Part shown: positions 1 through 39,760 of the stretch, in pieces | How positions within the stretch are numbered: position 1 is the stretch's first letter | Layout: each line of letters opens with the position of its first letter | Origin: Candidatus Thorarchaeota archaeon | GTDB taxonomy: Archaea; Asgardarchaeota; Thorarchaeia; Thorarchaeales; Thorarchaeaceae | Direction: 5' to 3' | Assembly: GCA_016933575.1 (NCBI GenBank) | Contig: JAFGAR010000007.1 | Span: 1-39,760 of the forward strand | Length of the DNA: 39,760 nt | Program-made: the position numbers and the translations under genes | Notes under the pieces: generated by a model | What the model was told of the DNA's origin: nothing | What the model saw: only the letters and a program-made list of their open reading frames with translations | The model's database searches: none

Positions 1-69
1 AGCCTCTGTGGAGAGGGGATTTCTCTTGTGCTGGACAAGTTCAGTTCGGTTGTTCGTTGTTAGAGCCAT
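1..69 (-). CDS. N-terminal fragment of a hypothetical protein running off the window (MALTTNNRTELVQHKRNPLSTEA...)
   Basis: ATG at 69 opens an uninterrupted frame to the window edge; TATA-like CTATATATAC at ~101-110 upstream. Confidence 0.4.
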   Translation of the reverse strand, partial: MALTTNNRTELVQHKRNPLSTEA

Positions 70-196
70 GATATTTCACAAGAGATACTGCTCATACTGA
101 GTATATATAGCAAAGCCACTTTTCAGGGACACAATACAGAGTCACATCTTGTAACTAGTTTGAACTCATTTTTAGTCGACTAGAGGTTGTTTTCAC

Positions 197-616
197 TCAT
201 TTAATGTGCAGGCGAGTCTTGCAGTATGGACAGAGATAGACATCTTTCTCAGCAGGAGTTGCATTTCCAATATCAAAATCCATTCCGCAGTTGTCACAAT
301 GAATCATACCACTTAGGTCAGTATCTTCAACAGGGAGTGCGTGCTTTCGCATTGATTCAAGAATACGGTCATCCTCTTTGATGTCTGTTGGAGCAATTTC
401 CCGACCTTGTGCCCAACGGAATGTAGCATACAGCAGAAATACTACCATGGGAATGTAGAAGAACATGTAGAGGAAGATTGAGTCGAGGGGTATACTGATA
501 ATGATGCCATAGATGCCGACCACACCTAGAAACAATGCTATAAAGAATACAAGCCACCTTCCCTGATGTGGGGAATGTTCTTGTTGGTATGGGTCATAGT
601 AATCATCATTCATCAT
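197..616 (-). CDS. Small membrane protein (2 TM) with C-terminal Zn ribbon
   Basis: Two hydrophobic segments, then CDNC...CPYC. Confidence 0.8.
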   Translation of the reverse strand: MMNDDYYDPYQQEHSPHQGRWLVFFIALFLGVVGIYGIIISIPLDSIFLYMFFYIPMVVFLLYATFRWAQGREIAPTDIKEDDRILESMRKHALPVEDTDLSGMIHCDNCGMDFDIGNATPAEKDVYLCPYCKTRLHIK

Positions 617-682
617 TCTTGAATCACTTCACAGACTGATTATGTATGAAGCCTTCTAATATCTTTCATCATGATGCTTTAA

Positions 683-702
683 ACAGAAAAAAGAGAGAGG
701 GA
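683..702 (-). terminator. Pyrimidine/oligo-U terminator of EF-1alpha
   Basis: Minus strand reads CCCTCTCTCTTTTTTCTGTT ~45 nt after the stop. Confidence 0.5.
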
Positions 703-743
703 ACACGGGCCTTGCAAGCCCGGTTCTCTAGAACTATTAGCTA

Positions 744-2045
744 TTACCTTGGTGTGACCTTGGTCACAATACCAACAGCTACGGTCATACCCATGTCACG
801 GACAGCAAATCTGCCGAGTTGTGGGAATTCCTTGTAGGACTCTATGACCATTGGCTTTAGAGGTACCAACTTTGCAATCATGGACTCACCTTTCTTGACA
901 AAGTCTGGTTTCTCTTGGATTACTTGGCCACTGCGCTGGTCAAGCTTCTGTAAAATTTCATCAAATCTACAGGCAACTTGAGCGGTGTGAGCGTGAATGA
1001 CTGGCGTGTATCCAACAGTGATGGCGCTTGGATGCTGAATGACCATTACTTGTCCAGTGTAGTCAGCAGCAACTGTGGGTGGCTTGTCTGTTGGACCAGC
1101 AACATCTCCACGACCAAGATCCTTCCTTTCAACACCACGAACATTGAAACCAATGTTGTCACCAGGTACTGCCTCAGGTAGAATCTCATGGTGCATCTCA
1201 ATGGACTTGACTTCACCAGTCTTGTTCGGGGGCATGAAAGTAATTTTCATTCCAGCCTTCATGACACCAGTTTCAACACGACCTACTGGTACTGTACCAA
1301 CACCTTTGATTGAGTATACATCATTGATTGGTACACGTAAGGGTTTGTCTGTTGGTTTTGGTGGAAGCTGAACACCATCGAGTGCTTCAAGGAGACAAGG
1401 ACCGTCATACCATGGAGTGAGATCAGGAGTGCGTTTCTTTAGGTTAGCAGCATCTAGTGCTGAAGTTGGAATGAATGGAACATTTTCCTTCTTGTAGCCA
1501 ATGCTGGCTAGGAAACCACTAACTTCCTCCTTGACCTCTTTGTACCTGTCTTCGCTGTACTTGACGCTATCATCATCCATCTTGTTGATACAGACGATTA
1601 GGCTTGGTACTCCGAGTGTCATTGCAAGGTAAGCATGTTCTTTGGTCTGACCACCGGGGCCAACACCAGCTTCGAACTCTCCTCGCTTAGCAGATACAAC
1701 AAGAAGACCAACATCCGCCTGTGAGGCACCTGTGATCATATTCTTGATGAAATCTTTGTGACCTGGAGCGTCGATAATTGTGTAATAGTATTTGTCAGTG
1801 AGGAACTTAAAGAAGGCAATGTCAATAGTGAGACCTCTCTCGCGCTCTTCCTTGAGCCTGTCGAGGGCAAAAGCCCAAGCCCAGGAGGGACGACCGAGTC
1901 TCTCAGCCTCAGCCTTGTGTGCCTGAAATGTTCGCTCATCTACTGCACCGGTCTCGTAAAGCAATCTGCCCGTCATAGTGCTTTTACCGTGGTCTACGTG
2001 CCCTATGACGACGAGATTGAGGTGCTCTTTGTCTTTTTTGCTCAA
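744..2045 (-). CDS. tuf: Translation elongation factor EF-1alpha
   Basis: [26 protein letters not shown] and C-terminal GRFAVRD motifs; TTG start with GGTGA SD. Confidence 0.98.
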
Positions 2046-2113
2046 TCTTATTCACCACGTTATTTTAGCCTGTCCACTGAATACGACAGACTTTTGATGC
2101 TCCTTCGCGGGAT

Positions 2114-2128
2114 GCTTTTAACGCTTTC
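2114..2128 (-). promoter_or_regulatory. BRE/TATA promoter of EF-1alpha
   Basis: Minus strand GAAAGCG-TTAAAAG ~70 nt upstream of start. Confidence 0.45.
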
Positions 2129-2147
2129 GACAGGTTCCATTAACCAA

Positions 2148-2182
2148 GAATGATGAGAGCTATTATTAATCTCTCATCATTC
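2148..2182. repeat. Perfect 12-bp inverted repeat with 11-nt AT-rich spacer
   Basis: GAATGATGAGAG-ctattattaat-CTCTCATCATTC. Confidence 0.85.
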
Positions 2183-2675
2183 AGTAGTCAAACTCGTTCT
2201 CTCCGACTTTGATTGTCGTGGATAGTTCTTCACCACTCCAAGGTCTGCGAACTTCTATGAGATTAAGAACATTATATCCTCGTTTCTTTAAGAATAAAAT
2301 ACTGACGTTGTTGTTTGGGTGAACCCAATTGAATACAGTATCACCTCCGAGTTCTTTGGCTAAACGTTCAGCCTCAAGATAGAGTGAAGATGCAATTCCT
2401 TGTCTTCGATATTTTGGTTGAATAAATATTGACTCAGCCCATACCACATCATCATCAATTCTGCATACTAAATAACCTGCTAAGCCATCTGATGACTCAG
2501 CAACGAATATCGGAAAGTTCTTGGTGAGATACGATTGCAATTCATCAGCTGCGCTTTCTAGATTTGGAACTCGCTCCAAAGACTTCAGTCTTGCTAGAAA
2601 AACTCTCAAAGAAGCCATCATTTTGATGACCTCTTCTTTGTCACTTTCATGGTAAGGACGTATCAATAGATTCAC
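2181..2675 (-). CDS. GNAT family N-acetyltransferase
   Basis: IFIQPKYRRQGIAS acetyl-CoA motif A; N..S..FLKKRGY. Confidence 0.9.
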   Translation of the reverse strand: MNLLIRPYHESDKEEVIKMMASLRVFLARLKSLERVPNLESAADELQSYLTKNFPIFVAESSDGLAGYLVCRIDDDVVWAESIFIQPKYRRQGIASSLYLEAERLAKELGGDTVFNWVHPNNNVSILFLKKRGYNVLNLIEVRRPWSGEELSTTIKVGENEFDY

Positions 2676-2774
2676 CTAATGTAAATCTCAGATGTTTTAT
2701 TGAAATAGTTGTTGAATTCAATCACGGATAAAGTGGAGTTTCATATGAGCATTTCACGACTGCGAATATTAGGA

Positions 2775-3347
2775 CTACAAGTCGAAAGGATACTCAAGGA
2801 GACCTTCAGCCCAGATTCGGATTTGTTCCCAATCACGAAGATCCACGCGTTCTTGAGGCGCATCATCATTCTCTGCTAAGGATTTCACAAGAGCTTGCAT
2901 TATTGTCTTCGTCATGAAATTGCCTCTTGTTGAATCAAGTAGCCCCCCAAAGAGACCCATAGAAAATGGATTGATATCAGGAAAATCCGCGGCAACATTG
3001 TCAAGATAGTCCCTACGCGCTTGATTGCATTTGTCTTGTTGTACAGCGGACATACAGGAAACAAAGAGGGCGACCTTTTTTTGAGATAGAATTGCTCTGT
3101 TCTTTTTAAGAAATTTCAGGGACTCTTTGGTCCATTTACCCATCTGGATTCCGCTTCCAACTACGATGATATCATAATCTTCAAGATGGTTCACTTTGTC
3201 TTTCTTCAAATTGATTATGTCAATAACAGCTCCGTGACCTTGAAGAGTTTCTCCAATATGCTCTGCGATTTCTCCAGCAGAACCATAGCGCGTACCATAG
3301 CAAATTAGGACTTTTCCATTCATTGTAATCACATAGTGTGAGTTCAC
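2775..3347 (-). CDS. Flavodoxin-domain protein (HemG/Flavodoxin_5-like); likely start near 3323
   Basis: ICYGTRYGSAGEIA, VVGSGIQMGKW, VALFVSC, DLRDWEQIRIWA. Confidence 0.88.
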   Translation of the reverse strand: MNSHYVITMNGKVLICYGTRYGSAGEIAEHIGETLQGHGAVIDIINLKKDKVNHLEDYDIIVVGSGIQMGKWTKESLKFLKKNRAILSQKKVALFVSCMSAVQQDKCNQARRDYLDNVAADFPDINPFSMGLFGGLLDSTRGNFMTKTIMQALVKSLAENDDAPQERVDLRDWEQIRIWAEGLLEYPFDL

Positions 3348-4273
3348 TTGGAGGTTATAAGGACTTCATTAGGTTTTCTCTTCACTTGAGCTAACTGGGC
3401 TAGAATGACACCAACTACGGTGAGAAAACCACCAAAAATTTGTAAGATTGTCACTGTTTCTCCCAGAATAAAGACTGACATCATGACGCCCCATACAGCT
3501 ATTAGGTTCAGTATGATTTGAACCCTTGAGGCTTCGATATGTTTCATTGACTCATAATAGAGAATGAATGCAACTACTGTATTTATGATAGCTACCCAGA
3601 AAATGACAAGCCAAGCTAGACCACTCATAGTCAGTAAGACTGTCACGTCTTCAAAAAAGATTGCAGAAACCCAGATGAAAGGGACTGCAAACAGAGAACT
3701 ATAGAATGTGACTGCAATTGCACTTTCAGTACCTATTGCGATTTTACCTGCAATACCATTTAGTGCAAAGAATAATGTTGACACAATTACAATAATATCT
3801 CCAAGAATACGCTGGACATTGATAGCAGAATATTCGGGGGATGTAGTCATTACGATAAATGTGGCGCCTATTGTAGCAAGAACAAGTCCAAGAATTTTGT
3901 CCAGTGTTATTGCTTCTTTTAATAATGGTGCAGCTATTAGAACTGCAAAAATAGGTGTGAGATTTAGCAAGAGAAGAGCGTCGCTTGCTGTAGTCAATTC
4001 AAGACCAATATACTGTAATACCTGAGAGATGAAGGGACCACAGATTCCAGCTACTAGTAGGATTTTCCAGTTCTTTCGCACATCATCCCTATCGTGATTC
4101 TTTCGCCATTGAAGAGTCAAGATGAGAAGAAAGGGACAAGCTAAGGTATATCGAAGAGCCACAAACACGATAGGTCCGACCTCATCAAAGATTAGCTTTG
4201 CAAAGATCAAGGAAGATGCCCATGTAATCGTAGTTAGAGTAATTGCAGCATAGGCTAATGATGTCTGGCTCAA
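3344..4273 (-). CDS. EamA/DMT family transporter (10 TM)
   Basis: TWASS...VALRY, LKEAIT, LGETVT duplicated EamA halves; start moved to TTG at 4273 behind a GAGGT SD. Confidence 0.9.
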   Translation of the reverse strand: MSQTSLAYAAITLTTITWASSLIFAKLIFDEVGPIVFVALRYTLACPFLLILTLQWRKNHDRDDVRKNWKILLVAGICGPFISQVLQYIGLELTTASDALLLLNLTPIFAVLIAAPLLKEAITLDKILGLVLATIGATFIVMTTSPEYSAINVQRILGDIIVIVSTLFFALNGIAGKIAIGTESAIAVTFYSSLFAVPFIWVSAIFFEDVTVLLTMSGLAWLVIFWVAIINTVVAFILYYESMKHIEASRVQIILNLIAVWGVMMSVFILGETVTILQIFGGFLTVVGVILAQLAQVKRKPNEVLITSK

Positions 4274-4370
4274 CCACAATACCTCTACAGAACTAAGATA
4301 AAACCCTCTGATAAGCTGACCTGAATAAAGTAAATGCACAGGAAACACCTGTGCAGAGAATCTGAGAGGA

Positions 4371-5021
4371 TTATCTTGCTGAGCGAGCTACTCGTTCTCG
4401 TTCTTCCTTTCTGGAGACTGCAAAGCTACCAGGATCGTTCTTGTATGCGAGAAGTAACTCGTCCACTAGACATTCTTCGAACGATTTGGCGCTCTTGTGG
4501 GAATTACGAACTGCACCAACACTCAGATACCTCAGAGCAATGTCAATACGTCTCTGTGGTGCGACATCGACAGATCGTGGATATGCCATACCACCATAAG
4601 AGATTCTTGTTGTTTCTTCAGCTGGTGCTGCATTCTCGATTGCTGTGACAAGGACTTGAATTGGATTGAGTCCCGTTCTGTAATCAATCATCTCGAAGAC
4701 TCTTCGAAGGATATTAAGTGCCTTCAATTTCTTGCCTGCATTCCTTCCCGTTCGCGTCTTCTTATCCTTCCTGCGACCTGCATTCAGTAGCTTGTTTGCA
4801 AATCGTTCGACGATTGGGATATTGGACTTATGAAAGCGTTTGTGAGCATGTCTACCGGATGTGTGTGGAATCAGACCAGGTTTTAGAGAGATGTACCTGA
4901 TAAGACCAACATCATTGATTTGAACTTCTGTGGAGTCCCACTTTCCAAACAGGAGAAGATCCGGTGGTGTGTGAGAATGGGCATCTTCTGTAATCGGTCC
5001 AGTTGATTCTTCTTCAGCCAT
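4371..5021 (-). CDS. rps7: 30S ribosomal protein S7 (uS7)
   Basis: LLFGKW, IPHTSGRH, IVER, NPIQVLV, SVDVAPQRRID, EERERVARSAR; ATG at 5021 behind a GGTGG SD. Confidence 0.97.
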   Translation of the reverse strand: MAEEESTGPITEDAHSHTPPDLLLFGKWDSTEVQINDVGLIRYISLKPGLIPHTSGRHAHKRFHKSNIPIVERFANKLLNAGRRKDKKTRTGRNAGKKLKALNILRRVFEMIDYRTGLNPIQVLVTAIENAAPAEETTRISYGGMAYPRSVDVAPQRRIDIALRYLSVGAVRNSHKSAKSFEECLVDELLLAYKNDPGSFAVSRKEERERVARSAR

Positions 5022-5033
5022 AACAAATACCAC

Positions 5034-5477
5034 CTAACGAATTGGTTTCTCCTTCTTCTTGTAAATGAGAGACTCTAGTGAAACACCGTTCACTTTAACG
5101 ACCTTCCAACGTACTCCAGGCAGGTCACCTTTAGCACCACCCATAGCACCACCAATTCCTTCAACGACTACACTATCATGTTCATCAATGTACTTCAGAC
5201 CACCGTCCCCTGGAATGAATGCTGTGATCTGCTTTCCATTCTTTGATAATTGAATCCTTACAGCCTTTCGAATAGCTGAGTTTGGTTGCTTTGATTCGAT
5301 ACCTACTTTCTCAAGAACGATTCCTCTAGCTTGAGGGGACCCTTCGAGAGGATCGGTCTTTCTTCTGAGTTTGAGTACTCTTCGTTTGTAGTCTGGTTTC
5401 TTCCAGCGGAACTTGTTCCTCTTTCTGAGGAGGGGTCGCGCTGCGAATTCACCTACTGGGGACTTTGAACCTGTCAA
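5034..5477 (-). CDS. rps12: 30S ribosomal protein S12 (uS12)
   Basis: [38 protein letters not shown]. Confidence 0.98.
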
Positions 5478-5553
5478 ATTATCTTACCTCTTAATGGGTG
5501 AAACACCATTCATGGTGCACACTGGTTGGTGGTCACGGGTTCGGGCTAGCATT

Positions 5554-5570
5554 TGCTTAAAAGCCTTATC
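5554..5570 (-). promoter_or_regulatory. Putative internal promoter for rps12-rps7
   Basis: GATAAGGC-TTTTAAG on minus strand in the 127-bp nusA-rps12 gap. Confidence 0.4.
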
Positions 5571-5604
5571 AAATGCATCTGAATAAAATATGCAGAACAG
5601 CGTT

Positions 5605-6039
5605 CTAAGCTATTACAACGTTGTTCAGGTCAAAATGGCGTTTGACCAAGATACGAGCACGGGCAACATTTCTTCCATCGCGACCGATAGCAATGCCCCT
5701 GTCATCGGTCTTTACAGTGACTGAGGCAACCTTGTTACCATCTCTATGCTCGATGATTTTTACTGCTTCCACTCTAGCTGGTGCAAGTGCGTTCTTTACA
5801 AACTCTTCTACAGTTTCAGCCATCTCGACTACGTCAACAGGTCTTCCAAAGGCATCGGATGCTGCACGGACATTGATTCCACCTTTTCCAATTGCCTTTC
5901 CTAGCTGTTTAGGACGAACAACTACAATGATTCGTTCGCCATCGTCATCACGAATGATGTCAACTGCTGCAGCACCTGTAATCTGCTCAAATCTAGCAAT
6001 GAGCGCCATGTCATCCATGGAGAGTTTTACCCGGCCCAA
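5605..6039 (-). CDS. nusA: Archaeal NusA-like transcription factor (two KH domains)
   Basis: AIGKGG and AIGRDGRN KH motifs; conserved position between rpl30e and rps12. Confidence 0.95.
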   Translation of the reverse strand: MGRVKLSMDDMALIARFEQITGAAAVDIIRDDDGERIIVVVRPKQLGKAIGKGGINVRAASDAFGRPVDVVEMAETVEEFVKNALAPARVEAVKIIEHRDGNKVASVTVKTDDRGIAIGRDGRNVARARILVKRHFDLNNVVIA

Positions 6040-6049
6040 AAGACTCGCC

Positions 6050-6343
6050 TCAGACCATCTTTAGAATCTTGGAGTCACCAGGTTCGATAATTGCAATTGC
6101 AGAAACCATGAAGGGTTTACCTACAACCTCACCAAGATCCCATGAGGTCCCTTCAAATTTCTGAACTTTGATTTCAGCTATCTTAGCATATCTCTCAATG
6201 TCATCATATTCATCCTTTGGGCAATTAGCAGCTACTACGACTAGCTTTGCTTCGCCGTTCTTGATTGAACTAATTGATGACTTTGCACCTATCTTGCACT
6301 TTCCTGTGCTTACTGCACTCGCAATTGGTTGATTAAGGCTCAT
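6050..6343 (-). CDS. rpl30e: 50S ribosomal protein L30e
   Basis: TGK..IG...., AKLVVVAANCP, LG.VVGKPF.VS.IAI..PG.S.I; ATG 6343 with GAGGT SD (ORF-track start 6427 is too long). Confidence 0.95.
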   Translation of the reverse strand: MSLNQPIASAVSTGKCKIGAKSSISSIKNGEAKLVVVAANCPKDEYDDIERYAKIAEIKVQKFEGTSWDLGEVVGKPFMVSAIAIIEPGDSKILKMV

Positions 6344-6441
6344 TTCGCGGACCTCATTGATGTTTGTTGGTAGACCCGAACGGTTGCGTCTAATGGTTTC
6401 CTGTTTTAATGCTTCCGCCGTGGTCAATCTGATAAAACCTT

Positions 6442-7779
<1,338 letters not shown>

Positions 7780-7793
7780 TTATTAGACCTCCC

Positions 7794-10451
7794 CTAATCA
7801 ATACGCCCTTTACCAAGGACTTTCTCGATAGCAATATCGATGTTGACAGAGCGTCCATGATCTGATTTACTTGGGTCCACTCCGTCGTCACCAAAACGGA
7901 ATTGAACAATTCTTCCTGGTGCGGTTCGCACAGTACCATCAGTTTCAACCTTGAGATCTTGCAAAGCTGTCATGAGTCGTCTCTGCATATATCCAGAAGT
8001 TGAAGTTCGTACTGCAGTGTCTACTAGACCTTCACGGCCTCCAGCAGCATGGAACCAATATTCAATGGGATCCAAGCCTTTCTTATAGCTGGATTTCACA
8101 AATCCTCTAGCACGGGCACCCAGATCACCTCTCTCAAAGTGTGGTAGAGTTCTACCAACATATCCTCTGCTGATTCGCTCTCCACGGACAGCCTGTTGTC
8201 CTACAACTGCGGCCATCTGTGAAAGATTTAGTCTGGAACCTCTTGCGCCGGTCTGTGCCATAATAACTGCTGTATTCTCAAGACCTAGATGTTCTCCTGC
8301 AACTTCACCTGCAGAATCACGAGCCTCAGCAAGGGTAGCCATGATTCTCTGTTCAAGAGTTTCTAGTAGGGTTTGACCAGGATTAGGATCAAGTTCACCT
8401 CGTTTGTAGGTTTCAATGAGTTGATTGACCTTGATGTCTGCCTCCGAAAGGATTCGGTCGATTCGTTGTGAAGCCGCACGAGGGAGTGTGACATCATTTA
8501 ATCCCATAGAAAAGCCTCTATCAGTTATCAGACGGACAAGTAATTTTCCTACGGAGTCCAAAAAGACTCGAGCTGTAGTCGGACCTTTTTCCTTGATTAT
8601 TCGATGGAAGAGAGAGTCCGGTTCGCCAGCACCGAATGCTTTCTCATCAACAACTCCGAATATCAGATTTCCATCACGTACAACAACATAAGCATCGTAT
8701 TCACAGTCTTCGCGCTTACAGACAGTACATTTTCTGCAGATGTTGGCCTTGAAGGAGATATTAATTCCCTCGGGAATAAACATGCTGAAAATCTGTTTCC
8801 CTGTCCATAATTCCACTGGTGCTTTGATTGCTGGTTCTGGAAGAGTCTGTGGTCTGTTTGCAGTTGCTAATAGCTGGTTGACTTGGTCTCTTGTATAGAG
8901 ACTTGACTTCCTCGTCAAAAGAAAAGCTGCTGAGATATAGTCCTGTAGAGCTCCAATGATAGGACCACCATATCTGGGAGAGAGAATCTGTTCCTGAACA
9001 CGCATGAGTACTCGAGCCTCAGCACGTGATTCTTCAGATTGTGGGACATGTAGGTTCATCTCATCACCATCAAAGTCTGCATTGTATGGGGGACAGACGT
9101 ATAGTGACAATCTGAACGTTCGGTAAGGCATCACTCTGACTTCATGTGCCATAATTGACATTCTGTGGAGGGAAGGTTGTCTGTTAAAGAGAACAATGTC
9201 TCCATCAGCAAGATGTCGTTCTACTATGAAACCGGGTTCAATGGTGTCAGAGATTATGGAACGGTCCTTCACGAACCGGAGGTCTACTCTTCGCCCATCT
9301 GTTCGAATTAAGTAGTTGCATCCAGGGTGTCTATCGGGACCTCGGATGACGAGTTCTTTCATCTCCTCCATATTCCATTCTGTGACTCGTTGAGGAATGG
9401 TCAGTATCTTTGCAATCTGTTCTGGAACACCAACTTCATTCATACTAAGATTAGGATCTGGAGAAATGACAGTACGTGCAGAGAAGTCTACACGCTTACC
9501 TGATAGATTGGAACGAAAACGACCTTCTTTGCCTTTGAGACGTTGAGCAAGTGTTCTCAGAGCTCTACCAGACCTGTGCCGGGCTGGAGGGATTCCACTC
9601 ACACCATTATCAAAATAGGTCGTACAATGATATTGAAGCAATTCCCAGAGGTCTTCTACAATCAACTGAGGCGCTCCAGCATCAAGATTCTCACGGAGTC
9701 GTTGGTTAATTCTTATAATATCAATAAGTTTGTGACTGAGGTCATCTTCACTTCTCACACCAGATTCAAGAGTAATAGAAGGTCTCACTGTGACGGGTGG
9801 AACTGCTAGTACAGTCAATATAGACCATTCAAGACGGGCAGCTTCTGGATTGACTCCAAGAAGGCGGTAATCATCATCTGTGATGTTCTCAAGTCGAGCC
9901 CGAATATCAATGGGAGTCAGTCGTACAGAGCCTGCTTCTCCGACTTCATAGATAGATGTAGGTTTCTCAAGTTTTAGTTTGAGTTGTGGTTCTTCACAAT
10001 GAGGACAAGTCTTAGTCTTTGCTGCACGCTTTAGAATCTCATTAGAGAGATTAGCGGTCTTCTGACCAATCTCAGGGTATCTGCGGAAGAGTTTCTGAAA
10101 ATGCTCAATCTCCTCATCGGTCAACAAGATTCTGTTACATTCTCTGCATATAGCTCGAAGCACCTTGTGTATGACTTTTGAATATCCTTCATGCATAATC
10201 GGACGAGCAAGCTCTATGTGGCCGAAATGTCCAGGACAATTACCTACACGGTTTCCGCAAGTCTTGCAACGTTGACCAGGATCAATGACCCCTAATTTGG
10301 GATCCATGATACCTGAATCAATTGGATAACCGTCCTCATCATAAGTATCAGCTACAACAATTTGCGCAACAGACATTTTACGGATATCTTCGGGGGATAA
10401 TAGCCCGAACTCGATTGAGTCAATCTTTTTGGTTGTAAGGCCCGAGATCAT
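7794..10451 (-). CDS. rpoA1: RNA polymerase subunit A' (Rpo1N)
   Basis: Catalytic YNADFDGDEMN; CPGHFGHIEL; GREGLVDTAVRT. Confidence 0.99.
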   Translation of the reverse strand: MISGLTTKKIDSIEFGLLSPEDIRKMSVAQIVVADTYDEDGYPIDSGIMDPKLGVIDPGQRCKTCGNRVGNCPGHFGHIELARPIMHEGYSKVIHKVLRAICRECNRILLTDEEIEHFQKLFRRYPEIGQKTANLSNEILKRAAKTKTCPHCEEPQLKLKLEKPTSIYEVGEAGSVRLTPIDIRARLENITDDDYRLLGVNPEAARLEWSILTVLAVPPVTVRPSITLESGVRSEDDLSHKLIDIIRINQRLRENLDAGAPQLIVEDLWELLQYHCTTYFDNGVSGIPPARHRSGRALRTLAQRLKGKEGRFRSNLSGKRVDFSARTVISPDPNLSMNEVGVPEQIAKILTIPQRVTEWNMEEMKELVIRGPDRHPGCNYLIRTDGRRVDLRFVKDRSIISDTIEPGFIVERHLADGDIVLFNRQPSLHRMSIMAHEVRVMPYRTFRLSLYVCPPYNADFDGDEMNLHVPQSEESRAEARVLMRVQEQILSPRYGGPIIGALQDYISAAFLLTRKSSLYTRDQVNQLLATANRPQTLPEPAIKAPVELWTGKQIFSMFIPEGINISFKANICRKCTVCKREDCEYDAYVVVRDGNLIFGVVDEKAFGAGEPDSLFHRIIKEKGPTTARVFLDSVGKLLVRLITDRGFSMGLNDVTLPRAASQRIDRILSEADIKVNQLIETYKRGELDPNPGQTLLETLEQRIMATLAEARDSAGEVAGEHLGLENTAVIMAQTGARGSRLNLSQMAAVVGQQAVRGERISRGYVGRTLPHFERGDLGARARGFVKSSYKKGLDPIEYWFHAAGGREGLVDTAVRTSTSGYMQRRLMTALQDLKVETDGTVRTAPGRIVQFRFGDDGVDPSKSDHGRSVNIDIAIEKVLGKGRID

Positions 10452-13400
10452 CTAGATCATCTCCTTGAGTCTAAGCCTAGTAGCTAGGCCAAGTGACATC
10501 ATTTCTTGTATTAGAAGTTTGAATGCATAGGAAACCACAACACTACTGATTTTTGCATTAGAACCACATATTGGACAGTAGTATTGGTCCTTATTACGGT
10601 CGTAGACTCCTATAAGGCCACACTCCTCACAGACAAGCATGTTACTCTTATCTGATTCATCGAGAAGTCTACCTTTTAGAAGAATAGCAGCTCCATGACC
10701 AATGAGTACATCACGTTCCATCTCACCAAATCGAAGACCACCTTCTCGTGCACGACCTTCGGTTGGTTGGCGAGTGAGAATCTGTACAGGTCCTCTGGCT
10801 CGGGCATGAATCTTGTCTGCAACCATATGATGTAGTTTCTGGTAGAAGATAACACCCATGAATATGTCAACCTTGAGACGTTCGCCTGTGATGCCAGAAT
10901 ACATGGTTTCTCGACCATTGTGTTTGAGACCATGTCTGCGAAGAATTTCGAAGAGTTCGTCTTCAGTTACACCACAGAATGGTGTAGCATCCTGCTGTTT
11001 GCCATCCATGCATGCAGCCTTACCAGCTACCATCTCTAGAATTTGGCCGATGGTCATTCGGCTTGGAATAGCATGTGGATTGATTAGTAAGTCTGGAACA
11101 ACACCATCCTCTGTAAAGGGTAGGTCTTGCTGTGGGACTATATATCCAATAACTCCCTTTTGTCCATGACGAGATGCATACTTATCACCAAGTTCAGGAA
11201 TCCTAAGATCACGAACTTTTACCTTTACAAGACGATTACCATCAATAGTTTCTGTAAGAATGACACTGTCTACAACACCCGCCTCACCGTGACGCACAGC
11301 TACGGAGGTTTCACGACGATTAGGTGATGATATCTCGAATTCAGAATATTCTTCAAGAAAACGAGGTGGCGAAGTTCTACCAATAAGCACGTCGCCGCCT
11401 TGTACTTCAACCTCAGTTTCAATGATGCCATCTTCACCAAGATTTCTATATGATTCTGATGCTCGATAGCCTCTCACACTACGGTCAGGAATTTCAAAAC
11501 GGTCTTCTTGACCTCCAGGGTATTTTCGTTCTTCGCTCTCATAGACTCTGGCAAAGGTACTCCTTCCAAGTCCTCTTTCAATGGAAGCCTTGTTCATAAT
11601 AAGAGCGTCTTCGATGTTATACCCTTCAAACGAGAGGATTGCAACCACAAAATTCTGTCCCGCAGGTCGCTCTTCATAACCAATGGAGTCCATGGCTCGA
11701 GTCTTTACAAGTGGAACCTGTGGGTAGTGGAAGAAATGAGATCTTGTATCTGCACGGAATCGGAAATTAGCTGCAGGAACCCCTACGGATTGCTTCGCCA
11801 TACCAGCCATGTACACATTACGAGGCGACTGGTTTCTCTCCGGGAAGGGTATTAGGGCAGCGGAAATGCCCAGAAGTGTTGATGGTACAATCTCTAGGTG
11901 TGTTGTGTTGGGTCCAATGTTTTCTGGGTACATTGCTATTAGCGTGTTTTCTTCTTCTTCTGCATCAATGAACTCAACAATACCATTCCTCAGCAGATCT
12001 ATGAAGGTCCATTCTCCATCAGTAATCATTCGTAGATGTTCCTCAGTCAAGCGACTCTTTCCGTTCTCTACAATAATGACTGGTCGTCTGACTCTACCAG
12101 CGTCACAATTGACTTGGACTTCATGTGTGTCCTCATAATAGGCAACATTGGTCTGATTGTCAATCTCACCAGCACGACGTTTCTGACGAAGCGCCTTAAC
12201 TAGTACCTGTGGCGCCGGATGAATTCCAACAAGACGACCATTGAGGAAGACATCAGCACCCTTTCTTCCACGCTTTCCATGGAGCTTCTCAATAGGTTCA
12301 ACTTCTGCCTTCAACATGGTTCGTTCAATTACATCTTCATCAGTACCAACCGATATGTAAGCCATCATGGCGATGTTCTTCACAAGCCCACAGTTTGGTC
12401 CTTCAGGCGTTTCATTAGGACATATCTTTCCCCAGTGTGTTGAGTGAAGGTCACGTGCTTCGAAGTGAGGTTGTGACCGTGAAAGCGGGGACACAACTCT
12501 ACGTAGATGTGAGAGTGATGATATGTAGTTAGTCCGATCTAGAAGCTGGGACACACCTGCCTTGCCACCGACCCAATTGCCTGTAGCAAGAGCATGCTTC
12601 AATCTCTGTGTGATTACATCAGCTCTCACTGCAGTTCTAATGTTTGGCTTACGTCCACGAACTGCGGTACGTTCAAGCTGATATTTGATATCTCGGGTGA
12701 GTGAATAGAGTGCAACTCTGAAGAGTGACATCAATAGATCGCCTGAGAGCTTGAGACGTTTGTTTGCATAGTGGTCTTTGTCATCTTGGGCACGATTCCC
12801 AAGGACTAATTCTAGTAGTCTCTCTACCATCTGACCAAGATAGTATGCTTTCTGGAGTCGACTATCATCTTCGGTCCCGATGTGTGGAAGCAAGTACCTA
12901 TCAAGTACCTTTTCAGCTCTAGCCAGACGGTACTCCTTTGTCTGACCCACTGCTACACGCTTTCCAATAAAGTCGAGAGCATTGACCCTTGTTGATCCTT
13001 CTTCTTCATCTCGAGCAGCGTTGATTGGTGCAGATTGTTCAATGGTGACAATCAGTTCATTTCTGAGTTCATCATCATCTGAGATGACATCAACTATCTC
13101 TCTATCAGACTCTAACCCAAGAGCTTTCATGAGAATTGCAAGAGGAATCTTACCAGGAACAGAGGGGAATGATACTCTTAGTTCACCAGTTCTCTTGCGT
13201 TCGATTGTAACGGGAGCTCTGAAACCTCTTGATGTTGAGAAGACTTTTGCAATGTGAGTGAAACTCGAACTTTTGCTTGCCTCTTCGATAAGAATCCTGT
13301 TTGGCGCCAAATCTTCCTGTGTAACTAGTACACGCTCAGACCCGTTGATTATAAAGTAGCCACCGGGATCTTTGGGGTCCTCACCAAGAGCAATCAATTC

Positions 13401-13823
13401 CTGTTCAGACTTACCATGTAGATGGCATTTTTCACTTCGAAGCATAATTGGCATGTTACCAATATAGATCTTCAAAGTCTCGAGTCTTGTTGACACAGAT
13501 CCTTCTTTTCGGACGGGAGTCATGTTTAGGAATAGTTTGCTGGCGTAGGTGAGGTTCCTAATTCTAGCCTCATTGGGAGTCAGATTATGTTCACTCCCAT
13601 CTGCTTCTCTTATCGTGGGCTTACCAATCTCAATATCACCTAATTCGACAATATAGCCCTCGATCTTTGGAGTCAACTTTCCGACGCTATCTACTACCTG
13701 TTGAAGCTCCTCTCTTACGAACCGATTAAACGAGTCAAGATGTTGGCCTACTAGTCCGTAATAATCGAAAAATGCCTCTATAACAGGCCAATACTTGTCG
13801 TGCTCTTGATTACCCGATGCCAT
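10452..13823 (-). CDS. rpoB: RNA polymerase subunit B (Rpo2), unsplit
   Basis: GYFIINGSE, ETPEG, GDKYASRHGQKG, GLRFGEME, C-terminal Zn finger. Confidence 0.99.
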   Translation of the reverse strand: MASGNQEHDKYWPVIEAFFDYYGLVGQHLDSFNRFVREELQQVVDSVGKLTPKIEGYIVELGDIEIGKPTIREADGSEHNLTPNEARIRNLTYASKLFLNMTPVRKEGSVSTRLETLKIYIGNMPIMLRSEKCHLHGKSEQELIALGEDPKDPGGYFIINGSERVLVTQEDLAPNRILIEEASKSSSFTHIAKVFSTSRGFRAPVTIERKRTGELRVSFPSVPGKIPLAILMKALGLESDREIVDVISDDDELRNELIVTIEQSAPINAARDEEEGSTRVNALDFIGKRVAVGQTKEYRLARAEKVLDRYLLPHIGTEDDSRLQKAYYLGQMVERLLELVLGNRAQDDKDHYANKRLKLSGDLLMSLFRVALYSLTRDIKYQLERTAVRGRKPNIRTAVRADVITQRLKHALATGNWVGGKAGVSQLLDRTNYISSLSHLRRVVSPLSRSQPHFEARDLHSTHWGKICPNETPEGPNCGLVKNIAMMAYISVGTDEDVIERTMLKAEVEPIEKLHGKRGRKGADVFLNGRLVGIHPAPQVLVKALRQKRRAGEIDNQTNVAYYEDTHEVQVNCDAGRVRRPVIIVENGKSRLTEEHLRMITDGEWTFIDLLRNGIVEFIDAEEEENTLIAMYPENIGPNTTHLEIVPSTLLGISAALIPFPERNQSPRNVYMAGMAKQSVGVPAANFRFRADTRSHFFHYPQVPLVKTRAMDSIGYEERPAGQNFVVAILSFEGYNIEDALIMNKASIERGLGRSTFARVYESEERKYPGGQEDRFEIPDRSVRGYRASESYRNLGEDGIIETEVEVQGGDVLIGRTSPPRFLEEYSEFEISSPNRRETSVAVRHGEAGVVDSVILTETIDGNRLVKVKVRDLRIPELGDKYASRHGQKGVIGYIVPQQDLPFTEDGVVPDLLINPHAIPSRMTIGQILEMVAGKAACMDGKQQDATPFCGVTEDELFEILRRHGLKHNGRETMYSGITGERLKVDIFMGVIFYQKLHHMVADKIHARARGPVQILTRQPTEGRAREGGLRFGEMERDVLIGHGAAILLKGRLLDESDKSNMLVCEECGLIGVYDRNKDQYYCPICGSNAKISSVVVSYAFKLLIQEMMSLGLATRLRLKEMI

Positions 13824-13847
13824 ATAATAATCACACCGTGAATGTAT

Positions 13848-13882
13848 AGGACGGGGGAACTACTGCTTGCATATACGCTTCC
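13848..13882 (-). promoter_or_regulatory. Putative rpoB promoter (GGAAGC-GTATATG ... CCCCGTCCT)
   Basis: TATA-like element at 13870-13876, GC motif at 13848-13856, GGTGTGA SD before the ATG. Confidence 0.4.
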
Positions 13883-13992
13883 CAACGCATGGAACCCAGA
13901 AATCCGAGCTCACACATCTGCTGCAATAGCCGCCCCGTTTGTTGTTTTACTCCAGCAATGCTGCTTTTTGCCCACACTCATGACAGGGTCAT

Positions 13993-14101
13993 TGGCGGGC
14001 TCGGCGGGATTTGAACCCGCGGCCCCATCCCGAGACAAGAGAAGAATCTCTTGCTCATCAGGTTAAAAGCCTGCTGCGCTACCTAGCTGCGCCACGAGCC
14101 C
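13993..14101 (-). tRNA. tRNA-Lys(UUU) with ~32-nt intron near position 43/44 (~14026-14057); CCA encoded
   Basis: Acceptor GGGCTCG/CGAGCCC+GCCA; loop CTTTTAA; T arm GCGGG-TTCAAAT-CCCGC; extra hairpin CAAGAGA-ttct-TCTCTTG after the anticodon stem. Confidence 0.9.
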
Positions 14102-14402
14102 CTGATGTCTTGGCGGTTCCTGGTATTTTTTGTGGACCGTCAGTGACCCCTACATGACAACGAGTCGCATGATTGTAACTTATAGCCATGCATGAATGGG
14201 AAGCAGTGCTGCCTGAGCAAAGGACGGGGATTTTTGTAGCCATAAAAGGGTTACGATAAAACGCATAATTGGCATAACATCTAAGGACGGCTTAGCGATG
14301 TGCGCCAGAATTGTATACTCCTCGGACAGTAATAAACATTCTCAGCTCCAGATTTGAATACATACCATAAGCAAAAAGGGACAATGTGAACAACAAATAA
14401 GT

Positions 14403-15167
14403 ATGGAAAAGCCGGTAGTCGTCAAGATTAATCTTGTCCCGAACCTCTTGCAATTCGTTCTAGTGGGATTAGATGCAGCAGGGTTTTCGGATAAGGCTCC
14501 CTTGGTAGAAGATTATATTCCAAGAACGCATTTTCACCTGCTTCTGGGATTTCAAGGAAAGCCTTCGAACCAATGGCCTTCATTACTTCAGAACTATTCA
14601 ACAATCGTTGAGGATGTCCATAATCGGATATATCAGGAAAAGTGGAGTAAGATAGAACCATCCCTTCAATCAAGATAAGAGCGTCTTGAGAGAGAGTATC
14701 TTGATGGATTTGATTGGGTAAATTGGTGGGAAGAAAGAACAGGATTAAAATTCGAATACCCTAGATTTCAAGTAGAACTAATAGATGCTATGACTACTAT
14801 GGGGACTTCTCTGTTAGCTGAGAGAGATGGCTTTTATGCTCATGGTGACTCAGTAAAGTTAGTTACAATGATTTCGCATGAAGTCTGTACTCACTTATTG
14901 TTTAGTTCTGAATGTTTTCGGAATGAGAAGATCGCATCTCTGATTAGAGAAGATTTGGAGCGGTATCTTCGAGTTGTTGAAGCAGTTTCGTGGGCTACAA
15001 ATAGAGATTTGATTGATGAACTCGGTCTGAAATGGACTATGGAGAAGGCATTTGATTGGGTTGGTCCAATAAAAGAGAAAATTGCAGATTTGGTGTATGA
15101 GAAGAACCTTCGTAACTACTGGAAAATCATGAGAGAAGGATTCAAACTCATGGGTAATCAAGAATAA
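14403..15167 (+). pseudogene. Hypothetical protein gene interrupted by one in-frame TAA (14676-14678)
   Basis: ORFs 14403-14678 and 14790-15167 share a frame; the intervening codons are open (ERLEREYLDGFDWVNWWEERTGLKFEYPRFQVELIDA). Confidence 0.7.
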
Positions 15168-15173
15168 TCGTTC

Positions 15174-15188
15174 CGACAACTTTAATAG
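15174..15188 (+). promoter_or_regulatory. tRNA-Asp promoter (BRE-TATA)
   Basis: CGACAAC-TTTAATA ~35 nt upstream of the tRNA. Confidence 0.55.
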
Positions 15189-15220
15189 AAAATCAACAGT
15201 CGAGCCGGTCTGCTAAAGGA

Positions 15221-15357
15221 GCCCCTGTAGTGTAGTCCGGCCAATGTTGTAGAAATCCTACATCATACGGAATAGCATTCAAGACTGTCAATCCAAGTGG
15301 ATTGGCACTTGAAGCGGACCTCTTGAGACCCGGGTTCGAATCCCGGCGGGGGCGCCA
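15221..15357 (+). tRNA. tRNA-Asp(GUC) with two introns: D-loop (~20a/20b, ~15243-15272) and 37/38 (15291-15319)
   Basis: Acceptor GCCCCTG/CGGGGGC+GCCA; anticodon stem CAAGA/TCTTG; BHB central helix CTGT/GCGG; T-loop TTCGAAT. Confidence 0.92.
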
Positions 15358-15371
15358 CCTTCTTCTCTGCA

Positions 15372-15641
15372 CTATTGAGATTTTTTCACTAGTTTCAGAT
15401 TTTCGTCTGTCTGTACAAAACAGATTGCAACTGAAATTAGTAACATGGCAAAAAGAATAATGAACAATGATAGATTACCAAGAACTGTCGAAGGATTTTC
15501 TAAGAGCTGGTTTGTTTGCATAATAGTAAGTAGTATGATAAGAACAATGATAATTTGCACTACGCGTCGAAGATCATTTATTTTCCGATCCAGTACTGCT
15601 ACTGAGTCTGTATCAACTGGCTCGTCTTTGGATATTTTCAG
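15372..15641 (-). CDS. Small 2-TM membrane protein, possibly CTG-initiated (MKISKDEPVDTDSVAVLDRKINDLRRVVQIIIV...)
   Basis: Frame stays open upstream of the ORF-track GTG at 15560, to a CTG directly after GAGGGA; two hydrophobic helices. Confidence 0.55.
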   Translation of the reverse strand: MKISKDEPVDTDSVAVLDRKINDLRRVVQIIIVLIILLTIMQTNQLLENPSTVLGNLSLFIILFAMLLISVAICFVQTDENLKLVKKSQ

Positions 15642-15773
15642 TCCCTCATACCAAGCGATAATGTGACATTGATACCAAGATATTTACGTTTTATCGTTCT
15701 GTTTGTGAGTATTCAAGGAGTTAGAGTTCCATATCGGGACTCAGATAAGGGAAGATTGTCTAGACAGTTCATT

Positions 15774-16238
15774 ATGATAGAATGCATCAGAATTCTAATT
15801 GATCACAATATAAAAACAAGAGGGCTATTACTGAGAGCTATTGAGAATCTTGGTCAGGATGCATTCATGAAGGATTTAGGAGTAGGAAGAAGGTCTCTTA
15901 GAAATATACTGATACATCTAGTGGAAACCGAGATATATTGGGTGTCAGTACTTAGAGGAACAGAATTCGAACAACTCAATCATGAGGAATTTACTACACC
16001 TGATTCCATCAGAGCATTATGGTGTGGTGTAGAAACGGAAACAAGTGAGTTTTTAGAAAATCTGAATGATGAACAGCTTCACCATGTAAAAACGGTTACT
16101 TGGGGAGAGAATACAATCAATTTCACTGTGAGAAAGGCCTTACTTCATCTTGTAACACATGAAACGCATCATCGAGGTTTGATTATTGGACTTATTAGAC
16201 AGTTGGGATTTGAACCACCTGATGTCAATATGCTATAG
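15774..16238 (+). CDS. DinB/YfiT-like protein
   Basis: SLRNILIHLVETE..W and LLHLVTHETHHRG metal-binding His motifs; start moved to ATG 15774. Confidence 0.9.
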   Translation: MIECIRILIDHNIKTRGLLLRAIENLGQDAFMKDLGVGRRSLRNILIHLVETEIYWVSVLRGTEFEQLNHEEFTTPDSIRALWCGVETETSEFLENLNDEQLHHVKTVTWGENTINFTVRKALLHLVTHETHHRGLIIGLIRQLGFEPPDVNML

Positions 16239-16240
16239 GA

Positions 16241-17248
16241 GTGTTAGATAAAATGACTGATTTCTTGGATTCGTGTTATGCCGCAATCAGAGTACAAGAA
16301 AAATCAATTGCAGATACATTAGAGAGTATAGATGAGATAGGTATCAACCTTCGAACAAAACGACGTATCGTTCTAGTTGGCGCAGGTGATTCATATGCCG
16401 TATCTGAATATGGAAAATGGACGTTCTTGGCTGTAGATTTAAACGCATTGTCAATATCACCAACAGAGATAATGGATATACCATTGGACAGCAAGTGCCT
16501 TATAATTGGGGTTACTGCATCTGGCAGAAGTCTTTCAACTATTGATGCAATACAAGAAGCAAGGAAAAAAGGAGCTGAAGTTGTCGTTCTGACTGATAAT
16601 AAGGGTGGCAAAGCTGTAGAAGATGCTACAGAGGTATGGATTACAAAAGCGCACGTTGATTCATATAATGTGAGCCCAGCCTCTCCAACAACCACAGCTA
16701 TGGCATATCTTCTAAAAGTTGCTGCTCTGCAAAATAGTAGTATTCAGAGAGATTTACTATCAGATATTGATAATCTGATAGGAAACGGTTTAAAAATGCT
16801 GGAATGGGCGGAAATCGAAGGCGCGGCTATCTCGAAAATGGTGTCTGTGGGTAGACCTCTGTACATGATTTCAGATGGCCCAAATTATGTAGCTGCTCAG
16901 ATTGGGATGATGAAATTTGATGAGTTCTCTATAATCAAAGGTCTTGTAGCCCTCAGAGAGGATTTTTGCCACCATCATGTGTTTGGAATCGATGAAATGG
17001 ACCAAGCAGTCCTGATATCATGCAGTCCCATTACAACAGACGATGAGAGATACATGAATGTCCTTTTGGGAGTGCTTAAAATGAAAGCCTATCATCTTCA
17101 TAATGACCTCGGTCTTAAGACATCTCTTGCTCAGGCGATTCCAAATACAATCGCACTTCAAATTGCATCACACAGAGTAGTTCGTAGAATAAATCCTCAC
17201 TTGAGTGGATTCAAGCTACCCCATGCCAAGGCATTCAAAATCTATTAG
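16241..17248 (+). CDS. Double SIS-domain sugar-phosphate isomerase-like protein (GlmS/FrlB-like)
   Basis: LVGAGDSY, GVTASGRS, LTDN, GPNYVAA..G.MKFDE. Confidence 0.85.
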   Translation: MLDKMTDFLDSCYAAIRVQEKSIADTLESIDEIGINLRTKRRIVLVGAGDSYAVSEYGKWTFLAVDLNALSISPTEIMDIPLDSKCLIIGVTASGRSLSTIDAIQEARKKGAEVVVLTDNKGGKAVEDATEVWITKAHVDSYNVSPASPTTTAMAYLLKVAALQNSSIQRDLLSDIDNLIGNGLKMLEWAEIEGAAISKMVSVGRPLYMISDGPNYVAAQIGMMKFDEFSIIKGLVALREDFCHHHVFGIDEMDQAVLISCSPITTDDERYMNVLLGVLKMKAYHLHNDLGLKTSLAQAIPNTIALQIASHRVVRRINPHLSGFKLPHAKAFKIY

Positions 17249-17300
17249 TTTTCTACCTCCAAGGGAAGATGTATCAAGGCATTAGTATTTGTGAACAATT

Positions 17301-18260
17301 GTGACTAGCTTATTGGATCTTCTGAAAGAGAGTAATACCCTAGATAAACGTAGAGACCTCATTGAATATATACAGGCTCACTCAGATGAATTTGATGAGA
17401 TACTTGATACCGCTTTCTCGGAAGATAGTAGTTCGAAACATCGGTTGCTTGAACTTGTGGATTTTTTGAGTACTGCATTGGCAGTCAAGATTATTGAAAG
17501 AGCGGTACTAGGACAAGATGAACAGACTCGAGTGAAGGGTCTACAAGCTGCATATCGAACAAGAATTGATTCTTTGAATGACCATGTAGAACGAATACTA
17601 AGGTCTCCTGAGGAAAGATTCGAAGCCAGAAAATGGTCATTACATATCTTAGGAAGTACTGATCCAAATTACTACAGTAAATCAATTACCAGAATTGCTC
17701 GTGATTTATCAGAAGATATCGACCTGAGAAAGGAGGCAATTTTCGCGCTCACGAAAATTGTGAATGATAAAACGTTGGGAGTTCTCTGTACCCTCTTGGG
17801 AGATACTAACGCTGAAATCCGTCAATCTGGAGCTTGGGCTCTTAGCAATATTGGATCACCAGATTCGATCAATTGCCTACTAGCAGCACTTGATGATATG
17901 GACGAACATGTTAGAGATTGGGCGATCCGTGGGCTTCGGGACATGGACGATAGTCGTGCCTTACAAGGATTAGCTAACGCGATTCGTTGTAGTTCACCAG
18001 AAGAACAAGTAAGAATGACGCGATTAGTGATAGAAAAACGGTCTGATGTAATTCTAAGAGTAATTGTCGAATTATTGGACTCCTCAGACACCAATGTCCG
18101 GCGTACTGCAGCTTGGGCACTGAGTGTATCGCCATACCCACCAGCTGCACCTAGTCTGAAAATGCTTCTTGATGATGCTGATGAGCAGACTCGTGACTAT
18201 GCAAGAATAGGTCTAATCCGAAGTGGAGGCATTGACCCATCAGATTTGCGACTGATATAG
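17301..18260 (+). CDS. HEAT-repeat (PBS lyase-like) protein
   Basis: Repeated L.D....VR..A..AL motifs. Confidence 0.88.
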   Translation: MTSLLDLLKESNTLDKRRDLIEYIQAHSDEFDEILDTAFSEDSSSKHRLLELVDFLSTALAVKIIERAVLGQDEQTRVKGLQAAYRTRIDSLNDHVERILRSPEERFEARKWSLHILGSTDPNYYSKSITRIARDLSEDIDLRKEAIFALTKIVNDKTLGVLCTLLGDTNAEIRQSGAWALSNIGSPDSINCLLAALDDMDEHVRDWAIRGLRDMDDSRALQGLANAIRCSSPEEQVRMTRLVIEKRSDVILRVIVELLDSSDTNVRRTAAWALSVSPYPPAAPSLKMLLDDADEQTRDYARIGLIRSGGIDPSDLRLI

Positions 18261-18265
18261 ACTCC

Positions 18266-19033
18266 TCACATCATACCCTTGTATAGACCGCCATCAATCA
18301 ATAGGAGGGCTCCATGAACATAGCTTGCAAGAGGACTCAATATGAATGCACACACATTTCCAAATTCTTTTGGAGTTCCCATTCTCCCAAGAGGTATTTT
18401 ATCTATGATGTTCTCTTCTGTGGATTCGCCCTTGGATTTTGCAGCAGCCATGAGCTGGTTAACACGATCTGTGTATATGTAACCAGGACACACTGCATTG
18501 ACTCTGATACCTTCGGGACCAATCTCATCAGACAAGGTACGCATCATCCCAATCACTGCAGGGCGTAATGCGTTTGATAGCAAGAGATTGGATATCGGTT
18601 GTTTGACTGAGATTGATGTACTGTACAGTATGGATGGACTGTCGGATTCTTTCAGCAAAGGAATAGCAGTCCTAGTCAACCGAACCGCACTCATCAATGT
18701 TAGATCCACACTCTTCAGCCAAGTTTCATCAGAAATTTCTGTGAAGGTTCCAGGAGGTGGACCTCCTGCATTCACAAAGAGTCCATCTAACTTCGATGTC
18801 TGTTCTTTTATGAAATCAAAGAGAGATTCAACGTCGACAGATTGTGAAACATCTGCAACAAAATACTGAGCTCTATTTCCCAAGGATTCCACAGCATTTT
18901 TCAGAGAACTCTCTGTTCTCCCACAGATTATCACGTTGGCTTTATCATCTACAAGAGCCTTGGCGACACTCAGACCTAACCCCTTAGAAGCGGCTGTTAC
19001 AAGAAACGTTCTTTCTTCCAGTTGAAGATTCAT
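18266..19033 (-). CDS. Short-chain dehydrogenase/reductase (FabG-like)
   Basis: VTAASKGLG, VNAGGPPPG, GIRVNAVCPG, IPLGRMG, IDGG. Confidence 0.93.
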   Translation of the reverse strand: MNLQLEERTFLVTAASKGLGLSVAKALVDDKANVIICGRTESSLKNAVESLGNRAQYFVADVSQSVDVESLFDFIKEQTSKLDGLFVNAGGPPPGTFTEISDETWLKSVDLTLMSAVRLTRTAIPLLKESDSPSILYSTSISVKQPISNLLLSNALRPAVIGMMRTLSDEIGPEGIRVNAVCPGYIYTDRVNQLMAAAKSKGESTEENIIDKIPLGRMGTPKEFGNVCAFILSPLASYVHGALLLIDGGLYKGMM

Positions 19034-19079
19034 GAGATGTGAGTATGTAACAGTGCAAGATAAGATACACGAATGGTAT

Positions 19080-19382
19080 CTACATTGCTTCTGGTGTTAT
19101 TGTTTTCTCTGTCTTTGCGCCTAGAGCGATTTCAAGATGGAGAAATGCAGAGCTCAATCGTTGGAACTCTTTAGGAACTTTGAAATCGCCCATACCGGTT
19201 GAATTGAGTACTCGATCAATTCTGGTTGTTGTAAGTCTATTATTTTCCTTAGAATTGAAAGATAGAAGAATCCGTGTTTCATCAGGATCAGGCATCCAAA
19301 ATACGGATGAGCACTTTATGCCATTACTATTGAGAACTTGTTTAATCTTCGCCTCGATGGTCTTCATTCGTACAAGCACCAA
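19080..19382 (-). CDS. Hypothetical protein
   Basis: 100-aa ORF with globular composition, co-oriented with the SDR. Confidence 0.65.
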   Translation of the reverse strand: MVLVRMKTIEAKIKQVLNSNGIKCSSVFWMPDPDETRILLSFNSKENNRLTTTRIDRVLNSTGMGDFKVPKEFQRLSSAFLHLEIALGAKTEKTITPEAM

Positions 19383-19556
19383 GATTTCGTCCCTATCAGA
19401 GTACTAAAGCACCTGTATTAACCAAGTAATACTGAGCTTACGCGCCAAACTGGTTCAAGATACCTCATTGATTCCGAGTGAATATCTTAACACTTGCTCT
19501 CTTCTGTGTCTTGATAAGAAAAACTGACTCGAAAAGGTGAGTAGAGGTTGTGTTAG

Positions 19557-20549
19557 ATGGATAAACAAGGATATCGAAAATACCTGACAGATAGAGAAAA
19601 TCCAATTCCAGAGGAGGAGATTGTAGAAACTATCAAGATGGTTGAGAAGTTTGAAAAATTCTTGAAACAATTCGATAAGACTCTTGAAACTGCAACTGGG
19701 GAAGAAGTCGAAAAGTTCGCAAAAGTCTTGATTGAAGAGGGGAATAATACATACATCAATTTTGCAGCACTGTCACGTTATGCCTATTTTGTGAAAAACA
19801 TGAATCTATTCTTACCAGTTCTGGGTATCTTTGATGGCGCAGAGGTGATGAATGTCCTCCGAGAACGTCTAAACGAGCATGTAGGAGATGATGTACGCGA
19901 TAAGATACTACCTGAGAAGGACTTGCCACCACTCGGCATGCCAGACAAGGAGAAGATGAAAGTCACTCGAGCGATAGTAAAGCGAATGCAAAAGACCCTG
20001 AATCCTGAAGATTGTAGAAAAATCTTGGCAGATGTTGCACATGGACTTCCACGTGATTTCAGAAGAGGTGAACGTGAAAAATATCTCGAGGCAGGTAGTA
20101 TTAATGAGTATCTAAAACGTAAACGTGCTGATGCAATCGCAGAGCTAGAGAAACATAGAGATGATGGTACATTATTCTTCAATCAATACATAACTCACGA
20201 AGTTGTCGATTATGTGAAAAGTCGTCCTGATGTATTGAGTGGGGAAAGAAGAGGAAACACAATCTATCATACCAAGATTCCGTATATGGTACAGGAATTT
20301 CTTGATGCAAGTGATGAGAGAATGAAACGGTACTATGCATGTCATTGTGCATGGGCTCGTGAGTCGATTCTAGATGATGAAGTGGACGTATCTGCAGACT
20401 TCTGTCATTGCAGTGGAGGTTTCACTAAACAACCATGGGAAGCAGCACTTGATCAACCCCTTGAATATGAAATGGTAAAATCAGTACTTAAGGGAGATTT
20501 AGAGTGCAGTTTTATTATTCATCTTCCTGAAGATCTAGAACAATCTTAG
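19557..20549 (+). CDS. Cys-rich protein with C-terminal V4R-like region (DUF6144-like)
   Basis: YYACHC, FCHCSGGF.K..WE, SVLKGD.EC.F.I. Confidence 0.75.
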   Translation: MDKQGYRKYLTDRENPIPEEEIVETIKMVEKFEKFLKQFDKTLETATGEEVEKFAKVLIEEGNNTYINFAALSRYAYFVKNMNLFLPVLGIFDGAEVMNVLRERLNEHVGDDVRDKILPEKDLPPLGMPDKEKMKVTRAIVKRMQKTLNPEDCRKILADVAHGLPRDFRRGEREKYLEAGSINEYLKRKRADAIAELEKHRDDGTLFFNQYITHEVVDYVKSRPDVLSGERRGNTIYHTKIPYMVQEFLDASDERMKRYYACHCAWARESILDDEVDVSADFCHCSGGFTKQPWEAALDQPLEYEMVKSVLKGDLECSFIIHLPEDLEQS

Positions 20550-20951
20550 AAAAGGCAGTTTCCAAGTAGATACCCAAGTTTATAAAGATCCTCGAGATTG
20601 AATACCTGCATAGAGTGAGAATGGAAGATACAGGTTAACAATAAATGTACTATGACCAGACCCTTTTCTCTGGTATTTAGAGTGTCTGTTTTTCAGAGAT
20701 CACAGATTCAGTCTGTACGATATATTGTTCTCATAATTGCAGGATATTGAAAATGGAAGACATGAAAATAGATTCTAAAATTGACTACAAGAGAAACCGC
20801 GTGTTAAATGGAAATGAACCTCATAAGATATTGGAAATGCTGCACCAAAAAGCATTCGCAAAATTAACCAAAAGATAGATTCGAGGAAGTTCAGATTCAT
20901 ATTTGATGGAAGTGATTCTTTTTATATTCAAAAATTTACAGAGGTGAAAAA

Positions 20952-21089
20952 ATGAGTACAAGATCTTATGACCACTGTACATGTGGTCACAATCGTGAAA
21001 ACCACGACAATTTTGATGGTGCATGTGAAAAGTGCAGATGTGGCGTATTTCACAGAGGCATGCGCATACAAAGTTTGGTAATTGACTAG
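20952..21089 (+). CDS. 45-aa Cys/His Zn-finger microprotein (not in ORF track)
   Basis: MSTRSYDHCTCGHNRENHDNFDGACEKCRCGVFHRGMRIQSLVID; GAGGTGA SD, TTTTTATA upstream, T-tract after TAG. Confidence 0.8.
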   Translation: MSTRSYDHCTCGHNRENHDNFDGACEKCRCGVFHRGMRIQSLVID

Positions 21090-21103
21090 TTTTTTCGGTT
21101 TCT

Positions 21104-21382
21104 TTGACCGCGTGTTCAAAAATATCTAGGTTTATTCGATCCGATTGTTTCAGGACGAACAGGACTAGACCGGATGTCACTGAAGATTGCCCAGAGAAAA
21201 TCGATTTTGATTTTATTATGTGGATTTGGGATTACCCCCGAACTCGAAAACCAGCGATTCTTAAGTTCTTAGAGAAACAGAAGGCGACAAAGACTGTGTA
21301 TATCCTTCAAGGGCAAAATGAGGTTGAAGCATTCATACAATCTCTTAGAAGGAGTAATAATGGTCGGGATGGCCGGATTTGA
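21104..21382 (+). pseudogene. C-terminal fragment of a FlaR/DNA topology modulation protein-like P-loop kinase
   Basis: RTRPDVTEDCPEKIDFDFIMWIWDY is typical of the family C-terminus; no Walker A half; last codons read into antisense tRNA-Tyr. Confidence 0.7.
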
Positions 21383-21498
21383 ACCGGCAACCGATGGATA
21401 ACCGTGACCAGCTATCACAACAGCCGCTCTCTACAGTCCATAGCTTATGACCTGTCAGACAGTGAGTCAAACAGACTGCCAAGTTGAGCTACATCCCG
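21361..21498 (-). tRNA. tRNA-Tyr(GUA) with two introns: 22/23 (21446-21475) and 37/38 (21400-21430)
   Basis: C1-G72/A73 identity; acceptor CGGGATG/CATCCCG+ACCA; anticodon stem ATGGA/TCCAT; central helices TGGC/GTCA and CTGT/ACGG; spliced length 77. Confidence 0.93.
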
Positions 21499-21644
21499 GG
21501 CGACTCGATTGCACACTAGTAGCAATAAAAGGATTACTCAGAAGACACAAACAGCCCAGAGTGATGGCTGCAATGATTCGCCTTATAGGATGCTTTGAAT
21601 CGTTTTGAAACATCCTTCAAATATTCGAACAGAGGAATTCTCGA

Positions 21645-22439
21645 TTGACGAAATATGATGATATGATTTTGGAACGCCGAAGACTTCTGAAGGCTCATGA
21701 CTACGATGCTATTCCTCATGATGATTGGTGGGAGCCACATCAACGGAAAGGTGTCCCTCCTCCCCCTCTTGAGATACCCTTCGATGAGAGTATTACCCTC
21801 ATAGACTTGATTAATCCTGAGGACTTCACTATTGGAAAGATACCATTAATTGATGCAATAGCCAACCGGGAGAGTAGGCGTGTCTTTACTAATGAACCAT
21901 TGACCCTTGAAGAGTTGTCGTTTTTACTCTGGTCTACACAAGGAGTTCGTGTTGTTGATGAGAATAGAGTATGGACAAAACGAGTAGTCCCATCAGGAGG
22001 TGGCCGCCAACCATTTGAGACCTACCTCCTTGTCAATCGTATCAGTGGTATTGAGCGGGGAATCTATCGATATTTACCAATTGAACACAAACTGATTCTT
22101 GTGTCTGAATATCTTCCAGATGCTGATGAGCTTATGGAGAAGGTTTGGTATCAGAACTTCATTGGAAAGTCTGCAGTTGTCTTTGTATGGGCGGCTATTC
22201 CATACAAGACAGAGTGGAGATACAGTATCATCAGCTACAAAGATATCCTCATTGAAGCAGGTCATATCTGTCAGAATCTGTATTTGGCATGCGAAGCAAT
22301 AAGTGCTGGAACCTGTGCGATAGCTGCATATGAACAGAAAGCCATCGATGAGCTAATTCGAGTCGATGGTGAGAATGAGATGGCTGTCTATATTTCGCCT
22401 GTGGGAAAAATCAATCCAAATCAGGGAGCCCGAACATGA
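21645..22439 (+). CDS. SagB-type nitroreductase-family protein
   Basis: IANRESRR, LSFLLWSTQG, RVVPSGGGRQPFETY, EAGHICQNLYL. Confidence 0.9.
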   Translation: MTKYDDMILERRRLLKAHDYDAIPHDDWWEPHQRKGVPPPPLEIPFDESITLIDLINPEDFTIGKIPLIDAIANRESRRVFTNEPLTLEELSFLLWSTQGVRVVDENRVWTKRVVPSGGGRQPFETYLLVNRISGIERGIYRYLPIEHKLILVSEYLPDADELMEKVWYQNFIGKSAVVFVWAAIPYKTEWRYSIISYKDILIEAGHICQNLYLACEAISAGTCAIAAYEQKAIDELIRVDGENEMAVYISPVGKINPNQGART

Positions 22440-23440
22440 TGATTTTCGTTGTAAGAAGAGCGCAATCAAAAGAAGACATGGACTTCTTCTTCAAGTTAGG
22501 TTTTGAAACAATGATGAAGACTGAAGAGAGAAGGCAGTTCTACGATGAGATGATGAAGAATAATCCTGATGCTTCAGATGATGAGTTATTTGAGCTCCAT
22601 AGAAAAGAAGTTGAGGGTTATTTTGATTTTGATAATCCTCATGCCAGAGTCTTTGTAGTCAAGAGAGAAGTTTCTGAGAACTATTGTGGTTATTTGTGGA
22701 TGGGCTTACGTAACAGTGAAGATGCCTGGGACTTTGAGAGACCTCAATGGATCTATGACATTGTTGTTGATTCCAAGTATAGAGGTCACGGTTTAGGAAG
22801 AATGCTACTGGAAAAGGCTGATGCATTTGCGTTCGAATTGAATCTTAACATAGGTCTTTTTGTTCACACAGGTAATGACCCAGCAATAGCCCTATACAAA
22901 AAATCCGGTTATAATATCAAGGTTGTACCGATTTCAAAGAAACTGAATAGTGAGAGTCAAGATAGGGTCAATGATGAGTTCGTAATAAGACAAGAAAAAA
23001 AGACTGAGAGAGAGAATGTTCTAGAGATTGGACTTGATCGATTCAAGAAAAAAGTACGATTTTCGATAGATGTTGATGATAAAGCAATAGAAAAACGCTA
23101 TACTGAGTATGTTAGTGCGTATGAAAAAAATCCAGAAGAACATCAACGATTACTAGCGCTGACAAGAGATGGTGATATAGCTGGTTTTGCCTGGGCTGGA
23201 ATCTCTAGTTTCAACGAAAAGATTGCTATGATATACGAATTCTTGATCTGCGATAATTTTCGAGAGAGTGGTGTCAGAGATAGATTGCTTGGTTTTATAG
23301 AAAAGTGGGCTAAGAACAAGGGTTTCTTTACAATGTACATCCTATTACATTCTGAGGACGATTTAGATATAGAATTCTTCAAGTCAAACGATTACATAGT
23401 TCCAGGATACTTTATGGAGAAACGATTGAAACCCGAGTGA
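22436..23440 (+). CDS. Tandem (two-domain) GNAT acetyltransferase
   Basis: IVVDSKYRGHGLG, N.PA..LY.K.GY; second degenerate motif FRESGV; ATGA overlap with upstream gene. Confidence 0.85.
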   Translation: MMIFVVRRAQSKEDMDFFFKLGFETMMKTEERRQFYDEMMKNNPDASDDELFELHRKEVEGYFDFDNPHARVFVVKREVSENYCGYLWMGLRNSEDAWDFERPQWIYDIVVDSKYRGHGLGRMLLEKADAFAFELNLNIGLFVHTGNDPAIALYKKSGYNIKVVPISKKLNSESQDRVNDEFVIRQEKKTERENVLEIGLDRFKKKVRFSIDVDDKAIEKRYTEYVSAYEKNPEEHQRLLALTRDGDIAGFAWAGISSFNEKIAMIYEFLICDNFRESGVRDRLLGFIEKWAKNKGFFTMYILLHSEDDLDIEFFKSNDYIVPGYFMEKRLKPE

Positions 23441-23576
23441 CATACTTTGCCATGTTGAAAATCATTTGCAAAGAATACTAATGATTCTGATTATATTTCA
23501 AAGCCAGCAGACGGCTATCTTATATGGAGGTTCGTAGACCAAGGAAGCGACACAACTTAAGTTGTGAAAAGGAGAT

Positions 23577-23927
23577 ATGGATATGGCTGGAAGACCACTC
23601 GGTATCACGATACTCGCGATACTACAGTTACTAGGATCTTTGCTACTCCTGTTAGGAGCTGCACTAGTATTGATGGCAGGAGCTATCATTGACCCGATAC
23701 TCTTGTTATTTGCAATTGCCCCATTGATTCTCGGTATCATAGGTCTAATACTGTTCTATGGTTTATGGAATCTGAAGGGATGGGCATGGATATGGACATT
23801 AATAATCAACATTCTTAACATCATATTTGCCGTCTACCCGACTGTTCAATTAATGTCGCTCGTCGTGCCAGTGATTATCGTTGTATACCTGCTAATCCCA
23901 GGCACAAGAGCTGCATTCAAGCAGTAA
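23577..23927 (+). CDS. Small 4-TM membrane protein
   Basis: RPLGITILAIL...YGLWNLKGWAW...YL..P..RAAF pattern. Confidence 0.85.
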   Translation: MDMAGRPLGITILAILQLLGSLLLLLGAALVLMAGAIIDPILLLFAIAPLILGIIGLILFYGLWNLKGWAWIWTLIINILNIIFAVYPTVQLMSLVVPVIIVVYLLIPGTRAAFKQ

Positions 23928-23942
23928 TATTTAGCACAACTT

Positions 23943-23983
23943 GAGTTCCGAGCTGTAGAGCTTGGAACTCCTCATTCTTTTTT
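23943..23983 (+). terminator. Hairpin plus U-tract terminator
   Basis: GAGTTCCGAGCT-gtag-AGCTTGGAACTC followed by CTCATTCTTTTTT. Confidence 0.7.
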
Positions 23984-24211
23984 ACCCAGATTCTGTTTTC
24001 ATTCTTCAGGTTCTTGTCAGTAGCGTTGTGCCTTTGAACACAATATTTTTGGATAGATATCTAACAGAGAACAAGTATCCATGTGGTTTCGGAAGAGAGT
24101 ATTCATTTTAGTTGAAACGAAATGAATGCACCACTACAGTGTTCCAAATATCATGCAAAAACGGTGATTAAGATGTCGGCTTTTGATGATACAAAATCTT
24201 GAAAGGGCTGC

Positions 24212-26425
24212 ATGTTCATAAGAATTCTGGGGCTTGACTCACTGAAACATCTAATTGAAACATTCTTTCCTTTGAGCGAAGTGAACAAGATAGCGGAGAT
24301 GGAATCAACTGGTTTTGGACGACGACACTACAGACCAGTCTATGTTATACACAAGTGGTGGGCAAGGCGTCTTGGATCAATATTCCGTTCCATTATTCTT
24401 TACTCACTGATTGATGAGAATTTGTCGGAAAAAAAACAGAAAAAGGAGAATCTTTGGAATTACTATTCACAAGATATACAGCTCAAAGGTAAAGTCGTAT
24501 TGGACCCAATGATGGGGGGCGGTACGACTATAGTAGAAGCATTGAAACTAGGTTGTAAGGTTGTTGGTGGAGACCTCAATCCTGTATCTTGGTTTATCGT
24601 GAAAAAAACAGTAGAAGATGTCAATCCTCAATTATTACATCAAACTCTTGTGAATCTAGAACAAGATTTAGGAGAAGAACTCAGAAAATACTATCGTACG
24701 ATATGTCCAGAGTGTGGAAAGGAAGCAGAGGGAATATACTTCTTTCATTACAAAGAGGTGCCTTGTCCAAAATGCGCAAAATTAATTCCACTCATGCATA
24801 ACTTCTTCCTTGCAAGAGGGATAAACAAGAACGAAGATTATGTGATTTGTCCTAAATGCTGGAATGTTTTTCGCACAAAAAGTGCTAGAAATGTGACAAA
24901 ATGTCCAAACTGTGATGAAAAATTCGTTGCTACGAAGAGGAAATCTGCTAATGGACGTCAGTTCAAATGCAGTAATAGTGCTTGTGGAACACATAGTATA
25001 GTCAAAACTATTCAAAAAATGAAAAAAAGACCAAGTGAAAAACTGTATGCCATCGAGTTCTATTGCAAATATTGTGATGATTCTAGGAATAGAGAATTAA
25101 AGAATGGTAGAGGGTATAAAGCAGCAGACAAATTCGATTTAGATCTTCTTGCAAAAGCAGAAGAAGAATTTCTTAGAATCCAAGAACAACTTCCAATCCC
25201 AGACAGCACGATTCCACTTGGAGAAGAAACAAAACGAGCACTGAATCATGGATATAGATGCTTTAGAGATATGTTCAACTCACGCCAGCTTCTTAACTTG
25301 GGCAAGATTTACAGATGGATATTGGATATCACTGACCAGAACCTGAAAGAGTTCTTGATTTTGGCATTTTCGAACAGTCTCAAGTATAATAACATGTTTG
25401 CAAAGTATAATGCAACAAGAGGATTCATCACTGATATCTTTAGGACTCATTCATTTTCTCCATCATTGGCACCAGTTGAGGCTAATTGTTATGATATGAC
25501 CAAGGGGAGAGGTGCGTTCAAATCTTTTGTTGAATTGCTGATTGAAGGAAAGGAATATTGTCGAGCTCCTTTTGAACGGTTTTTTGATGGAAATATAAAG
25601 AAAAAAGTGATATTACATACAAAAATCGATGGAAAACTAGCGAAGGAATATTCTGACTTTGAAGATGGAGCTAATGTACTGCTTCGTTGTGGGTCATCTG
25701 AATCTCTCCCAATTCCAGATACATGTATTGATGCAGTGATAACAGACCCGCCATATTTTAGGAATGTCATGTATTCTGAATTATCAAATTTCTTCTATGT
25801 TTGGTTGGTAATGGGATTAAGAGAGAGCTACAAAGAGTTTGGACTCGATTTGGTTCCTTGGCAGGATGAAGTGATTGAGAATACTGTTCAGCAGAAGGGA
25901 CAAAGAGAATATGTAATAGGACTTAGACAGATACTATCTGAATCAAGAAGGGTATTGGTTCCAGATGGTGTTCTGGTATTTACTTTTCATCACAAGAGGA
26001 TTAAGGCGTGGGGAGCGCTCATGGAGGCTTTATTGTCTTCTGGGTTTTATGTTATTACAACATATCCAGTGAGGAGCGAAATGAAGGCTTCAACTCACCT
26101 TCATGATATGGAGAACATCTCATTCGACATGATCTTTGTCTGTAAGAAGAGAGAGAGGTCTTCGAAACTCATTTTATGGACAGATCTTAAACAGGCAGTA
26201 ATGCAATCTGTTTCTGACACAATAATGTATCTTCAAGAAAATGATCAAACTATGAACATACCAGATATCTCAGCAATTATTCTAGGAAAATGGGTTCAAC
26301 TGTATTCTCAGTATTATCCTAATATTCAATATATTACAAAAAGAGTCTATCCGAATGAGGCTTTTGAACTCATAGAAGGAGATTTTGAAGATGTCTTAAC
26401 GGGTATTTGTAAGAGTAGTTTATAG
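24212..26425 (+). CDS. Adenine-specific DNA methyltransferase with Zn ribbons (DUF1156/COG1743-like)
   Basis: IHKWWARR, VLDPMMGGGT (SAM binding), multiple CxxC, VITDPPY (catalytic), FTFHH. Confidence 0.9.
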   Translation: MFIRILGLDSLKHLIETFFPLSEVNKIAEMESTGFGRRHYRPVYVIHKWWARRLGSIFRSIILYSLIDENLSEKKQKKENLWNYYSQDIQLKGKVVLDPMMGGGTTIVEALKLGCKVVGGDLNPVSWFIVKKTVEDVNPQLLHQTLVNLEQDLGEELRKYYRTICPECGKEAEGIYFFHYKEVPCPKCAKLIPLMHNFFLARGINKNEDYVICPKCWNVFRTKSARNVTKCPNCDEKFVATKRKSANGRQFKCSNSACGTHSIVKTIQKMKKRPSEKLYAIEFYCKYCDDSRNRELKNGRGYKAADKFDLDLLAKAEEEFLRIQEQLPIPDSTIPLGEETKRALNHGYRCFRDMFNSRQLLNLGKIYRWILDITDQNLKEFLILAFSNSLKYNNMFAKYNATRGFITDIFRTHSFSPSLAPVEANCYDMTKGRGAFKSFVELLIEGKEYCRAPFERFFDGNIKKKVILHTKIDGKLAKEYSDFEDGANVLLRCGSSESLPIPDTCIDAVITDPPYFRNVMYSELSNFFYVWLVMGLRESYKEFGLDLVPWQDEVIENTVQQKGQREYVIGLRQILSESRRVLVPDGVLVFTFHHKRIKAWGALMEALLSSGFYVITTYPVRSEMKASTHLHDMENISFDMIFVCKKRERSSKLILWTDLKQAVMQSVSDTIMYLQENDQTMNIPDISAIILGKWVQLYSQYYPNIQYITKRVYPNEAFELIEGDFEDVLTGICKSSL

Positions 26426-26447
26426 CGGTCAGAACGCACCAAGTTGT

Positions 26448-26699
26448 ATGAGAACGATAAGGATGCAAAGAATGTGGGACCGAACGAAAGCGGAGTTTAT
26501 TGAAGTTCCTGTACAAGTATCTCCGGATGCATCACTCTCATGCAGAGCTTGCAGGTATTTTGATAATGAATCCAACTTATGCTTGGGGGTTGGTTCAACA
26601 TTCTATCTGAGAAAGATTCCTTTCTATAATTATACACCCAGAACAAATGAGTGTGAAGTGAGACTACCTCCAGATCTTTTCTCATTTATAGAAATATAG
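26448..26699 (+). CDS. Small Cys-containing hypothetical protein
   Basis: CRACRYF...C...C; 22 nt after the MTase; overlaps the ecfT 3' end convergently. Confidence 0.6.
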   Translation: MRTIRMQRMWDRTKAEFIEVPVQVSPDASLSCRACRYFDNESNLCLGVGSTFYLRKIPFYNYTPRTNECEVRLPPDLFSFIEI

Positions 26700-27498
26700 C
26701 AATCTGAGGTAATAATCCACTAGCTAATAAGATGCAAAGTAAGAGATAAGCAAAAGAACATAGTAGAATCAAACTATCTCGCAGTTTCCATTCTGATTTT
26801 CTCATATATGTGCGTGTGCTGCTAAAACCAAATCCTCTTCCATCCATAGACATTGATAACGCTTCAACTCGTGATAATGATGATACAAGAAGAGGAAAGA
26901 AAGTGTATTGGATTGTTCTCAAAATTTTGTGAAGACCTCCAATCTCAGGTTCAATGCCTCTAGACTTCTGAGCTAATCTTACAGTTTGGTTTTCAGCATC
27001 AAATAGAGGAAGGAACCGTAGTGCGATGACTAATGCAAAGCTGTATCTGAAGGGAATCCGAAGCAGAGTGAGTGAATGGGCGAGTAGGGTTGGATCAGTA
27101 ATCGAAACAAAGAGCATGCTTGAGAAAATAATAAGCAAAAACCGTATTGATATTGATAAACCACGTTCAACCCCATAGCTGGTCACAGGAAAGAAAGGAC
27201 CAAAATCATGTATTTGAGGAATTATGAAACCAAATAGAGTTCCATTGGGTGTGATTATAATTTGAAAGAGAAAAAGTACAATTGAGAACAACACAATAAA
27301 TTTTGTACGCCTTCTTGAAAGCTGTAATGAAACTCTTGATAATTTGAATCCTGATAGAACTGGAGCAAGTAGGATAAGACTCAACTGCCAACTCTGGTAA
27401 ATCATGATTCCAAGCAGTAAAATAATTAACAACATGAGATTTAGTAAAGGATTGAGCTTACTTGTTGGATGTTGTACATATCCAAGATTGGAGGACAT
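26686..27498 (-). CDS. ecfT: ECF transporter transmembrane T component
   Basis: LNP, ALRFLP, the two coupling Arg motifs AQKSRG and MDGRG. Confidence 0.93.
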   Translation of the reverse strand: MSSNLGYVQHPTSKLNPLLNLMLLIILLLGIMIYQSWQLSLILLAPVLSGFKLSRVSLQLSRRRTKFIVLFSIVLFLFQIIITPNGTLFGFIIPQIHDFGPFFPVTSYGVERGLSISIRFLLIIFSSMLFVSITDPTLLAHSLTLLRIPFRYSFALVIALRFLPLFDAENQTVRLAQKSRGIEPEIGGLHKILRTIQYTFFPLLVSSLSRVEALSMSMDGRGFGFSSTRTYMRKSEWKLRDSLILLCSFAYLLLCILLASGLLPQIAIFL

Positions 27499-28950
27499 CT
27501 AGAAAGACCCCTCCCCTGAATCTGTAAATTCTTCATAGCCGAGTTTTCTCAATTGTTGGAATACTGAATCTGGTACTCCATCAAGCAAAATTGTACCATT
27601 TTCCATGAAAACAGCTCGATTACAGTGATTTTTCACGAAAAATGGATTGTGAGTGACTACTACAGCGGCTCCGCCTTTGTTTGCTGTTTCAGTCAAATTG
27701 TTCAAAATGAAATGTCTACCATCATAATCTTGGCCTATGAAAGGCTCATCAAACAGCAGAATCGCTGGATCATGAGCTATTCCCGAGCTAATATTCAAGC
27801 GCCGTTTTTGACCGTGACTCAGTGAGAACGGGTTTCTATGCTTGAGATGAGCAATACCCGCATGTTCCAAGATTATATTTGACTTTTGGGTACTTTCCTC
27901 GTTCAGCAGACGACCGATTTCCAAGGTCAATATCTGTTCCTTCCAGACTGTTTTTTCAAAAATTTGATGATTTGGGTTTTGAAACACTATCGACATCGTT
28001 TTGGTGAGTTCTTTTCTATCAATATCTTGGATAGAAATACCGTTAAGATACACTTGTCCAGTTTCTAATGGTAATAACCCACTCAGCAGAGCAAGAAGAG
28101 TACTCTTTCCGGAACCATTCGCACCCATAAGTGCAATGATTTCGCCGGGATGTATCTCAACACTTGCTTTGTTTACTGCTCTATTAGGACCATAGGAATA
28201 ACTGATATTATGACAAGAGAGAAGACTTGTTTTAGGAGAGATTGAGGGCAACAATGTGCTCTTTGACTCATTTGAAGTAATGTCAGCTCCTTCTGATATC
28301 TTGCCTTCGATTATTGATAATATTCTATCAGTGACTGACCGTACCGCACCAAGATTATGTTCTATACAAATGACTCCAACATGTTTCTCTTTGAGACTCA
28401 ATAGAATTGATTGAAGCTTCTTTACACCCCTAGGATCAAGACTGGCTGAAGGCTCATCGAGAATGAGATATTTGGATTGGCAAGAGAGCATTGAAGCGAT
28501 GCATACCCTCTGTTTTTCACCACCAGAGATTCCATAGGTAGGCCTGTTAAAGAGATGTTGTGAGTCGACTTCTGTGAGCGAGTTCTCTACTAGTTGGAAG
28601 ATCATTTGAGGTTCGGTTCCATAATTTTCTGGACCAAATGCAATTTCATCAGAAACTCGAAGAGTACAGATTTGGCTATCTGGGTCCTGCTGTACAAGGG
28701 ATACTCTCTTGGAGAACTCTGGGATTGATAGATGACTAACATCTTCGTTGTCTATCAGAATCGATCCTGAAAAATTCCCCTTTATACTGCGAGGTATGAA
28801 CCCTGTTAGGCATTTTGCAAAAGTTGACTTGCCCGAACCTGTAGGCCCAGTGATTGTGACAATTTCACCACGAGAGAGCTGAAAATCAATGGACCTTAAA
28901 ACCTGTGTTTTTCCATCGTATGAAAAATTCAGATCTTGTACTTCTAACAT
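27499..28950 (-). CDS. ecfA: ECF transporter fused double ATPase (A-A')
   Basis: GPTGSGKST and GANGSGKST; ISGGEKQR and LSHGQKRR; LDEP and FDEP. Confidence 0.95.
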   Translation of the reverse strand: MLEVQDLNFSYDGKTQVLRSIDFQLSRGEIVTITGPTGSGKSTFAKCLTGFIPRSIKGNFSGSILIDNEDVSHLSIPEFSKRVSLVQQDPDSQICTLRVSDEIAFGPENYGTEPQMIFQLVENSLTEVDSQHLFNRPTYGISGGEKQRVCIASMLSCQSKYLILDEPSASLDPRGVKKLQSILLSLKEKHVGVICIEHNLGAVRSVTDRILSIIEGKISEGADITSNESKSTLLPSISPKTSLLSCHNISYSYGPNRAVNKASVEIHPGEIIALMGANGSGKSTLLALLSGLLPLETGQVYLNGISIQDIDRKELTKTMSIVFQNPNHQIFEKTVWKEQILTLEIGRLLNEESTQKSNIILEHAGIAHLKHRNPFSLSHGQKRRLNISSGIAHDPAILLFDEPFIGQDYDGRHFILNNLTETANKGGAAVVVTHNPFFVKNHCNRAVFMENGTILLDGVPDSVFQQLRKLGYEEFTDSGEGSF

Positions 28951-28960
28951 GGATGACCGC

Positions 28961-30031
28961 CTAGTAAATCGCTAAGGTAGTGACTTGACGCACCCACAGA
29001 GAACCATCATAATTATCTGCGATTAACCAAAGCCCATCGCTAGTTGATGTTAATAGCATATTGTAATCGTTCATTATAGCATCTAAATCCTCAAATCGGA
29101 CGGAATAACCGTCCCTGGCACTGACTGCTAGTCCGGATGCTTCAGGATTCGGGTTTGCTATCTGAAGAATTGTTAAGAGTAAGACACCGGTGTAGTTTGC
29201 AGGAGGTAAGTGAGTGTATGCTCCAATCAATTCTGCTTCAATTGTTACTTCAGATCCGGCAAAGTCTGATAGTCTGAAAGTGAATGGATTTTGAACAAGC
29301 CCCTTGACCTCGCATGCAAAGGGATCTGCAAACGCTTGAGCAACATTAGTAGTATAATAGACTGTACTCACAGTTAGAATTATGATGAATAGTACTGCAG
29401 GTACGTTTCGACGGAGTAGTGTCTTTGGATTTCTCATTGGGATTGTACTTCTTCGACTTTGGAAACCGGTTATTGAGCCTGCGTCATTAAGAAATTCTAA
29501 GGTTTCCCACGCAAAATAACCCGCAAAAATCACTCCTGAGCAAAATGCAAGAATAGTGATAACACCGATATATATGAACGGAGCACCTGTGAAGTATAGC
29601 ATTTGCAATACAATCACATTCGCGGAGGCAGACACCCCAGCACTCAACCACCATATTATGCGTGAATTATCTCCAAGATTTTTGATGGAGCCTGCGGCAA
29701 AGGCACCCACATCTACAACAATCCCTTGAGCTAGTGATACGAAGACTATAGCAATTCCATGGGTGCTTCCTGTAAACAATTCAACCATTCCTTTGAGTAA
29801 ACCACCAGCTGTACCAACTCCATGTCTAGGCACAATAGCTCGAATCAATACTAACCAGAAGACATGAAGTCCAGCCATGAACTGACCCGCACCAAAAGGA
29901 ACACCCAGTGCGAGATTCACAAGATTACCTAGGTACCCAACAAACGTACTCAAGGCGCCTCCTAATGAACCCAAGATTGCTATTGTCACAATGTCCCTCG
30001 TCGTAATCGATTGATTGGATTGTAAGGTCAT
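28961..30031 (-). CDS. ECF S-component (YkoE-like) fused via an extra TM to a molybdopterin-binding-like domain
   Basis: TTRDIVTIAIL...IVPRHG...ELFTGS.HG...QG S-component; C-terminal VKGLVQNP, YTGV.L..IL, A.DGY, L.LI, WVRQV. Confidence 0.8.
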   Translation of the reverse strand: MTLQSNQSITTRDIVTIAILGSLGGALSTFVGYLGNLVNLALGVPFGAGQFMAGLHVFWLVLIRAIVPRHGVGTAGGLLKGMVELFTGSTHGIAIVFVSLAQGIVVDVGAFAAGSIKNLGDNSRIIWWLSAGVSASANVIVLQMLYFTGAPFIYIGVITILAFCSGVIFAGYFAWETLEFLNDAGSITGFQSRRSTIPMRNPKTLLRRNVPAVLFIIILTVSTVYYTTNVAQAFADPFACEVKGLVQNPFTFRLSDFAGSEVTIEAELIGAYTHLPPANYTGVLLLTILQIANPNPEASGLAVSARDGYSVRFEDLDAIMNDYNMLLTSTSDGLWLIADNYDGSLWVRQVTTLAIY

Positions 30032-31290
30032 GTGGAGATCACCTCAAGATACGCTACAAATCGAACCCATCTGGACCCAGCAGAAACAATGGTTGTTAGT
30101 GAGGTTAGAGTTGCATCTTCATTGCTGTAAGCGCCATCAGGAGGGATCATCACTAATCTCATTCCATCAGCCCATTCAAGGATCCGAGTGGAGTTGTATT
30201 TATAGGCAAGAATCATATCTCCTTGAATTTCAGCCCATGTTTCGTTTGGATATACATTGGAATAGCAAAATTCCTGAGTGTACCCATCAAATGATTTGAC
30301 TAGCAAAGTATCATTGACTGCCATACTGCCAATCAGCTCAAGCAAATCGGAAATTAGAATTCCTTCATAGATACCTTGTCCTCTCCAATTTTCAAATTGA
30401 TTCTGAAAAGAAGAAAAGCCGCTAATTGGAATCATCTGAAGCAGGTCTTCCAGTGAAAGGGTCATATCTTCACCATTAGCTCGAATGACTACTGTATCAC
30501 GAGGAATTGAAGGAGGATCTATCAAGACTGGAACAATAGTAATTCCAGATTCGTTCAATGTGACATTAACAAAATGATAGATACCACCAGTGTCCTCATC
30601 AGCGTACAAGCTAGCTCCTGCCCCACCAGTCACAACATATCTTACTCCATTAATGGTGGAATCATTGAAGAAGTGTATATGACCAGCAAAGACAACATCA
30701 ACATCTTGTTCCTCAAACAGGGTCATGAGCCGTGATCCTGTTGTTGTATTGATTAGTGCATGATTCTCTTCAGGACGTGGATCGAAGGGTGGGATATGTG
30801 TGAAGACAAATTTATAGTCGGAATTGGATTGTGCTAGGTCTTCTTCAAGCCAAGTAAATTCAGGTTCAGATACATCTCCAGAAGAGGTATTGAATACTGC
30901 AAAGTGAGCTGTGCCAAGATTAAAGGAATATGTTGAACTTCCAAAATACTGTTCATACAATACTCCACCATTATTCTTTATGTCATGGTTGCCTATTGTG
31001 GTATACACAGGAGCACTACATTGATTGAATTCCGACATAATTGCTTGATATTGAGTATCTCCTCCAAAGGGGGTAAGGTCTCCACAATGAAACAAGAAAT
31101 CAGGCCTAAGTGAGTTGGCAATTGTAACTATTTGTTCGACACCACCTTGGTATCCTTGGGAATCGCCGAAAACATAGAAATTGAGTGGTGAATCATCCTC
31201 ATTTATTCCTAACAAGAAAAGTGCAGTAGTGGTACTAACCAGTATGATAATAATGACCGAAGATGCCAGTACAACCTTATGCTGTTCCAT
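30028..31290 (-). CDS. Membrane-anchored calcineurin-like metallophosphoesterase fused to a molybdopterin-binding-like domain
   Basis: N-terminal TM; GDSQ, GDL, GNHD, THIP, GHIH; C-terminal LSLEDL, YEGILISDLL, S.DGY, ILAY, RLV, WVRFV; many N-x-S/T sequons. Confidence 0.85.
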   Translation of the reverse strand: MEQHKVVLASSVIIIILVSTTTALFLLGINEDDSPLNFYVFGDSQGYQGGVEQIVTIANSLRPDFLFHCGDLTPFGGDTQYQAIMSEFNQCSAPVYTTIGNHDIKNNGGVLYEQYFGSSTYSFNLGTAHFAVFNTSSGDVSEPEFTWLEEDLAQSNSDYKFVFTHIPPFDPRPEENHALINTTTGSRLMTLFEEQDVDVVFAGHIHFFNDSTINGVRYVVTGGAGASLYADEDTGGIYHFVNVTLNESGITIVPVLIDPPSIPRDTVVIRANGEDMTLSLEDLLQMIPISGFSSFQNQFENWRGQGIYEGILISDLLELIGSMAVNDTLLVKSFDGYTQEFCYSNVYPNETWAEIQGDMILAYKYNSTRILEWADGMRLVMIPPDGAYSNEDATLTSLTTIVSAGSRWVRFVAYLEVIST

Positions 31291-31396
31291 GGTTTACAAG
31301 CTCGCTAATCATCACGATATGCATGATTGTATACTTCGGTTCTGTAATAAACCTCATTATGAATCTTGGGGAGCAACCATAATGGGACGTGAATAT

Positions 31397-32188
31397 TTAG
31401 TCTTCTAGCAGACCTTCATTTCTTATTCTTTCAGAGAGCTCGAAAATGTTCCTATCATTACGCCAGATTGATGTTTGCTTCAGACTATCAGCGATTGCTG
31501 TAGTGAACATCTTTTCTAGAACTGCGGTTCTTGTTTCGCCGATTAGTGAAAGATACGAATCAAAAAGACGCCATGAAAGTGTTCTTTTTCTTTGGTCAAA
31601 GATAGGATCTGTGTCAAGCAGACTGGCGCTGACACCGCCAATATCGAGTGTCCAATGGCCTACACGTGATTCCTCAAAATCAACACCATAGATACCATCC
31701 CCGTGACAGATAAAATTTCTCAGACGGGGATCTCCCTTGATTTGCTTGTGTATGGTATGATACTTGTAATACCATTTGGCAAGTGTATCAATGAGCTGAG
31801 GCTCAAAAGTATGATTGATTCTGTCAACAAGGATTTCACCAGAAATATGAGTCATCAGAATCACTCCATCTTGGGCTGCTAACACCTCTGGAACGGTCAG
31901 ACCTTGTTGGAAACTTGATTTCAAGAGAGTGAGCTCAGTATCATATTTGCCCGAAATGAATAACTTTGCCACTAGATTGATGTGTTTTGAGTCGTTACAC
32001 TTGATTATCAGATGAAGTACAAGATTCTTCTTACTTCTCAGACGAGAGACAGATTCGACTATTGTTCCTTCTCCGTATCTCTTTGAGAGAATCAAGGCGA
32101 GTGTATCAACTTTCTCTGGTTGTAATTGATTTCCGTCAAGTCCTACTGGAAGACCATCAAACCATCTCATCAAATCCATAGCATACAT
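31397..32188 (-). CDS. Protein-kinase-like fold enzyme (APH/RIO/Bud32-like)
   Basis: VAK..E, VPEV, KGDPRLRNF catalytic loop, GVDFE. Confidence 0.75.
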   Translation of the reverse strand: MYAMDLMRWFDGLPVGLDGNQLQPEKVDTLALILSKRYGEGTIVESVSRLRSKKNLVLHLIIKCNDSKHINLVAKLFISGKYDTELTLLKSSFQQGLTVPEVLAAQDGVILMTHISGEILVDRINHTFEPQLIDTLAKWYYKYHTIHKQIKGDPRLRNFICHGDGIYGVDFEESRVGHWTLDIGGVSASLLDTDPIFDQRKRTLSWRLFDSYLSLIGETRTAVLEKMFTTAIADSLKQTSIWRNDRNIFELSERIRNEGLLED

Positions 32189-32260
32189 CTTCTGTGTTAT
32201 GATTGCTATTAGCCTACCGACACGACCAATCAGGTTTTAACTTTTCAATCTAAGAGAATT

Positions 32261-32491
32261 ATGTGTTTGACCATGACTGGCAGAATATGTAATGTTGAGA
32301 GAAACAAGGAACGGTGCGGTTGCACATACCCTGGATGTCCAAGACAAGGCTACTGCTGTGATTGCCTTCAATATCATTGGAAAAATCGTGAGCTGCCAGG
32401 ATGCTTGTTTCCACCCGAGGCAGAAAGAACCTATGACCGGTCTCTTGAGAACTTTATTGAAGTGTGGAGCAAGAAACTGGGAAAGAAATAG
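32261..32491 (+). CDS. Small Cys-rich protein (DUF6485-like)
   Basis: C.CTY..CPR.G.CC.C..YH....ELP.C.F...AE.TYDRS. Confidence 0.8.
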   Translation: MCLTMTGRICNVERNKERCGCTYPGCPRQGYCCDCLQYHWKNRELPGCLFPPEAERTYDRSLENFIEVWSKKLGKK

Positions 32492-32500
32492 AGTTTCAGA

Positions 32501-32608
32501 TGGCGGGCGCGCCAGGATTCGAACCTGGGACCTCCAACTTCGAAGGCTGGCGCCTTATTTACCTCGCATAAAAGATATTTTCATGCAACCAGGCTAGACT
32601 ACGCGCCC
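32501..32608 (-). tRNA. tRNA-Arg(UCG) with 30-nt intron at 19/20 (32559-32588)
   Basis: Acceptor GGGCGCG/CGCGCCC+GCCA; CCAGC-CTTCGAA-GTTGG; BHB helix GCCT/AGGT; splicing restores A20. Confidence 0.93.
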
Positions 32609-32656
32609 CAGACTCGCTTGAATCATTTTCCTCTTAAGCACTTCTGTCTTGCAATA

Positions 32657-33580
32657 CTATAATCTATTATCATCCTCGATAACATTTCTAGCAGAATCAG
32701 AACTCGTCTTCAGAACCTTATGATTGAATCCTTTTTTCACATATATTTTCTCCAATGGATTGCTTTCAAGGTTGACTTCGTACATATCATCAATGAATTG
32801 TAAAGGGCGTAAGTCAATGGTTGTTAACTGATTGTTGCTGAGATCAAGACCATTGAGATATTTTAGATGTGCAAGTGGAGCTATATCAATGGAGTGTAGA
32901 GGCGTTCTATTGATGACAAGAGAATATAATCGGATACACTCTTGAAGTGGTGACAGGTCTATTGTTTGGTAGCTATTTTCTCCAATGTTCAGTGTCTTTA
33001 GATTGGTACATCCACTGAGAGGCGTTAGATCAAGAGTGTTGAGATTGTTGCGATTGATAGTCAAGATCTCAAGATGATTACACGATGAGAGAGGTTCGAG
33101 ATTTAGCTCTTGCAAATTGTTGAGAGAGAGAGAGAGTTGTTCCAAGTGTTGAAGATTGGACAAAGGTTCTAGATCAATTACTTCTAATTCACAACCTGTC
33201 ATCCTCAGGGTTTTGAGATTCTTGCATTTTTCTAATGGATACAAATCAATCAATCGTAGAGGGTTATAGGATAGTGAAAGCCTCTCAACGTTGCACTCTG
33301 AGCCAAGACTAAGAAGATTGATTGTTTCAAGTTGATTGTGCGCAAAATCTAGCCAAGAGAGCCTGTGACAAGATTGTAATGGTGAGAGGTCGACTGTTCT
33401 AAGATTATTCCTAGGTAGACTTAATTTTTCAAGGTTGACACAGGCTGACAAAGGAGAAAGATCTATTGACTCGATATTGGCTGAAGTAATAGTGATTTGT
33501 GTTGAATCACTGATGACCTCCTCTATGTACGAACCATCAGTCAACCTGCATCTGAGCCCGATTATCGCCAGAAGACTCAC
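32657..33580 (-). CDS. Leucine-rich repeat protein (~10-11 repeats)
   Basis: Repeats of L..L.L..N.L..IDL.PL..C. Confidence 0.92.
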   Translation of the reverse strand: MSLLAIIGLRCRLTDGSYIEEVISDSTQITITSANIESIDLSPLSACVNLEKLSLPRNNLRTVDLSPLQSCHRLSWLDFAHNQLETINLLSLGSECNVERLSLSYNPLRLIDLYPLEKCKNLKTLRMTGCELEVIDLEPLSNLQHLEQLSLSLNNLQELNLEPLSSCNHLEILTINRNNLNTLDLTPLSGCTNLKTLNIGENSYQTIDLSPLQECIRLYSLVINRTPLHSIDIAPLAHLKYLNGLDLSNNQLTTIDLRPLQFIDDMYEVNLESNPLEKIYVKKGFNHKVLKTSSDSARNVIEDDNRL

Positions 33581-33601
33581 ATCCTTTGGAAAGAGCTATA
33601 C

Positions 33602-34639
33602 TCATTTTGAAAAGAGCTTCAACATCTTCTCTTCTGTGGGATTCTTTACTATACCTCTATCGGTTATGATTGCATCAATCAGCTCCGGGGGTGTCATATC
33701 AAATGCGGGATTGTAGACTTTAGCATCTGGAACGGTTACATATTCTCCATTTATCATGCGAATCTCATTAGGGTCCCTCTCCTCGATGACAACATCTTCA
33801 GGATTAGTAGTCATATCTATCGTAGAAGTAGGAGCAACAGAATAGAAAGGAATCTTGTGGTACTTGGCTGCAATCGCCATTGTATAGGTTCCAATTTTGT
33901 TGATTACGTGACCTGTTCGGAGAATCCTATCTGCACCTACGACGCAACAGTCCACACGGCCCTCACGAAAGACCGTTCCAATCATTCCATCGGTTATCAG
34001 TGTAGTATCGATATCATCTTCCATGAACTCAAAGACAGTCAGGCGAGCGCCTTGTTGACGAGGCCTTGTTTCAGCTGAATAGACTTTGATGTTGCCATCG
34101 TATTTTTCATGGGCAACCCTCACAACTGCACCAACAGTACCAAGATGGACGGTCGCAAGAGAACCAGCATTGCAAATTGTCTGGATTGTGAAGCCGGGTT
34201 TGATGAACTCAAGGGCATTTTCACCCATACTGCGGCACATCCGAACATCTTCTTCTGCGATCTCTTTTGCTTCTTCAATGAGTTTTCCGATAATATCGGC
34301 AACATTTCCGGATGTGGTCCTAGCAACTTCAAGCATGCGTGAAGTCGCCCATGTTAGATTTACTGCTGTAGGTCGTGTATTCAGAGTTATTGCAGCATTT
34401 TCGAGATATTCGATAAGATCCGCTCTTGTCTTAGCTTTGCTCTCAATTGCAGCTAATGCAATCCCCATACCTGCAGCTGCTCCTATCGCAGGAGCACCAC
34501 GAATCTCCATTATCTTGATGGATTCTGCGATTCTCTCATGACTGCCTGTTATAATATGCTCCAAGGCCAAGGGAAGCTTGGTTTGATCGACAAGACGTAC
34601 TTGGGATGTATCATCAAGCCATTCAATTGTTCTAAACAT
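33602..34639 (-). CDS. mtnA: Methylthioribose-1-phosphate isomerase (eIF-2B-like family)
   Basis: DQTKLP, IRGAPAIG, TRPTAVNL, TICNAGSLA, ETRP..QGARLT, NKIGTY, NPAFD.TP. Confidence 0.9.
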   Translation of the reverse strand: MFRTIEWLDDTSQVRLVDQTKLPLALEHIITGSHERIAESIKIMEIRGAPAIGAAAGMGIALAAIESKAKTRADLIEYLENAAITLNTRPTAVNLTWATSRMLEVARTTSGNVADIIGKLIEEAKEIAEEDVRMCRSMGENALEFIKPGFTIQTICNAGSLATVHLGTVGAVVRVAHEKYDGNIKVYSAETRPRQQGARLTVFEFMEDDIDTTLITDGMIGTVFREGRVDCCVVGADRILRTGHVINKIGTYTMAIAAKYHKIPFYSVAPTSTIDMTTNPEDVVIEERDPNEIRMINGEYVTVPDAKVYNPAFDMTPPELIDAIITDRGIVKNPTEEKMLKLFSK

Positions 34640-35141
34640 CTTTCATACCTCGTATATGCTGTGTTAGAAGACGCTCTAGAGCAACTAGTATTTCTTCCGC
34701 GACTTCTTGAATTTCGGGGGTTAAACCCTCTCCAAACTGTATACTTTTTGGTTGAACTCCAAGTATTATTGTTTTACCACCAGTTTCTTGTTCTAGATAC
34801 ATCATCAAGAAGGATAATGGCATACTATGTGTACTGATATTGATACCCCCGACTCTATCCTTTGTGACTAGTTCAATATACCCAGGTGCTTTTTGCATAT
34901 CTGCGGCATCAATCAGTATCATTCGTTCTGCGCCAAACTCTGCTAAAGGTCTAGCAAATCCTTCTGGAACGGACCCAACGTTTTCAATCATTATATTGGG
35001 GTCTTTCACATTGAGTGAATTGACTATAAACGGACCTAGTCCATCATCAGTTCTGAGATCATTACCAATACCCAAGATAGCAATACGTTTTGCATCTGAG
35101 ATGAAAACCTTCAGAGCTTTTTCAAAATCCATATCAGTCAC
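34632..35141 (-). CDS. hycI: Hydrogenase maturation protease, HycI-type
   Basis: LGIGNDLRTDDGLG, VPE, IDAA, STHSMPL, GVQP, FGEGLT. Confidence 0.9.
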   Translation of the reverse strand: MTDMDFEKALKVFISDAKRIAILGIGNDLRTDDGLGPFIVNSLNVKDPNIMIENVGSVPEGFARPLAEFGAERMILIDAADMQKAPGYIELVTKDRVGGINISTHSMPLSFLMMYLEQETGGKTIILGVQPKSIQFGEGLTPEIQEVAEEILVALERLLTQHIRGMKDV

Positions 35142-35235
35142 AAATTCGAATCAAGATATTATCGCTTTAGTTCTTGTGGCATGACGAAGGGTTTTTCACA
35201 CTATCAGCAAAGCTACATCATTAGGCGATTACTAG

Positions 35236-35877
35236 TTGTCAGATGAGAACGATGATCCTTTAGAGCAGGAAGAATTCGATGATAATCAAGAGGATCTATT
35301 TGAAGAGGACACTTCAGAACCAGAAGAAGAACCATCATCAGTGATATATGAGAAAGGGAGAGGATATGCAGCTAGTAGTGATGCGGACAGATTATCGCAG
35401 CAGGGATTTTATGGTACTCGCATAGAAGGGAATAGACTCGAGTTAGAACCTGTGGAACTTCTTCATCTAATTGAGAGAAAGAGAGTCACAGTGACAACTC
35501 CTGTAGGTGATGAAGTCACCTCAGACTATATCATTAGTGACCTGATAGAAGAGGAGCCAGACCTCTGGGTTAGTTATCTAGTCTTTAGAGACCTCAGAAG
35601 TAGAGGATATGCTGTACGGAAAGGATTTGGAAGAGGTATTGGATTCCGGGTCTATGCAAGAGGTGACCGTCCTGGCACAGCAAATGCCAAGGAACTAGTT
35701 TATGTGCTCAAAGAGGGTATTCCAATATCTCTAAGTGACTTGGATTTAGTCACGCAGACAGCATCTAGTGCTCGAAAAAACCTAGTATTTGCCCTTGTTG
35801 ACCAAAATGGGGAAGTCAATTTCTACAAGGTTGCTCAATCAACCTTGCGAGACCTCAGTGGTGATGATAATGAATAA
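35236..35877 (+). CDS. endA: tRNA-splicing endonuclease subunit, probably structural (beta-type)
   Basis: LELEPVE.L.L, YLVFRDLRSRGY.V, FRVY, SARK.L.FA.VD..G.V.FY; catalytic His position appears to be Asn. Confidence 0.88.
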   Translation: MSDENDDPLEQEEFDDNQEDLFEEDTSEPEEEPSSVIYEKGRGYAASSDADRLSQQGFYGTRIEGNRLELEPVELLHLIERKRVTVTTPVGDEVTSDYIISDLIEEEPDLWVSYLVFRDLRSRGYAVRKGFGRGIGFRVYARGDRPGTANAKELVYVLKEGIPISLSDLDLVTQTASSARKNLVFALVDQNGEVNFYKVAQSTLRDLSGDDNE

Positions 35878-37144
35878 CAATAATGATTCTCCGTTTGATG
35901 ACGAAGAGATAGTCAATCTTGAAGCATTCTTTGATGAACATACGATGAGTGTTCATTTGGTAGAAAGAAATCCACCCAGGGCAAAAAGGGGAGCCCCAGG
36001 AAACTGGGAGTTAGTAGAACTCTCAGATCGGATTCTTACTTATGATGAATTAGATATCCTAGCTGAAGCAATTCTTGAATCAGCAGAACATGATAGTGAT
36101 TCTTTCATTGAAATAGAAGAAGAAGGAGCAGCTGTTGTTCAATTAAGAAATCTGAGAATAGCTATAGCAAGACGTCCTTTTGCTGATAAGATGGAAATAT
36201 CTGCTATTCGACCAATAGTAAAACTCAGTCTTAAGGACTACAATCTGAGCCCAAAATTAATGAAAAGACTCGAATCACGTGCCGAAGGAATACTTGTTTC
36301 AGGATCTCCGGGTTCAGGTAAGAGTACCTTCGCAGCAGCCTTAGCGGAATTTTATAGCAGCAAAGGAAATGTTGTCAAGACCTTGGAACAACCACGTGAT
36401 CTTCAAGTGGAAGAAGCAATTGTACAGTATTCTCCTCTTGATGGAAGTATGGAAAAAGCTGCAGATATCCTTCTTCTAGTGAGGCCTGATTTTGTAATTT
36501 ATGATGAGCTACGCAAAAACTCGGACTTCAGAGCATACTCGGATCTACGTTCAGCAGGTGTGGGAATGGTTGGTGTGGTACATGCAGGATCTGCAATCGA
36601 TGCACTCCAACGATTACTTCTTGGAGGAAGAGTTGAATTAGGACAAGTTCCAAGTACCGTTGATACCGTAGTGCAAATAGAAGACGGGAGAGTGTCCAAA
36701 GTGAATGCTCTATCGTTAAAGGTGAAACTTCCTACAGGAATGAGTAGCTCTCAGAGAGATCTTGCAAGACCTGTAGTAGAGGTTAGAGATTTTGAATTGG
36801 GAGTACTTGAGTATGAGATGTTCTCATTTGGTGGTGAAAAGGTTGTGGTCCCAGTTAGAGGTTCTGGAATACCAACATACACCGGAGAGAGAAGAACAGG
36901 TAGAGGTGCTCCGGGAGAGAGTGTTCCGGTTTCTTTGAGTTATAGTAAGAAGAAGGTAACAATCTTTGCAGGGCGCAAATATGCGAAACAGAGAATTGAG
37001 CTCTTTGCTGACGATCAATATCTCCTTACAACAGTAATAGGTGGAAATGGCGAAAGTTCTATTCGCGTAAAGACGCGGCAGGGAGGCGCTATTGTTGATG
37101 CAATGGAAGATGATGCCAAAATAACAGCAAAAATAGCTGAATAG
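35870..37144 (+). CDS. PINA/COG1855-type PilT-like ATPase lacking PIN and KH domains
   Basis: FFDEHTMSVHL, RAEGILVSGSPGSGKST, KTLEQPRDLQ, LLLVRPD..IYDE, GVGMVGVVH, DLARPVVEVRDF; ATG 35870 overlaps the endA stop. Confidence 0.85.
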   Translation: MNNNNDSPFDDEEIVNLEAFFDEHTMSVHLVERNPPRAKRGAPGNWELVELSDRILTYDELDILAEAILESAEHDSDSFIEIEEEGAAVVQLRNLRIAIARRPFADKMEISAIRPIVKLSLKDYNLSPKLMKRLESRAEGILVSGSPGSGKSTFAAALAEFYSSKGNVVKTLEQPRDLQVEEAIVQYSPLDGSMEKAADILLLVRPDFVIYDELRKNSDFRAYSDLRSAGVGMVGVVHAGSAIDALQRLLLGGRVELGQVPSTVDTVVQIEDGRVSKVNALSLKVKLPTGMSSSQRDLARPVVEVRDFELGVLEYEMFSFGGEKVVVPVRGSGIPTYTGERRTGRGAPGESVPVSLSYSKKKVTIFAGRKYAKQRIELFADDQYLLTTVIGGNGESSIRVKTRQGGAIVDAMEDDAKITAKIAE

Positions 37145-37153
37145 TTTGTTTCT

Positions 37154-37167
37154 GCAAAAACTTTAAC
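37154..37167 (+). promoter_or_regulatory. tRNA-Arg(CCU) promoter
   Basis: GCAAAAAC-TTTAAC ~30 nt upstream of the tRNA. Confidence 0.55.
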
Positions 37168-37194
37168 AACAGACTGACGTTCGAACAATTTCAA

Positions 37195-37325
37195 GGGCCC
37201 GTGGCCTAGCCTGGACATGCAAGCTCTATCTTGTACGAGGTCAATAGGGCACCAGCCTCCTATGATTGCATAATGCAGTTGGAGAGAGTTGGTAATCCCC
37301 GGTTCGAATCCGGGCGGGCCCGCCA
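37195..37325 (+). tRNA. tRNA-Arg(CCU) with two introns: 19/20 (37215-37243) and 37/38 (37263-37286)
   Basis: Acceptor GGGCCCG/CGGGCCC+GCCA; CCAGC/GTTGG anticodon stem; BHB helices GCCT/AGGT and CTCC/GGAG. Confidence 0.93.
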
Positions 37326-37387
37326 TGTTTTAGCATTTTCAAAGCAAAATATCCAAATTCAACAACTATTTCATAAAATTTGGAGAT

Positions 37388-38500
37388 ATGTCCATGAATG
37401 AGGATACCAATCTTGATTACAATTTCATTCCGGGTTTGGAACTATGTGAAACTTTCTTCAAGGAAGCTGTAAAACCTATTATGGAGGAATTCTACCCGGA
37501 TTTGGTATATTCTGCAGCCCATATGGGTTCTGGCTCTGATGTTCTTGGTTTTGATACACCTCAATCAATGGACCATGGATGGGGGCCTAGACTAATACTC
37601 TTTTTGAGAGAAACTGAAGCGAATTCATATCGAGAGATGCTAGATCAGACATTTCGTCAGAATCTACCATATGAGATTAGAGGATTTCCGACTAATTTTG
37701 CAAAACATGAAGACGGAAGCCTAATGATGACATCGATAACCAAAGGACCGGTCAATCATGCAATCAAGATAAGCACTGTAAGCGATTTTTTCACTGAATA
37801 TTTCGGACTTTTCCCCTCCGAAGACTTCAGTATTATTGATTGGCTTACTATTCCTGAACAGATTTTGCGAAGTATAGTGAGTGGACGTATTTTCTATGAT
37901 GGATTAGGAGAATTAGAACCAATAATTGCAAGGTTGCAATATTATCCTCATGAGTTATGGTTGTATCTTTTAGCGAATCAATGGCGAAGAATTACTCAAG
38001 AGATTGCGTTTATGGGAAGATGTGGTCAAGTAGGAGATGAATTAGGTTCCAGAATAGTAGGTGCTAGATTGGTTAGGGATATGATGAAACTCTGCTTCTT
38101 GATGGAGAAGCAATATGCCCCTTACGTCAAGTGGTTTGGTACTGCTTTCTCAAAACTTGGTTGTGCAAAGGATCTCAAACCTCTCTTTCTGAAATCATTG
38201 GATGCTGATAATTGGCAGGACCGGGAAACATACTTGGTACAATCCTATGAATATGTAGCAGAAATGCATAACAAACTAGGAATAACAAGGCCGTTGGATA
38301 CAAAATCAACTTACTTTCATAATCGACCCTTTAGAATCATTCAATCGGATAAATTTTCAGAAGAAATACTAAACGTAATAAAAAATGAAGAGATAAAGAA
38401 ACTTCCTGAATACCTTGGTGGAATTGATCAATATGTAGATTCGACGGATGTTCTGGGGTATACTAACAAATATCGAAGATTTTGGTCGATGTATCAGTAG
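37388..38500 (+). CDS. DUF4037 nucleotidyltransferase-like protein
   Basis: GSGSDVLGFD...S.DH.WGP, G.IF.D..G, YYP, GRCG.VGDELGS, YAPY.KW. Confidence 0.85.
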   Translation: MSMNEDTNLDYNFIPGLELCETFFKEAVKPIMEEFYPDLVYSAAHMGSGSDVLGFDTPQSMDHGWGPRLILFLRETEANSYREMLDQTFRQNLPYEIRGFPTNFAKHEDGSLMMTSITKGPVNHAIKISTVSDFFTEYFGLFPSEDFSIIDWLTIPEQILRSIVSGRIFYDGLGELEPIIARLQYYPHELWLYLLANQWRRITQEIAFMGRCGQVGDELGSRIVGARLVRDMMKLCFLMEKQYAPYVKWFGTAFSKLGCAKDLKPLFLKSLDADNWQDRETYLVQSYEYVAEMHNKLGITRPLDTKSTYFHNRPFRIIQSDKFSEEILNVIKNEEIKKLPEYLGGIDQYVDSTDVLGYTNKYRRFWSMYQ

Positions 38501-38505
38501 AATTT

Positions 38506-39189
38506 TCACTTCTTTAATACATAAGCGCCGGTATCTGTGCCTACGTGGACTTCATCTGTCATTCCTATGAATAGACCGGTTTCAACAACACCAGAAATCA
38601 TTTTGAGTTTGATTGCCATGTCTTCGGGATCATCAATTGGTCTGGCAAACTTCAAATCGATGATGAAATTCCCATTGTCAGTCACAACAGGTCCCATTTT
38701 CTTTTGAGCTTGGCGTAGGATTGGCTTGATTCCCAGTTTTTCGATTTTTGTCTTAACCACACCAAGAGAAAATGGTAGCACTTCTATTGGAATTAGGAAC
38801 TTAGTTCCGAGTTTATCTACAAGCTTTGATTCATCGACAATAATGACAAGTTTCTTGGAGGCTGATGCAACAATTTTCTCCTGAAATAGAGCTCCGCCAC
38901 CACCTTTTGTAAGATTTAGGTGCTTATCGACTTCATCAGCACCGTCAAATGTCATCAGTAGTTCAGGATTGATATCGAGGTTTGTGAGGGGGATTTTGTT
39001 ATCTATAGCAAGTTGATAGGCTTGATATGAGCTAGGCACGACTGAAATATTGGCTTTTCCAGAATCAATTCTTCTCCCTAGTTCTTCTGCGAAAATTGCA
39101 ATAGTAGAGCCACTCCCGAGACCAATGGCACCACTATCAGGAAGAAGCTCGATAGCACTTTTTGCAGCATTCAACTTGGTATTTGACAT
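38506..39189 (-). CDS. rpiA: Ribose-5-phosphate isomerase A
   Basis: GLGSGST, DGADEVD, KGGGGAL..EKIV, TDNGN, GVVETGLF. Confidence 0.97.
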   Translation of the reverse strand: MSNTKLNAAKSAIELLPDSGAIGLGSGSTIAIFAEELGRRIDSGKANISVVPSSYQAYQLAIDNKIPLTNLDINPELLMTFDGADEVDKHLNLTKGGGGALFQEKIVASASKKLVIIVDESKLVDKLGTKFLIPIEVLPFSLGVVKTKIEKLGIKPILRQAQKKMGPVVTDNGNFIIDLKFARPIDDPEDMAIKLKMISGVVETGLFIGMTDEVHVGTDTGAYVLKK

Positions 39190-39260
39190 ATTAGTAGAAC
39201 TCCAACAAGGTGGAAAACTAATGACCCCAAAAGCTTTACTGGAGAATAACTTTCCCTTTT

Positions 39261-39461
39261 TTAGACAACACCATGAGGAGAGATTACACCCGTTCTAGGC
39301 CTCCAGTACACACCGATTCTACCATTTTCTATTTCGGATATAACTATGTAACAGTTGTCTTCGAGAACTTGTGCAAGATTCTCCGCTTCTTTTCTACTAG
39401 TAACGATATCTACTAATTTGTGTACTTTCCCTTCAACTAGTAGCCATTTTTCAGCGGACAT
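39261..39461 (-). CDS. Small hypothetical protein
   Basis: 66-aa ORF with alpha/beta pattern, co-oriented with its neighbours. Confidence 0.6.
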   Translation of the reverse strand: MSAEKWLLVEGKVHKLVDIVTSRKEAENLAQVLEDNCYIVISEIENGRIGVYWRPRTGVISPHGVV

Positions 39462-39552
39462 ACAAATACGTATGATACTTGCTTAATAATAATGGAATGG
39501 AAATTCTATTCCATTATTATTAATGGAATCGTACAGGACTAGTATTTTCTTT

Positions 39553-39759
39553 CTAGTCGCCGCCCATGAGAGCTTTAAGACGCTCCATTTCTTGAAGCAT
39601 TTCTGATTGTAAAGAACTCTTGCCACCAGAAGATTTTGGTGCATCGTCTCCCAGAGTAGATCCACCAAGAGGTCCACCACCAGGAGCTCCTCCACCGGGA
39701 GGCCCACCACCAGGAGCTCCTCCACCGGGAGGCCCACCACCAGGAGCTCCTCCACCGGG
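39553..39759 (-). CDS. C-terminus of a Pro/Gly-repeat protein (5' end outside window)
   Basis: Frame reads (PGGGAPGGGP)x3-LGGSTLGDDAPKSSGGKSSLQSEMLQEMERLKALMGGD-stop. Confidence 0.8.
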   Translation of the reverse strand, partial: PGGGAPGGGPPGGGAPGGGPPGGGAPGGGPLGGSTLGDDAPKSSGGKSSLQSEMLQEMERLKALMGGD

Positions 39760-39760
39760 A
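39673..39760. repeat. 30-bp tandem repeat (about 3 copies, runs off the window)
   Basis: CCACCACCAGGAGCTCCTCCACCGGGAGGC repeated head to tail. Confidence 0.95.

Follow-up and report, generated by a model that had tools for sequence, protein, structure and literature searches.

What would an importer carry if its substrate-binding component and a surface phosphoesterase both ended in a domain resembling the molybdopterin-binding domain of sulfite oxidase? The question is raised by four genes in the window, that is, the whole 39,760-nucleotide stretch of Candidatus Thorarchaeota DNA analyzed here. The first-pass annotation had read them as a capture-trim-import machine for either a Mo/W-pterin or a phosphorylated vitamin such as thiamin or HMP phosphates.

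Organization of the operon

Four minus-strand open reading frames were confirmed; in the direction of transcription the first two overlap by 4 nt, 10 nt separate the second from the third, and the third abuts the fourth. These coordinates and Pfam/NCBIfam searches, by which the domains were assigned, bore out the four tightly coupled parts named in the first-pass annotation, which had overlooked a probable fifth gene encoding a kinase. The features are as follows.

31397-32188, minus strand: APH/RIO/Bud32-like kinase, probable fifth member (263 aa, weak family matches)
30028-31290, minus strand: metallophosphoesterase with domain X1 (420 aa, PF00149, E 1e-15)
30031-30519, minus strand: domain X1 (residues 258-420), predicted Cys-less sulfite-oxidase/PruR fold (AlphaFold, Foldseek, and VIA-align)
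28961-30031, minus strand: S component with a seventh helix and domain X2 (356 aa, PF09819, E 1e-15)
28964-29326, minus strand: domain X2 (residues 236-356), a shorter predicted Cys-less sulfite-oxidase/PruR fold (Foldseek)
27499-28950, minus strand: fused ECF ATPase A-A' (483 aa, two ABC domains, TIGR04520/TIGR04521)
26686-27498, minus strand: ECF T component (270 aa, CbiQ/EcfT, PF02361, E 5.5e-25)

Because one operon encodes S, T, and two ATPase domains, the system is, by its sequence, a group I (dedicated) ECF importer with predicted ATP-driven uptake. Gene order was kept among Thorarchaeotes: the S-X2 gene immediately follows the phosphoesterase-X1 gene in 20 of 21 loci, the 21st being cut at a contig end, and the complete run including T was found in all 11 extended loci. 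A riboswitch search of the window itself gave none, and a promoter/terminator scan gave results at chance level. Three RNA runs of the same study covered only the tRNA.

The 30028-31290 product is predicted to be a membrane-anchored surface metallophosphoesterase, with one transmembrane helix (residues 11-29), a calcineurin-like domain (approximately 36-257), and X1. Its nearest solved structures, purple acid phosphatase and the GpdQ-type and Rv0805 phosphodiesterases, include both mono- and diesterases. All five PF00149 metal-binding motifs are present, the first (DxH) as D-x-Q in 36 of 37 homologues, and GD(S)Q, GD, GNHD, H165, and GHxH are retained in 36-38 of 38 homologues. N-glycosylation sequons occur at 2.1 per 100 aa in phosphoesterase-X1, compared with 0.9 in the ATPase. 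While the anchored enzyme described in the first-pass annotation was thus confirmed by PF00149 and the transmembrane helix, it is not an obligatory part of the system, being missing from Hermodarchaeote operons and from most of the Bipolaricaulota type.

An interval of 106 nt separates the kinase gene from the phosphoesterase gene downstream of it, and the kinase, having no transmembrane helix, is predicted to be cytoplasmic. Matches to APH, RIO1, and Bud32 were weak, and bacterial homologues exceeded the PF01636 cut-off. The conserved Lys, Glu, KGD-R-N, and DFE provide the ATP-binding Lys, helix-C Glu, catalytic Asp-x4-Asn, and metal-binding DFx of the APH/RIO families. The gene was found in 23 of 23 importer genomes tested versus 2 of 13 Moa-positive Thorarchaeotes, and in other genomes 20 of 23 homologues sit beside genes for an ECF T component, MobB, an X domain, a ModE-type HTH protein, or MOT1. 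The kinase therefore probably belongs to the importer system, and its gene context suggests a small molecule rather than a protein as substrate. Outside Thorarchaeia it was detected in only 20 of 50 importer genomes, and the phosphoesterase and the kinase do not always occur together.

Fold of domain X

Single-sequence Pfam and PDB searches with domain X were marginal or blank (PF00174, E 0.06 and 0.0016), and resolution came from structural models and a wide profile. TAL-effector matches in that profile were rejected as repeat artefacts. The X1 AlphaFold model (pLDDT 88) matched PruR with Z 14.3 (rmsd 2.9, 134 residues aligned; Foldseek and VIA-align), SoxC with Z 13.6, and SorA with Z 13.5, the next unrelated fold scoring Z 5.6, and the X2 part of the S-X2 model matched SoxC, SorA, YedY, and PruR in Foldseek. 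X1 and X2 share approximately 22% identity. The models thus bear out the sulfite-oxidase/MsrP-type layout that had been proposed, and neither C-terminal domain was modeled as an unrelated fold.

Both X domains are accordingly modeled with the pterin-binding fold of sulfite oxidase and PruR, and both lack the Cys that ligates the metal: X2 has no Cys at all, the only one in X1 is not part of the hairpin, and a hairpin Cys occurs in 1 of 44 X homologues. Since this ligand is missing, X is predicted to be a binder and not an enzyme. The catalytic domains of the sulfite oxidase family (SorA 2BLF, SoxC 2XTS, and MsrP/YedY 1XDQ) share the fold at Z 10-14, whereas X also lacks their N-terminal segment, dimerization domain, and Tat signal.

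A D and a W are invariant and G-Y is near-invariant in X1 homologues, and X2 conserves D307 (34/34), Y309 (33/34), and W346 (29/34). Over 44 X domains, D (44/44), Y (37/44), and W (36/44) putatively correspond to PruR N/D102, Y104, and W160, matched by motif and not by superposed models; these PruR residues hold the pterin (PMC11194511, PMC13259868). As in the sulfite oxidase family, the Arg/Lys of the two C-terminal motifs is usually retained (32/44 and 37/44).

PruR is likewise a small extracytoplasmic Cys-less sulfite-oxidase fold with a D/N-x-Y and a C-terminal Trp motif (PDB 7KOS, 7KOM, 7KP2, and 7RKB; PMC11194511). However, PruR is a soluble signaling partner of DcpA, whereas X is fused to transport proteins; the neighbors of X in 80 loci are ECF genes, with no DcpA-type periplasmic-domain regulator operon among them. 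PruR binds small, metal-free pterins other than Moco (PMC11194511), which lends some support to import of a metal-free precursor and to import of another pterin, both considered below. With regard to the latter, the PruR hairpin is truncated and carries a Pro-Trp motif with Trp at the Cys position, whereas both X models have long hairpin strands and no Pro-Trp.

Comparison of the S component with YkoE

The S component was modeled as the six-helix S fold (helices within residues 11-184) followed by a seventh helix (approximately 210-235) and an external X2, a fusion also found in Bacillota and Chloroflexota clusters. By both structure and sequence its best match was YkoE (5EDL; Foldseek E 4e-6, TM by target 0.77), and database names read thiamin/HMP permease. 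YkoE belongs to YkoEDC, the group I ECF system by which Bacillus subtilis imports thiamine (PMC5037267), with which the present system shares a PF09819-type S component, a fused A-A', a dedicated T, a single operon, riboswitch control in bacteria, and the pocket Glu. It differs in the seventh helix, the external X2, the phosphoesterase-X1 and kinase partners, and a distribution that follows the loss of moa genes.

These similarities raise the possibility of a thiamine or HMP(-phosphate) importer in which the phosphoesterase acts on TPP or TMP and the kinase re-phosphorylates the product. An HMM alignment showed that two of the five YkoE thiamine ligands are kept, namely Glu77 as E84 (33/34) and Gln95 as Q102, the latter in Thorarchaeotes and in 10 of 34 overall. 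Tyr46, Trp49, and Asp131 are replaced by conserved Ala, His, and Gln (A53, H56, and Q143), which speaks against thiamine.

Requirement for the cofactor without detected synthesis genes

The host genome encodes nine AFOR_N proteins (AOR family, tungsten enzymes) and 2-3 PF00384 proteins, while a search for MoaA, MoaB, MoaC, MoaE, MoeA, and TupA detected none of them, in agreement with the expectation of Mo/W enzymes without moaA and moaC. In two other genomes (G002 and G003) the tup-moa cluster is bordered by two genes whose host counterparts lie 79 nt apart in contiguous DNA (C212), so the gap at this site is not an assembly artefact. Insertion of the importer in place of the deleted moa cluster was not supported here, because the two sites differ.

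Among 23 importer genomes, MoaE was missing from all, and MoeA and TupA from 22. A search for ModA/WtpA-type proteins found nothing in the host and only weak matches to 500-aa proteins in three other genomes. The additional loss of MoeA, MoaB, and TupA points to a metal-loaded cofactor; the host needs the cofactor, apparently cannot make it, and probably takes it up in finished form. Alternatively, a metal-free precursor (cPMP, MPT, or dephospho-MPT) would be imported and the metal inserted by an unrecognized route. The missing metal-ligating Cys of X fits such a precursor, and many bacterial hosts that retain the synthesis pathway could finish it. In Thorarchaeotes, however, it could not be finished by known chemistry without MoeA, TupA, and MoaE, and we consider precursor import very unlikely.

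Two other pathways do not explain where the importer occurs, as both show the same state in importer-positive and importer-negative genomes. ThiC, whose absence from the host might suggest thiamine uptake, was missing from each of the 37 Thorarchaeotes tested, whether or not they carry the importer, and an MptA-family GTP cyclohydrolase occurred in both importer-positive and Moa-positive genomes (5/5).

Distribution across Thorarchaeia

In 87 Thorarchaeia genomes, which are MAGs and as relatives not independent, we found the importer in 50, MoaC in 30, neither in 7, and both in none (17.2 expected). The two states coexist inside four genera, and a FastTree RpoB tree implied at least 11 state changes, an approximate count since many nodes are weak. 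Both groups carry 5-12 AOR genes per genome. In five Moa-positive genomes, the DNA from mtnA/tRNA-Arg to a methylase gene is contiguous and contains no ECF genes. One exception (G013) has the importer plus moaB-moeA/tupA, each on short contigs. Two genomes with AORs, G037 (96% complete) and G040 (95%), have neither the importer nor the moa route, and a wider S-X2 profile detected no S component in five genomes lacking both routes.

In Thorarchaeia the system and TupA likewise exclude each other, as would be expected if the system were an unusual tungstate or molybdate importer replacing TupABC. TupA, however, is encoded in one cluster with the moa genes and is therefore lost along with them, and tungstate is of no use without pterin synthesis or an insertase.

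Riboswitches and gene neighbors in bacteria

In 11 of 27 scanned bacterial loci the operon is immediately preceded by the Moco/Wco riboswitch (RF01055), in place of the THI box of YkoEDC; in two more, the riboswitch precedes an upstream tupABC. P3 was missing from all six aptamers inspected, which are therefore of the tungsten type, as riboswitches without P3 have been linked to the tungsten cofactor (PMC2408646). Neighbors of the importer elsewhere include MobB, ModD, TupA, and a TOBE regulator. The exclusion breaks down outside Thorarchaeia, where MoaC is retained in 27 of 50 importer genomes, all 27 bacterial; control of both synthesis and uptake by one riboswitch is usual for vitamins.

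No TPP riboswitch was found in 30 homologous loci, compared with 13 loci with an upstream RF01055. A thiamine importer would also leave X and the exclusion with moa genes unaccounted for, and with the thiamine ligands replaced and ThiC uninformative, the vitamin branch of the original proposal is disfavored to the point of being extremely unlikely.

Moco/Wco riboswitches control oxyanion transporters as well (PMC2408646), and one Chloroflexota cluster has X joined to a ModA-type domain, both of which would suit an oxyanion importer. Nevertheless, tupABC adjoins the importer system in two bacterial loci (L141 and L152), and the phosphoesterase and kinase would be left without a role, making oxyanion import most improbable.

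Another pterin, such as methanopterin, neopterin phosphates, or a folate-like compound, would require only an indirect link to moa loss, and methanopterin and neopterin intermediates do bear phosphate esters. Nonetheless, the riboswitches and the MobB, ModE, and ModD neighbors indicate a pyranopterin, and with MptA and the hairpin also standing against it, this alternative is highly unlikely.

Proposed function

Taking these results together, we consider it likely that the importer takes up a metal-loaded W/Mo pterin cofactor, most likely W-MPT or a close derivative. This Mo/W-pterin branch of the capture-trim-import proposal is supported by the X fold, the conserved neighborhood, the W/Mo enzymes, and the absence of moa genes and, beyond these, by the bacterial Moco/Wco riboswitches. 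The transported species is uncertain because Moco, when free, lacks stability and is sensitive to oxygen (PMC7849362).

In the proposed mechanism, the outward-facing Cys-less X domains, whose fold and topology suit this role, would catch and shield cofactor that the enzymes of other cells release in anoxic sediment. The anchored phosphoesterase, with intact active-site motifs, might then remove a nucleotide, turning an MGD-type cofactor into MPT, or the terminal phosphate, or both. X2 would hand the product to the S pocket for import by the T/A-A' module, the ECF parts of which are all seen. Finally, the co-occurring cytoplasmic kinase would re-add the phosphate before AOR- and DMSO-reductase-family enzymes are loaded. 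We somewhat favor this re-phosphorylation of the imported pterin as the kinase reaction. The fuller reading, that most Thorarchaeia are tungsten-cofactor auxotrophs living on scavenged, intact metal-loaded cofactor through a five-gene cycle including a dephospho-molybdopterin kinase, appears to us evenly balanced.

Such trim-import-rephosphorylate salvage is known from Haemophilus NadN, PnuC, and NadR, where a surface metallophosphoesterase, a membrane importer, and a cytoplasmic kinase likewise act in turn on a phosphorylated cofactor. The cofactor, transporter family, and kinase family are different, and the parallel is an analogy only. Because Moco is unstable, the long-standing assumption has been that each cell makes the Moco that it uses. 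Intact cofactor does pass between organisms, stabilized by protein binding, in dietary uptake by Caenorhabditis elegans, an animal and, according to the same paper, the only organism for which an uptake route had been described, with no transporter known (PMC7849362). Our literature search, with subscription papers outside its coverage, found no description of such a microbial importer system.

If the proposal is true, it would add a first prokaryotic importer for Moco/Wco, a first pterin-cofactor substrate for ECF transporters, and a new kinase activity, and the database labels of thiamine or cobalt transporter on these genes would be corrected. The binder, phosphoesterase, transporter, and kinase are named candidate proteins for testing cofactor transport and stabilization, which can be done now because cultured Anoxynatronum carries the system (L146 and L147). 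The importer would account for the 50 of 87 Thorarchaeia genomes that encode several tungsten enzymes without the synthesis pathway, and would turn the cofactor into a traded, vitamin-like good of anoxic communities.

The importer genes and their surroundings

An ORF check bore out the sizes and junctions that the first-pass annotation had given for the four importer genes, which are listed here with a co-directional kinase-like ORF 106 nt upstream.

31397-32188 (-), kinase-like ORF with APH/RIO-type catalytic residues and no TM helix
30028-31290 (-), 420 aa, calcineurin-like phosphoesterase with a single TM helix at the N terminus and domain X1 at the C terminus
28961-30031 (-), 356 aa, PF09819 S component, a seventh helix and domain X2
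27499-28950 (-), fused ECF ATPase
26686-27498 (-), ECF T component

Close homologues carry the source label Candidatus Thorarchaeota. The seventh helix of the S component is preceded by a basic stretch, and in 11 loci the density of N-glycosylation sequons in the phosphoesterase was roughly double that in the ATPase, the excess being small for X1 and X2. Because both features fit such a topology, the soluble domains (phosphoesterase, X1, and X2) are predicted from sequence to face outward.

The importer system is real, and the four-gene neighbourhood described in the first-pass annotation is indeed conserved: the order was kept in 20 of 21 Thorarchaeote loci, with the 21st interrupted by a contig end, and the run through the T gene was complete in all 11 extended loci. 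In two genomes from a different Asgard family, judged Hermodarchaeote-like against named loci, a tandem X1-X1 protein replaces the phosphoesterase. A GTDB scan confirmed 231 stretches, the best 80 of which are from Bacillota, Bipolaricaulota and Thermotogae-labelled MAGs, as well as from Thermoplasmata and further Asgard groups. Many of these 80 loci end at contig ends, and the counts, partial loci included, were 76 for further X proteins, 75 for the ATPase, 62 for T, 44 for the phosphoesterase, and 10 for the kinase. Two Bacillota MAGs (L235 and L236) have a second, stand-alone S component of the same family in a run S-MobB-kinase away from the main operon.

A large DNA methyltransferase (24212-26425, +; N6_N4_Mtase, DUF1156, zinc ribbons) is convergent with the T gene and keeps this site in most Thorarchaeotes, with or without the ECF operon. 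A second ECF module of the source genome (contig C57:114769-117239, +) has separate A, A', and T genes with no S component adjoining and is likely a group II module. At 32500-32567 (-) lies a tRNA-Arg(TCG) with its 5' part missing or replaced; its Rfam score of 28.9 bits falls just below the cut-off, and ARAGORN with default settings did not call it. Relatives carry the gene intact at this position, and no second Arg-TCG gene turned up in the source assembly. Since an LRR gene (32657-33580) intervenes here between the remnant and mtnA, the damage may reflect a past insertion or a misassembly.

Fold and pocket of domain X

The sulfite-oxidase-type layout proposed earlier for domain X was supported by AlphaFold models carrying the X domains (pLDDT 84.5 and 88.2), which matched this fold only. 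The X1 model gave Z-scores of 14.3 for PruR (a pterin-binding protein), 13.6 for SoxC, and 13.5 for SorA, against 5.6 for the next unrelated fold, and Foldseek assigned both X copies in agreement. A profile built from 44 X sequences reached SorA at E 1e-6 and PruR at 3.5e-5. X lacks the metal-ligating Cys, a hairpin Cys of any kind occurring in just one of the 44 homologues, and the X domains are therefore not molybdoenzymes. Conserved Asp (44/44), Tyr (37/44), and Trp (36/44) correspond by motif pattern to N/D102, Y104, and W160, by which PruR holds neopterin (PMC11194511, PMC13259868). X is predicted to be a binder, as PruR is, yet it is not a PruR: the PruR hairpin is truncated, which is thought to exclude Moco, whereas the hairpin is long in both X models. 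On this basis, it is plausible that X has a pocket able to take a larger pterin.

The source genome also encodes a stand-alone paralogue (C156:152896-154029, +) with a TM anchor and a pair of X1-type domains (44% identity to X1), which probably serves the system as an additional surface binder; genome G015 has a similar gene at the same site. Very large multi-X surface proteins (up to 1500 aa) adjoin bacterial operons (L146:48-4568, L141:11647-15039, L131, L136, and L144).

Importer and cofactor synthesis

Co-occurrence with Mo/W enzymes and absence of moaA and moaC, both raised in the first-pass annotation, were found in the source genome. It encodes nine proteins of the AOR (tungsten-enzyme) family, two to three of the DMSO-reductase family, and MobB, while at 85.5% completeness family or protein searches did not find MoaC, MoaE, MoeA, or TupA and tblastn did not find MoaA or MoaB. 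On source contig C212, 79 nt separate the two genes that in G002 and G003 border tupABC-moaA-moaE-moaC-moaB-moeA, and the cluster is therefore truly absent from that site. A second, partial RpoB (C17:6-1511, +; 53% identity to the window's copy) is possibly contamination, which is 6.9% for the bin.

Among 61 Asgard genomes, the importer occurred in 23, MoaC or MoaE in 33, and both in none. Among all 87 Thorarchaeia, a sample overlapping the former, 50 had the importer, 30 MoaC, seven neither, and none both (17.2 expected; nominal p 5e-17, inflated by kinship). Both states are present inside four genera, and the RpoB tree requires at least 11 changes between them. In five Moa-positive genomes (G003, G006, G017, G008, and G021), contiguous DNA from mtnA and tRNA-Arg to the methylase lacks the four importer genes; the kinase is still present there in G008 and G021. 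Because the S-X2 tree largely parallels the RpoB tree and the moa cluster location differs between lineages, these comparisons suggest an importer that is old in Thorarchaeia, with some lines having retained or reacquired synthesis. As exceptions, G013 has both systems, each on short contigs, and neither route is present in G037 or G040, both of which have AORs. These last two, near-complete Asgard genomes in which no moa genes or S component of the importer's family were found, may use another importer; they have anchored X-domain proteins (L247:421-1944 and L245:1252-1902, respectively), and G037 also has the kinase. Outside Thorarchaeia, 27 of 50 importer genomes keep MoaC, all 27 bacterial, and all five archaeal ones are without it.

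AOR counts were 5-12 in importer and Moa genomes alike, and MoeA and TupA track the moa genes. Since the insertase (MoeA) and the tungstate transporter (TupA) are also gone, the imported cargo should be already metal-loaded. Tungstate itself as the substrate would be useless to a cell without pterin synthesis, and the presence of MptA in both groups alike speaks against import of other pterins.

The kinase-like gene

The kinase, a probable fifth gene of the system, was present in all 23 importer genomes and in two of 13 Moa-positive Thorarchaeotes, and two Lokiarchaeia-like genomes gave weak matches a few kb from tupA. In other phyla, among genomes picked for having the importer, 20 of 23 kinase homologues adjoin ECF T (11), MobB (5), an X protein (2), a ModE-type HTH (1), or a MOT1 molybdate transporter (1). 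In G054 (L214:350-1294), a DUF166 gene adjoins the kinase homologue; tupA and the moa genes are a few kb away. Cofactor salvage usually combines a surface phosphatase with a kinase inside the cell; by this design the kinase would re-phosphorylate the imported substrate, at lower confidence because phosphoesterase and kinase are not always paired.

Riboswitch control and substrate

Of 27 bacterial loci, 11 carry the Moco/Wco riboswitch RF01055 immediately in front of the operon, and two others carry it in front of an upstream tupABC; several hosts are close relatives, and independent cases are thus fewer. Stem P3 was absent from all six aptamers inspected, a form associated with the tungsten cofactor (PMC2408646). 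The same study noted RNAs lacking P3 ahead of presumed sulphite oxidase genes in Syntrophomonas wolfei and left them unexplained (PMC2408646); the products of these genes may be X proteins.

The thiamin or HMP phosphate alternative of the first-pass annotation is disfavoured. The S component family is named after YkoE, the thiamine S component of YkoEDC, and Glu77 is kept, but conserved His, Ala, and Gln stand in place of YkoE Trp49, Tyr46, and Asp131; ThiC is missing from 37 of 37 Thorarchaeotes with or without the importer, and the riboswitch is the wrong one, with no TPP riboswitch in 30 homologous loci searched. Import of a Mo/W-pterin cofactor is the likely function of the system.

According to published accounts, Moco uptake had been described only for C. 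elegans (PMC7849362) and the passage of pterins across bacterial membranes is unexplained (PMC13259868); we found no literature description of this importer system or of prokaryotic Moco uptake. The importer belongs among the group I ECF transporters and is related to YkoEDC, but it does not pass the thiamine-specific tests, and the class of substrate that it transports is probably new.
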